DNA of 64,000 nt. It comes from Pelomyxa schiedti (lineage: Eukaryota; Protista; Evosea). The translations under genes and the position numbers were made by a program. Location of the stretch: the NCBI GenBank assembly GCA_020536535.1, contig JAHLWZ010000761.1, positions 4,053 to 68,052 of the forward strand, given 5' to 3'. This document shows, in pieces, positions 1-64,000 of the stretch (within the stretch, counting starts at the first letter, position 1; the number at the start of each line of letters is the position of its first letter). The notes under the pieces were generated by a model, which saw only the letters and a list, made by a program, of their open reading frames with translations, searched no databases and was not told the origin of the DNA.

Positions 1-510
1 GAGGGTGAGTCTGAAATCAAAAGGAAAAATTTTCTTACCATATCGAATGTTAGGAGGGCTTCTGGAAGCTCCCTTTAGAATAATTAATGATCGTTCATAG
101 TGCAGTGTTGGGTGAGATGATCAGTAGCAACCTCCAAATAAAACAAAATACACACACAAAAAAAAAAACCGTTGTGTGTCATTACCTAAGCCACAGTTTC
201 AACAGCCCAGCAATGGCATGAGGGTCAGAAGGGGCAAAAGCAGCCAAATCAACTTTTTCGCCTTTGTCATAACGAGATTTCAAGTCCAAAACCAAGTTTT
301 GGTGCCCACTTTGCCTAAACAATCCTTCCACCTTGTCCGATGAGCCAAGAAGTGCCACCCCAAAAAAAAAATTGTGCATACAGACAGGAAGTTCTTCCCA
401 GGTGTTTCCAGATACTCCACACAGTCCCTTACGATGGCAGGTATTGCGGTTGTACTTGAACTTAAAGGTCGTCCAAACACGAGGTTGTGGCGTTTCTTGG
501 TAGACGACAT
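1..510 (-). CDS. RhoGAP-domain protein, 5' part (runs off window start; spliced)
   Basis: ATG at 510 gives MSSTKKRHNLVFGRPL...IPAIVRDCVEYLE. The next exon reads EGLFRQSG...LKSRYDKGEKVDL...DPHAIAGLLKLWLR, which carries the RhoGAP arginine-finger and 'D-H-VA-LLK-YLR' motifs. Confidence 0.9.
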
Positions 511-926
511 GCTTCTGAGTATATAGGGTCAGATCTACGCCGCAACACAGACACAAAAGACAACACCCACCTCTTCGTAGATCTCGGGGTGTCACACGCC
601 GAAGATTTTTGTTTGTTTTTGTGCTCATTTTCTCCACTTTTTTTAAATCAGTGTTTTTCCACCCCAATCTGATCGCAACGCCGAAAGATCTTTTGGGGCG
701 AAAGGGCATGCCTAAAAAAGCAAAGTGAAACGAGGCTTGCCCCCACTGTGATTCTTCTTTTCAGGTGAATCAGTCTGGCCTCAGAACTTGCAACAACGAA
801 CATTTGGTCGACAGTAGTTGCCTGCCAGGACCTCTTCCATTCAAATTCCACATTTCCTCCGTAAAAACAAAAAAACAAAAAAAACTTGTGTTGAAGTTGG
901 TAGTTTGGAAGTACAGTCACACCACA

Positions 927-2754
927 ATGTCCTTGGGGTTGCCAATGCCCTCTCCGCGTAGGGCCAGTTCTCCAGCGGCGAGATCTTCTTCGTCGGGCCT
1001 GACAGATCCCGACGCGGATCTGGAGGAAGGACTGCGTGCGCCGTCGGTTGGTGCTACGTCGTTGCCTACATCTACGTTAGGGGCGGCTCAGAAGCCCCCA
1101 GTTTCGCCTGCGGCATCACCAGCGGGGCTGCAGAGTGTTGGGCAAAACGGCGAGGGGGGGCCACGTGATGTGGAGACGGCGTGGACGGGAGCTCCTGGGG
1201 GTGGCATGTGCAGTTCTGTGCTACTGCTCAGGGTGATGTACTGCACGATATTTGGAGCGTTCGGGGTGTATGAGCCGTTTTTGAGCGTTTTCTTGGCGGT
1301 TGCTTTCCAGTTTTGGATGTTGTGACGGGATGGGATGGGAATGGGAATGGGAAGGAGGGTGAGCTTTATGTTTGCTGGCAATTGATTAATTTTTCACTTC
1401 CAGACAGTGAAGGGTTTTGCACTGCCCCAAGTGGGCTTTCTTGTTGCAATTCCGCCCTTGGTAGGGTTCATGTCCAGTACAACATGGACTACATTTGCTG
1501 ATGCTCACTCGTCCCATTTGACATGTCTTTTTGGAGCTGGCATTGCTTCAATATGTTCGTTTCGTTTTCTTCTTTTTATGGGTGCTTACTCACTGCGGTA
1601 GTTTGCATGATTTTACTCTGGCTATCATCTTCCTTCATACAGACAGCACTAATGTTGGCACTCTTCTCCTTTTTCCGGGCACCTCTGACTCCCTTACTTG
1701 ATACGACATCGATGCGAGTATGTTTCTCTCTGAGTATAAACTAGTGGCGTGACGGTGTGCAAGGTTCTGAGGAGTGACACTAAATCTTATGGACGCTTGA
1801 GAATGTTTGGGGGACTTGGATTTGGTTTGTTCGCCTTCGTTGTTGGAAATCTTGGTAGGTTCCCATTTTTCTATCTGAACATAATTACATTGTAGTTGAC
1901 TGGTTCGACTTCCGTTTGATGATTTTTTGTTACATTTTTTGCATGAGTATTTTTGTATACCTCGTGAGGTACCCGAAGCAAATCCCCTGCTTGATGATAC
2001 TCAATGTACCAGCGTCCTCGGAAAAATAGATAAGAGCTTGTACAAGTCGGACAGTAAACTACAAGAGCGCCGCATTGGTAAAAGACCTTCGATACTTTCT
2101 TTGTTGCAGCGCCGGGACGTACTCCTGTTTGTAGTCACAGAATTTTTCCTTGGAATTAGTCACCACACTATAACCAACTTTTTATTTGTATGCCTAACTC
2201 CTCCTATTCCCAGTATCTTATATCTTATTCGCAGTTGTACCTTGCTGGTACTCTGGGAGCTACAAAAACTCTAATGGGAGTAATGATTGCCATGTCAATA
2301 ATGAGTGAAGTCCCCGTATTCTACTTTAGCCCACAGCTTATATCACGTCTGGGCTATGATAAAATGATTATCATTGCCCACGGTGCTGTAATTATACGTT
2401 TGCTCGCCTACACACTGATTGGAACTGCAACTTTGGCCCTGGGCATTCAGGTGAGCTCATTTTCCTTCAATTTCCCTTCCCAGCTTATCTCGAATCAAGC
2501 TCCTGCATGGCCTCACGTTTGCCTGCATGTGGGCGGCTGCCGTCGTGCACGCAAACGCACTGGCTCCTCCAGGGCAAGAGGCCACCTTACAAGGCCTATT
2601 GACGGCTTCATTCACCGGGCTTGGAAGTGCCACTGGCTCGATTCTTGGTGGCATTATTTTCCAGAACCTGGGCCCTATACTTTTATATCGAATGGCTGCA
2701 GCTGTTGTTGTGCTCTCACTGGGACTGTTTGTCTGGGGCAGAAGAAAGAATTGA
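927..2754 (+). CDS. MFS transporter, MFSD6-like (multi-exon)
   Basis: Disordered N-terminus followed by hydrophobic helices. Motifs YGRLRMFGGLGFG, SEVPVFYFSPQLISRLG and APPGQEATLQGLLTASFTGLGSATGSILGG. Stop at 2754. Confidence 0.85.
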
Positions 2755-2854
2755 AGGTTGGTGGGAGGATTGTGAAACAAGAAATATCTTATTTGTGGAT
2801 AAAAAAAGAGGCACCAGAAAAACGAAAACTCCTTTCTTTTTTATTTTCTTTTAG

Positions 2855-5654
2855 CTACCCGTGACCAGTGAGTCGCAACAAATTTAGGGCATCATCACAT
2901 CTGGGGGCATTTCGTTGAGAACGTGGATGTCTCTGTGTATGGTGATTAGACAATGAATGGTGAAGACATGAAATTAGAAGGTATATGGAACCTGTATCGT
3001 CCATTGAGTGCAGATACGGCAGTAGCAAGAGCGTCAACTTCATGCAAGTCATTGAAAACCTGGAAGGTCAGGCGCACGCACAGTGTTGGAACGTCACTGT
3101 TGGTAGTGTGAGTGGTGTTTTGTTAATATGGAAGTAAGGTACTCTATTGGAAGAATGAGGAAGAGAGCAGTGATGTGGTGCTTGAGAATCATGTAAGCAG
3201 TAATTTCATTGGCAACAGTGCTATCCATGTTGGCACCGCCGGGAAGGGGAATGGTCGGCATGCGTCCATAGTGAGCAGAATGTTTCTGATAAGAAGGTGC
3301 GTGGGTCTCTGATTGGTTGTTGGTATTCCCACTCAAGTTGGAGCACACTGTACCTGATGGGAACCAGCGCTCCTTAAGTAACTCCACAGCATCATGAGCC
3401 AGCTGGTTACAATAGTCCCAAACCTTATTCCACCCTCCACAAACTGAAGCAATGAGAACACAGTAATGAGGTCGTAAAAGGAACCTTTCTCAACAAATTG
3501 GAACCCCTGTCCTACGGACAACCAGTTGGAGAAATCTTGTAACCCATAGTAGGCAAATTCCTGTTCATAGCCGTGTCCGTAATTGTATGACACAGTCAAA
3601 GTGGTAAGACCCTGCTGGCAGTGTGGTTGGGCCACCAGGAAGGCAGTCCCAAGAGGGCAATAGCACCATCGATCCAAAGAGCCTAAAAAAATTAAAAATC
3701 TACTTAGTGCAAGAGAAAGAAAGTACCAACAAAGTATTCAGCCATAAGACCATTAACATCCACAGGGAATTGGCCCACAGCTTGGGTACCGTCCAGGCAA
3801 ACTGGAATCTAAGAGTACGGTTTAATGGCATTCCTTTTTTTTGGTCTCTTACTTTGCACTTGTGGAAAGCTGATATTATTTCCTTTGCTGGCATAATATA
3901 GCCTCCCGCTGAAACGTAGGAGAAACTTGCTAGCCGAGGAGCAGGGCCACTAATTCTTTCGGTTAGCATGATATAGGGTTATGGTGAAGATTACTTGGCC
4001 AATAAAGCCTTGAGCTCTGTCTTAAGATAGGTCTTAAAGCCTTTAGTCGAAGTAGGAAGGGGAACATTAAGCTGCAAGTCTTAGTGGCTTTTCTTTCCAG
4101 AAAACATTTGTACCTCAATAAGTTCCACTGGATGATGTGCCTTGACCCAATTATAGATTGCCTTGTTTGGCTCAGTGTCACAGCTGAGATAAACAAGACG
4201 GTCACCCGTCGTCCATGTTATGCTCTTCATAATGGCCGACATTGCAGCATTAGGGTTGAGAATAAACTGGAAGTCATTTGGATCACAGTGAACAAAGGTG
4301 GTCACCTTCAGGCCAAGTAAGAAGAGAAAAGGCATGTTTCAATACATGCCTTGGACACCAGAGGTGCCAATCTAATGGTGAACGTTTTCAAGCGAAACAG
4401 GACTGGGTCAGCATGAATAATGTCCTACCACCAACTTAGTCTGTACTCAGAAATGGAAAAATCATACCTCCCAAGCACGGAGAGCTGTTACTGTAGAAAT
4501 TGGCAAGACACCATAGGAAGCTTAAAAAAACCGCTGTTGACAAAAAAATATGTTGTATCTGACACCTTACCACAGTTGAAGAAGCCGTCTTGTATGTAGA
4601 AGTAAGCTCGCATGGGAGCACCAAATGGCACTGGGGGCATTTGTGTTGCAAAAGGCAATTCAACGGTAGGACAGTCAACAGCTCCACCGGCTGTACCAAA
4701 AACGGCCGTTTTTAGGGAAGCCTAGGGAGAGGTCAACAGAAAGTGGAGTGGTAAAAACAAACCTCTGCCCAAGTAAGAGACCTATTCGAGTGAAGCTGAT
4801 GTGACAACCGCTCTCCTGTGGTGTCAACAACTTCTTTTTGTATCTTTTTAAGGGTCACTGATATGCAGGATACAGGTAATCACTTGCCTTAGTAAGGCCA
4901 TCCATTTGGACCTCCGTATTCAGAATTAATCGCTCCACATTTGGGGCAATGGGAGGAATAGCAGCAGGGTTCCCTCCTAACGCCCTATAAGCGTCCTGAA
5001 GTCGCCTATGGATTTTTAATCATTACATTGAATTTGCAGGACGAAAGGAATACCTTGTTTCATCGCGGAGAGCCATAAGTTGATTCCCTTTTGACGCAGC
5101 CCCTGTTGGAGCAGCAGCACTTGGTGTCCATAGCATTTTCACGTGCAATCGGCCGTGCTTGACTTCCTTCAATGTCAGCCAGAGATCAGAAGCTTCGTTA
5201 TCTGGAAGAGAAGCAAGTTCCACAGTAATGTGACCAAGTGGGTCGTTTGTTCCGACCATATCGTGGTCCTAGTAAAAAATGATAAGGGGGTGACCACATA
5301 ACAAGGAATGGGAAGAAATACCCAAACTCGGAAAATGAAATCCTGAGACTTGTAGTCAACATTGAAGGTAAAGGACTGGTTCCACTACATTTCGAATTAT
5401 ATTCCAGAGGAAAGAAAAGAACGAGAAAAGTGAACCTTGGGGTTAAGTGTCTTTGAAATGATCTTCGTATGTTGTTTTTCCAATTTACCCGAGTCATCAA
5501 CAACAAGTCCGAGAGTTACGTATGGGTCTTTTTTTGTGTTGGTTTTTCGTTAGTTGGTTGTTGGGGATGAAAAAAAAAGAGTACCAGATTTGCCGTTGCT
5601 GTCAGCAGCAATAAGATCGGCGGCCTCGATGACATCGACTTTGAGTGTGCCCAT
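2855..5654 (-). CDS. C2 domain fused to a class-V PLP-dependent aminotransferase-like domain (Egt2/LCD/isopenicillin-N-epimerase-like), catalytic Lys absent
   Basis: ATG at 5654 gives MGTLKVDVIEAADLIAADSNGKS...KTLNPKW...NDPLGHITVEL (C2). Spliced in frame through a linker to PVPFGAPMRAYFY...DPNDFQFILNPNAAMSAIMKS...IPVCLDGTQAVGQFPVDV...FVGSLDRWCYCPLGTAFL...EQEFAYYGLQDFS. Confidence 0.75.
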
Positions 5655-5829
5655 TGCCTCCTCTTGCTTTTTTCCTGTTTTTGTTGCTTTGTGTTTCGTG
5701 TTTTTCTTTTTCGTTTCGTTGGATTTTTGAAAGCTTGTTGATTTCCAGTAAGTAACAACCGTCACCCAACTATGTTCGCCCTAGACCTCCCGCCCACACT
5801 CCATGTTCTAAAAAGTTATAACAGGTTGT

Positions 5830-7942
5830 TTAACGCACAACAATAACGTCAGTGGATATCAGGGCATAATCTTGGTGGGTCACGATAGCCAGAGACCTCA
5901 GTACCATATTGAGCACGTGTGTGGGCAACGGAATCTCGACATTGTCGAGGAGTGTCAACGCGGTACCCAGTGCCACTTTAAGCTCTATCTCAAGAAGGCC
6001 GGGGTCGAACTTCCCGATGCTGCTGTGTGAGGATTGTTAGGGAGACAACCGACCACAAGTTTGAGGATGGGAGAAGCGATTGAAGGATATAAATCAGGTG
6101 CAGAGTAAACTGGAAGTCCGTATGAGACAGACGTATACTGTTGTTGGCTTGAATAAGGTTGAACGATGCAGTCAATAAAGTATCAACGGTAAAGGCCTTT
6201 GCGTATGTCAACTCTTATGTTCTACTTTTTTTTTGTTTACCAATTTTGTACTGTGATCTGCAGAAGTAATGGTTGGGTGAAGTTCCATTAGGAAGAAAGG
6301 TACCAGGGTTGATTACAAGCCAACTCAACTTGAGATGTGCTTCAATGCCAATGACATTATTTTCTGTAAGGTAAACAACAGGAGAACTAGATGGAACTAT
6401 GGCAATTTCCAATGGCATCCCCGGGTATACCCGATACAGCTGCAATACAATGAACTATGAGAGTGAGTGAAACTTCTTTGGTATGTGCACTTCTACTTTA
6501 TACATGTCAGTTAAGAAGAATTTTTCCGCATTTTCTGGAACATCGTAGTACCCGACACCTAGGTTTCGTCATAATTTTCTCCCGTCTTTTTCTGCGTACT
6601 GTAGTTCAACTTTCCACTTTGAGTCAAAGCATCCAGTGCAGAATTAATTACGTATTCGTCTACAAAGAGCTAAAAGTATTAGAGCAGTCTTACCTAAGTT
6701 TTGGATGTTCTTACTTGAACCATGGAATTTGTTTGGCTTTCTGGGAGAACTTTTACAGGGAAGTTCGTTTGCATTTCATGCTGCGGATCGAAAATAGTCC
6801 CATTGATTGCTCCGGTTATGTACCAAGCAGTGGTTCCTGTTTGTGGCATTAACACTGTAACACTGACACATTCCAGTACAAACCAATTGAAAGCACAGAG
6901 GCATCTAAGTAGAAATCATCGAAAAGGTGGATCGTTGTTGGAAGATGGGAAAGGGTTGTATTAAGAGAGATAAGTGCTCCCTCTATTGCTGGTGGAACCA
7001 TTTTGTTTATTGTATTCTCTAGGATCCACGAAAAGACATCAACAAACAACTGGACCATATAAGAGAGACAACAAACATTATGTCAATACCACTGGGAGAG
7101 GAAAGGAAGGGTGTATTGGGTGATGTAAAAAAGGAAAGACCTGAATGAACCACGAAGGACCTCCATGAACTCTGTAAAAGTGTTCGAGTTAAACAGCAGC
7201 CAAACTCTAACCTGATATAAATGTCACCAACATCAAAAGCTATGCGACTCGGAGCAATAGTCAATTGCCCGTTGCCATTCGTGCCCAAAAGAGCAGAAAT
7301 AGTGAGTTCAGACTTGGATATGGATTAATTGTACTATCACCGCATTCAAACATACATTCTCAAGCTCAATAGTAGCGGTGCCCTTCTCACTTAAATGAGG
7401 CCAGGAGCTTCGCCTTTTTGAATCACTCAGTACTTCTCTATTAAAAAACGGAAAACCTAAAACTCCAAGATAAGGAGCCGCTTACTTCAGCACCGTACAA
7501 CGTAAATGTCACTGCTATAAAAAAGAATGTTACTGGCCAGCTAGAGGATTTTCTAGTGTACCACTTCCAGCTGTAAAGGCTATGTTAGTATCACCAAAAG
7601 AAACTGCACTAATGGTGATATCCGTAGCATTTACCTCAACAGTACCGAACAATACACTTATCTACCGTAGTTTAGTGGCTATCGTTCATGACGATAAAGA
7701 GGTACTTTTTCATGAATATCTTCTATTTGCATGTCAAGTATAGCATCCACCAACCGCGGGACCAGTGCATCTTACGGAATGAGATTTGTAGGTCTTTGAG
7801 CACACAAAAAAGTACCATTAAGCAAGTAATCCAGTCCCACCTCAGTGACAGTGAATTGGGCTCCTGCTGGGATACTAGTGCTCACAGAACAGGCTTGTAA
7901 ACAAACCAAGCAGAACAGCAATAACTTAGTGGCAACCACCAT
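5830..7942 (-). CDS. LBP/BPI/CETP (TULIP) lipid-binding protein, secreted
   Basis: Signal peptide MVVATKLLLFCLVCLQACS, then PAGAQFTVTEVGLDYLLN. Internal ILENTINKMVPPAIEGALISLNTTLSHLPTTIHL. C-terminal IPLPTHVLNMVLRSLAIVTHQDYALISTDV. This is the BPI1/BPI2 pattern. Confidence 0.75.
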
Positions 7943-8170
7943 AATTTAAATACACGGATTAAGATCTTTGTCAACTTCATTTCATTACAACACCGTAGTG
8001 CCGTTTGACACTTACCCTTCATTTTTTGACATGTGTCAAATATTCTAAAACTAGAATCCCGGGGATGTCTGTTTTGTTTTGTAGGGTGCCTCCAATGCTG
8101 CATTTCGCCTTTTTAATCACACACACATCACAATCTTGTAACAGCGTACCAAGTTCGTGCTCTTTGGGCC

Positions 8171-10300
8171 ATGCATCCAACTTATGACGAGAAGAGACCA
8201 GGCGCAGGTGGTGTGGAGTTGGACTCACTGTTGCGGAACAAGACTCCTGCGGACAACGGTGCGGAAACGAAAAAGCAAAAGCGGAGGAGGATCATTGTGG
8301 CTGTTATTTCTTCGACTGTTGTTGTTTTGTCAGTGCTCACTGGTGTGGTTTCTTCCAAGCCCAAGGCCAACCTTCCTAACTCCTTTATGCTTTTTCCCCA
8401 TCAAGTCATCCTCATCATTTTGTTCTTCACGATTCCAGGTCACATAGAATAAGTCTCTTTTCTCCCATCAAACACATTTCCAGTGCAACTGACTGAAAGA
8501 ATAAACGTCAGCAATATTGAGGCATCACTAGATACACTGCAATCAATTGCAGAAATATATGGCAATGCTCGTGACGATTTCTCTGGGTATGCTTGCATTT
8601 GAGGGGGCACATTTCAAGTTATTAGTGGGATTTTTACTCAGTTTCACCTCCAACCTATAGGGGCTACATGGCCTCTCTTGAGCACGTTTGGTCACGTTTG
8701 ACGAAATACCAAGATAAACTCGAAATTTGGGAACAAAAATTCTTTTACACATGCTATCAAGTTATTCAGTGTAATGTCACTCTCGTTGAACCAGACTCTC
8801 TGGAATTTGTTTATGGGGAAGATTTCCTTGCAATGACTTGGAGTTCATCTGGGCTCATAGAAAGAGCTAGCATCCACTCAGTTTCCTCATTTGGTTGTGA
8901 AGACATGGATTATCAACGTACTTCCTTTGACTGATAACCCAGCACTCAAAGACCAATTTCAGAAATGTCAAGTGGCTCCATTGCCATTATTCCTTCTGGA
9001 GGAAATTGTTCCTGGAATGAAAAAATTGGATTTGCCTGGAGGTTTCTTCAGCGTTGACTTTCAAAAGCTCAGTTTACTAGACATAATGCGTCAGCAGTAA
9101 TTGGATACAATACGGAAGATCAAAGTGGTCCGCTCCGTGTTACCCTGGATAGCAGTTCGATTTCCGCTATTCCCGCCGTTGGAGTGCCGTACAGTACGGG
9201 CGTTTTGCTGTCTGCCTCCGGACCAACTTCTAAGTTGCACCTTCAGGCACGGTTGCTTCCCTTTGGTCATTCTTAATCGTTGCCAGTTGGACTCGGGCAA
9301 CTATTTGGTGGGAACATCAAACTTGATGGCTCAAACAAAGAGCGTATGGACTCGTTCTGAGTTCATTTGGTCTTAATTAACACAGGGGGATGACCACAAC
9401 ATGATTATAGCTGGTGCCCACTTAGACTCTTATCGAGTTTGACTACTGTTCCCTTCATTTTCTCGAAAACAAACACAACTCCAGAATCCTGGAATCAATG
9501 ATAATGGAAGTGGATCTATGACACTTCTGGAAATTGCAACTGCTGTGGCAGAGTCTCGGTTTGTAATCATCTATGTATCGGTCAGTTTTACATTGACAAG
9601 CACAGGACGATGGCTGGAAAATAAAATATTATTTGCGTGGTGGGCCGCGGAAGAGTTCGGACTGAAAGGCTCATCTGCTTACCTCGATGTAAGAAAATAC
9701 TAGTTTTATAACCATCAAGCGTCAAATAGTCTTTGAATGAAACGCAACGCGATTCCATCGCCTGCAACATAAATCTGGATATGCTTGCCAGCCCGAACTT
9801 TATCATTGGGGTCATGAATGGGTCGACTGCCTTTTCTACATCCGAAGTAAAATGTGGTTCGTCTAAAATAGAGGTACTTTCACATTTACTTTTTCCTTTC
9901 TCAATTGACATTCAGGAATATTATGTGGATTACTTTAAAGCCAACCTCATTCCGTACGAAATAGAGCCCATGCATAATCAGTCTGACTTTGTGCCGTTCA
10001 TTATGGCTGGGATACCTGCCAACGGTGCACAGGCTGGGTTTAGTTGATACCACAAGGTTCCAACCTTAACTGACCCCTACCCCAGCAACCAAAACGGTGG
10101 CCCAAAGGTTGATTTTCGGAGGGATTCCAAATGCTCTCGCCGACACCTGTGTGCATCAGTCCTGTGACACAAAAGACAACATCTCCCCACAGTCCCTCGG
10201 CTACCTTGGTATGTGGACAAACAACCTCAATCAACACCCAGCAAAACTAACAATCTCCTGCAGCACGAGCCAATGCCTATGTGATCCAGCGACTCGCTGA
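8171..10300 (+). CDS. M28 family aminopeptidase, type II membrane-anchored, with PA-like insert
   Basis: N-terminal TM (IIVAVISSTVVVLSVLTGVV). Motifs GAHLDS, NPGINDNGSG, FAWWAAEEFGLKGS, NINLDML, SDFVPF..GIPA and CVHQSCDT. Confidence 0.9.
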
Positions 10301-10524
10301 AAAAAAGAACCTCAAACAATACTTGGCCTGCGACTGACTTTGTTGATTGGGCTGTTGCTTTGTTATTTATTTTCCAAAAAGACAAAGAGACCCAAACTGA
10401 GAGTTTTGTGTTTTCTTTGGGTTTTATTCACAACCACAGTCACAACAACACAACAAGCCGAGGTAACAAAGTCTCCACTCACACTCTCTTCTTGGGGCCA
10501 TAATCAAGAACAGACAAACGCACA

Positions 10525-12774
10525 CTACTGGAAAGAACAAGCCAGTCCTGGTCCAAGGCCGCACATGAGGGCACCCCCATCAGCCTGTTTATTGACTGCT
10601 CCCATGTTTCTGTGGGTTCCATGGGTGCCAAGTGTTCTTCCACTCCCCACAATTTGCATCCAGTGTTTGCTGTAAAGTGTTGGTATGGCAGATAAAAAAA
10701 AAGGGAAGTAAGTGTGAGAGAAAAGGGAATGCACGAAACTGCAAGCGAGAATCTTTGTGGGGTCCACTGCTAAGTCGGATATAGTTTGCGTTGTTTCAAT
10801 CTCTCTCACAGATCGCCATGTCCGCATATCCCACTGGAAGACACGACCAGCACCGTCACTAAACCAATGAATACAAGTGGATTAGAAAGGGGAAAACCTG
10901 CCCAAGACCAAGTCAGGGTAATTTGGACAAAGAGATAACTTTGTTACTGGGTCTCTCAGCTCTACAACAAAAAGAAAGTTAGGTGATGAATATGGTGAGT
11001 GGTGAGTTCTGCAGTATACCAACAACAGGGTGTATCGAGGGGTCTATGATATCTCTGAAATCAATCAACTGTACAATTTATCAATTAAGGGGTGTAAGGG
11101 GTAAACTTGCATACCTGTAATGCATTTCCTGCACAAAGTGTACTTGCTGCTGATAAAGGAAGGAAAGCAGTAGTTGGATGAGGAAGACTAAGAGAACCAA
11201 CTTTGCTTCCAGATTCAATTGACCACAACTAGTTTGTGTTGGAGCGAGGAATAGTTTGATGAAGAAAAAACTTGGTACTCAGAATTCGATAGGTTGGCTT
11301 GAATAGTGTTTCCCTCATAATGAACAAATGTCACTGCATGTTTTTCCGAACACTGGGAGATGTTAAGAAATGGAATCAGGATTAGATTTGACCTTCAGAC
11401 TCCCAGAATATTCTGGAGAACAAGTTCCCCATGGCAAAGAGCATGTGATTCCACCAGTGTTCCAAAGGGAAAGTGTGCCATCATGGTGACCAGAGACCTA
11501 AGACTGTAAACTTCTTTTATGTTAAAAAAGAAGGGCTATGGCCTCATGTACCACAATCGAATTGGCAAAGCATGCTGTGTGTGCTGGGCTGGTATAGCCC
11601 TAAATAATGTTAGGTAGACTAAGTCCATCAAAATTCATGCCTTCAAAACTCTCAACACAGAAAATTGCTCCATGTCAAATAGCCTAATAGAGTTGGAGTG
11701 GATGGAAACAAGTGTAAGTTCCATTGGGTAGTAAGTGAGGCTTTGAGCCTCAAACGGAACAAGCTCAACAACGTTACATCTTGTATAGAGTTGGACAGTC
11801 TCGGAAATAAAGGAGTATTATTGTACCTCCCTCTTCTCCAGTTACACTGGGCAATATTTGCAGAAAGAACAGCTTTCTTCCAACTCATCGAATGTTTTGC
11901 TATCTGTTTTTTTGCTCTCTCTTGATAGAGGGGGGATTGCTGTAGATTGTACATGTCTGTAGTACGGTGTCCATAGCGTTCATTTAGGAGAGCTTAATTA
12001 CACATGTAAAGAGGCTTCCAGACTGCGACATCATTTGAGCATGCAACCCGAAATCGTCTACACACTCGAGAGAAATTTTTGATGTCACTCAGGTTGAGCA
12101 GTAAAAAAATGAAGTGGAAAACCTGCTCGGTTTAAGCCCAAATTAAGATAGGAATGCGTCACACGAGATCTGGAAGGTCCAAAACTGTGTATTCCCCTGG
12201 TCGTGGTTTTGGTCTTGTAGTTAGAGTAGTCATAGACGCTTCCACCGAGACCACTTGCTCGTCATCCACGAGGGCAATTTCCGTCGGACTAGGTAATACC
12301 ATAAAACGTAACACTGAGCCAGAAGCAATGCATTTCCGCAGTTGATTCCCGCCCTTCAAAAGGGAAACATAAGAATAATGAATACGAGAGCTAACACATT
12401 CACATCTCGGATGTTAAAAAAAAAAAAAGATGGGTGCAGTGTCATAGAAATGTACCTTTATTATCTGACTGTTACACAGGATCTTCTGGTGTGTGGGCGT
12501 AACTCCCGAAGCAGCGGAAATGACTTCCCTCAGACGAACCAAGGTAGCAAACCACGTGGGTCCCACACGACACTCGATCATGTAGCTTCATTTTGTTTGA
12601 GCGATGAGATAGGGCGAGTGACATATGTGTTTGGGTTTTTTTTTTTTTTTGAGTTAGGCTAGTGAGATGCCATTTGTTTGTTTAACTGTTAACAGTAACA
12701 TATTATTGGTAGCCATTGTGGGATCGCTACCTTGTTTTCCCGACGCGCACTTCGGCATGAAAGGTGTCCGTCAT
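10525..12774 (-). CDS. Ubiquitin-like + F-box + WD40-repeat protein (start uncertain)
   Basis: Spliced MTDTFHAEVRVGKTSYMIEC...LREVISAASGVTPTHQKILCNSQIIKGGNQLRKCIASGSVLRFMVL (UBL). Then VLDLPDLV...LSDIKNFSRVCRRFRVACSNDVAVWKPL (F-box). Then GHHDGTLSLWN and GAGRVFQWDMRT (WD40). Confidence 0.65.
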
Positions 12775-13120
12775 CGACAGCGCCAACGACTTCGACTTCA
12801 GATTTGCCAAGTTGTGCGGGGGTCCTCTGAAGATCCAACTCGTGGCGGTATTGGTTTCCTCGGCTTTGATTCCTCCTGCGAAATTTGAGAAGAACCCAGC
12901 GGCAGGCTTCCCTCCGAATGATGGGATGACAGCTGAGAGCCCCGTCCCTGTTGGCACCTCAGGCCCCTGTGAACATCCCTTGAACCGGCGGATCCAGATG
13001 CAATGCAGTTGCGCCTCGATTGAAGGAAAACATCAACCAATAAAATCGAAAACACTTTTTTTTTAAAAAAACCCCGCGACATAAACCCCTAACCAAACAC
13101 ACGAGATCTCGTGAGCGAAG

Positions 13121-13905
13121 ATGATGTCATTGTGCTACGCCTCTATTGCATCCCCCAGGTTCTCCCTTTGCTACCGTTCCCTGTCGGGTGCGTCATCTTT
13201 CCGGCCTATATTTTTATTTATTATTTCTTTTTTTTTTTGCCTTTTTATTTGCAACCTTGCATGTGGTGTGTTGGTTTTGTAGTATGTGTTTTTTGTGTTT
13301 TTTTGGGGGGTCACTCACTGTTGGAATGTGAAGGCACTCGTTACACTAAGACTGACGAGTGGATCAAGGTGGACGGCGACAAGGGCGCTTACGGCATCAC
13401 GGACCACGCACAACACGCTCTTGGTGACTTGGTCTTCGTCGAATTGCCCGCCAAGGGAGCAAAACTCGCTGCCAAGGTATTTTCACTGCGGTTTTATGGT
13501 CTCCCCTATGGAGGAACCAGCTTGTTCTCTTTTCGTTTATCTCACTTTATTGTTCTAAGGCTACGGCAGGAACAGTAGAGAGCGTGAAAACCGTCAGTGA
13601 AGTTTTCGCCCCAATGACTGGTGAAGTTGTCGAGGTTTTTATACAGTACCCTTTACATGTAATTTAAGTTTCGTTTTAGGTCAACACCGAACTCTCTTCC
13701 CAACCAACCATCATCAACAAGGATGCTGAAGGCCAGGGCTGGATTGCCAAACTCAAGGTTTGTTAACCTCCTTTCCACTCTGACTACTGCCTAAAATTAA
13801 AATTTTACTAACCCTTCAACACCTAAGCTCACCAAGCTCGATGAGTTCGAGTCCCTTCTCACTGAGGAACAATACAAGAAACACTGTGAAGAAAACCACC
13901 ACTAA
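13121..13905 (+). CDS. GCSH: Glycine cleavage system H protein with N-terminal presequence
   Basis: [11 protein letters not shown]...[19 protein letters not shown]...[22 protein letters not shown]...[15 protein letters not shown]. The lipoyl Lys is in VESVK. Stop TAA at 13903-13905. Confidence 0.95.
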
Positions 13906-13963
13906 ACACAATCAATCAATCAATAAATAAAGCCAGTACCGCACAGTCTGGTTTTTTCCCTCT

Positions 13964-15992
13964 TTATTTGTTTGCCTCTTTGTGAGTTTCTCTTTGTTCT
14001 TTACAAATGTAACAGTTAAGGGTTCTGGTTTGTCGACTTTCTGGGCTGCTTTGTGGGTTTTGTTGATTGGGTGGTTGTTGATTTTGTTGCTTTCCTCTTG
14101 GCTGGTGCAGCTGGAGATTTTTCTGCTTGTGCTGTTTGTCTTTCTTTTCTTTCTGTTTGGTACTTAGTATGTTGTAGGAGGAAAAAAAAGGGGGACTTAC
14201 TTCCAGTGGCACTTTGTACTGCCCTAGCTTGAAGGACAAATACAGGAGTGCGGAGTGAGGTTCCAGGTTGTAGTTCAACAACAAGTGTTAGCGTAGTGTG
14301 TAAGTGATCTCTGTGAATTGTTGAGTAGTGTGGCAGGTAATAATAATAGTACCTGGAGGATGAGCAATTTGACTTGCATTCGTTGAAGACGTAGACGTGA
14401 GTAGGGATATTGTTACAGATTATCTTTTCGGGTTGAAAAGGAGATTGTGAAGAAGCGCCGATTGTTAGGAGTTTACGAGTTGGAGCACAGTGTAAGCATG
14501 ATTCAATTTCTGAAAAATTCAATGCCATTTTCCGGCACAATTAAAATGGTTGAGTTGTACCTTCATTGGAGTTTTCTCTGTAACACTTAGCATTCAGTCC
14601 TGCAACAAGTACATCGTCAGAGGATAGTAAGAGTTGCTCCATGACTGGAACTGCAATTTTTATCATCATCTAGAATCTGGAGTCAGCCCACATATAGTGA
14701 TTCTCACTTTATTATTTCTCACTTGATTATAAAACGAATTTGTACAAAGACAATAAATACGAAATTATTGTATCCTCAAGTCACACCTGAAATTTTTTAT
14801 GTCTGAAAATCTTGTAAGTAGACAGGGATATTTCAAGCAACGGGGCACTCCCCCCAGAGCTAGCAGAAGCAGATAGCATGTTAGAAGGGTACAACTGTGT
14901 AGGAGAGGGCATCTGGGTGGCCTGTTCCGTGAATGGCAACTGCACCGGAGGGGGGCTCACAACCGTCGGCATGGTTTGTTGTGTCTGCAGCTGGCTCTCC
15001 AGCAGTCCAGACAGCGGCAGCGAGAGAGGCAGGGACGGGAGCGACAGCTGGTTTTGTAGTGGCAGCTGCAGGTTCGGCAGGTTCGGGTTCAGCAGAAGCT
15101 GCAGCTGCAGCAGCATCAGCGCCTGCAGAGAATCCGGCTGCTGAATCTGCAGGGATTCATGGAGCGGAACCGGCAACGGCGGCGGAGGCGGAAGCAACTG
15201 CTGCTGCTGTTGCTGCTGCTGTTGATGATGGTGTGATGCCTGGGCCGACGGCGCTTGCGGTTCCCGCTTGAGCGGCAGCGCCCCCGGGAATGGGAGCCCG
15301 GGCAGGGGGATCCCCTCCGAGTCGCCGCCGCCGCCGCCAACAATTCCCAGAGCGTGGGGGCCCGCCAGCTGCATCAGCGGGGGCAGGGCGAGGCTCGGCG
15401 GGGGGAAGCCCCGCCCGCCGCCGCAGGCCCCCTCCGCGTCGTCGTTGTCGTCTTCGTCGTCGTCGTCGTCGTCTTCGTAGTCTCCTTCGAGGTCGCCGCG
15501 CCCACCCCCAAACGCCGCCAGCTCCAATGGGTTGTGACTGTGCATGTGACCGTGATTGTGGTCATTGCCCCCGCTGGCGACCCTGCCGCGGCCTGCCCGG
15601 CTCTCGGCCTCCTCCACATTGGAGCACTCAGGGGCACCAGATGCAGTGGTAGCGGCGGTGGTGGTAGTCGTCGTCGTCGTCGTCGTGCTAGTGCTGCCGC
15701 CCTCCCGCGGGGGCGTATTGACGTCGACTCCCTCGTCTTCGTGCCACCTCCTACTCACGTGATTGGCAGAGGCCCCCGTGGCGCCGGCCCCGTCGCCCGG
15801 GAGGCCAGCCGCAGGGGCGAGCTCGAGCACGGTACCCCCGGGTGCTGCTGCCGTCGCGTCCCCCTCCGCCCCCGTCCCCGTCCCCGCCGCTGCTCCTGCT
15901 CCCTCCGCGTCGCACGGCTCCTGGAGCGGCGCCGGGGAAAGCAACTCGGGAGTAACTGGTTGCTGCTGTTGGTGTGTGGGGGAGCAAGCCAT
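13964..15992 (-). CDS. Low-complexity Gln/Pro/acidic protein with C-terminal CudA-like (STAT/p53-fold) domain; putative transcription factor
   Basis: A 403-aa first exon with polyQ, polyD and polyT tracts. Spliced C-terminal SCLHCAPTRKLLTIG...HVYVFNECKSNCSSSRDHLHTTLTLVVEL...FVLQAR resembles, from memory, the amoebozoan CudA core (C-x-S-S-R-x-H-L). Confidence 0.45.
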
Positions 15993-16365
15993 GGAATTGC
16001 TATGGTACCCAGGGGGTGGTGCGTGGTTTGTGAGGGTTTTTTTTTTGCCTTTTGTTTCTTTTGGTTTCTTTTTTTTTTTTGGTTGGGGGTGATTAGCACT
16101 AACAACCAGGGCATTCGCCGGCTAAATGCAGCTTCCTGTTTTGTGCGTCCTGTAATTCCCATCTCGGGGTAATCCCCATGAGTCTCCTCTGAGTCTCTGA
16201 CCTGAAAGCATTCTCCTGGGATTGGTGCGCCTCAGGAGCTGGGAGCCACAACAAGGCAGAGATGCTTGTTTGCAGGCCGCAGTCTGGACCAACTTGGGAC
16301 AGCGAAAGCCACAAAGGCTAAAAAACCTCCCCACCGTTTGTACTTGTACTTGTTTAAACGAGAAA

Positions 16366-17464
16366 ATGCTGCGCATGTTTGTCACGGACGTTAACTTTGA
16401 CCACATGACACTTGAGGCAGTGATCGAGGGACAAGCTCAAAGGCAAATCTGCTTGTGTCTCGTCGGCTCCACGAGGAAATTCAAAATGAACGTATCCACG
16501 CCGACGCCTCTTCGCCCTTGTTTGGAACCTATCGTGCCCCCGTCGTGCTACGTCGCCGGGCCCTCGCCGTCCCATAATCCCGCTCTGCCGGCTGATATTG
16601 CTGTGGCTTGGTGCCACGAGACCCTGGACTCCTCGGCGGTCCCTCTTCTTCACCCTGGGATGCCGGAGCCAGCAGTCAATTTCGTGCGATGTGGCGGACT
16701 CTCCTTCTGGAGGGGACAGAGAATTGTGGGAGCAGTAACTATTTCGAAAGACAGTCTGAGGGGCCTGGGATTGGCGACTCTCTCTTTTGCTAGTACTACG
16801 TATCCAAAAACTTGGACTGAAGAGGGGTATCTTCAATTTTTTTTTTGGGGGGGGGGGGGGACACAACTTACCACGTTGAACTAATTTAATATTACTGTTC
16901 ATACTATCAAACAAATATGCAATTGCTCAAGTGAGTAGGTTCTGCCAGCTTTTTGGAAGCGTGTTCAGGGATTTTGGAAACCCGAAAAGTATGCGCTGGG
17001 TACCCCCAAGCACCCAGCCCACATTCCCACTTGGAGGTTTTGCATTTATCCTAAAAGTGGGAGTAATGTCCGCCTCTCCTCTTCTCAGCATACAGCCCGA
17101 ACCTCAACTCCCCTCAGTTATAATAAAGTACGCAATACCCGCACATTCCTCATCACCAAATCATTTCACCTCCACTACAGTCACACCCACAACGCCGCAC
17201 ACAACACCAAGAACTTCAAACACTACCTCAAACAAAGCCAATACCACCGCTGCAACACCAGGACCGGTGGAAATCCTAGACACTAGCAGCATTCCCATCA
17301 ACCCAGAGCACATCCTGCTGTGCACAACATGCCACCAAAACGCACGCAGTGTAGTGCTCATGCCTTGCATGCACATCCTCACATGCAGAGACTGTTCTTC
17401 ATCACTAACCACATGTCCCGTTGACGCCCTCCTCATACAAAGGAAGCTCTGTATTTGTCCATAG
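16366..17464 (+). CDS. Protein with C-terminal IAP-type RING finger (putative E3 ligase)
   Basis: CTTCHQNARSVVLMPCMHILTCRDCSSSLTTCPVD at the C-terminus. N-terminal domain not recognised. One intron near 16830-16990. Confidence 0.75.
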
Positions 17465-17592
17465 TAACAACCAAAAAGCCATGCACCTCCCAAATTTGAT
17501 TCTCCGATTCGAAAAAAGATCTTCATCACCAAGTTTTTGTTCTCATAACGTTTTCCAACAGACACACAGCGAAACGCACACAGCCGAGGGAC

Positions 17593-20500
17593 ATGAGCAA
17601 CCAGGGCGGCGGAGATGGGACCGGCGGGAGTGGAACCCACGACCTCGGGGTTAACCCCTCTTCCGATGAAGGCGCTGTTGAAGCAGGGGGATTAGTTTTA
17701 CCTCCGTCGTTGATGTCTGACCTCCAAAGGGTTAGCCTTCTTGGCCTGTACAAATATTATTTGTTTTGGGTTTTTTTTTTTTTTTTTTTTTTTTACCCAA
17801 AAAATCCCCAAGTCAAATAACGACAAAGTCACTGACAAAACAACACCAAAAAAAAAAAAAAATGTACCTTTAAAATAAAGCTCATTCTTCCTGGTGTGGG
17901 AGTAGTTGCTGGGGTGAGTGAATTCTTGTGGGTTGTTTGCAAGGCCTTGATACTGAGGGAAACTAGCTTACATTTATGTGACGGTGTTTTGAGGCTCTTG
18001 GAGAGTACTGGTTGTACAACACCATTTCTGGCCCACACTATTACTACCGAGATACAAGAAACCAGTTATTTTTGAAGCCCCCCACAAACCTTTCATATCG
18101 GGTAACCATTAATATGTAGGTTCTGCACCAACACTTTTCCGCAGTAACTGTGTAGCTACGAGGCTCGTTTCCCAGTACTTCAAGCTGCGTGGAGCTGCCT
18201 ACTTAAAGCACTGCTTGTCACATATAATAAGCACACTACAGTCAGAGCCCAGTTTAGAAGTTGATTGTTACTCTCCTATGGGTTCTGACTTAATTTGGTG
18301 AAATGCAGGTTGATATTGTCAAATTGCAGCAAGCCTCCAATGCAAATGTATCAAGTACTCCCGGAAGTGGTGACCAATCATTTTGGGAATCAAAAGCAAA
18401 GGACAACGCCATACGAGTTGTACAATTGTCACAGCGTTTATTTGATCACATTTGTAATTCAGTGGATCAATGTCCGATGTGAGTAGGTTCACCTTCACTA
18501 CATACTGTTGTGGTTCATTTTTTTTTTTAGGAATTTTCGAGTGCTCTTTGCCCATGCCAAACAACAAGCTCAACACAAATTCCCTGCGGCTGCTTCCCTG
18601 GTTGTTGGAGGCTTTGTGTTTCTACGATTTTTGTGCCCAGCAATTGTTGCTCCTGAGGCACATGGATTGCTATCTGGTTATAAAGTTTACACTTTGTAAC
18701 CTCTAATGTTCTGGTCCAGGATCTATGTCCCAAACAATGAGACGCAACTTAGTTTTAGTCAGTAAACTTCTGCAAACGTTGGCAAATGGAGTAACAGAAG
18801 GTCTCGTATCACATCCAGCTTTTACTGCCTTTTTGACAATAAACTGTGAAGCGTGCTCCTCCTTTTACACAAATCTAACTGTATGTCTTCAAGTTTTTTC
18901 TGCACTCCTTAAGAAACCCAAACAGAGTGTTGCAATTGATACCACCCCCACGGCAACTTCAGTCACACCATATGCACTGATGACAGACGATTTGACCTAC
19001 ATTTTTACCAAAGTGTTTCAGAATATCGAAATCTTCAATGACAGTGCAAAGGACTTACTTGTGCGTTGTTCCTTTTTTTTTTCAGCACTTACTCTGCAAA
19101 GGAAATGAGAAAACAAGTTCAAGAGCTTGTGAATTCGGCAACAGTTCTCGAGAAAGGGAACAAGCTACTTACGAAGCTCTTCAAAAAGTATACAAAAGCT
19201 GCCGCAGCTACAACACAAGCGGTTGCAACAACAGTATCACCAGAAGAGGCATTAAAGAAGGTGCGTGATAAATCATCTGAGGAAAACCAACAGCCTTGCT
19301 AATAAAATTTGTAAGGATATTGCCTCCAAGCTGGATGAACTTACGTGCATGGCTCGCACAAATAATGAATCTGAAACAATGACGAAAATTAAAGTAGTTC
19401 TACATCTCAAACATAAGTCAATTGATGTGACACAGAAAATGCAACAAGAAATTGAACAACTCAAAAAGGATATCCAAATAGAGAGAGATATGCGACTCAA
19501 ACTTGGGAAAGAAGTTGACAAAAAGCATGGCACCTCACAAATCCCTCGGCTGTTTTCCAAGGGCATTTCTACCTCTTCTGCTGTTGAGGCAGTTACAAAA
19601 TTTGAACCGTTACCATCTAAGGTAATGTTTTCAGTCTGTTGCTTATAATTCTTACTTTTTTTTTTTTTCAAGGAACTTGCCACAAGTGCAAATCAGCGTA
19701 CTCCGGTGCTAGCCCCACTTGAGTTCTCAGACCCACTATCTACTATTGTACAAAAACCGGCACCACCCCAACTTGCACCTCTTGTTCCATCACCCTCCCA
19801 GATTCACTTTCAGAACAGCACCAAACAGTTTCAGGTAACTCCACAGTTTTCCCTTTTACTCTGAACCAAACCAGGATTTAAATTTGCTTATAGATGCCGC
19901 TTTTCAAAGAATCGATAACATTCTCATGAGGATGGATGATACAACAGTTATTTACAAGTCAATCATTCTCACAGTAGGCACTGTTATGAAAGATTTAACT
20001 AGGGTAGTTTACCGTATGAGAACTGGCAAGTCTGAAAATAACTCCCCTCTTTTTGTCAGGTTATCTCTATCCCATTTAGCGAGCCATTTGAGGCAACCCC
20101 TGTAGCAGCGTTGCAGTCCGCTGCAATTGGTTCTGTTACGCCGGATCAAGTTGAACACCTAATGTAATATTTTTGGTAGCTCCCAAATAAGAGTGTGTTT
20201 AGGAAGATATCAGCACGAGTACTTGGCCAGTGCCGTGAATATGTAATGAACACCTTGACTCAAGACTTGACGTTGTCCAGTTTACCTTCCCTGATAGTTA
20301 GGGCTTTTTACATCAACAATGTAATTCCTGCAAGCCCTTCCATCCTGCACCAACTCATTCAAATCCCTTCTCCTCCTCCCCCTCCCCCTCCGCCTTAGAT
20401 GTTGGAATCGTGCTGCACAGCCCTAGGTTTCGCCCTCCCCCAACCAGCACTAAACTTCCCCCCACCAACACCAAGCCCCGACGGCTTCCGCAATATCACG

Positions 20501-21121
20501 CCCGAATTCAGCACGGCCCCGCCGCAGCCGTCCCCGCGGCTACCCCCACCACCGCAACAACATCAGTATCAGTATCAGCAGCAGCAGCAGCCACAATTTC
20601 AGCCGCAGCAACCAGCTCCCGCCCCGCCACCGACTGCCCCCACGCAATCCTCAGCTTCCCCACCGCTGACTCCCACCACCTCACCGCACCCGGCATCTCC
20701 CCCGCAGCAGCCCTCCACCATGGCTCCCCTTCCACCCCCGGCGTCGCTGGCCCCTCCCCCTCCTCTCCCGACAGCTTCCGCTCCCACCACCACCACCACA
20801 TCCCCCGCTTCTTCCACTTCCCCACAGCTCACTCCCACCACAGCAACCCCGGCGCCAGCAACAACTGCCTCATCCTCCTCTGCAACTCCGGCACCCATTC
20901 CAAATAACAGTTCCCCCACTTCCTCCAGCAACAGCCCAACCACCACACCAGCAGCAACACCCACAACCACAGTCACAGTGACAGTAACAGGAGCCGGAAC
21001 AGTACAGAACCCACCCTCTTCGTCGGCTTCTTCTTCAGCCTCACCTACACAAGGAATAAGGCAGCCTCGACCTGCCTTCCAGACAGCTTTTGTACCTGCC
21101 ACCCCTCAGAAACGTTGCTGA
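17593..21121 (+). CDS. RasGAP-domain protein with coiled coil and Pro/Ser/Thr-rich tail
   Basis: AASLVVGGFVFLRFLCPAIVAPEAHGL...RRNLVLVSKLLQTLANG is the RasGAP signature. Followed by a coiled coil (KMQQEIEQLKKDIQIERDMR) and a Pro-rich last exon. Confidence 0.9.
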
Positions 21122-21128
21122 CGACGAG

Positions 21129-23052
21129 TCACATCAGGTCCAGTCCAGGATTCAGTATCGAAAATGGAATTGGGTTTTTTTGGTTGTACTCTAGTATCCG
21201 TGAACAATAAAATAAGATTTTCTTTTTTCTTTCGTCACACCCGCCAACAGGGTTGGAGGGCATGCCCCCCTTTGAGCCGCAGGAAAAAGCCTGGTAATTG
21301 TTGTTGGAGCATTGTGAGTTCATCAGAGTTTAGGAACAGGAACTTCTCTAGCAATACTGTGCAAGGGCGCCATCGAGAAAGAACAGTAAACAAGGTCTTA
21401 CTTGTGAGTGGAAGGCCCAGGAGAGAAACACAATCAAAGTCGAAGAGCTGCGAGCCGAGAATTTGCAGTAGGCCTGTTGTTTTGGTTACTTCACTGGCAT
21501 CACCTGTTAAGAGAAAAACTAAAAAGGATACATACAAATAGTGCCTTCAGAGCAAGATACACCATCCTCAAAGCACATATGCTTCACCTTAAGCTGGTGC
21601 AGCCGTTTTGGAGTGTTTTCGGAATCAATGAATTCGATGGGCTCATTGCAATCAAAATTCACTGATAAGCACGATAGTGTGGGAGATGACCGGCACAGAC
21701 GTTGTAATCCAACTAGATTTCCGCTTGACACAAACAGGCCCAGGTGCGAAAGACGAGGTAAACGGGACAGGAGAAGGACCTGCAGGTCAGACAGTTGGGT
21801 CTTCATAAGTTTCAAGCAAGATAGATTGACACAGTTCCTGGATATCGCCTCCACCACTCTTAGGTCAATAGTTCTCCAGGTCCAGTAGACTTGGCATTTG
21901 TAAGAAAGCATGCTTATTTTTCTGATTCTGAAACGTACGATCCATTTTGGTCAGAAGTGGGCATTGTACAGTTAAACATTCCACAGACTTCCAGGTCAAT
22001 CCACAGCAAGATATATACTTGAGAAGGCTTGGGAACGTGGTAATATCCAGAGTTGTCTTAGCTGCCGATGTGTGAAAAACCAATCTGTTCAAGTTTGGAA
22101 ACCTGGGCAGCAGAAAACAAAGAACAGATGGTGTACTGTAGGAAAAATTGAGTTCTTCGATTGGGAATGGAGTTTCATTCACTGAACCCAGCACACCACT
22201 TGGGTGGTGTGTCCATTCTATATGAACTCGCTTCAAAGCTGGGAGAGCCGCGAAAAAGGAATCTACCATTCTCCAGTTGTCAATATCGACACGGTTGGAA
22301 ACGTGAAGTTTTGCAAGGAATTTCGCTGTGGAGCACAGTTGCAATAGGGCCCGCAACGGTATGGTTGCTTTGACTCCACGGTAATCAAGAAGGTTAAGAT
22401 CCTTCAAGTGAGTAAAGTTCAACTCAGGGATAGGAAATATATCCCAAGATACGTGTATCAGTGTTAAAGCTTCGACGTGTGGAGCTACAGCTACAAGTAA
22501 CCCGGACATTACTTGAATGCAATCACAGCGGATATCAACAACTTTTAGCTTCGGGGAGCAGAACAAGTCTGCGATAGCTTCCTGGACCCCCAGGCGTGGA
22601 ATTTTTGTGAATGAAATAACAGCTGATATAGACTGGAGCAGAGGAGCAAGCCTTGAAACCCTAACCCACATGGCACAAGGATCCAGTATACCCGTGGGGC
22701 CAGGGTCCCGGCGGCAGCCCACATCATCAAACAGCAGATGGATTCCCGGCACACACCTCAAGTAGTACGCACACTCCAGCCTCTCCAACATACATCGTTT
22801 CACAACGACATTCAACTCCTGAAGTAACAAAAGTAAGCAAAACAAAACAAAAAAAAAAAAAAAAAAAAGACGAAACTGAAACAGACGCGTAACATTGTAC
22901 AGGGACCACACGTCGTTGCACGAAACTGCGTCCCTAATTGCGCGGCATACGGATCTCAACCCCACGACTTGTCTCGCATGTCCGCATACCACCATAACCT
23001 TGGCCACACAATAAAACACCTGCCCCAGTTCGTCGAGGTACCGAGTAGCCAT
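21129..23052 (-). CDS. F-box-like/leucine-rich repeat protein (3' end uncertain, 21129-21237)
   Basis: N-terminal LRSVCRAIRDAVSCNDVW (F-box-like). Repeated LxxLxL units such as LKDLNLL, LKRVHI, FPNLNRLVF, CVNLSCLKL and LPRLSHLGL. Confidence 0.65.
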
Positions 23053-23116
23053 GCCGACCAATAACCAAAAAAAGCCAAAATGCAATAAAATTTTAAAAAT
23101 AGTACACAAACAAAAC

Positions 23117-26100
23117 TTAAGTCGACTGTGACGTCTTTAGGTCACCAAGTCTGGGAGGTGGGGTACTAGATTGTAGCAGTGTCAGTGTACTACTAGGTGT
23201 GATTGTAGTGTTACCTATCCCGAATGATGTGGGTGTTGTTGTTGTGGTGGTGGTGGTTGATGCTGGTGTTGATGTTGATGCTGCCGCTGGCGTTGCTGGT
23301 GGTGTGGGTGCTGTAAATGCTGATGCTGCTGCTGCTGTTGTTGTTGTTGGAGTGGTGGTAGAAGAAGGATGCGTTGCGTCTGCAGAATCAGAGGCTGTGA
23401 GTGACGACGACGACGAAGATAGCAACGAGGACGAACACAATGGGGGCGGGGTCGGGGAGGGGGATGACTTGCAGACGACGGCAAGGGCGTCCAGCCACGT
23501 GGTGCACGTGTGCTGGGTCTTGGCAACGAACACCATTATGGCGTTGTTGTTGTGCAGGCTGAAGGAATACGGCGACTGCTTCTTCACCGTCAGGTTGCTC
23601 GTGGGCATCACTCCTACGGCCGTAGCGGACTGGTTGGTTGGTTTGGTTAGTACTTGAAATTTTTGAAGTGATGATATATGTTTAGGTGATGTAGATTGCA
23701 GGACAAACCAACCTTGGAAGTGCGGAAAATGGTAAACTGGCTGTGGTGAAGAACACACCACTTTTGCGTTGTTGCCGAGACCCCTTTTTTGGAGAGGATA
23801 CCTTGCATTATGGGCAACGTTGGATTGAAGTGATCCAGTGGTGACTCCTGGAATTGATAGTACAAGTGTTCGAGAAAATCCCTGAAAAAAGTTCAGAGTG
23901 AAAAAAAAAAAGAGGTGGGGGAATACAAAGACACTGTAGCATGATTAATTCCCTCCACCCATCGCTGGAGGGTTATCTTGGGTGTAGTCGTGCTCAATGC
24001 CCAACAAGCTTGAGCTATTGAAAGTACTGATTCCAAGGGAATATTAGATGGCTGTGATCTTGTCCAGTACTTATTGGCAAATATCTGTAGGACTTGGTCC
24101 ACCTTAGAGCTGGAACTTGGTTGTCCGCATGCACGGAAGACTCTTCTCAAAGCCATCTCAAAATCGAGCCCAGTAATGTCAATGCACATGACAAACTCTT
24201 TAAGCAGTTCGGACTGTGACGGATCAAGTATGTAATCACACAAGGCGGTGCAATCAAGAAACCAGCATGTGCTTGACAAAAAGTGAGCCACAGATTGAGG
24301 AGTAGAACCTATCACACGGCTTTCTTGTAACTTAGTGATTGAGTGCCAAGCGTTTTCCTTGAAGGCATTGACTGCAGATTCGTCAAGAGGACAAGGGGGT
24401 GGTGGGAGGGCTGTCCCGAAAACCGATGTCGGAGTAGAGTGTATTTGAGGGTGAGTTGTTGGAACAACAGTGGTGGGTAGGTTAATATCTTGATCTGGTG
24501 GCTGCTGTACCGTAGCATTTAGGGGAGGAGATTGTGGTATTGAAATGCTTTGAGCAAGGGAGTGTGTTTGTGAATACGTCCGCATATGTACATGTGTTTG
24601 GGTACCTGTCTTCGAAGGTGGAGGTACTGTGGAATGTGACTGGCCTGAAACAGGCAAGAGAGCAGTAGTTGACAGATGTAGCAGTGAGGGCAAGTGGTGT
24701 GAAGAAGCGGATGGCAACTGTTGTGCAGGACGCTGTGGGATTGGCTTTACAACGTCTCCAACAGTTTGAGGTAGTTGCCAAAGCGAAGGAGACGATGCTG
24801 ACGTAATACATAATTGAATTGGAGTCGGGCTTGTGGAACGATGCAACGTGGATGCAGAGTTACGAGGTACAACAGAAGCAACTGGGGTAGGTGTGGAACA
24901 ATCGGGGGTACCACTAGAACTGGAGTGAGGTGGAATGCACAAGTCATTTGAGGGTATATTTTCTGCACATTTTTCGTGCATACTCACGTCCAGGCAAACT
25001 AATTTAATTAATTGCGAGATTGAGATATCGGTGCACACCTCTACAACGCAATGCCTGCTTTCCAACAGTGATATGTCTAGAGCATACAATGCAATATGCA
25101 ACGGACTTGAAAGTGAAAGGTTCGAAGTTATGTTGATTATAGTGAGTATCCCACGAACAGAGCTTTCGATCGTCCGAACCTGTTGCGATGTACGTGTAAC
25201 AATGGAAATGAAGATTAAATACTAACCACTCCAAATTATGGCAGGATTCTGTGAAACTAGTAGGAGGCAAGTGATTGCTCCCTTGTGGCCGCTCGATATC
25301 GTTTGAATGCAGTCCCGTGTCTTGACATCCCAAACTCTTATTGTCTGAAGGAGAGTTAGTAGTGAGACTAAACAATAGAAATTAACTTTGTCCCAAGAGC
25401 AACTCCAAACCCTCACGCCAATACTGAGAAGATCGTTCACTCGTGTGGCATTCAGAATCCCTTTGCATGAACGCTGCTAAATATGGGTTGGTTATAAGTT
25501 CAATCTGTATTTACACACCTCTGCATCCCAAACAACGATTGTGTTATTTGCGTGGGCGGTCCAAATTTCTTCAGAAGAGCCCCTTCCTGGCACAACAGCC
25601 ATGGCGGTGACCGATGACCTCTCCCGGTTAAACTCCGGGGTGATTTTGTATGTCTATTTGGCATTAGTTTTTCGAGAAGAAGGAATGAAGTAGCGCACTT
25701 TGGTATCACATGTACATATCCCCTGTGGGGTCCCTATCCATACATTTGTACCACATACAATGACTTTGAAAACGAGTGTATGGAATTGTATAACCTTGAT
25801 GCTCTCCAAAGCCTTAAAATTTACAACATTAGAAGCTAGAAATTGCATTGGCATGGGGTATCACAGGAGACCAGATGCGAATGGTCTGATCGGCACCAGT
25901 GGTCCAAATTTGTTTCTTGTTGACAACAATGATGGATTGGATGGGACCGCGATTATGTGCTTTCACTGTCCGTCCATAGTTGCCATTCTTAGTTGAGTTA
26001 GGAATCCTTGGCATAAATTGAAGGTAATTACAATATCGTACACTCGTAGATTGCAATCATCACATGCCACCCAAACGGTATCAAATATTGAAACTAAAGC

Positions 26101-29100
26101 CCGAACTGCACTGTTAATGAGTATATCTGGTTTGGCTTGCAATGAGGTCTGGTCTTCATGAGAGAAAGAATAAAAAATTCTATACTACAACCTCCTTATC
26201 AAAAATTTGAATAGAGCCATTTTTCCCCCCACATCCAACCCAGATATGGTTGTTGCATTGAATTAGGCATGTCACTGGTCCAAGTGTGGTAACTTGTTTG
26301 AGCAGTTGCCCTGTAGAAGAAACTAACCCCTTTCCCTTTCGTGAGGAAAAATATGCACAGGGGAAAGCAACCTTGTCTCCTCTTTCTTCAGCACAAACAG
26401 TTTCAATCAGTTCTTCAACAATTTTGGCTCCTCTGGGCTTTGCAGAACTGCCTTCTGAATTCATACGTGTGCCGTCAAGTGTTTTATTTACTCTCAACGG
26501 CAAAGGGAGCCGCGCTAGGGGTGGAGGTGGCGGCGGCGGAGGGGGAGGAGGTGGTGGCGGAGGCGATTGAGGAAGAGGAGGTGATGGGGGAGGTGATGGA
26601 GAGTGCGAGAGAAGTTGAAGTTGAGAATTGGACTGGGGGTGAGATTTGGGTGGGGCCATTATGGGGAACGCTGGTGTTGAGGGAGATGTTGATAGTTTAG
26701 CTGGGTGAACAGTATCTCTTCTTGCTACATTAACTGGGCCTGAACTCATAAGTGCCCTAGGATAAACGCCAATACTGGAACTGAGGTTGGTTGTACCTAA
26801 CTGCGGGATTGTGGCATGTGGTGGAGGGGGAAAAACTGTATGTGTCTGCAATAAAGAAGCACAACTACTACTGGAACTTAAGGCCACGGAAACAGGTCCA
26901 TTTACTGGATGGCTGGCTAAAAAGAGTCCCATGATCTTTGCATTTTGTATCAGCTGTTTCCCCAAATCAGTGGCTTCCTGTTCCCAGTCATCATGATTTT
27001 TTTTTGCAGTCATATAGTTTTGTGTGGCTTCTTGTGAAGAACTTGATTCCGGCTTCGTGGGAAAGGGTGGCTCTGCTTTCAACTTCCTTGCTAAATCGTA
27101 CCACTGCTTTTCCTCAAGTGATGCTGTGGAGGGTGATATCCATGGTGCCTGATTGGTAACTGACCCAAGAGTTGGTGGGGGAGGTGTGGGGATGAACTTC
27201 ACAGTTTCAAAATGAGAAAGAATTAAAAAAGAGAGTATACTGTACCTTCTCTGCTGACATTGAAATGGGACAGAGAGCTTTTAGTGCTGCACTAAGATCT
27301 GGTTTAAGAGGTTTCAAAAGTCGCTTTTTATACTGCTCTGGGAGAGTGGAAATTGCGTGCTTTAATATTCTTAAAAAAAAAAACCTGTGAAGAAATCAAT
27401 ACCTCAGCCCTTTCACCCAGTTTGGCGCGCAGCATTGCAACAGCTTCATCCATAAGATCGTTTTGTTTTTTTTCGTCATCAATTTGCTTTTGAAGTAGTG
27501 ATTGAGCCTCACGAACTTTGTCCAGAATCTGGTTTGCTTTTTGTTGATTGTTTTCACCTATATGCAGTCAATGGTTGAATTCTGTACAACACATGCCAAA
27601 CGGAGTTATTTTCAACTAATAACTCCGTTGTAATTTTCTTATCAATAGGACTTTAATTTCTAGTTAAACAGTTTTGCATAAAAAGCATACAAACATTGCT
27701 GTTGGTACTGCTGCAAGTCATAGTGTAGTTCTTGGTTCTCTTGCACAAGAGTCACCACTTTCGTTGTTAGAAATTGGACTTGCTCAGAAAGCACTTGCTC
27801 TTGTTGTGGGAAAAAAGTTAATGAAAGATTTACACTTGGAACTATATTTACCTTGTGAATGAGCCTCTTCCATGAGTTCCACAAGGTGCACTCGACCTCC
27901 CTTAATTTGAATGTTGAGCTTGATCTGATGACTTGAGTCAAGGAGGACCCCCTAAAACAAGAACAGTTTGTTATGTAAATAAAGGGAAATATCCAGGAGT
28001 AATACACTACTAGGGGCATCTTGTGCTACTTTTTTATGCTCTTGAAGTTCTTGAAGAGTAGCTGAATGGGCTTTTTTCTCAGTGTCCAACTCGAAATTTA
28101 GTCGCTTGTTGCACTGTTCCTGGTTAACGAGAAGAAAAAAGTGGGAAAAAAAGCGAACATCATCAATTTCTTTCAATTCGCTCAGAAGAGATTGCAGTTG
28201 TGCCACAGTCTGTTCCCTCAGGGAAGTTCCTTTCTGCTTCTCATCACCAAGTTGCTACATTTTGTTAGCCATCACTAACCCTGGTGCTGGAATAACTTGT
28301 TCAAATTCTTGTCTATCTCTTTCTCTCACTTCTGCCATTATCCTGAGAAGCATGAGAACAACTGGTGTATGAAACATACCTACTGTTGGTAGGTGGTAAT
28401 CTGCTCTATGAGACTAGCAATTGTTTCTTTGAGATGTGCTGCTTCAGACTGTGACCTTTTCCATCGTTCCTCAAATGATAAATCGCCCTCCAATTCACCT
28501 GCTTTAGTTACACACTTCGAAATAAAAGTTTCTTCTACTTTGGATATCTTCCTCAGAGGTGCTCTCTAAGATATGTTAGCGTTTGTGCTATTTCTAATCA
28601 CTCAAACTTGGTTTGCTTGTAGCACTGGTACTTCCATAGTCAGAATCATCACCATTAGATGAAGCATTTGACTTGTCACTCGCATCGCTGTCTGTGTAAG
28701 TGTAGTCACTGCTATAAGAGCCACTGCTACTTCCATTGCCATTTTCACTGCTGGCAGACGAGTCACTCTGATTCCCGCCACTGTCAGTGTCACTGCCGCT
28801 GCTGCTGCTGCTGCTGTCACTGTCACCGTCACCGTCACTGTCATCACCCTGCCTTGCCTTCAGGGGTGTTCCAGAATGTTCAGTCCTCAAACTGTCTCTG
28901 TCCTTATCCACAGTCTCCGGCGGCAGCGGCTGTGTTGCCGATAATGATGATGATGACGGCGATGGCGAAGACAGCGAAGACGGCGACGGCAGCGGCGACG
29001 GTGACGGCGGCTGCGGCGGCGTACTTATGTTTGGGCTACTGCCACACTTGCTATTGAGCGCGCTCTGAAGTTCATGTGTGATGACAGTGGTCTTTGGGTT

Positions 29101-29628
29101 CACTACTATGTGCGCCGACGCGGCCCTTGGCACCCTGGGCGATTCGCCGATATTGGCGCTGTTGATGGACTTTGCCCGCGGCCTCGTGCTTATGGCCAAT
29201 GTAGCGTTCGTGTTCTTGAGGTCCGAAATGACTTGCGCAGGCGTCAGCGAAGACGCCAAGTTGGAACCAGCCCTTTTCGTCGTAATCGCCGCCGCAGCAG
29301 CCGCGGCCGCAGCCGCCGCCGCGGACAACGACGACTGCGCCGGCGCCTCCGAAGCAGCAGAATGCCTGGCAGTTTGCGGCGTGCGCCACGTGAGAGGCGT
29401 GGCCGGGAGCGAGGACGACGACGACGGCGGCGGAGGTGTGTGCGGCGGAGACGAGGGAAGGGGGGCGGAGGGGGCGGCGTAAGGGGACGACGTAGAGGTG
29501 GCGGCGGTGGCGGCGGCGGCGGCGCTGGTGGGCGAGGGGGGGTCCTCGCTGCGGCTGCGGTCCCGGCGTGCCACAGGAGATCTACAATCGCAGGGGGAGG
29601 GATTGCATGCGTCTTCGCCCCTATGCAT
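23117..29628 (-). CDS. Large scaffold: low-complexity N-terminus, coiled coil, Pro-rich, WD40 propeller, C1, degenerate Sec7, PH
   Basis: Exons join plausibly in frame. WD40: HIWVGCGG, IWTTGADQTIRIW, VWSCSWDKTIRVWD. C1: HNFEPFTFKSVAYCIVCSRHI...ALRCRG...HEKCAENIPSNDLC. Sec7: LLKEFVMCIDITGLDFEMALRRVF...KVDQVLQIFANKYW. PH: MQGILSKKG...KWCVLH...TTWLDAL. Confidence 0.7.
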
Positions 29629-29757
29629 TGTGATGCTCTCGGGGGGCTTCGGCCTTGGCTTTTTTTTTTTTTGTTGTCCGGGTTAGGTTATTGCCAGGAA
29701 CAACCGTGATGATGTCCGTTCGCGGAACCATCCCGAGTCATTTTCGACGGAGAGAAG

Positions 29758-31682
29758 ATGACGACTGACATCCACCATTCAATTGTTCCTCAGGTGGAAA
29801 TGAGCGAAGATTACTTGAGGGCCCTGTCGTGGTGCTGCCGGTATCTATGCATCGCGGACGTTCTTCATCTGTCTGCTAGTTGTCATGTGGGTGTTATTAT
29901 TCTTTCACTGTTGGCAAACATAAAACTGCTGGAAGGCCTTAAGAGTGCTTGCGCTTGAGGAAGATATGTGGAGGTCGCTCGTGCATGAAACTTTCCCAAA
30001 TATCACTTTGCCTCCGACGGCTGCCAAGTTCTGCCGAAGTTGTCCGAGACCACAATACGAAATTTTCAAGGCACACCTCCTTTTTGGTTTTTTTTTTTTT
30101 TTTGCATTTAATTCCCTGGGCAGAGGCTATTCACGGCCAAACCTTTTGTTTGGGGATCATCCTCCAGAAACAGACTTGGAATTCCAGGAACAAAGACATT
30201 TGACTCGCCTGTGCCTCTACCTCTCCCTCCCGATTTCCCACGTGTGAAATTCTTTGCTAAAGCACAGGAAACGGGCAGCTGTCTTATCACATATGACAAG
30301 CGTGCATGTTGGTGCATCTGTTAACTTCTATTGTGCTTATCTACTTTAGATGTATGGGGGAATAGTATACCTCAGCCTACTTTGTTGAGCAATGTTAAGA
30401 ACGCTGTACACGCTTATTGTGGACTATCTGAAACAGTGATTTGTACCGAAAGTGGAGAAGTGTAAGTTGACTCGTCCACAAAAACACGGAAAATATAAAG
30501 TTACGTAGGGCCTATTGGTTCAGTAACGCATTTCACCCAAATTGAAAGCCAACTGGGCTCTGATGAAAAACCTGTTCCTACATTAACATATTCTCCACTT
30601 AGATTAAGCTATCGCAGATCCAATGCGTGACTGGACAAAATCAGTACTCAGGAGTTCTCACTAATCAATCAGTACTCATTCTTTGGAGAAATACTTCGAC
30701 ATTAACACGAGTTATCTCCTCTTTGCCCATTGCCAGGGTGTAAGTACAGATATTACATATTCATACATTTGTTCATACTCTACATTATAGCAAAGGTTCC
30801 CATCGTATTTTTTTTGCTATCACAACCACTGGGGAGCTCTTTTATTGGTCATCTTTCTTTTTCCCCCTTCAGAGAGCACTGACCTCATCACAGGGCCCCG
30901 TCTACCCCAACTTGGCAAAGGGTTGCCAGAACAGAGGGTTTAGTTATCACCGATGTTGATGGCGGAACAAACCACTATGGTTTCCTTACTTCCACAGGGC
31001 AGCTCTACACCTGGTTAGCTTTTATGTTAATTCCCTGACACCCTGCCTTACAAATGAAAGGGGTGACAATAGCTTCGGGCAGCTAGGACAGCCCACAGCT
31101 TCACGCCCAATCAGTATCACCCCTTACACCTGCACTCCAGAGCCAGTCACATGGTTTACCCAGCGGAATATTGTTTTAACAGCCGTAAACTGTGGTGGTT
31201 ATTCGGCATGGGCTGGCGGGTACCCCTCTTTATCTGTTCCTTACCTAGTAACAGAGCACTTTCTCGCTCTACAGGCACACCCTTACCATTGACACTGCTG
31301 GGCATGTTTACTTCTTTGGGTCATTCAACTACACATTCACCTGGGAACCCCAGATAATGCCGTTCTTTGAGGACCGTGCTGTATTGTCCATGATGTCAGG
31401 GGAAGACTGGGCAGGCGTTGTTGTCTCAGCACCATTTTCAAGTGTGGAAGAGACAAAGTCTAGTATACCAAATAGGTGCTGTATTTGTTGAATTTTTTTT
31501 TTAAAGTGACGGAAGACACTGTGAGGAAGTTTTGGTTTTGGTGGGGTACTGATTTCTGTTGTGATGCAGACCAAATCCCAGAGCCCAGCCTCCAAGCCAC
31601 ATCACACCCAAGAGTAAGTTTGAACCAGGAGTGTTGGCCAACTCCCAAACAAAGACCAATCAAAATGACTCTGCAGTCATAA
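29758..31682 (+). CDS. F-box + RCC1-repeat protein
   Basis: YLCIADVLHLSASCH...EDMWRSLVHETFP (F-box). RCC1-like segments include GDNSFGQLG and VICTESGEV. Confidence 0.6.
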
Positions 31683-31713
31683 AGTGGCAAGTTCAGTAAC
31701 TGGAGTGGACCAT

Positions 31714-32478
31714 TCATTCGTGCTCCTGTTTCACATTCGCTTGCAATTGGAAACCACCATAGCGAGAGCACTGATCAGCAGAGCCAAGAACATAGGCGTG
31801 AACAGCGTCGGCATTCAACTCAAATGTCCCATCTTCTTCAATTCCAGTTGAGCCCTTCCCACCAACGCAACCACTTTCACGGCTGAAAGCGACGCACCCA
31901 AGAACACTTGCACAAACGCAGCATTCCACCACAAATCGCACGCTTTCAATCCCCGTGGTGTCAAGAGCTGCCGAAGGAACACTATCCACTGAAGGCGATG
32001 TAGGGAATGAACGCGAAGTGGCGGTGCTTGGCAAGGGTCCGGCCGTAGGCGACCTCAAAGGTTGAGTTGGCCTCACACACCGCATGCGTCGAAGCTGCAG
32101 GGTCTTTTTGACTGGATCGTGGGAAATGTAATCGCCAGAGTCTCCCACGACAGACAAGCACCCGCAGCACTGCAAAACGGAATGAACTGGTTGTGGCTTG
32201 AACAGTGATTGGCTGCGGAACCCGAACTCGCCAATAGAGCCGCTGTCGGCGCTGCTGTTTGGCAAGTTATTTGGCACAAGATGCGGAGTAGACGTAACAG
32301 GTGACGACGCAGAGAGTGTCTCCTTCTTGGATGCTAGAGATCTCCTTCTCGCAGGAACAGTGGGAATGGCAACAGAATGAGGCAACGTAGCGGCAAACTC
32401 GAACAACACGTCCCTTCTGGATGTGGGCGGATCTTGGCTATCACCACCATCGACCGGTGGCACACCACCAAACAGCAT
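31714..32478 (-). CDS. MIS18: Mis18/Yippee-fold centromere-licensing protein (intronless)
   Basis: VLQCCGCLSVVGDSGDYI...VECCVCASVLGCV...FELNADAVHAYVLGS. Two CxxC pairs plus the Mis18-typical LGDS and 'D-I-S-Y-LG' motifs. Confidence 0.75.
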   Translation of the reverse strand: MLFGGVPPVDGGDSQDPPTSRRDVLFEFAATLPHSVAIPTVPARRRSLASKKETLSASSPVTSTPHLVPNNLPNSSADSGSIGEFGFRSQSLFKPQPVHSVLQCCGCLSVVGDSGDYISHDPVKKTLQLRRMRCVRPTQPLRSPTAGPLPSTATSRSFPTSPSVDSVPSAALDTTGIESVRFVVECCVCASVLGCVAFSRESGCVGGKGSTGIEEDGTFELNADAVHAYVLGSADQCSRYGGFQLQANVKQEHE

Positions 32479-32585
32479 TTTTTGTTTTGTTTATGCCTCC
32501 AGGATCAATTTGGCAGATCTGGATGTCAATTGCACCCAGGTTTTTTTTCCTTTTGATCTCCTGAAAGAATTTTTTGATTTGGTCC

Positions 32586-34795
32586 ATGGAGGCTGGTGGT
32601 TTCTTCCGGGTGCGTAGTCGTTTTTATTTTCTCTGTTTTTCCCGTGGAATGCTCACACAGTTTTGTTCGTTTTTTGGTGGTGTTTGTTGTTTTTTTTTTT
32701 TTTTAGGGCACGAGCTTGGAACAAGATGGAAGATTTTCCAACAAAGAAAAGAAACTCTTAAAGCTTTATGCATTTCCGCCTTCTTTTTCAATCAAGGTAC
32801 GGCTGTTTTTTTTTTTTTTTTACGATGTCAACGCGGTACAACAGGTGGATATGAGAAAGGTAAATTTGCGAGTAATTGAACCTTGGATTGCTCAAAAAGT
32901 TGTTTCTCTTCTCGGTTTTGAAGATGATGTGCTTATAAACTATGTTTGCAGTCAACTGGAAGAACAGGTTTTCTTTCCTTGTGCATTCCTCTTTTTTTTT
33001 TTTTAATCTGCACCCCCAGAATGTTGATCCTAAGCGGATGCTGATCAATTTAACTGGATTTCTTGAGGGAGATGCAATGAAATTTGTTTCAGACTTGTGG
33101 GAGTTACTTGTGTCTGCACAAAATGGTATTGAGGGCATACCACCCAACTTTATTGAGGCCAAAAAGATGGAATTGGCAAAACAAAAGGTGCTTCACTCAT
33201 TTTTATTTGTTGCCCACAATTTTCCACCAAAAACTCACAATCAAAAATACAATGCCTAAAACAGTTCTCTGCAGGAGGCACATGACAAGATAAAGGAAGA
33301 CATTCGCCGCACCAAAGAAAAAGTTGAGAAGGAGGTGGCAGAACGCCTTGTAACACAGGCAGCCTCAGTTCCTGATTCTTCCATGACCACAGCTCCTCAG
33401 GATCCTGTTGAGTCCCAAACTACTGTTCCTGTTTCCAGTACTCCATCATCAACTTCAACTACCTCTGTCACTGGGCCTGTTGCAGAGACTTCAACATCGT
33501 ATGTCATCTTTGTAGATATTTTACGTGTCCCATATATATTCACAGTGACAAAAAGTCTCATACTAAGACTTCCTCTCGATCCCGATCTCGTTCTCACTCG
33601 CACTCAAGCAGTCCTTCCTCACATTCACGTTCACGCTCTCACTCAGGATCAAGATCACGCTCACACTCTCGCAACAAGCACCACGGCCGGTATTGCAATT
33701 TTTCTTTCTAATCAAATTTCATTTTTTTCCCTCATTTTGTAGGCACTCTGGCACCCGGCACAGCTTCTCTCATCATTCACGTCGCCGATCTCCTGACCGA
33801 AGAGATAGAGATAGATATGGGCGTGATCGCCGTGATTGGCCACGGAAAAGTGGTGAAAGAGGTGATTCGGAGGAAAGGGAAAAACCAAAACGAGCTGAAA
33901 CAAGAGACAAGGGAAGAGATTCAATCAAGGAGGCACCTAAAGAAGGGGACGGTGACAAAGATTTAGCGAGACCTGGTGAGAGGACAAGGGAGACCCCAGA
34001 GAGAGACCGTCCCGACAGAGACAGGCGGGACCGAAGAGACCAAGAGCGAGATAGAGCTGAGGATAAAAATGAAAGAGAAAGACGCCGATTGGATAGGGAC
34101 AGAGATCACCGCAAAGACAGAACAAAGGAAGGGGACAGAGAAGGAGGAAGAGATCGAGGCAAAGAAAAACCAAAAGAACGTGACCGTGACCGTGACCGTG
34201 ACCATGACTATGACAGAGACAGAGACCGCGAAAGAGAAAGAAATCGGAACCGAGACCGGGACAGAGGAGAAAAATCTGCCAGTACCAAAGAATCAAGGCC
34301 CAAAGATGTTGATCAAGAAACCACTGAAAAGCCAAAGCCGGATGAAACAGTACCTGAAGATACTGTGGATCGCAAGAGAAAGATTTCTCGGTCTAAATCG
34401 CCCCCCCCTGAGCGAGTATGCAGTTTTCTTTTCCCCTTCGTTTTAATCACAAATGCAGGAAGGGGAATTGGATGTCGAGGCACCCCCTTCAAAGAAACAC
34501 CGACGGTATTTCCCACCTAATTTTCATCACGAAATAGTAACTATTCAACAGCAGTGTGGAGTCCGGGAAAAAACATCACCACCACCATCATCATCACAAA
34601 AAAACCGAGTCACCAAGCCCTGACAAACACTCGTCATCTCCAACCCACTTGGACACGCCCACTACTACAGAAGCAACTGACATTTCTCAGGAAGAACGAG
34701 AAAGACAAGAGCTGCTAGAAAAGGAGTTGCGGGAGCGAGCAATGGCTTCAACAAAGAAGAGGGAGGAAAGTGATGCAGGAGGTCACTCATCCTAA
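32586..34795 (+). CDS. SRRM1: PWI-domain RS/RD-rich splicing coactivator (SRm160-like)
   Basis: Spliced MEAGGFFRGTSLEQDGRFSNKEKKLLK...VDMRKVNLRVIEPWIAQKVVSLLGFEDDVL...DPKRMLINLTGFLE...LWELLVSAQ, followed by an RD/RE-rich tail. Confidence 0.92.
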
Positions 34796-35019
34796 ACACC
34801 CTCATGTATTGTTCTACTGTGCGGAAGAAAAAAAACCCAACAGGGGTCAAAAACGCATAAAATCACACTGCCCTCCACAACACACACCCAAACAAAACAA
34901 AACAAAACAAAATAAACAGTTCTACTTGTGATTTATTCACATTGACAACACAAGGAAAACCCTTTATTTTACTGTTGTATTTTCCCATACAAAAAGTACA
35001 GTAGGTGTTTTAATTTAGC

Positions 35020-37054
35020 TTAGAATAATAACTGAGCTGCTTTGACGGGAGTGCTGCTTCCGTCGGCTTCTAGTGAAAACCACGTGATGTTTGCTGTGGG
35101 TGTGAATGTGGCTCTGGAATTTGCTGTGATTGTCTGTACAATAGCTTTGGCGAGTGTTTGTGGTGTTTTGGGAATTTGGCTGTTCTCGATGTATATCTCC
35201 GCAAAGGAGCTGACTGAATCGCTAATAGCCCCATCGTTAATGTACACCCTCTTTTCATGACCGTAGTGTGCCAGTGACATTAATTCTGGTGAGTGTGTAT
35301 GGCCCAGAACGAGGATTCTTGTATCACTTCCCTGGTATTTTGGTAAGTTATGAGGCTTTCTTTCAATTAATTTACATGAAGAATATCGCGTGCATATTGC
35401 TCAATTGAAAAGCTTGCACCCCCAGCACCCAGGCAGAGTCTTAGTTTATCTGAGGACCATACAAAGTAATACAGGAGACATTTTACTATGCTTGACTGTG
35501 AGTGTTCTGCTTGCATCCACTGAAACTCTTCTGCTACTTCTTTCTTGAGGAAGAATTAAACAACTGATGATTCCAAAGGGTCATACAAACGATTTGTTTG
35601 TTCCGTCAGGCATTTTGAAGAATCGAGAATCCAATTGGTTTATAGTTATTGGAGATTCCCCGATGTGTGTACATATTGTGTTGTATATGCTCAAAAGTAA
35701 ATTGGGAATCTGTGTTTATGTCACATTGCAATATATTTGGTATCTTACATCAAATTGGAGAAAGTTATCGGCAATTTTCCACATCTCCGATGTTGACGCC
35801 CCTTTGTACCAATCCCACGATGAACAGAGTCTATAAAGCTTTATTAATTACTTCAATCTCCTATGAGAGCGTGATGCCTTGTCACATAATATCCAATAGG
35901 AAATTGGTGGTGGCTTCGTTTGCTCTTAGGTAAACTGTTGTAGTGGTCGATTAAGTGGCCATGCCCGATCCGAATTTGGAAAAAAGGAGAAACAGAGGAT
36001 GGAACGTTGTACCAGTACTCGTCTTCGCTCTGTCAAAGTCAGACAAGAAAAAAAAACATAAAATCAAAGAAGTAGCAAGAAAGAATGCTAAAAACAATAG
36101 TGTGGTTATGACGCTCACATTACTGTAAATGAAAGATGGTAGATACCGATATTAGGGTTACATTGAGCTGAAATAGGACATTTATGCGCTCTTGTGTGAC
36201 AGAATTATCATCGTGATTACTGTTAAGTACATCAGGAAGTAGCATCCACTGTTGTTCCATACCCAATAACATACACAAGGTGCACTCCCTAAGTAAAGAA
36301 TCAACTGGTCGTTGCATAAAGAAAAGGTGTAAAACTGATCAACCTCATTCGCCAGGCGAGTTAGTCCCTGCTTGATAGTCCTTCCAATGAAAGAATCCAT
36401 TACCTCTTCCACGCTTTTGGGGGTGACATAATGGGGCTGTGCCCACACATCAATAAAATCACCATTGATGACAAGAATGCGGTATTTAGCTTTGGATAGG
36501 TGCACAATGTCAAACAGGGATTCCAGTTTGGACAATTGCTTTCCACCAAAAGAGTGCATAATTGTAGGGGAAGAAGTGGTCATTGGTACTGAGTCCAAAG
36601 CTGTAGTACTGGGAAGGCTTTTTGGGGCCACGAAAGAGGCACCCACATGTAAATCCGAGCAACTAAAGATTGCAACATTAGCTGGTGGAGCAGCAGGCTC
36701 TGGTGAGTCATCCGCCTCACCGATTCTTGGGGTACACAATTCCGGCAGGTAACCGCACAGCCACCACCGCCACAATGGCAGAGTAACCACCAAAACCACC
36801 ACCACAAAAGAGACCACAAAGGAGATGCCGAAAAACAGGGCATAGATGTAGGTCACCCCAAGGTTCCACACGCGCGCCAGCACCCTCATTGTCGCGGAAA
36901 AGCATGTACTGCTCGTAGCGGAGGCGGAACTGCGGAAAAACAACGTTCTTCTTGGCCCCGCCGACTTTGGTCTCCTCGCCGTCAATGGTGACGGCTGGCC
37001 TTCCTCATCATCCCTTGCTGTTGCCCGCGACGCACCCCGCAACATTTTTTTCAT
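35020..37054 (-). CDS. Calcineurin-like metallophosphoesterase (LpxH-like) with N-terminal TM segment
   Basis: SDLHVG, INGDFIDVW and a GNHD motif reconstituted across an intron (YVIG|NHDDN). Hydrophobic segment YIYALFFGISFVVSFVVVVLVV. Confidence 0.8.
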
Positions 37055-37519
37055 TAAATGGCAAATAGTGCCAACAATTACCCGTGTTGATGAGTCGGCA
37101 GGGGAGTGATGCCAAACCTCCCCAGTCGACGTGGCCCACGTTCAATACGAAAAAAAAAAAAAAACACTTTGCATTTACACCCTTTGGTTTTGAGATGCTT
37201 TCCAGGAATGCAACACAACCCCACACCAATCAGGCCTGTTTGATGCTATTGAAGGGACACGCAGTCGTGTCGTAAAATAAATTGGAAAGATCTTTGATAC
37301 ACGCGGAGGAAATGTTGAATGTTGATGCTGTAACTGCACCTTTCTTGCCCGAGTTGGGACCCCAAGTGTGATGAATTCCAGTCAACTGTTAGTAAAGACA
37401 AAAAAAAAAGGTCACGCGACCAGCTATTTATTTAAATGCCATTAAAAAAAAAAAAAAAACAAAGCCGTCAACCAGCCTCCCCTGTTTATTCTCTTTTTTT
37501 TTTTTTTTTTGTGTCTTTC

Positions 37520-37825
37520 ATGCCTTGGTGGAGCCCGTTCATTGATGGCACTGTCCAAGTAAAACTCAATGGTGACACGAAAGAGCTGCATTTGATACCG
37601 TACGTGTTACATAAGGTGCCCGCTGCATTGACGACTTCAATGGTTTTTGTATGGAACAAGGACATCTGTAACTCTCACATTGATGCTGGGTGGCAGTTGT
37701 GGAACACCGGAGATCTTGGCGAGATGTGTCTCTTTGAGAGCACACAGCACCAAATTTGCCGTTTCGACGAACTCTGCTACTTTCCTAGTTCTCAATTAAA
37801 TCTCGCTACAAAGGAGGGATTTTAA
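37520..37825 (+). CDS. Unassigned 101-aa ORF (hypothetical)
   Basis: The only frame I found open across this non-low-complexity stretch between two divergent gene starts. No recognised motif. Confidence 0.25.
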   Translation: MPWWSPFIDGTVQVKLNGDTKELHLIPYVLHKVPAALTTSMVFVWNKDICNSHIDAGWQLWNTGDLGEMCLFESTQHQICRFDELCYFPSSQLNLATKEGF

Positions 37826-37938
37826 TTACAATAACGGAAAGGTAACAAACCGTCATGTGCGAAATGCCAAAAAAGCTTCTTTTTCCCCCCAAAAGTTAGT
37901 TTTATCCATTTAAAACAAATAAAACCAACAACAACGAG

Positions 37939-40900
37939 ATGCCGTCCTCGTCCTCTTCGAAGGTTGGTTCGCAATTACGTTTTTCCCTTTCCCGAGATTA
38001 GTTCCCTTGTTAACGATGGTTCTTCTTCTTCTTTTTTTTTTTTTTTCTTCCCTGGCTTCCTTCGATATGCTAGAAGAAAAAGGTGTTTCTTCCCTTCCAT
38101 ACGATTTCTAAAAAATAAACTAAACTAAACCAATCCAAACATTTACGAATTTGTAGGGGACACCAGAGGTTAAGAAACACGACAAGTCCAGCAGTAGCGG
38201 CTCCAAGAAAAAGTCCAGCAGTAGCAGTTCCAAGAAACATTCCGGCAAGATACATGTAGGACTTGGGATTGGTGGTAAGGCGGGCTTGGGTATTCACAAA
38301 CCCCACATTGAGGTGAAAATTGGCGGCAAAACCAAATCCAAATCCAAGTCTAGCAGTTCCAAAAAAACCAAATCCGCAGTCCACCTACATGCTGGTGGTT
38401 CCCTCGAGCATCCACACGTTGAAGTTGGAGTGGAGGTTAAGCCCCACGTCGAAGTTGACGTGAAGCCGCACGTTGAAGTTGGAGTGGAGGTTAAGCCCCA
38501 CGTTGAAGTTGAAGCCGCTGTACCACACAGCGAAGTTAGTGTGGAGCTTCCTCATGTGGAAGTTACCCCCCATGTAGACGTGCATCTTCCCCGTCCAGAA
38601 GTTCACGCTGAAAAGCCACATGGTGAGGTTACCCCACATGTAGAGGTGCATCTTCCCCATCCAGAAGTTCAAATTGCGGCCAATGCGGATTTACACCCAC
38701 ATGTGGAGGGTCAAGCAGAGAAGCCCCACATTGCAGTCGAAGTCAAGCCACACGTCGAAGTCCACACTGAGCTGCCGCACATTGAGGCTGAAGTTAAACC
38801 TCACCTTGACATTCACGCTGAAAAGCCACATATCGAAGTCCACATTGACAAGCAACACGAGATTCCCTCAGGAGAGCTACATGTTGAAGTCCACTCAGAT
38901 AAACCACTGATTCACGGTGCGCCTCATATTGGGATTCATCCTGGAGTCCATGCTGAGAAACCGCATGTTGAAGTAAAACCACACATTGAGGTTCATGCTA
39001 CTCCCCACGGCGAAGTAGAGGTGAAGCCAAAAGTGGAGGTTGAGGTTAAACCGTATGTAGATGTTCAGCCTACTATCCCTCATGCTGAAGTACATGTGAA
39101 TGCGCCACACGTTGAAATGCATATCGAAAAGCCACACCTTGAGATTCACCCCTCAGTTCATGTAGACCCCCAACCTCACCTCGATGCCCATATTGAAAAA
39201 CCACATGTTGATCTCCACCCTACATCACATATCGAAGCTCACACCGAAACGCCGCACGTTGAAGTCCACCCTCATGTTGAAGTACATGTTGAGCCTGCAG
39301 CGAAGGTAGAAATTGTAGGCAAGAAAAAGTCAAGTAGCTCCGAGAAACATAAACTGGGCTTGAAGCTTGGTTTCAAGATTGGAGCCAAGAAATCCTCTAG
39401 TTCAGGCAAAAGAAAAGCTTCTCTTCACGCCGATGTAAGCGTGAAGAAGCCAGAAATAGACACAAAGATTGCTGCCAATCTTGAGGTCACAGGAAAGAAA
39501 AAGAGTAGCAGCTCCTCGAAGAAACGGAGTCTGAAAATAGGCGTTCCTAAAATCGGCCTTGGACTAGGAATAGGAAAGAAATCCAGCAGTTCTGAAAAAA
39601 AGAAGGCTGCAATGAAGGGAAAAGTGGAGGTTGCGGCAACGAAGCCTGCTCTTGAAGGCCATGCTTCTATCAAGGTTAAGGCTGGAAGCAAATCCAGCAG
39701 TTCAAAAAAGAAAAAACTCATCAACTTACCTTCTGTGACTCTCGGCAAGAAGTCGAGCAGTTCCGAAAAGAGAAAAGCACTTAAAGTAGCAGTGGAAGGA
39801 AAACTACCTGATATCAGCGCAACAGGTTCTGTTACAGTGGAGAAGAAACCGGAACTAGTAGTAGGAGCTACGGTTGAAGTTTCTACTGGAAAGGTAGAAA
39901 TAGAGGCAAAAAAACCAGAAGGAGAAGTTCACGTCAAAGCGGAAATTTCAACTAAGAAGAAATCTAGCAGTTCAAGCAAGCACAAGCTTGAGCTTCCCAA
40001 GGTTACACTTCCCAGTGTTGAGCTACCCAAAGTGGAACTTCCCAGCGTTGAGCTCCCTAAAGTTCATCTTGGCTTTGGGAAAAAGAAATCCAGCAGTTCA
40101 GAGAAAAGGAAAGTTTCCCTCAAAGCCGAGGCCAGCATAAAACCAGAAACCACAAAGGCACCTGGTGAGGAAATACCAGCTGTACCTCACACAAAAGTGG
40201 AGGTTACAGTAAAGAAGTCCAGCAGCTCTTCAAAGAAACGGACCTTGAAGATAACTCCTCCAACTTTGGGCCTCGGCCTCAATTTAGGGGGAAAGAAATC
40301 CAGCAGTTCCGGAAAAAGGAAAGCAACTATCAGTGTAGAAGTCCACAAGAAAGAGCCGGAAGTTGTTGCGCCAACAGGACACTTGGACTTGTCAATAAAA
40401 CACCCTGAACCAGAACCCAAGGTGGAAGTGAAAAAGGGAGGAATGTTTGCCAACCTTACAGCCAAATTACCAAAAAAGAGTAGCAGCAGCTCGCATAAAT
40501 CAGGCAAAGCAAAGGCATTTGTACCTCTAAATACTCCAGTTATCAGTGTGGATCACAAGAAATCCTCTTCTTCATCCAGCAAAAAAGTCAAAGCTGCAGT
40601 TAAAATAGACATACCAACTCCAAAAGTTGCGGTACAAGTTGAGCCCAAGGTTGAGGTGAAGGTTGATGGGAAGGCAGAAGCCAAGGCAGACGTGAAGGTG
40701 GAGATCGAGAAGCCAAAGGTGGGGATCGACCTCAAGGCTGGTGGCAAGAAATCGAAATCTTCCTCCTCGAGCTCACGGAAGAGGAGAGCAGCTGGAATCA
40801 AGGTCGAAATCGGCCATCCGAAGTTGGGAGTTGACATCAAGGCCAGCGGAAAGAAATCGGGATCGTCCTCCTCGCCCTCACCAAAGAGGAAAGCGGGAAT

Positions 40901-43900
40901 CAAGTTCGGCATCGAGAAACCGAAGTTTGGAGTTGAAATCAAAACTGGGGCAAAGAAATCAGACAGCTCTTCATCCAGGAAGAGGAAAGCAGCCGCAGCC
41001 GTGAAGGTCGACGCTGGGATCAAGGTTGGTGGTGGAATCGCAGTCACAGGTGACAAACCAAAGATGGACGTTGGCATTGGTGTTAAGGTCGATGGAACCA
41101 AAAAGAAGAGCACATCCTCGAGCTCGCGGAAGAGGAAAGCGGGAATCAAGGTCGAGATCGAGAAACCGAAGTTGGGCATTAACATCAAGGCCGGAGCAAA
41201 GAAACCAAGTAGCTCTTCATCCAGGAAGAGGAAAGCAGCCGCAGCGGCGAAGGTCGACGCTGGGATCAAGGTTGATGGTGGAATCGCAGTCACAGGCGAC
41301 AAACCAAAGATTGACGTTGGCGTGAAGGTTGACTCGCCCAAAAAGAAGAGCACGTCGTCGAGCTCTCGCAAGAGAAAGTTGGGAATCAAGATCGACATTC
41401 CCAAGCCAAAGATCGGTGTCGAAATTTCAAAGAAACCCTCATCATCCTCGAGCTCCCGGAAGAGGAAAGCAGCACTCAAGGTTGACATCGAGACGCCAAA
41501 GGTGGATGCTGGTGTCAAGGTTGATGCTGGAATCAAGGTCAGCGGTGACAAACCAAAAGTTGAACCGATGAAGAAGAGTGGAGGGTTCTTTGGCTTCTTC
41601 GGCGGTCCCAAGGCTACTGTGGATGTCCAAGTTGATGGAAAGAAAGCCACTTCGTCGAGCTCGCGAAAGAGGAAAGCAGCACTCAAGGTTGATGCCGGTG
41701 CAAAGGTTGATGCTGGAATCAAGATCAGTGGTGACAAGCCAACGATTGGAGCCACTGTGAAGGTCGATGCAGGAAAAAAGAAGTCAACATCATCCAGCTC
41801 ACGGAAGAGAAAAGCAGGAATGAAGGTTGACATCGAAACACCGAAGTTGGGTGGCGACGTGAAGATTGATGTTGGGAAGAAGAAATCGTCTTCGAGCTCA
41901 AGAAAGAGGAAAGCAGGACTTGCGATCGGTCTCGACAAACCAAAGCTCAACATTGACCTGCATGCTGGCATCAAGAAATCAACATCGTCCTCGAGCTCAC
42001 GGAAGAGGAAAGCCGGAATCAAGGTTGGAATTGAAAAACCCGAAGTTGGCATCAAGGTGGCAGTTGACGGAAAGAAGAGCGAAAGCAGCTCATCCAAGAA
42101 GAGGAAACTTCACTTGGAGGCCAGCGGGAAGAAGCCTGACGTTCACGTGAACGTGGACGCCAAGCCGTCTGTCGAGGTCAGGGTCGAACCACCCAAAGCA
42201 GACGTCAAGGTTGAACCACCAAAGGTGGATGCCAAGGCGGGCGTCAAAGTTGATGCCAAGGTTGAAGTCAAGAAACCAGGATTCTTTGACAGCATCTTCT
42301 CCAAGAAAGAGCCTCCCAAGGTTGAGGTGAAGGTTGATGTGCATGCTGGCAAAAAGGTTTCCACATCGTCGAGCTCTCGGAAGAGGAAAGCTGCAATCAA
42401 GGTCGAAAAGCCAAAGGTGGAAGTTGCAATTGATGNNNNNNNNNNNNNNNNNNNNNNNNNNNNNNNNNNNNNNNNNNNNNNNNNNNNNNNNNNNNNNNNN
42501 NNNNNNNNNNNNNNNNNNNNNNNNNNNNNNNNNNNCCAAGAAGAGGAAACTTCACTTGGAGGCCAGCGGGAAGAAGCCTGACATTCACGTGAACGTGGAC
42601 GCCAAGGGACCAAAGAAGTCTGGATCTTCGTCGAGTTCAAGCAAGAAACACGCCAAGCCGTCTGTCGAGGTCAGGGTTGAACCACCCAAAGCAGATGTCA
42701 AGGTTGAACCACCAAAGGTGGATGCCAAGGCTGGTGTCAAAGTTGATGCCAAGGTTGAAGTCAAGAAACCAGGATTCTTTGACAGCATTTTCTCCAAGAA
42801 AGAGCCGCCCAAGGTTGAGGTGAAGGTTGATGTGCATGCTGGCAAAAAGGTTTCCACATCGTCGAGCTCTCGGAAGAGGAAAGCTGCAATCAAGGTCGAA
42901 AAGCCAAAGGTGGAAGTTGCAATTGATGGAAAGAAGAAAACTTCGTCGAGCTCACGGAAGAGGAAAGCGGGAATCAACATCGGCATCGAGAAACCAAAGA
43001 TCAACCTCGACCTTCAAGCCGGTGCGAAGAAATCTTCATCCTCGAGCTCTCGGAAGAGGAAGGTGGGAATCAAAGTTGATGCAGGAGTCGCTGTTTCTGG
43101 TGACAAACCAAATCTCGACGTTTCTGTGAAGGTCGACGGAGCGAAAAAGAAATCAACGTCGTCGAGCTCTCGGAAGAGGAAGTTGGGAATCAAGATCGAC
43201 ATCCCCAAGCCAAAGATCGGTGTCGAAATTTCAAAGAAACCCTCATCATCCTCGAGCTCTCGGAAGAGGAAAGCAGCACTCAAGGTTGACCTCGAGAAGC
43301 CAAAGGTTGATGCTGGTTTCAAGGTTGATGCTGGTTTCAAGGTGGATGCTGGTGTCAAGGTTGATGCTGGAATCAAGGTCAGCGGTGACAAACCAAAGGT
43401 CGAACCACCGAAGAAGAGTGGAGGGTTCTTTGGCTTCTTCGGCGGCCCCAAGCCAGANNNNNNNNNNNNNNNNNNNNNNNNNNNNNNNNNNNNNNNNNNN
43501 NNNNNNNNNNNNNNNNNNNNNNNNNNNNNNNNNNNNNNNNNNNNNNNNNNNNNNNNNGAGCGAAAAAGAAATCAACGTCGTCGAGCTCTCGGAAGAGGAA
43601 GTTGGGAATCAAGATCGACATCCCCAAGCCAAAGATCGGTGTCGAAATTTCAAAGAAACCCTCATCATCCTCGAGCTCCCGGAAGAGGAAAGCAGCACTC
43701 AAGGTTGACATCGAGAAACCAAAGGTTGATGCTGGTTTCAAGGTTGATGCTGGAATCAAGGTCAGTGGTGACAAACCAAAAGTTGAACCGATGAAGAAGA
43801 GTGGAGGGTTCTTTGGCTTCTTCGGCGGCCCCAAGCCAGAAGCACCCAAAGTCACTGTTGGTGCCAAAGTTGAAGGGAAGCAATCCACTTCGTCAAGCTC

Positions 43901-46426
43901 TCGGAAGAGGAAAGCAGCACACAAGGTTGATGCTGGAATCAAGGTCGGTGGTGACAAGCCAGCGATTGGGGTCAGTGTGACGGTCGATGGTGGTGTGAAG
44001 GTTGATGGCAAGAAGAAGACATCAACATCGTCCTCGAGCTCACGGAAGAGGAAAGCCGGAATCAAGGTTGACGTCAGCAAACCCGAAGTTGGCATCAAGG
44101 TGGCAGTTGACGGAAAGAAGAGCGAAAGCAGCTCATCCAAGAAGAGGAAACTTCACTTGGAGGCCAGCGGGAAGAAGCCTGACATTCACGTGAACGTGGA
44201 CGCCAAGGGACCAAAGAAGTCTGGATCTTCGTCGAGTTCAAGCAAGAAACACGCCAANNNNNNNNNNNNNNNNNNNNNNNNNNNNNNNNNNNNNNNNNNN
44301 NNNNNNNNNNNNNNNNNNNNNNNNNNNNNNNNNNNNNNNNNNNNNNNNNNNNNNNNNCCAAGAAGAGGAAACTTCACTTGGAGGCCAGCGGGAAGAAGCC
44401 TGACATTCACGTGAACGTGGACGCCAAGGGACCAAAGAAGTCTGGATCTTCGTCGAGTTCAAGCAAGAAACACGCCAAACCGTCTGTCGAGATCAGGGTC
44501 GAACCACCCAAAGCAGATGTCAAGGTTGAACCACCAAAGGTGGATGCCAAGGCGGGTGTCAAAGTTGATGCCAAGGTTGAGGTCAAGAAACCAGGATTCT
44601 TTGACAGCATTTTCTCCAAGAAAGAGCCTCCCAAGGTTGAGGTGAAGGCAGACGTGAAGGTTGACGGGAAGGCAGAAGCCAAGGCAGACGTGAAGGTGGA
44701 GATCGAGAAGCCAAAGGTGGGGATCGACCTCAAGGCTGGTGGCAAGAAATCGGGATCGTCCTCCTCGAGCTCTCGGAAGAGGAAAGCGGGAATCAAGGTC
44801 GAGATCGAGAAACCGAAGTTTGGAGTTGACATCAAGGCCGAAGCAAAGAAATCAGGCAGCAGCAGCTCTTCATCCAAGAAGAGGAAAGCAGCCGCAGCCG
44901 CCAAGGTCGACGCTGGGATCAAGGTTGATGGTGGAATCGCAGTCACAGGTGACAAACCGAAGATTGACGTTGGCGTGAAGGTTGACTCGCCCAAAAAGAA
45001 GAGCACATCCTCGAGCTCTCGCAAGAGGAAAGCTGGTCTCTCCGCGAAAGTCGAAGTTGAAAAGCCCAAGGTTGATGCCGGTGTCAAGGTTGACGCAAAG
45101 AAACCAGAGGCTCCAAAGAGGGGAGGTTTCTTTGGCTTCTTTGGTGGCTCGGCAGAACCACCAAAGGTTGAAGTCAAGGCTGACGTTCATGCTGGCAAGA
45201 AGTCTTCCAGCTCCTCGAAGAAGGGCAAGGCTGCTGTGTCGGTCAAAGTGGATGCCGGCGTCAAGGCAAGTGCTGACAAGCCAAAGACCGACAGTGCCGA
45301 CAAGCCCTCAAGACCACCCAAGAAACCCCGTGGCTTTTTCGCGTCCCTTCTGTTCTCGAGCTCTTCAAGTTCTTCCTCTTCCTCCAGTTACAGTTCTTCC
45401 GGTTCCTCAAGTTCTGAAAGCAGCAGAAAGCCTGTTACTACTGAAGTAAAAGGGAAGGCTTCTGTTAAGGTGGCTACCGAAGTTGATGCAAACAAGAAAG
45501 TGAGTGTACCCAAGGCAAGCAAGTCGTCATCCTCAGGGAAGAGAAAGTTGGGAATAAAGGTTGACCTTGAGAAGCCAAAGGTTGATGCTGGAGTTAAGGT
45601 GGATATCAAGACCGGTGCCAAGAAGGATTCTTCCTCCTCTCGGCGCAAGCACAAATTATCAATGAAAGCTGAAGGTAAAGTGGAAGCACCTGCAGTTGAA
45701 GTTAAAGTAAACACTGATACTTCTGTGGGTGTAAAGAAGTCATCGTCTTCTGGTAAGCGCAAAGCTATAACTGCCGCGAAGGTTGCTGTTGACGTATCAG
45801 CAAAGCCTAAAAAGTCCTCCTCCTCCCATAAACGAAAAGGACTAGGACTAGGCCTTGCTGCTGTTTTACCCGTGATTAAGAAGTCCTCGTCCTCCTCCAA
45901 AAAACGCAAAGCACTTGAGATTACTCCCACGGTAGGCGCAAAAGTAGATGTCTCAGTTGAAGCAAAGGCAGATGTTAAACTTGCAATAAAGGAAGATGTG
46001 AAAGTCACCAGCAAGCACTCCTCCTCCTCTTCTAGACACCGCAAACTCGACATAACAGTGAAGGCAGGAAAGAGTTCTTCATCATCAAAGAAAAAATTAC
46101 ATGGTCTACGCCTAGGTTTGGGTATTAAGATTGCCGAACACAACGAAGCAGTACACAAAGCTGCAGTTGCCACTGAAGATCATCACGAAGCTCACGTTGC
46201 AGTTCACGCAGAAGCACCCAAGGTTGAAGTAGAGGTTGCCAAACCTCATGTGGAAGCTCACATCACCGCTGGTGTTGATGCCAATGCATCAGTTGGTGTT
46301 GGTGCCAAGCTGGAAACTCCGGAAATTAATGTTCATGCCAAGAAGGACAAGAAATCGAGCTCGTCCTCTAGCAAGAAGCACAAGAAATCCAAGTCAAGCT
46401 CAAGTTCCAGTAAGAAACACCACTAA
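37939..46426 (+). CDS. Giant repeat protein (about 2,800 aa including gaps): His-rich PHVEV repeats, then about 50 poly-Ser/basic modules separated by K-V-D/E-rich segments
   Basis: First exon MPSSSSSK (37939-37962). The main exon starts at 38157, is open across four contigs joined by 100-N gaps, and ends SSSSSSKKHH* at 46426. No stop codons in the sense frame of any contig. Confidence 0.8.
38400..39300 (+). repeat. Imperfect tandem coding repeats encoding (K/T)PH(V/I)EV units
   Basis: For example, cacgttgaagttggagtggaggttaagccccacg occurs twice within about 38415-38505. PHVEV-like units recur throughout. Confidence 0.85.
42436..42535. other. Assembly gap (100 N)
   Basis: Run of exactly 100 N, so a placeholder length. 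Confidence 0.99.
43458..43557. other. Assembly gap (100 N)
   Basis: Run of exactly 100 N. Confidence 0.99.
44258..44357. other. Assembly gap (100 N)
   Basis: Run of exactly 100 N. The roughly 120 bp before the gap is repeated immediately after it. Confidence 0.99.
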
Positions 46427-46533
46427 ATAACAAGCACACCCTTGTCTTCATAGGTTTGTTTTTTTAGTCCACCAGGTTTATGCTGGTTGGATGGGAATAA
46501 ATAAAACTTTTTTTTTTTAAAGTTTTCTTGTCT

Positions 46534-48992
46534 TTAGAGGTAACCCAATTTCTGAATAGCGAAAAATTGTTCCGGTACCTCAGCCAGTATGGCACTAGCA
46601 AAGGCAGCCTCAGGCACACCGCCACATTGTGCGAGTTTGAGAATTTCCATGCTGTAGTTTTGGTAAAATGATTATGTTTGCATCCAGGATGCAAAAAAAA
46701 AAAGGGGAGGTTTACACACAAGGCAACAAAACGGAAGTTGTCAAATTTCCGCTCTGGCAAACCGGTGTCAAATTCTGCAATGAAAAGTCCGTAAGTGAAT
46801 TATAGGGATTTGATTTGCCAAGAATACCTTTCATTAGCTCCCACGGACCATCACCCACTCCTACTGTAATGATTGACAGTGGGAAGGAGGAAGCCGCAAC
46901 AATTTCATCGCGGGTGGGCTTGGGATCGTCAATTTGGCAATGGGAAATTCTGTTTGGTTGTTATTTGTAATGGATTGAAGAAATGAGAAATGTAGGGTTC
47001 CGTACATAAGAAGGATGTGATAAGTTCTTGTGGCTGCCGTAACAGCAATGGCTTGCCTTATAATAGGCGCAAACGAAGTGGGCCCACTGAGTTTAATGTT
47101 CGGGAGAATTTCCCCATAACGCTGAAGCACCTCCACATAGCGCTAGTTGGAAGAGTTAGGGTCAAATTGTGGGAAGATGCAGTGTGTTGTTGTTTCGAAA
47201 GAAGAGAGTATGTGGATGCAGAGAACGGTGATGACTATTCAGAAGAGAGAAGCAATAGTTTGGTGGTTTACCAAAAAATGAAGTGGGGAGATGTTGAACA
47301 AAGAATTACATTGCAAGCTCTATTTGGAAGGAAAGGAAACACGGCATGGTCTCGGGTACTACTATCTCCAAAACCGAACGTCTTTAGAGTGGTGAAATTT
47401 ATATAACGCAAGTTAACACATTACCGAGACCATCTTGCTGTCATCGAACGCCTCAATGGAGCCACCAATGCAGGTAATTACAGCCTGATAGGGATTTGCA
47501 ATGCCAGGAGTGATTTGATGCAACGACCTGCCAGTAAATGAGGTCTTTCCCTTCCATTCGTTTTGAGCAGTGAAATCAATGCCGATAATCAACTTGCATG
47601 ACCGAAGGCCTCTCTGCCGTAATTCCTGCACCACCTTTTGGAAAAATTCTTTAGAAGCATGTGGATTAAAGAGCTTCGCACCTGCTCCATTGACATATAT
47701 TTTGGAATTATCGGGTAAAATTTGTATGACTCAGAAGAAAGGAGGCTCTTTATGAAACCGTTAATAACTGGGTCGTTTTGTTTTCCAAGAAGCTCTAAAA
47801 TCCTATTCCCATTATTGGTAACCCACTCGATTTGTACTCGGAGAGGCTGAAGAGATAAGTTAGTGGCAAACCTGATGTTTATTTGTTCTTAACCACCTCC
47901 AACGATTCTGGTGTGGCGCCTCGCTTCAGCGCATTAGATGCTGTTGCTTTCAGTTCGGCGTTTTTCGTGGTCAAAAATGAGAGAGCAGTTACAAGTTCGT
48001 CAGGTGAAGTAGCACGCTCTACAAGAGAGTGCAGAACTAAATGCAGAGGGACAGTAGCCAACAGGGATTTGAAGGTGTTTTCTGAGTCTGTAGACATCTC
48101 TTGAAGTTGGGAATTGGGTGTGGTGGATGTGGTACTGGAGCTTGCTTGAGCAGTTGTAGCAGCGGCAGCGGCAGGTAATGCTGAATAACTTTAGTCTTTT
48201 CAGTACTATAGTAGGTAAAAATACACATAAATAACCAAAACACAACAATATAATTTATAGATTTTTAAAAACCGCAAAACAACTTTGGGATCCGGTTCTT
48301 CTTCTTTTTGAATCCACACGTTCCAGCTTTTGAGACTTCGCAACCTGCAGCCTTGCTTGTGCCAAGGCCACCTCAGCCTCAAGCTCAGCCACACTCTTGT
48401 TCCCCACACCGCTCCCGTTTGATGTCCCACCAGTGGCCGCCGGCGCAGCCGCGGCAGTTGCATTCGACGCCGAACTTGCAGTTGCACTTGCAGCTGCAGT
48501 TGCATTTGTTGCATTTGCATTTGCAGCAGGAACGCCCTCTCCAGAGGTCGTAGTCGTCGTCGTCGTAGTCCCAGTCCCAGTAGCCGGGGCAGCTGTGGAC
48601 GTCGGCGTAGTCGAAGCCGGGGTCGCGGCCACGGCCGGGCTCGGCGTCGTGGCGCCTAGATTGGAGCCCGCAGTTGCACCTGACGTCACGGTAGGAGTCG
48701 CCGTGGTCGTCGCAGTTGCAGGCGGCGTCGTGCAGGTAGCCGCGCTCGCCCCGTTAGACGACTGCGTCCCCGACGCAGCCGTCGCCGCCGCGGCCGCGGC
48801 CGCAGCAGCAGCAGCCGCATCGGCTTCGGCCTTCTTCCTTTCTTCCTCCTTCTTTTCCTCGTCGTCCTCCTCCTCCTTTTCCTCTTCGTCCTCGTCCTCC
48901 TTCTCTTCTTCGTCCTCGTCCTTTTCCTCGTCCTCCTCGGCGTCCTCGTCCTCCGTGCAGGACTTTCGTGCCGTTTGTTGCGTTCGTGGCAT
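46534..48992 (-). CDS. Copine/RGLG-type vWA-domain protein with H3-tail-like N-terminus, acidic tract and Ala/Thr-rich linker
   Basis: vWA motifs: LRSCKLIIGIDFTAQNEWKGKTSFTGRSLHQI...NPYQAVITCIGGSIEAFDD, SGPTSFAPIIRQAI, RKFDNFRFV, EAAFASAILAEVPEQFFAIQKLGYL*. Exon 1 (48992-) splices in frame to the MSTDSENTF exon and onward. Confidence 0.8.
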
Positions 48993-49070
48993 GGTTTTTG
49001 TTTTGTCTTTTTGATTTCGAAATTGTATTGATTGAAATCTGCTGCTGTTTCCTCGAATTTTGTTTTTTTT

Positions 49071-51248
49071 TTACAGAGCACCAACAAGTACTGTGATATT
49101 GTCTGTGCATTTTGGGTGTCTTAGAGCAGTTGATATTACAGTAGATGCCATTTCTCGTGCATCAGTCACGCCCCTCAGCACATCGCATACATCTTGTCCA
49201 CTCATCACATCCCAGAGCTTAGTGCAAGTGTAAGAGTAGGTGTCTAAAAGGAAGAAAGAGAGCACACCCCATCACTGGCTACAATAACAAACTGATGCTC
49301 GGAATTCAAGCACATGGGGGGGCTAATATGGGGTTCCGATATCTGTGGATATTTTCAGAAAATGACGAGTTGAATTGAAGCTTGTTTACAATGCCTAAGC
49401 CTTCCCGTTTCATGAAGTGTGTACCCAGGGCACGTGCAACTTTGTTCACTGTTAGTTTTTTCCTGTATCATTGTTGTGGCAGTTCACCTGCTACACAGCC
49501 AGAGATTCTGGTCTGATGGGGTTCAAAATCTTTTGCAGTTTTTACAAGCCGCTCGTTTTCTTCTGGCGCAGTCACTGGGGGAAAAAAGTGTCAGTTTCCC
49601 AATGTTAAAGAATAGGAACCTTTGTGATCAAAGGTCAGCTCAACAGAAACACCTCCCTGACTGTGGAAATTAATTATAGTTTATACTTCACACTTGAAGA
49701 AGAATACCAAAGGAACGCAGACGAATCACCCACATTGGCTAAAAAGTAAATAAGAATTGAGGGAACTTGGAAAATATTGTATTAAGCAGAGGAAAAAACC
49801 TGCTTGCAAATAACGTCGCCCTTCATAACGCCAAATAATGACCACAGAACAAGTACAGCCCTCATATTCCATATCTGAGAGTTGCTGGTCAACCTACAAA
49901 ACAATGTGTTGATTTCGAGAAATGGCAAAGGAAAAAAAAGATACCTCAGAGAAACACTTAGTGAGAATATCACTGTAATCAGGTTTCGGTGAGTCACTAG
50001 TAATCATTGTGTGCAGGTGCTAGTGATAGGTTTGTGATACATTTGTTGTTTTTTTGTGGGAGGCAAACTGGAGCAAATTTGGCCTTGGCTGCAAGGGAGG
50101 CGCCGGTTCCTGTTTTAGTGTCAGATAGAACCAGGTTTTTAAAATTTGGCTGCCTGCAAATCCATCAAAAACACCAAGAAAAGCGAGGTCAGAATTTCCT
50201 TGCCAGGGGAATTCAAAGTAGTGCATATCCTGCCAAATTAAGAATTTAAAAGAAATAATAATCACAACCTCCATTTCGAGTTTTCCAGAGGGAAATGTTG
50301 GTTTCTTCTTTTGCTTTTTTAATCCAGCTAGGTTCATGTTCTCACAGCAATGAATAGTTTTCAAAAGTGGACAATTGGGGTCCTTGCTGGGGGTAAGGGT
50401 GAAGGAAGTCTAAAAAAAAGGGGTAACCTCTGCAGAGGGAATTGTAAACTGAACAAGTGAAGTTTCAGTGGAGCTGACAGAGGGGAGTGTCACATCCTGC
50501 ACATAGTGTCACAGTGGTTGAGTTTGGGATGGCTGTACCAGACCAGCGGCTAAATCCGCCAGATTCAAAGATTCAACATCCAACTTGACTTTATCCTGGG
50601 ACTGTGCTACAACTTTATTTGAGCAAACTCAGCAGGGTGGTTGTAGTTTTTCCGCATTAACATACATGGGTCAGAAACTGGCAAAATCAGACCGCCCCCA
50701 GCCGTCGTGGTGGTAGCAGTACTTTGCAGTTGTTGCAACTGCTGTGCCATTTGGATTTGCTGCAGTTGCATTTGGATTTGGTTCGTCAGCAGCCTATTTT
50801 CAGCCCGCGACTGCTCCAGCTGCTCGCGCGCGGCTCTGAGGTCCTCCAGCGCCCCCCTCAGCGTCGCCTCGCGGTCGCGCAGCTCCCGCGTGGCCCGGTC
50901 GCGCTCGCCCGCCGCGCCGTCGCGCTCCCTGGCCGCCGCCTCGCACGCGGGGCACCCACCCGCCTGCGCCTTCTTCAGCTCCGCCGTCGCCGCGTCGCGG
51001 TCGCGGGCGAGCCCCGCGGCGCGCTCCCTCGCGGCTTCCGCCTCGGCGCGCAGCTGCTCCACGTGGGCCTCGCTGTGGGCCAGCCGCTCCCGCAGGCTCT
51101 GGATCTCCGCCGCCGCGGCCTCCTCCCCGGCCGCTGGCCTCCCGCGCCCATCGCTCTCCATCGGCCCCGACGCCTCCGGGGGCGACCGCAGCAGCGGCTT
51201 CGCTTCGCTCGTCGGCTCCGACGCCCACGTCGAGCACCACCCCCCCAT
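49071..51248 (-). CDS. PP2C/PPM phosphatase with N-terminal coiled coil and probable myristoylation (MGGWC)
   Basis: KLEMED, FLGVFDGFAG, VARALGT, FVIVASDG|LWDVM and CTDNITVL. The first exon encodes a long Ala/Glu/Arg coiled coil. Confidence 0.8.
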
Positions 51249-51521
51249 CACCGATCCGTCTTTTTTTTTCTTCTGACGAAACTTTCTACGGTGTGTTTTT
51301 TTTAGCTTCAATCTTCCCTCAACCCTCAGGACCAGGACGTAGATGCCTTTCCCAGCAGTGGGCTACTTCGGCTCTTGTGCGGAAGAACCATCACTAAGAC
51401 TCAGATTCCAGCAAATGGCTGAATAAAATAATCAACGGACCGGAACGCTGAAATTTTCCTTCTCGTCGCACAGGATCGGCCTGGTGTTTTATTTATTCAG
51501 CCAAATACCTGATCAAATCAA

Positions 51522-52970
51522 ATGGCTAGCGCTCCGTTGGTTACTGTCGTACACGAAGTGGTTGTGCTGGACCAAACGCCCAGCGACGGCCGTTGTAGCC
51601 TCGTGGCCACCCACAACCTCGACATCCCCATTCGCGATGCCCTCCGTGCCCATGCTACTTCCACGCTCTCCCCAACAAGTGCCACAACCACAACCACAAC
51701 CACTACGTCCGCTGCGTCTCCTCCGCCGCCCGCCAGTGCGGCCAGGGACATCAACAAGTCCGCCACGGCGCCGGTCAACTGCCCGGGCCTCGCGCTGCTC
51801 GTGCTCCTGGACCCCGTGGGCGACGCCTCGCTCAGCCTCAACGAGAACAGCGACCCCGCGGTGCGCGAGGACCTCGCCACGGCCGCGTGCCGCCGCTGCC
51901 CCCACGAGCCCGCCCGCGCGGTCACCTTCGGCTCGTCCTCCCTGCTGCTCCCCCTCGACACGGGCGGCCACCTCAGCCTCGGCACGTGGCAGGGCCTCTA
52001 CCTCTGCGACTGGTCGCCGTCGTACAGCCCCGCGCGCCGCCGCCGCTTCACCCTCGGCGTCACCGTGGTCACCTCCCCCGCGTGCTCGCTGACCAAGGCC
52101 CTCTTCAAGCCGCCGTCGCGCGGCCACCACTCGCTCGTGCCCGCCGCCTCGCGCGTCCTGCGCAGCGCCGCCGACAAGGCCGAGCCGCCCGGCTCGGTCG
52201 CCGCGCCCGACGGCCTGGCCTGCGTCATGGTGCGGCACTGCAGCGCCTCGGTGTCCCACGTCGAGGACCGCGAGGTCGCCGCGCAGCTCGAGCCGGCGCT
52301 CGGCGTCGTGGTCCCCGACGCGTGGAGCGGCAAGCACTTTGAGCACACGTACGAGGGCTGGGACGACATGCCCGGCCACGCCAAGAACGCGCTCATGGGG
52401 GGCCCCTGCGCCCTGCTGCCGTGCTCCCCCGGCCGCCGCCTGATGCTCGACGACCGCGAGGACGTGGTGCTGGGCGAGCACCGCGACGACTGGGGCAGCG
52501 GCGGCCGCAACATCTCCGTGACCCACCTGCCTGGCTGCTTCAGGGCCGCCCAGCCGCTCAGCATCCCGGGCGGGGGCTCGCCCGTGGCCAAGGTCCCCGC
52601 GGCCGCCCTGAGCCCGGGCGGGTCGACCCTTACCTCTGGGTTCGTGATAGCCAGGGGCCCCAGCATGTGCTTCTTCGTGGTGGTGCCGCCCTCTGTCGAC
52701 GCCGCGGAGCTTCACGCGCAGCTGCTCTCGCAGAGGTGCACCAGCGACGAGTACCTTGCTGCAAAGTGGCGCAGCAGCGGCCGCCCTCAGCCGCACCTGG
52801 GCCCCATCCTGCGCTCTCTCGTGTTTGGCCGCGGCCGCAGTATCACGCTGGCGGTGCGGGACTCGGCATTGTGGGTTCCAGCTCAGTCCTCAGTCTGTAT
52901 ATTCAGCGCTGTGGAAAACACACCCCTCCCTGACCAAGTCCCAATCTCCCTCATGTGGTTCGGCATTTGA
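51522..52970 (+). CDS. Intronless protein with three tandem YjbQ/UPF0047-like repeats
   Basis: Repeat 1: SLSLNENSDPAVREDL...GHLSLGTWQGLYLCDW. Repeat 2: VRHCSASV...FEHTYEGWDDMPGHAKNALMG. Repeat 3 is degenerate: HLGPILRSLVFGRGRSITLAVRDSALWV. Confidence 0.8.
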   Translation: MASAPLVTVVHEVVVLDQTPSDGRCSLVATHNLDIPIRDALRAHATSTLSPTSATTTTTTTTSAASPPPPASAARDINKSATAPVNCPGLALLVLLDPVGDASLSLNENSDPAVREDLATAACRRCPHEPARAVTFGSSSLLLPLDTGGHLSLGTWQGLYLCDWSPSYSPARRRRFTLGVTVVTSPACSLTKALFKPPSRGHHSLVPAASRVLRSAADKAEPPGSVAAPDGLACVMVRHCSASVSHVEDREVAAQLEPALGVVVPDAWSGKHFEHTYEGWDDMPGHAKNALMGGPCALLPCSPGRRLMLDDREDVVLGEHRDDWGSGGRNISVTHLPGCFRAAQPLSIPGGGSPVAKVPAAALSPGGSTLTSGFVIARGPSMCFFVVVPPSVDAAELHAQLLSQRCTSDEYLAAKWRSSGRPQPHLGPILRSLVFGRGRSITLAVRDSALWVPAQSSVCIFSAVENTPLPDQVPISLMWFGI

Positions 52971-53064
52971 GAAAAATGTGGCCCCATCCCTTTCCCAGAA
53001 ACATTCAAAAAAAAGTTACACAACAGTTAGACAACAAAACCCTTTTTTTTTTCTGTTTGCCGCC

Positions 53065-54479
53065 ATGTCTTGTCATTCTGGTTTAGAGAACAAAGTACTG
53101 TATTGGCTGACACTGTCGTCCCACAAGTGTGACACTGCACCCCAAACCACTTGCAAGTCCGGTACACAAAGCGCAGCTGCCACAACAACAAGCACAGCAA
53201 CGAGCGGCACATCTGCATCTACGGCGTCATCGTCCAGAGACGAATCTCCCTTGTCCGACTTGGAGTGCCAGATGTACGACACGCAAATCTTTTTTTTCCC
53301 CCGCCTTTGAGCACCCACAATGTTGCTCTCACTGGCTCATTTGTCCCAAAAAAACCCCACTTAAAAACACCAAGGCAAATGGAACCACTTATTAACGAAC
53401 TGGCTGGTATAATCAAAGCCGGGCGTCCTGTACTCTTCGTAACTGGTTACAACATAAATACTTTCTATTCACATTTTCCCCCCTTTTAACTGGAAAAGGT
53501 GCCGGGCTCTCTGTTGCTTCTGGAATACGCACTTACAGAGGAGAGAAAGGTGTATGGGATGAATACGTTACTTCTGTGCGGTTTTTGTTTTATTTTAATG
53601 CTACTTTTTCACATTTTGCAGTGGGGGACAACAAAGAAGTTCGCTCAAAACCCCGATATTTGGTGGAATTCATTCTGGTTAAAAACTCACCAGTGCCCTG
53701 CATTCATGGAAGCAGAGCCAAATCCTGCACACTTGGCCATTAGGGATATCATCAACAGACACCCGGCTGTATCGCTTATCACCCAGGTATATTATTCTAA
53801 ACTTTCATGCTATACTCTCAGCATACAAGAACATTGATAGGCTCCATTTGAAGTCCGGGGTACCAATTAGTAAGCACATTGAGATACACGGTGCCCTGGG
53901 GCAGTATAGATGCACCAATGGGTAATTTTTAATTAGAGGGCCAACGGGTGGTCTGCGCACATACAGCACTAAAACTCAACACACCAAAAGATTGAAAAAG
54001 GGAAGCCCTTCTCCTTGCATATACACGCACAAGGAACTGCACCCACCCATCACGCTTGAGACTACTCCTTCTGGAGACATAGTTCCACCTAAATGCTGTG
54101 TGTACCTACTTCGATTTATTGTGTATTGGGATGCCCGTAACATTGAACTATTACCAACCCGCTCCAAAAAAAAAAAAAAACAGGCAAATGCCAATCCCCA
54201 CTCCTCCCTTTTGCGCTCTTTTTCGACGAAGCCTACAAAGTGCACTGCCAATTCCGGTATGAGGAGGCCCTATCATGGATGGATAATGCCGAAGCCATGG
54301 TATTTGTGGGCACCAGTCTCAGTGTTGGAATCACGCACACGGCACTACTCTTTGCCCACGGGACAAAGTGCCCTCTGTTCTTCTTCAACACTGACACAAT
54401 GTCTGGACTCCCCACACGGACCGTTAAAGGTCCCTGTACAGAGACTTTGGCCCTGCTCAATGCCAGAACACAGCCCTAA
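53065..54479 (+). CDS. Sir2-family NAD-dependent deacylase
   Basis: LFVTG|[26 protein letters not shown]|NIDRLH, EIHGAL and VFVGTSLSV. Alternative start at ATG 53379. Confidence 0.92.
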
Positions 54480-54566
54480 TTAAATTTGAAATACACCACC
54501 TAGATAACGAACGGTGATTTCAAAGAACAAAAAAGAAACAGCGAAAAAAAAAAGAATCGATCGAAG

Positions 54567-56956
54567 ATGCAAATTGATCCCGGCCGGTGGCTCGAGAGTC
54601 TCAAGACCACAATTGGGACCACGAATATTGTGCGTGTCCCATGTTGATGTGTCAAACGGAAACAAATTAAAACTCCCAACCCATGTTGAGGTGTCACAAA
54701 TTGGAGTGTGGCATCTTATTCACATTTTTTATTTATACAGGCGAGTGTGAGCGCCAAAGCCATCGGAGATCTGACCGAGAAGACCAAAGAACTTGGTTTG
54801 CAGGGTTTGGCTGCTACAAGGCAGGGTATAAACAGCTTGCAGGGCCTGGCTGAAAACGTGCGTGTGCAGAACCCAGTTTTACCCACCGTGGTGTACCAGC
54901 TCCAGGTACCCGAGATTTTTCCCTAATTTCTTCGCCTACCAACTTATAGGATGGAAGAAGGCTGAGAGTCAAAAAAGTCCTCTCCACAGGTAGACCATCC
55001 TTCTCTTTGGTCAAAGTAAATTACAATAAATGGACTGGGGCTTTTTTTTTGACTCTTTGCAAGCGGGACGATATGGAGAAATCTATTTGACTGAGGATGT
55101 TGATGCTCCCCAACGATTGAGTGTAGTGAAGGTCATGGCGCTACACTCCGGGAATATACAAGCTGTAAAAAATGAAATGGCTATGATGGTACTTCCGTAT
55201 TTACTTTGTGCCGTCTCTTATCACCTTTAAGAAACTAGCTTCTGGTCACAAAAATGTTATTGCATTCGAGGGATATTGCAATTCAGCTCACAGTGAGGCT
55301 GTCTTAGCCATTGAATATTGTTCTGGTTTGTTTTCTCTCTTTCAGACCATTACTCATAGCGCACATAGGAGGCTCGCTACTGGATTACCTCAATGAAAGA
55401 CTTCATAACCCCCCCAGAGCCTCGGAAGTGATGCAAATTTTCCTCAATATGTGTGAGGGTCTTGCACACATTCACTCCAAAGGGATAATCCACCGAGGTT
55501 TTGGCTTTTTATTCTTAGTTTAAAGCTCATCCTGCCTCAGACATAAAAATTGAGAATCTTCTTTTGCACTCCAGTGGGAATTGGAAAATAGGAGACTTTG
55601 GCAGTGCCACACAACAAATTATGCTAGCTACAACCGAGTCGCAGGTAAATTTGGTCTAACAACCAAACCTACCTGTAACATTGATAAGAGGGGAGTTTTT
55701 TCCGCAGATATTGATGCAAACACAACCATGGCATACAGGGCACCTGAAATGGTTGACTTGTACCGTAATCAGGCTATTTCCTCAAAAGCGGACGTTTGGG
55801 TACCTTCAATTTAGAAAGGATTTCTCTTACCCTAGAAGGCGGTTGGCTGCGCACTCTATAAAATGCTTTTCCTTGTCGATGCATTTGATCAGGGAAAACT
55901 CCAAATATTGAATTGCAAATACTCATTCCCCAAATTCCACAACCACCCTCAACCCATAGTTGACCTAATACGTGAGTTTTCTGCAAATTGGCCTTCATTA
56001 ACAAATATAGCGTTCATCCTTAATCCCGATCCCGACCGTAGGCCCTCGATCAATGATGTTATACAACGCGTCGCATCAGTGCTCTCCATCCCTTGTCCTG
56101 TTTTGGTGTGTACTTGTGATTGGGTTATGGGAAGTGAGAGGCTACGTGAAGCAAGAACACTCACAAAGTAACAGAGTGCTCAAAATACCCAAACACCTCA
56201 AGTTCACAGTGAGGAACCCGTAATTGTAACAACTGGAGGGACAACTACAGTAAAAAACAACCAACCTACAGCCAGTGTGCTGGATTCCTTGTGGATTGAC
56301 GATGGCAACGACAGGTCTTCCAACACCACGCCAAGTCCACCAAATGAACCCGTGCATCACTCCCCACCGCCACAACCACGAGTACAACAAACTCAACCTC
56401 AGCAAGGATGGGCCAGCTTCGAAGCTTTCAGCAACACCTCTCCTTCCCCCAGTACCGAACTCCAGAGTGCATCACCAAAACCAAAAGACATGCTCGTGTG
56501 GGATGATGATTTCGGGAAATCCCCAAGTACCAGCCCCGCAAACGTTCCCACAGGCAACTCTTTACAACGAGCCAAGTCTCCCCTTGGTATCCACTATCTC
56601 TTACATCTTTTCATTACCTGACCATTTTCCTAGCCTCAGCTGAAAACACCCCAAAGACGTCGACGAGCTCCGACTTTTGGTCTATGGAGAAGAGTACCTC
56701 CGGAAGTTCCTCGCCACAGGTGTCCACCCCAACTCCACCCCTCTCACGGTCCCCCATCCTGCCGCCGCCCTCCGCGTCCCCCAAGCCCTCTCCATCCCCA
56801 ACCCCTGCCTCAACTACACCCTCTAATGCTGCTACCTCTACCCCTCCAGCATCTGAAAGCGTTTTTGACTTGCTTGGCCTCAACAAGCCCGCTCCATCGC
56901 CCTCATCTCTGTTGCCAACCAACCAACCCAAACGGGACCTCCTTGATTGGGACTGA
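54567..56956 (+). CDS. NAK-family (AAK1/BIKE/Ark1-like) Ser/Thr kinase
   Basis: IIHR|DIKIENLL...KIGDFGSAT, TTMAYRAPEMVDLYRNQAISSKADVW. Tail with endocytic-type motifs (WASF, WDDDF, DLLGL, DLLDWD). Confidence 0.9.
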
Positions 56957-57057
56957 TTCAACTCCCCCTTTCACAGTGTCACTTCGATCATCACCCAGTG
57001 TAATAAACACCAAAAGGTTTTCCATCCAAACCGTAACAACGAATTTCTCAACCGCAC

Positions 57058-58639
57058 ATGGTCAACACCGCCACTCGGATAAATTACCGCTTTTATTGTG
57101 CTTGTGCGGTAGCCACAGCAGTCCTTCTTGGTGTCATTCTCGACACTATGTTGCTACACCGAAACAAACACCTTCAAAATGAAGCACAGACTCAGGGGCA
57201 GCACAAAGAAAACACCAGGGTATTGAAGAACGCGGCTGAGTTGGAAACATTTATCAATGAGGGAGACTGCGAGGCGGCTTACAATGATGGGAGTCGCTAT
57301 GCTGTGGTGATGTTTTGTCCAACTTTGGGAAAGGACTCTATCAGGGATTCCTTCTGGAAAACTGCACGAGTAAGGCAAAGTGTCAATATTTAAAGGGAGA
57401 TATTGGATTGGAGCAAATATCATTTTTGTGACAGGGAATGTAGGCATGGAATCAAGTACAAATTAGATTTGCTGTTTACGATATTTCTCGCAGCCGAATG
57501 TCTGTCTCCAAATATGCTTTGACACAAAGTTACACTGTGAAGGTGTTTAAGTACGGTCTTATGCTTTGATGGGAACAAAGGTTTCAATATCAACCAATAA
57601 CCAACTAGGTGTGGCTTGCTTTTATACGATATCCCTTTCTCTACTCCCGCATACCTCTCTCATTTCTTATCCATGTAAGGCCTTTCTCCCTTCCTGCATA
57701 ATACTGCAAGCCGATTCCTGATTGCCTTGGCATTACAGGGTTGTGTTTGTTGTACCAGCAAGACTTAGCAAATTGGCGGATTTGGAAACCTTACAAGAGT
57801 TGTTTGGCTCTGTTATAGTGGCTGTCGTGCCCCAAGAAGACAAAGAATGTGTGTCCTTATTCTAAAACTGGAATTCTTACCCACTTGGAATTTCCAAGTT
57901 GCTTTACAGTTCAATGAAACAGCCCGGAAGGTTCATACTACTACTCCAGATGTTGGATTTGCGTATATCGAAGCCCTCGCACCAACGCCCGCCCTTGCAC
58001 ACTTGTTGTCATTGAATATATCCTCAGTTACAGTACTTCCTGGAAGCAAGGATGTCCCAAGGATATCACTTAATGTTCTCCAGCATAGACCTTCCGTGCA
58101 ATTACTCTGTAATTGGATTGGAGTCTATTCCATCTCTTTTTTTGTATGTTGTGCTTCTTTGTGGCTTGTTTTAACAATACACACAAAAACGCCAGAAATT
58201 CATTTTTACATGTTGCTATTTAAATCTACAAACAGGATCAAATAACTTCTGGCAATTACTTGCACTACAGTCCAACCTTGCAACCAATCGGAATTCTATA
58301 CCTGAATTTGGCTGCAGCCTCCAACATCACTGAAGGAGCCTTTGATGCCGTCGCGAACTTTGCACTGTCAATCCGAGAGAATACTCCCTTCTGCCCAGTT
58401 ATATTTGGCTGGGTGGATTCCAGCCGGTTTGTAATTTTCTCCCTCCCTCCATTCCCATTCAATCCTAATTCCCTCCCAAATAAAGCACCACAGGGTTCAG
58501 CCATTACCTTTTGAGGACTGGGTCGCAGGAGCATCTCCCACTCGCGGTGTTTGTTCTGGATGATGGGATAACTTGTCACAGTACGGTCGAATTTTCTGAA
58601 GAAGAATTGGGAGCCCTTTTCGGCCCCTATTGCAACTAA
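57058..58639 (+). CDS. Hypothetical type II membrane protein (multi-exon)
   Basis: Short N-terminus plus TM (FYCACAVATAVLLGVILDTMLL), a stem, then several exons with globular-looking sequence. Inferred stop TAA at 58637-58639. No family recognised. Confidence 0.5.
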
Positions 58640-59003
58640 GTCCTTTATTGCAAAAATAAAAAAAATTTTGTTGTTACAACTCTTTTGTATTGAATTCTGT
58701 TGTCTCTTTCATTATTGGGTGTATGGTGGTTTTGGGAGTCGGAAAGAATAATGGGACAGGTCAAATGTTCCCTTTGGCTAACGTCGTCGATCCGGAACAG
58801 GGGCTGATCAGATCAAGTTCCCAGCGGTTCTTCCGCAAATAATCCACCTTAGTGTCTCTCTTGGAGTGTCATTCCTCCCCCAGGCTATGTCGCAGTGCAA
58901 CAATTGCTCGTAAGAGAGGTACCCACTGAGACTGAGGTGGGTTCGCAATTTTGGCTAAATCTATGCGAGCAATGTGGTAATTCTCCGGGCCATTTCTATC
59001 TGG

Positions 59004-59013
59004 GACACGTGTC
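59004..59013. promoter_or_regulatory. Perfect palindrome GACACGTGTC (G-box/ACGT core) upstream of BiP
   Basis: A 10-bp palindrome about 120 bp 5' of the BiP ATG. ACGT cores are typical bZIP/bHLH sites. Function is inferred only. Confidence 0.35.
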
Positions 59014-59131
59014 AACCAAAAATAGTTCCTGTTCGGCTTTTAAAACGCCTCTTTCAGATTCGAATCTTATCATTCAATCAAGAAAATCAGAGGAAAAGAA
59101 CAACATAAAAACCCGGGAGACGACCACAAGG

Positions 59132-61483
59132 ATGAAGATCTGGGTGCTTATCGCGTTGTTGGCCTCCGTTGTCGTAGTACACGGGGCTGTTGAGGGTGAG
59201 AAAATAACCGGCCCAGTTATTGGTATTGACTTGGGAACCACGTTCAGTGTCGTTGGTTACTACAAGGTACAGCGTTGCTTTTTTTTTTTTCTTTATTCGC
59301 CACGTTTTTTTGCAACTCTTCTTACATTGTTTTCTGTTTAGCACGGAAAGGGTGTTGAAATCATAGCGAACGACCAAGGAAACCGAATTACACCATCTGT
59401 TGTTTCATTTTCTAATGACGAGATGTATGTGGCTGAAAACTGGGTTTACCTCCCTTACATTGATTTAGTCTGGTTGGAGAGGCCGCGAAGGCGCAGTTGG
59501 TGTTGAACCCTGAACAAACAGTCTTCGAAATCAAGCGTCTGATTGGTCGCGAGTGTGTAGCGCTTTTAACCTGGCTTCTTTAACTTAAACTTTAAACTAG
59601 GTGGAGCGATAAGGAAGTCCAAAGAGACCTTAAGTTGTTCCCCTACAAGATTATCAACCGTGACGAGAAGCCCTTCATCCAAGTCAAGTACAAGGGAGAG
59701 AACAAGGTGTACTCACCCGAGGAGATCTCTTCCATGATCTTGACAAAAATGAGGGATACTGCAGCAACATACCTCGGCAAGAAGATCGACAACGCCGTAA
59801 TTACTTGCCCTGCCTACTTCACTGATTCCCAGAGACAAGCAACTAAAGATGCTGGCAGAATCTCTGGCATGAATGTTCTCAGAGTTCTCAACGAGCCTAC
59901 CGCTGCAGGTTTCACTAACATAACGTTTCTATCCGTTCTAACTCTTACCAGCCCTCGCCTTTGGAATGAACAATGTTGTTGGTGAGAAGCGCATTCTTGT
60001 TTTCGATCTCGGTGGTGGCACATTCGATGTTTCTCTCCTCCTCATCGACGATGGCGTCTTTGAAGTGCTCGCAACAAATGGTGACACACATTTGGGTGGC
60101 AGTGACTTTGACCAGCGTCTGACTGAGTATGGTCTTGCCCAGTTTAAGCGCAAAACCGGCAAGGACGCCAGTATTGACAAGAGGGCTGTCCAAAGATTGA
60201 GGAAGGAGTCAGAGCGTGTTAAGATTGTCTTGTCCCAACAACACCAAGACAAGATGGAAATTGACAACTTCTTTGATGGTGAACCCCTTAGCCTCCAAAT
60301 GACCAGGTTTGTACTCCCTTCGCGATTTCCGTACTAATTCAATTTCAGAGCTCGGTTTGAGGAACTTAACATGGATCTGTTCAAGAGCACTCTTGGCCCA
60401 GTCAAGCAAGTCCTTGAGGATTCCAAGTTGAGAAAGGATCAAATTGATGAAGTTGTTTTGGTCGGTGGCTCCAGCAGAATTCCCAAGGTACAACAACTGC
60501 TCAAGGACTTCTTCAACGGCAAGGAGCCCAACAGAGGAGTCAATCCCGATGAGGCTATTGCGTATGTTTCTAACTGCGTTACATTTTCTTTTCTAATGGA
60601 CTCCCAGCTACGGTGCTGCCGTACAAGCAGGTATCCTCAGTGACGAGAAGGACGTTGAACAGATTGTCCTGGTAGACGTCACACCACTCACACTCGGCAT
60701 TGAGACTGTTGGTGGAGTCATGACAAAACTCATCCCCCGAGAGACCAAGATTCCAACCCGAAAGTCTCAGATCTTCACAACATACCAAGACCAGCAGGAG
60801 CGAGTCAGCATCCAGGTCTATGAGGGTGAGCGCGCTATGACCAAGGACAACCACTTGCTTGGCAAGTTCGATTTAACAGGCATCGCTCCCGCACCCCGTG
60901 GCACTCCTCAGATTGAAGTTACATTTGAAGTTGGTGAGTAGCTCGTACACAGGTGATCTTTCATCTAACGAACAATAGACGTCAATGGTATTCTGACTGT
61001 CACTGCCATGGATAAGGACAGCGGCAACAAAGAGTCAGTGGTTATTACCAGCGACAAGGGACGCCTCACTGAAGAACAGATTAAGAGAATGGTTGAAGAG
61101 GCCAAGGAACGAGAGGAAGAGGATCGCTTGGTATTTATTTATTTCTTTCTTATTACTTTGCTCACTTTTTCCCAAAGGTCAAGGAGAAAGTAGATGCCCG
61201 AAATCAGCTCGAGTCTTACGCCTATCAAGTCCGAAATGCGGTCAATGACGAGGAGGGACTGGCAGGAAAAATCACTGAGGAGGACAAGGAGGAAATCCTT
61301 GCGGCCGTCAATGAGACACTTGACTGGCTTGATGTTTCCCACGATCCTGCCAAGGAGGACTCTGATGAACAGTACAAGAAACTGGAGAAGGTTGTACAGC
61401 CAATCTTCTCCAAGTATGCTGGCAGTTCACAACCAGCCGGCGATTTTGGAGCTGAGGACATGCCATCCCACGACGAACTTTAA
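59132..61483 (+). CDS. HSPA5: ER Hsp70 chaperone BiP/GRP78
   Basis: Signal peptide [18 protein letters not shown]. Motifs [41 protein letters not shown] and [15 protein letters not shown]-terminal HDEL*. Confidence 0.98.
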
Positions 61484-61734
61484 GAGACTGTAGCCTATAC
61501 TACTATTTGGAAAAGAAATGTAGTATTTTTTTTCCCAGTACCTTTTTTTTCCTTCCTTGCTCCATGCTAAGCACAAACAAATACGTGGACTCGTAGTTAT
61601 TCCTTGTCACAGGAACCTTCTTCTTGTTGTTTTTTTCGAAAAGAAAGCGAAACATCATCAAAGCAGTGATAAAAAGAAAAAAACCATAGGAAGAAGAAAA
61701 CTTTAAATAAATTAAAAAGTTGTTGTGTTAAATA

Positions 61735-63754
61735 ATGGCTACGCGAACGACGGCGAGTGCTGCTACAACAACACCCACAAGTGCGAGTAGCACAAGTGGC
61801 AACAGCGGTGGGTTCTCGATTGGGCTCCGGCTCAGTGATCTCAATGACTTCATTGCCCCATCTCAGGCGTGCGTCAAACCAGTCAATGTCCCCAAAGATC
61901 CCTCTCAAAAGGTTATTTTTTTGCTGTTTCGTCGGAGGGAAATGGACATGCTCACACTCGTTCGCAATTTACTGAAACAAACACCACAGCGTGCAAAAAT
62001 TGAGCTGGCTGATGATGGGACCTACGTGGAAGTTGCTGATGATGGGACACAAAAGGCGTTGATGACTGCTAAAATCACGTTAAATGACTGCCTTGCTTGC
62101 AGGTGAATGAAATTCCGTTTCTTTATCTTTTTGTTTGACACTGCAATATGTACTGACACTAAAAAAAGTGGTTGCATCACTTCAGCAGAAAGCGTTCTGG
62201 TTACTGCACAGTCAATAGATGAGTTCTTAAAACAGTTACAAAGTGGTAGGCTTTTTTCTTTGTACTTTCACGTCCCATACTAACTTTCCAGGAAAAACCA
62301 CTGTTGTTTCCATTTCTCCACAGTCTCGTGCCTCTATTGCTGCATACTTTCACCTCACCGCAATTCAGGTTAGCAGTAAAATCTCTGACGCCAATAACAA
62401 TTTCCACAGACATTCAAAAAACTCACGCACTTCTTTAAAACCCTTGGCGTGTCCTATGTCTTTGACACAAGTTTTGGGTAGTTCTTTCCTGCATTCCATA
62501 CAATTTAACGCCGCACAACAGCCGAGAGTTTTCGTTACTTGAAACTGCCTCTGATTTCATTGCCCGTCATAGTAGTGCTGATCCAGCACACCCTCTTCCC
62601 ATGTTAGCTTCCTCCTGCCCTGGTACCCACTGAAGCCCGGTTATTTCCTTGCATTAACTTTTTTAAGGTTGGATTTGCTACGCTGAGAAAACACACCCCG
62701 AATGCCTACCCAATATTAGCACTGCCAAGTCTCCTCAAGCAGTAATGGGAACCCTCATTAAATATCACTTCGCACCTTCATTGCACGTGATGTACGCAAT
62801 GATCTACATAAATAATTAAATCTTATCCATGCCAAGGCCTGCTGATATATATCACGTCACAATAATGCCATGTTATGACAAGAAACTGGAAGCATCTCGA
62901 GATGATTTCTATAATCCAACTACAAAGGCTCACGACGTTGATACTGTGTTGTCAACAATAGAAGTAATTGACTTGCTCACAACTAAGGCTGTCGATTTTG
63001 CCAACCTTCCCGAAGCCACCCTTGATACCCTGTACCTCTAAGATGACGAAGTAAATTGACTTACTGTGTCCACAGCTATAGCAATGCTGAAAACGACATT
63101 TTATTTGGGCAAAAGTCTGGCTCAGGGGGCTACCTTGAGTACTTAGTTTACCGTGCCGCCACAGATATATTCCATGTCGACCCCCCTAAAACCCTTGAAT
63201 TCCGGCCTGTATGCAATACGGACTTCAGAGAAACCATTTTAAAGGTTATCACCTTCGGCCCTCATTAAACTTAATTACTCTCCAGGACAGGGAAGGGAAT
63301 GTACTCATGCGATTTGCCAAAGCATATGGTTTCCGGAATATCACGAATGTAACCAGGAGGCTTAAAGCAAGAACCCTAGAATATGCATTTGTGGAGATAA
63401 TGGCCTGCCCCTTTGGTAGTTTCTTTCCTTTGTGATTTTCTTTCTAAGTCTTTCAGGTTGCCTTTGCGGTGGAGGCCAAATCCGACCAGCTCCACCACAA
63501 ACACCAGAAAGTTTGCGTTCCGAAGTAGAAGTAATTTATGATAACCAACAGGTCCGTACAGTTACCCAATTGCATTTTTCCCTAACATTTTTTTTTCTCA
63601 CTTCATACAGGAAGTACGCTTACCAGATGACAATACCACAGTCCGAGGAATCTACGAAAGTTGGGTACAAACCAGAAGCAAAGCATTACTACATACACAA
63701 TATCATACCAGGGCAAACACCACCCGAACCAACCCTATGAATATCCAATGGTGA
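61735..63754 (+). CDS. CIAO3: Nar1/IOP1 hydrogenase-like cytosolic Fe-S assembly factor
   Basis: [72 protein letters not shown], and C-terminal LHTQYH...NIQW*. Confidence 0.95.
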
Positions 63755-64000
63755 ATAACTATTAGATAAAAAGTACAAGATACACACCAAAGCCAAACGG
63801 ACTTTCAATGGAATTAAAAAGATAATTAAAGTGAATATGTATTGCCATCATCTGTGCTTCTTCCTTTTTTCTTTCTTTCTTTTTTTTTCCCCCCAGCATC
63901 ATTTTGTTGCTTCTTCGTAATTCGCAGCCAGCCAGAGTCTGTCTTTCTTCTTCAAAGGAAGCCACCACACCACCAAGAACAAGTGGGTCTGCTCACTACA

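Follow-up and report, generated by a model that had tools for sequence, protein, structure and literature searches.

AHNAK, AHNAK2, and the repeat domain of periaxin are very large, basic proteins that are built of repeats, carry no enzymatic domain, and consist of short hydrophobic/charged alternations punctuated by Pro or Gly, which are predicted to form β-strand or coil. The location of AHNAK at the membrane or in the nucleus is regulated by phosphorylation. Central units measure 128 aa in AHNAK and about 165 aa in AHNAK2 (PMC8833689). Epiplastins (articulins, alveolins, and plateins), which form membrane skeletons in protists, are marked by a low-complexity domain in which V, I, K, E, and P abound and by a medial domain enriched in acid/base dyads, the hallmark of the group (PMC6212826); they are predicted to be β/coil without helices and have head and tail domains of normal composition. 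Here, we describe from Pelomyxa schiedti, an anaerobic amoeba, a genuine, lineage-restricted protein-coding gene whose giant product shares with AHNAK, AHNAK2, and periaxin the size, the repeat build, the basic character, the lack of an enzymatic domain, and the punctuated alternation.

Gene structure and assembly of the repeat region

The window, which is the whole stretch of DNA analysed (64,000 nt), lies on scaffold JAHLWZ010000761.1 of assembly GCA_020536535.1. On its + strand, a very long open frame runs from an ATG at 37939 to a TAA at 46424–46426 and is laid out as follows, in window coordinates:

37939..37962, + strand, exon 1: ATG and seven further codons (MPSSSSSK), phase 0, read from the sequence and its translation
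37963..38156, + strand, putative intron of 194 nt: GT at 37963–37964, AG at 38155–38156, long T-rich tract
42436..42535, no strand, gap 1: 100 N at a repeat junction, size not measured; the final 121 nt of contig A recur at 42808–42928 inside contig B
42536..43457, + strand, contig B: open over 306 codons; the end of contig C and the start of contig D are both identical to its first 121 nt
43458..43557, no strand, gap 2: 100 N at a repeat junction; contig C opens with 121 nt that recur at 43139–43259 inside contig B
43558..44257, + strand, contig C: open over 232 codons; contigs B and C together complete an in-frame cycle of 1,182 nt (394 aa)
44258..44357, no strand, gap 3: 100 N, preceded and followed by the same 121 nt (100% identity)
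44358..45036, + strand, start of contig D: repeat units x3, x4, and x1 occur here for the last time
46424..46426, + strand, stop codon TAA, where the public annotated gene also ends

The putative intron is the only one in the gene, and the frame is restored at 38157. The essentially single exon of over 8 kb claimed by the first-pass annotation holds as a long open frame, but it has to be qualified by the 8-codon exon 1, the putative GT..AG intron, and the three N gaps. Both termini given there, MPSSSSSK and SSSSSSKKHH, are confirmed by the sequence and its translation, and an AATAAA-like signal lies about 85 nt 3' of the stop codon. As assembled, the frame is not continuous, switching at each N gap (window frame 2, 0, 2, and 1 in succession); the open pieces, 37939–37962 (8 aa), 38157–42434 (1426 aa), 42538–43455 (306 aa), 43560–44255 (232 aa), and 44360–46423 (688 aa), add up to 2,660 aa.

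The published assembly was made with SPAdes at a largest k-mer of 121, and the four contigs were joined by the authors' RNA-seq-pair scaffolder (PMC8887013). All six contig ends are identical over exactly 121 nt to sequence elsewhere; given this match to k = 121 and the origin of the joins in RNA pairs, the N gaps are repeat junctions that the assembly could not resolve. They arose because the gene has in its middle a young higher-order tandem repeat, in frame and with a unit of 1,182 nt (394 aa). Because duplicated sequence flanks each gap, the copy number and order of the repeats are left undecided by the assembly; the identity across gap 3 indicates that contigs C and D overlap in the assembly graph.

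Graph-consistent joins are in frame in every case and give 2,386 aa with one pass through the cycle and 2,780 aa with two, each extra cycle adding 394 aa. The public gene model ends at 46426 and encodes 2,116 aa, a length that is reproduced exactly by a model that includes exon 1 and leaves out contigs B and C. The protein is therefore about 2,100–2,800 aa long, the exact figure hinging on the middle tandem repeat. The earlier estimate of about 2,800 aa, close to the two-pass path, is one of several possible lengths. The collapse to a much shorter protein that would have refuted the earlier reading is not borne out, since even the shortest graph-consistent path yields 2,386 aa.

It is improbable that the giant frame is an assembly artefact in which the scaffolder fused several shorter genes or alleles into a chimera. 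Such an origin would be in keeping with three RNA-pair joins in a repeat-rich region, with the last 121 nt of contig B, which are identical to another locus (L003 7573–7693, in the Pelo_10993 gene on another scaffold), and with contigs of the RNA runs whose extra junctions and loose ends are missing from the assembly. However, an uninterrupted frame spans 1,426 codons in contig A alone and 688 codons in contig D. In the k = 121 graph, the contig ends adjoin each other and every join keeps the frame, and 2,116 aa remain even if contigs B and C are dropped.

Regional architecture

Along the protein, the following regions can be distinguished:

38157..38297, + strand, N-terminal stretch: first S-run/K modules, of the KKKSSSSSSKKH type
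38298..39305, + strand, acidic His-rich head of about 336 aa: 28 irregular P-H-(V/I)-(E/D)-V units of 6–12 aa
39306..40634, + strand, diverged early modules: 11 of the 14 modules preceding 40635, with G/L/V/K-rich alternating segments between them
40635..42435, + strand, higher-order repeat in its first and older copy: units x1–x4, up to the end of contig A, supported by self-blastn and TRF
45037..46423, + strand, C-terminal third: non-duplicated, with more modules, FF motifs at 45125–45142 and 45332–45355, and terminal S/K modules

The first ~390 aa differ in kind from the body, as three S/K modules are followed there by the P-H-(V/I)-(E/D)-V array. His makes up about 15% of the head, whose 318-aa core contains 57 D+E, 23 K+R, and 53 His; a single S/K module, KSKSSSSKK, is found near its 5' end, in the second P-H unit. 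The head had gone unmentioned in the first-pass annotation. Within the first higher-order copy, TRF detects a period of 246 nt (18–246 nt overall), and FF motifs occur at 41583–41600 and 42279–42299. Across the body, eight basic-flanked Phe motifs of the GGFFGFFGG and PGFFDSIF types are scattered, separate from the modules. The C-terminal third also contains a 23-residue Ser tract (45356–45424) and a second His-rich piece (46133–46273).

Modules, spacers, and charge

Each module consists of K2–3, S4–6, and (R/K)4 in that order, with a net charge of about +5 and about five Ser/Thr. About 50 modules were proposed earlier, but the count depends on the assembly: our pattern detects 48 in the assembled pieces and 44 along the minimal path, rising to 50 if the cycle is passed once more. 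Each of the 48 has basic flanks at both ends, and a single D or E is present in no more than nine. Ser runs of at least three residues number 57, and their association with basic clusters, which had been noticed, is far beyond chance, with 27 occurrences of SSS[RK]4 versus 0.03 in shuffles. Spacing is irregular (median 37 aa, range 4–327).

The spacers, about 27 aa long and near-neutral, alternate V/I with K, E, D, or G, and the alternation is interrupted by Pro or Gly every 8–10 residues. This hydrophobic/polar alternation, likewise recognized at first pass, is borne out by 289 V/I/L/F/M-x-V/I/L/F/M triplets against 98.8 ± 8.6 in shuffles and by a lag-2 autocorrelation of 0.365; in 215 of the 289, the residue between the two hydrophobic ones is K, E, G, or D.

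The product, low-complexity throughout, has a pI of 10.1, a mass of ~250–280 kDa, 16.6% Val + Ile, and about 33% E+K+D+R. Its net charge is +301 over the assembled pieces (about +260 to +300 overall), nearly all of it within the 48 modules, which upholds the polyelectrolyte design suggested before. The product is thus a block polyampholyte, with an acidic His-rich head and a basic modular body. Since a module of about +5 carries about five Ser/Thr, its full phosphorylation would flip the sign of its charge.

Coding status, selection, and transcription

Both TCN and AGY codons are mixed in 50 of the 57 Ser runs, which are therefore not slippage tracts. Copies of the higher-order repeat are 84–100% identical, and dN/dS between the first copy and later ones is 0.2–0.5; for two repeat pairs whose comparison across the gaps was complete (the end of contig A with B, and the start of B with the start of D), 11 synonymous changes and one non-synonymous change were counted. 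The mixed codon families, together with dN/dS, mean that the protein sequence is under selection. The diverged modules at 39306–40634 and 45037–46423 retain the K-S-R/K grammar in DNA that can no longer be aligned.

These data bear on the proposal that the gene is a fast-evolving, expressed low-complexity expansion without a specific role, a tolerated filler grown by unequal crossing-over in which the apparent design is a by-product of amplifying one founder unit. Orphan status, a young higher-order tandem repeat with such similar copies, and the occurrence of the same cassette inside an unrelated GTPase-like gene are all compatible with it. We nevertheless consider it unlikely, given the dN/dS values, the almost exclusively synonymous differences between near-identical copies, the grammar kept by diverged early and late modules, and the mixed codons inside Ser runs.

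The gene is probably transcribed, RNA support coming from contigs. Sampled words are present in two single-cell RNA libraries (66% and 45%), and contigs of the RNA runs span 44871–46500 at ≥99% identity. One of them begins with the Smart-seq2 template-switch oligo immediately before 45443, which assigns the RNA to the + strand.

Relatives and predicted structure

The core was searched exhaustively with HMMER (phmmer) against 1.84 billion representatives, and the remainder by word-based searches. Beyond trivial low-complexity of the LPKVE type, the core has a single match, P0001 (Pelo_10993) from the same genome, which corresponds to a three-module insert in an otherwise unrelated GTPase-like gene of P. 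schiedti. The word-based search with the C-terminal 463 aa returned no match, nor did PDB, nor Pfam at E up to 1 with the four pieces from 38157 on. By these searches, the protein is an orphan, with no relatives outside the P. schiedti genome. The view that no established family fits is therefore sustained, whereas the label of a system, applied to what is a single gene, is not justified. In agreement with the earlier reading, no signal peptide or transmembrane segment was found, the highest 19-aa Kyte–Doolittle mean being 1.25.

The protein is probably disordered, as it falls on the disordered side of a charge–hydropathy plot. AlphaFold2 yields no confident fold or secondary structure (pLDDT 44 and 37, the head having 37 from single-sequence input), which is weak evidence of disorder because the inputs were 6-row or single-sequence.

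Comparison with known systems

A protein-language-model search of the body lists AHNAK fragments as the nearest look-alikes, at a score of 0.73 that lies below the tool's reliability line of 0.9 and thus serves as a lead only. The hydrophobic/charged alternation with Pro/Gly breaks is a trait of AHNAK and a working resemblance, no proof of membership. Against membership, the PDZ domain that AHNAK has at its N-terminus is not detected by Pfam (E up to 1, four pieces from 38157; exon 1 adds 8 residues), there is no 128- or 165-aa unit (TRF periods of 18–246 nt, a higher-order unit of 394 aa), and phmmer against the 1.84 billion representatives reveals no homology to AHNAK repeats. AHNAK, in turn, lacks regular poly-Ser/polybasic modules and a His-rich head, both of which the Pelomyxa protein has. 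The AHNAK/periaxin analogy of the first-pass annotation thus survives as a weak look and fails in PDZ domain, unit size, and homology; the likeness would be convergent at best, the taxa, Amoebozoa and vertebrates, being unrelated.

The proposed analogy with protist cortical proteins does not hold as membership. Composition recalls the V-, I-, K-, E-, and P-rich domain of epiplastins, and the language-model search of the head lists an IMCp cluster at 0.54. The AlphaFold2 models contain essentially no helix, but at pLDDT 37–44 their secondary structure is unreliable. However, acid/base dyads are depleted (43 versus 114 ± 9 in shuffles), VPV does not occur, Pfam gives no IMCp match, and head and tail domains of normal composition are missing. 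The paper that defines epiplastins found nothing in Amoebozoa in its IMCp search, and this group is not known to build an epiplast (PMC6212826).

The remaining likenesses are narrower. As in MARCKS, binding to acidic lipids would be mediated by a basic cluster with embedded Ser and Phe close by, and phosphorylation of Ser would undo it, but MARCKS has one effector domain and an N-myristoyl anchor, in contrast to 44–50 modules with the Phe motifs apart from them; the MPSSSS start without Met-Gly, the modules without Phe, and the absence of homology leave only the electrostatic principle in common. Ki-67, Nopp140/treacle, and SPKK-type histone tails are also large, basic, disordered, and repeat-built, with charge tuned by multi-site Ser phosphorylation, which is putative here; they lack the Val-rich alternating pattern. 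In Nopp140, the CK2 sites have acidic flanks, whereas the Ser runs here have basic flanks; with 48 of 48 modules basic-flanked and no SRP40_C in Pfam, membership in Nopp140/treacle, whose acidic Ser clusters take turns with basic stretches, is rejected, and Pfam finds no FHA domain. At the level of composition only, the P/E/V/K-rich head and spacers resemble titin PEVK, whose 28-residue PPAK units are missing, and an S-tract beside a basic cluster is reminiscent of dehydrins, in which RRKK comes after the S-segment. The dehydrin (LEA group 2) analogy does not extend to membership, as there is no K-segment and no Pfam Dehydrin match at E up to 1.

Proposed function

The best explanation, which we favor tentatively and with somewhat less than even confidence, is that this lineage-restricted gene encodes a giant multivalent electrostatic scaffold and candidate phospho-switch, in the manner of AHNAK/periaxin and MARCKS-type basic effector domains. 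Our best guess is that such a scaffold would be AHNAK-like in design, not in ancestry. Counting against a cortical scaffold, Amoebozoa are described as having an actin-based cortex and not a β-strand membrane skeleton (PMC6212826).

A role as a nuclear, nucleolar, or chromosome-periphery polycation is less probable, at perhaps one chance in a few. Four consecutive K/R constitute the PSORT 'pat4' nuclear signal, and Ser beside basic minor-groove-binding motifs is a known phospho-switch. The basic clusters would then be import or nucleolar retention signals that bind DNA or RNA, and phosphorylation of the Ser runs would set the protein free, for instance when the nuclei of this multinucleate amoeba go through their many divisions, as with Ki-67 or the SPKK tails of H1 and sperm histones. 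It is favored by the ~27 runs of four basic residues, which would also serve as nuclear or nucleolar targeting signals, and it fits the SSS[RK]4 count, the pI and net charge, and a predicted disordered protein without a membrane-targeting signal. Yet strict K-(K/R)-x-(K/R) is not enriched (15 versus 25 ± 5 in shuffles), Pfam detects no FHA, HMG, H15, or other nuclear domain, and strict alternation with so much Val + Ile is atypical of nuclear basic disordered proteins but typical of structural or cortical repeat proteins.

Binding to microtubules or actin, by analogy with the KKEE/KKEI repeats of MAP1B or trypanosome MARPs, would have the basic modules contact F-actin or the acidic tails of tubulin, with an affinity set by phosphorylation. 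A large, repetitive, Lys-rich, low-complexity protein with Ser adjoining basic clusters could act in this way, but neither Pfam nor phmmer finds similarity to any MAP family and nothing in the protein is specific to tubulin or actin, making this role quite unlikely.

For the multivalent scaffold, the many polybasic modules would tether the protein to polyanionic surfaces, among which we place acidic membrane or cortical cytoskeleton ahead of nucleic acid. Between the modules, the alternating segments rich in Val would serve as spacers, extended or β-prone and perhaps self-associating, and multi-site phosphorylation of the Ser runs would neutralize or reverse module charge so that the protein detaches. 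The His-rich head, whose charge would go from about −34 to positive upon His protonation, may add a pH-sensitive element.

Gene structure, assembly junctions and protein length

The giant basic repeat protein of Pelomyxa schiedti, an anaerobic, multinucleate archamoeba, is encoded on the + strand by a gene that runs from the ATG at 37939 to the TAA at 46424-46426 and, as scaffolded, crosses four assembly contigs (A, B, C and D).

Features of the target gene (+ strand, window coordinates)
From 37939: exon 1, coding MPSSSSSK; the frame resumes at 38157
37963-38156: putative intron, 194 nt
38157-42435: contig A, coding part
38298-39305: head, 28 irregular P-H-(V/I)-(E/D)-V units with about 15% His, following three S/K modules
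42436-42535: first N run, exactly 100 N
42536-43457: contig B
43458-43557: second N run, exactly 100 N
43558-44257: contig C
44258-44357: third N run, exactly 100 N
44358 onward: contig D
45356-45424: Ser tract, 23 residues
46133-46273: second His-rich piece, ahead of the terminal S/K modules

The genome was obtained from seven micromanipulated cells as a 52.4-Mb assembly with 7.43 introns per gene; it was assembled by SPAdes (single-cell mode, largest k-mer 121), scaffolded with P_RNA_scaffolder on the basis of RNA-seq read pairs, and annotated with Augustus, PASA and EVM (PMC8887013). In window coordinates, the open frame shifts at each of the three gaps. The frame is therefore interrupted in the scaffold sequence, and the single exon of more than 8 kb described in the first-pass annotation stands only in part; contig A alone holds 1,426 open codons and contig D 688. 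Self-comparison of the window reveals duplicated sequence on the flanks of every gap, and all six contig ends consist of exactly 121 nt, never more, that recur elsewhere. The end of contig A equals 42808-42928 within contig B, B and D both begin with the 121 nt that end C, C itself begins with a copy of 43139-43259 from B, and the end of B (43337-43457) equals positions 7573-7693 of L003, the locus on scaffold JAHLWZ010000807.1 that carries the Pelo_10993 gene, within that gene. Because 121 is the largest k used by the authors, these identities are repeat vertices of the de Bruijn graph; the 100-N spacers are placeholders of the scaffolder with no measured distance, and the gaps, being k = 121 graph junctions, could be closed by long reads.

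Across each gap, the codon phase is identical at homologous positions. The graph path from A through 42929-43259 of B and 43679-44257 of C to D from 44479 onward encodes 2,386 aa free of stops. B and C also form an in-frame loop of 1,182 nt (exactly 394 codons); passing through it once more lengthens the product to 2,780 aa, still without a stop. A giant in-frame product with a minimum length of about 2,100-2,400 aa is thus robust. The earlier observation is largely right, but its figure of about 2,800 aa is soft, being one of several possibilities. The public model has 2,116 aa, a length reproduced by exactly one GT..AG choice (42423..44365) together with exon 1 and the first intron; therefore, the annotators most likely took all sequence between contigs A and D as one intron, so that their model passes over about 1.9 kb of open, repeat-encoded sequence.

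Among the Logan contigs of four runs, two probably of DNA (X1 and X2) and two from single-cell RNA libraries (Smart-seq2), none spans any of the three gaps. These contigs do hold in-frame repeat junctions and loose ends (114-255 nt) missing from the assembly: all four runs link 42996 to 40821, and one RNA run links 42819 to 44654. The second joint, which has only 30 nt on one side, was flagged as GT..AG and rejected as an intron, as it connects homologous sites in two copies of the repeat and keeps the frame. The extra junctions therefore indicate that the true array contains repeat variants not in the scaffold; further paralogous cassettes are the alternative source. Distinct repeat copies are a likelier source of the differences of roughly 2% across the gaps than allelic variation, because the run contigs have about 40 variant positions in the repeat region (41859-45125) versus 2 in 45200-46500.

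Coding constraint and probable transcription

TCN and AGY codons are mixed in 50 of the 57 Ser runs, with all six Ser codons in use, so the runs are not slippage tracts. Diverged repeat copies show dN/dS of 0.21-0.52, and full comparison of the end of A with B and of the start of B with the start of D yields 11 synonymous changes and 1 non-synonymous change; selection therefore acts on this + strand frame. Of the words sampled from 37800-42435, 66% occur in contigs of one RNA library and 45% in those of the other, and contigs of these libraries span 44871-46500 at an identity of at least 99%. In one RNA contig, the Smart-seq2 template-switch oligo stands at the start and is followed immediately by 45443; this places the RNA on the + strand, and RNA-seq pairs were what led the scaffolder to join the four contigs. 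Antisense ORFs, such as 40553-42097, are ruled out by the dN/dS below 1 in the + frame and by the strand of the oligo junction.

Over 45326-46500, the last 1.2 kb of the gene, depth is zero in X1 and X2, and both RNA runs cover the stretch fully, depth here being contig word depth, summed, from amplified single cells. The zero depth may mean nothing, since a filter can hide records.

Anatomy of the protein

The head, missing from the first-pass annotation, has a core of 318 aa with 57 acidic, 23 basic and 53 His residues, giving a charge of about -34 with neutral His that can become positive on His protonation. The body that follows is built of two alternating elements, modules and spacers. 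Modules consist of K2-3, an optional S/T/G/P/E, S4-6 and (R/K)4, with mean values of 11.6 aa in length, +5.3 in charge and 5.4 Ser/Thr; the tetrad found most often downstream of the Ser run is RKRK (21 of 57). Their number, put at about 50 from the first reading, is 44-50 depending on the repeat path. Spacers have a median length of 27 aa, are near-neutral (+0.02 charge per residue) and carry V/I/L/F/M at every second position, the residues between being mostly K (69), E (62), G (50) and D (34). Alternating triplets number 289 versus 98.8 +/- 8.6 in shuffles, far above chance, and there are eight basic-flanked Phe motifs.

Over the 2,660 aa assembled, the composition is dominated by K (19.5%), S (14.3%), V (11.6%), A (8.3%) and G (8.0%), with neither Cys nor Trp and a pI of 10.1. 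The net charge amounts to +258 for the minimal path and +301 for all pieces together and lies almost wholly within the modules. As Ser residues in runs number 253 (minimal path) or 279 (assembled pieces), full phosphorylation would, on chemical grounds, reverse the sign of the body charge. In agreement with the earlier description, neither a signal peptide nor a transmembrane segment was found. AlphaFold2 models 41262-42434 without secondary structure at a mean pLDDT of 44, using an internal-copy alignment of 6 rows, and the head alone at a pLDDT of 37, and charge-hydropathy values fall on the disordered side. The chain may thus be disordered or ordered conditionally only, the shallow AlphaFold2 inputs being weak evidence.

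Relatives and a shared cassette

Searches with all pieces against Pfam at E up to 1 returned sub-threshold noise alone, and a PDB sequence search gave no match. Exhaustive phmmer of 1.84 billion cluster representatives, queried with the 1,028 aa of the central part (39351-42434), gave a single real match, at E = 1e-34, to "hypothetical protein Pelo_10993 [Pelomyxa schiedti]", encoded on another scaffold of the same assembly; the remaining twelve matches are bacterial low-complexity sequences of the LPKVE type. Word-based search retrieved Pelo_10993 alone with the first 1,426 aa and nothing with the last 463 aa, Rfam had no match in the whole window, and literature searches by assembly accession or peptide strings returned nothing useful. 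The early view that no established family fits the whole protein is borne out by phmmer, Pfam and PDB alike.

Pelo_10993 (L003:6001-9236) is GTPase-like and the middle one of three tandem paralogues, among which it alone carries an insert of roughly 200 aa with three S-run/RKRK modules and GGFFGFFGG (about L003 7300-7860, inside one long exon). The insert is 94% identical to 43722-44007 over 286 nt and matches the end of contig B without a difference over 121 nt, which suggests that the cassette was recently moved or converted between unrelated genes. Alternatively, the identity could stem from an assembly path through a shared k-mer. The module pattern is essentially absent outside the target and Pelo_10993 in the 64-kb window and the 15-kb Pelo_10993 locus.

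Comparison with known families and a proposed mechanism

In language-model searches, all scoring below the reliability line, the body lies nearest to AHNAK fragments (0.73), and the head to giant-virus repeat proteins (0.74), Plasmodium HRP2 (0.57) and an IMCp cluster (0.54). Membership in AHNAK is rejected, as the target lacks a PDZ domain, a 128- or 165-aa unit and homology. Epiplastin membership fails as well: acid/base dyads are depleted (43 versus 114 +/- 9), no VPV motif or IMCp match was found in the target, and Amoebozoa fall outside the known epiplastin range (PMC6212826). The defining features of dehydrins, Nopp140 and MARCKS each fail too, and the target therefore belongs to none of these families. 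It does share two working principles: a giant scaffold of alternating-charge strands, as in AHNAK/periaxin, and an electrostatic switch, as in MARCKS-type basic domains. The analogies drawn at first to dehydrins, AHNAK and cortical proteins thus hold for the AHNAK/periaxin working principle but not as kinship with dehydrins, AHNAK or epiplastins.

The leading proposal for the mechanism is a multivalent polycationic scaffold under phospho- and pH-control, a general scheme that is nevertheless somewhat less likely than not. Cooperative binding to anionic surfaces would come from the 44-50 modules, and extended, possibly self-associating links from the Val-rich alternating spacers; a basophilic kinase might phosphorylate the Ser runs and thereby release the protein, and the His-rich head could contribute a pH input. 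A cortical, membrane or cytoskeletal site is ranked slightly above a nuclear one because of the strict hydrophobic alternation with 16.6% Val + Ile, features typical of structural repeat proteins rather than nuclear basic disordered proteins. A nuclear or nucleolar location is very much alive, given about 27 runs of four consecutive basic residues each, but ranks lower because the classical import pattern, K-(K/R)-x-(K/R), is not enriched.

A more specific version of the scaffold scheme, which we consider unlikely, is a doubly gated polyelectrolyte, independent of AHNAK and epiplastins, in which pH flips the charge of the head (at least 53 His) and Ser phosphorylation that of the modules. It would form a reversible coat, gel or condensate on anionic surfaces of this giant amoeba, candidates being the plasma membrane, nuclei and symbiont-containing vacuoles, and would represent a type of scaffold that arose separately from animal AHNAK and the epiplastins of protists.

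The earlier interpretation is reasonable as a design principle but unproven as biology, and the target is an unusual orphan rather than a new "system". It belongs to a known general kind, the giant charged-repeat scaffold proteins; protist genomes commonly encode giant low-complexity orphans, and the target is at present a curiosity, not a discovery. Were the mechanism true, the target would be a giant charge-switch scaffold that evolved independently in Amoebozoa, and it would offer a clean model from nature for the gating of binding or condensation by repeated polybasic/Ser modules together with a His-rich block.

Gene neighbourhood

Upstream, a 129-codon ORF (37436-37825, + strand) ends 113 nt before the target ATG; it has no Pfam match and is probably the last exon of an upstream gene. 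The ORF at 36185-37054 has no database record. The triple-YjbQ ORF (51522-52967), a single-exon neighbour downstream, is on record for scaffold JAHLWZ010000761.1 of NCBI assembly GCA_020536535.1. Just upstream of its start codon stands an intergenic element of roughly 94 nt (51414-51507, + strand), found at 85% identity at L003:11737-11831 on the other scaffold. The element folds into a long hairpin closed by GGCTGAATAAA/TTTATTCAGCC (MFE -27.7 kcal/mol, z = -3.3), has no Rfam match, and is a candidate for either a MITE-like repeat or a structured small RNA. Farther along, a gene coding for both large- and small-subunit domains of [FeFe]-hydrogenase (window about 61735-62970; L002:20214-21449) fits the anaerobic lifestyle. 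An ER-type HSP70, a SIR2 gene and a protein kinase lie nearby, and this neighbourhood shows that gene spacing in the region is compact.
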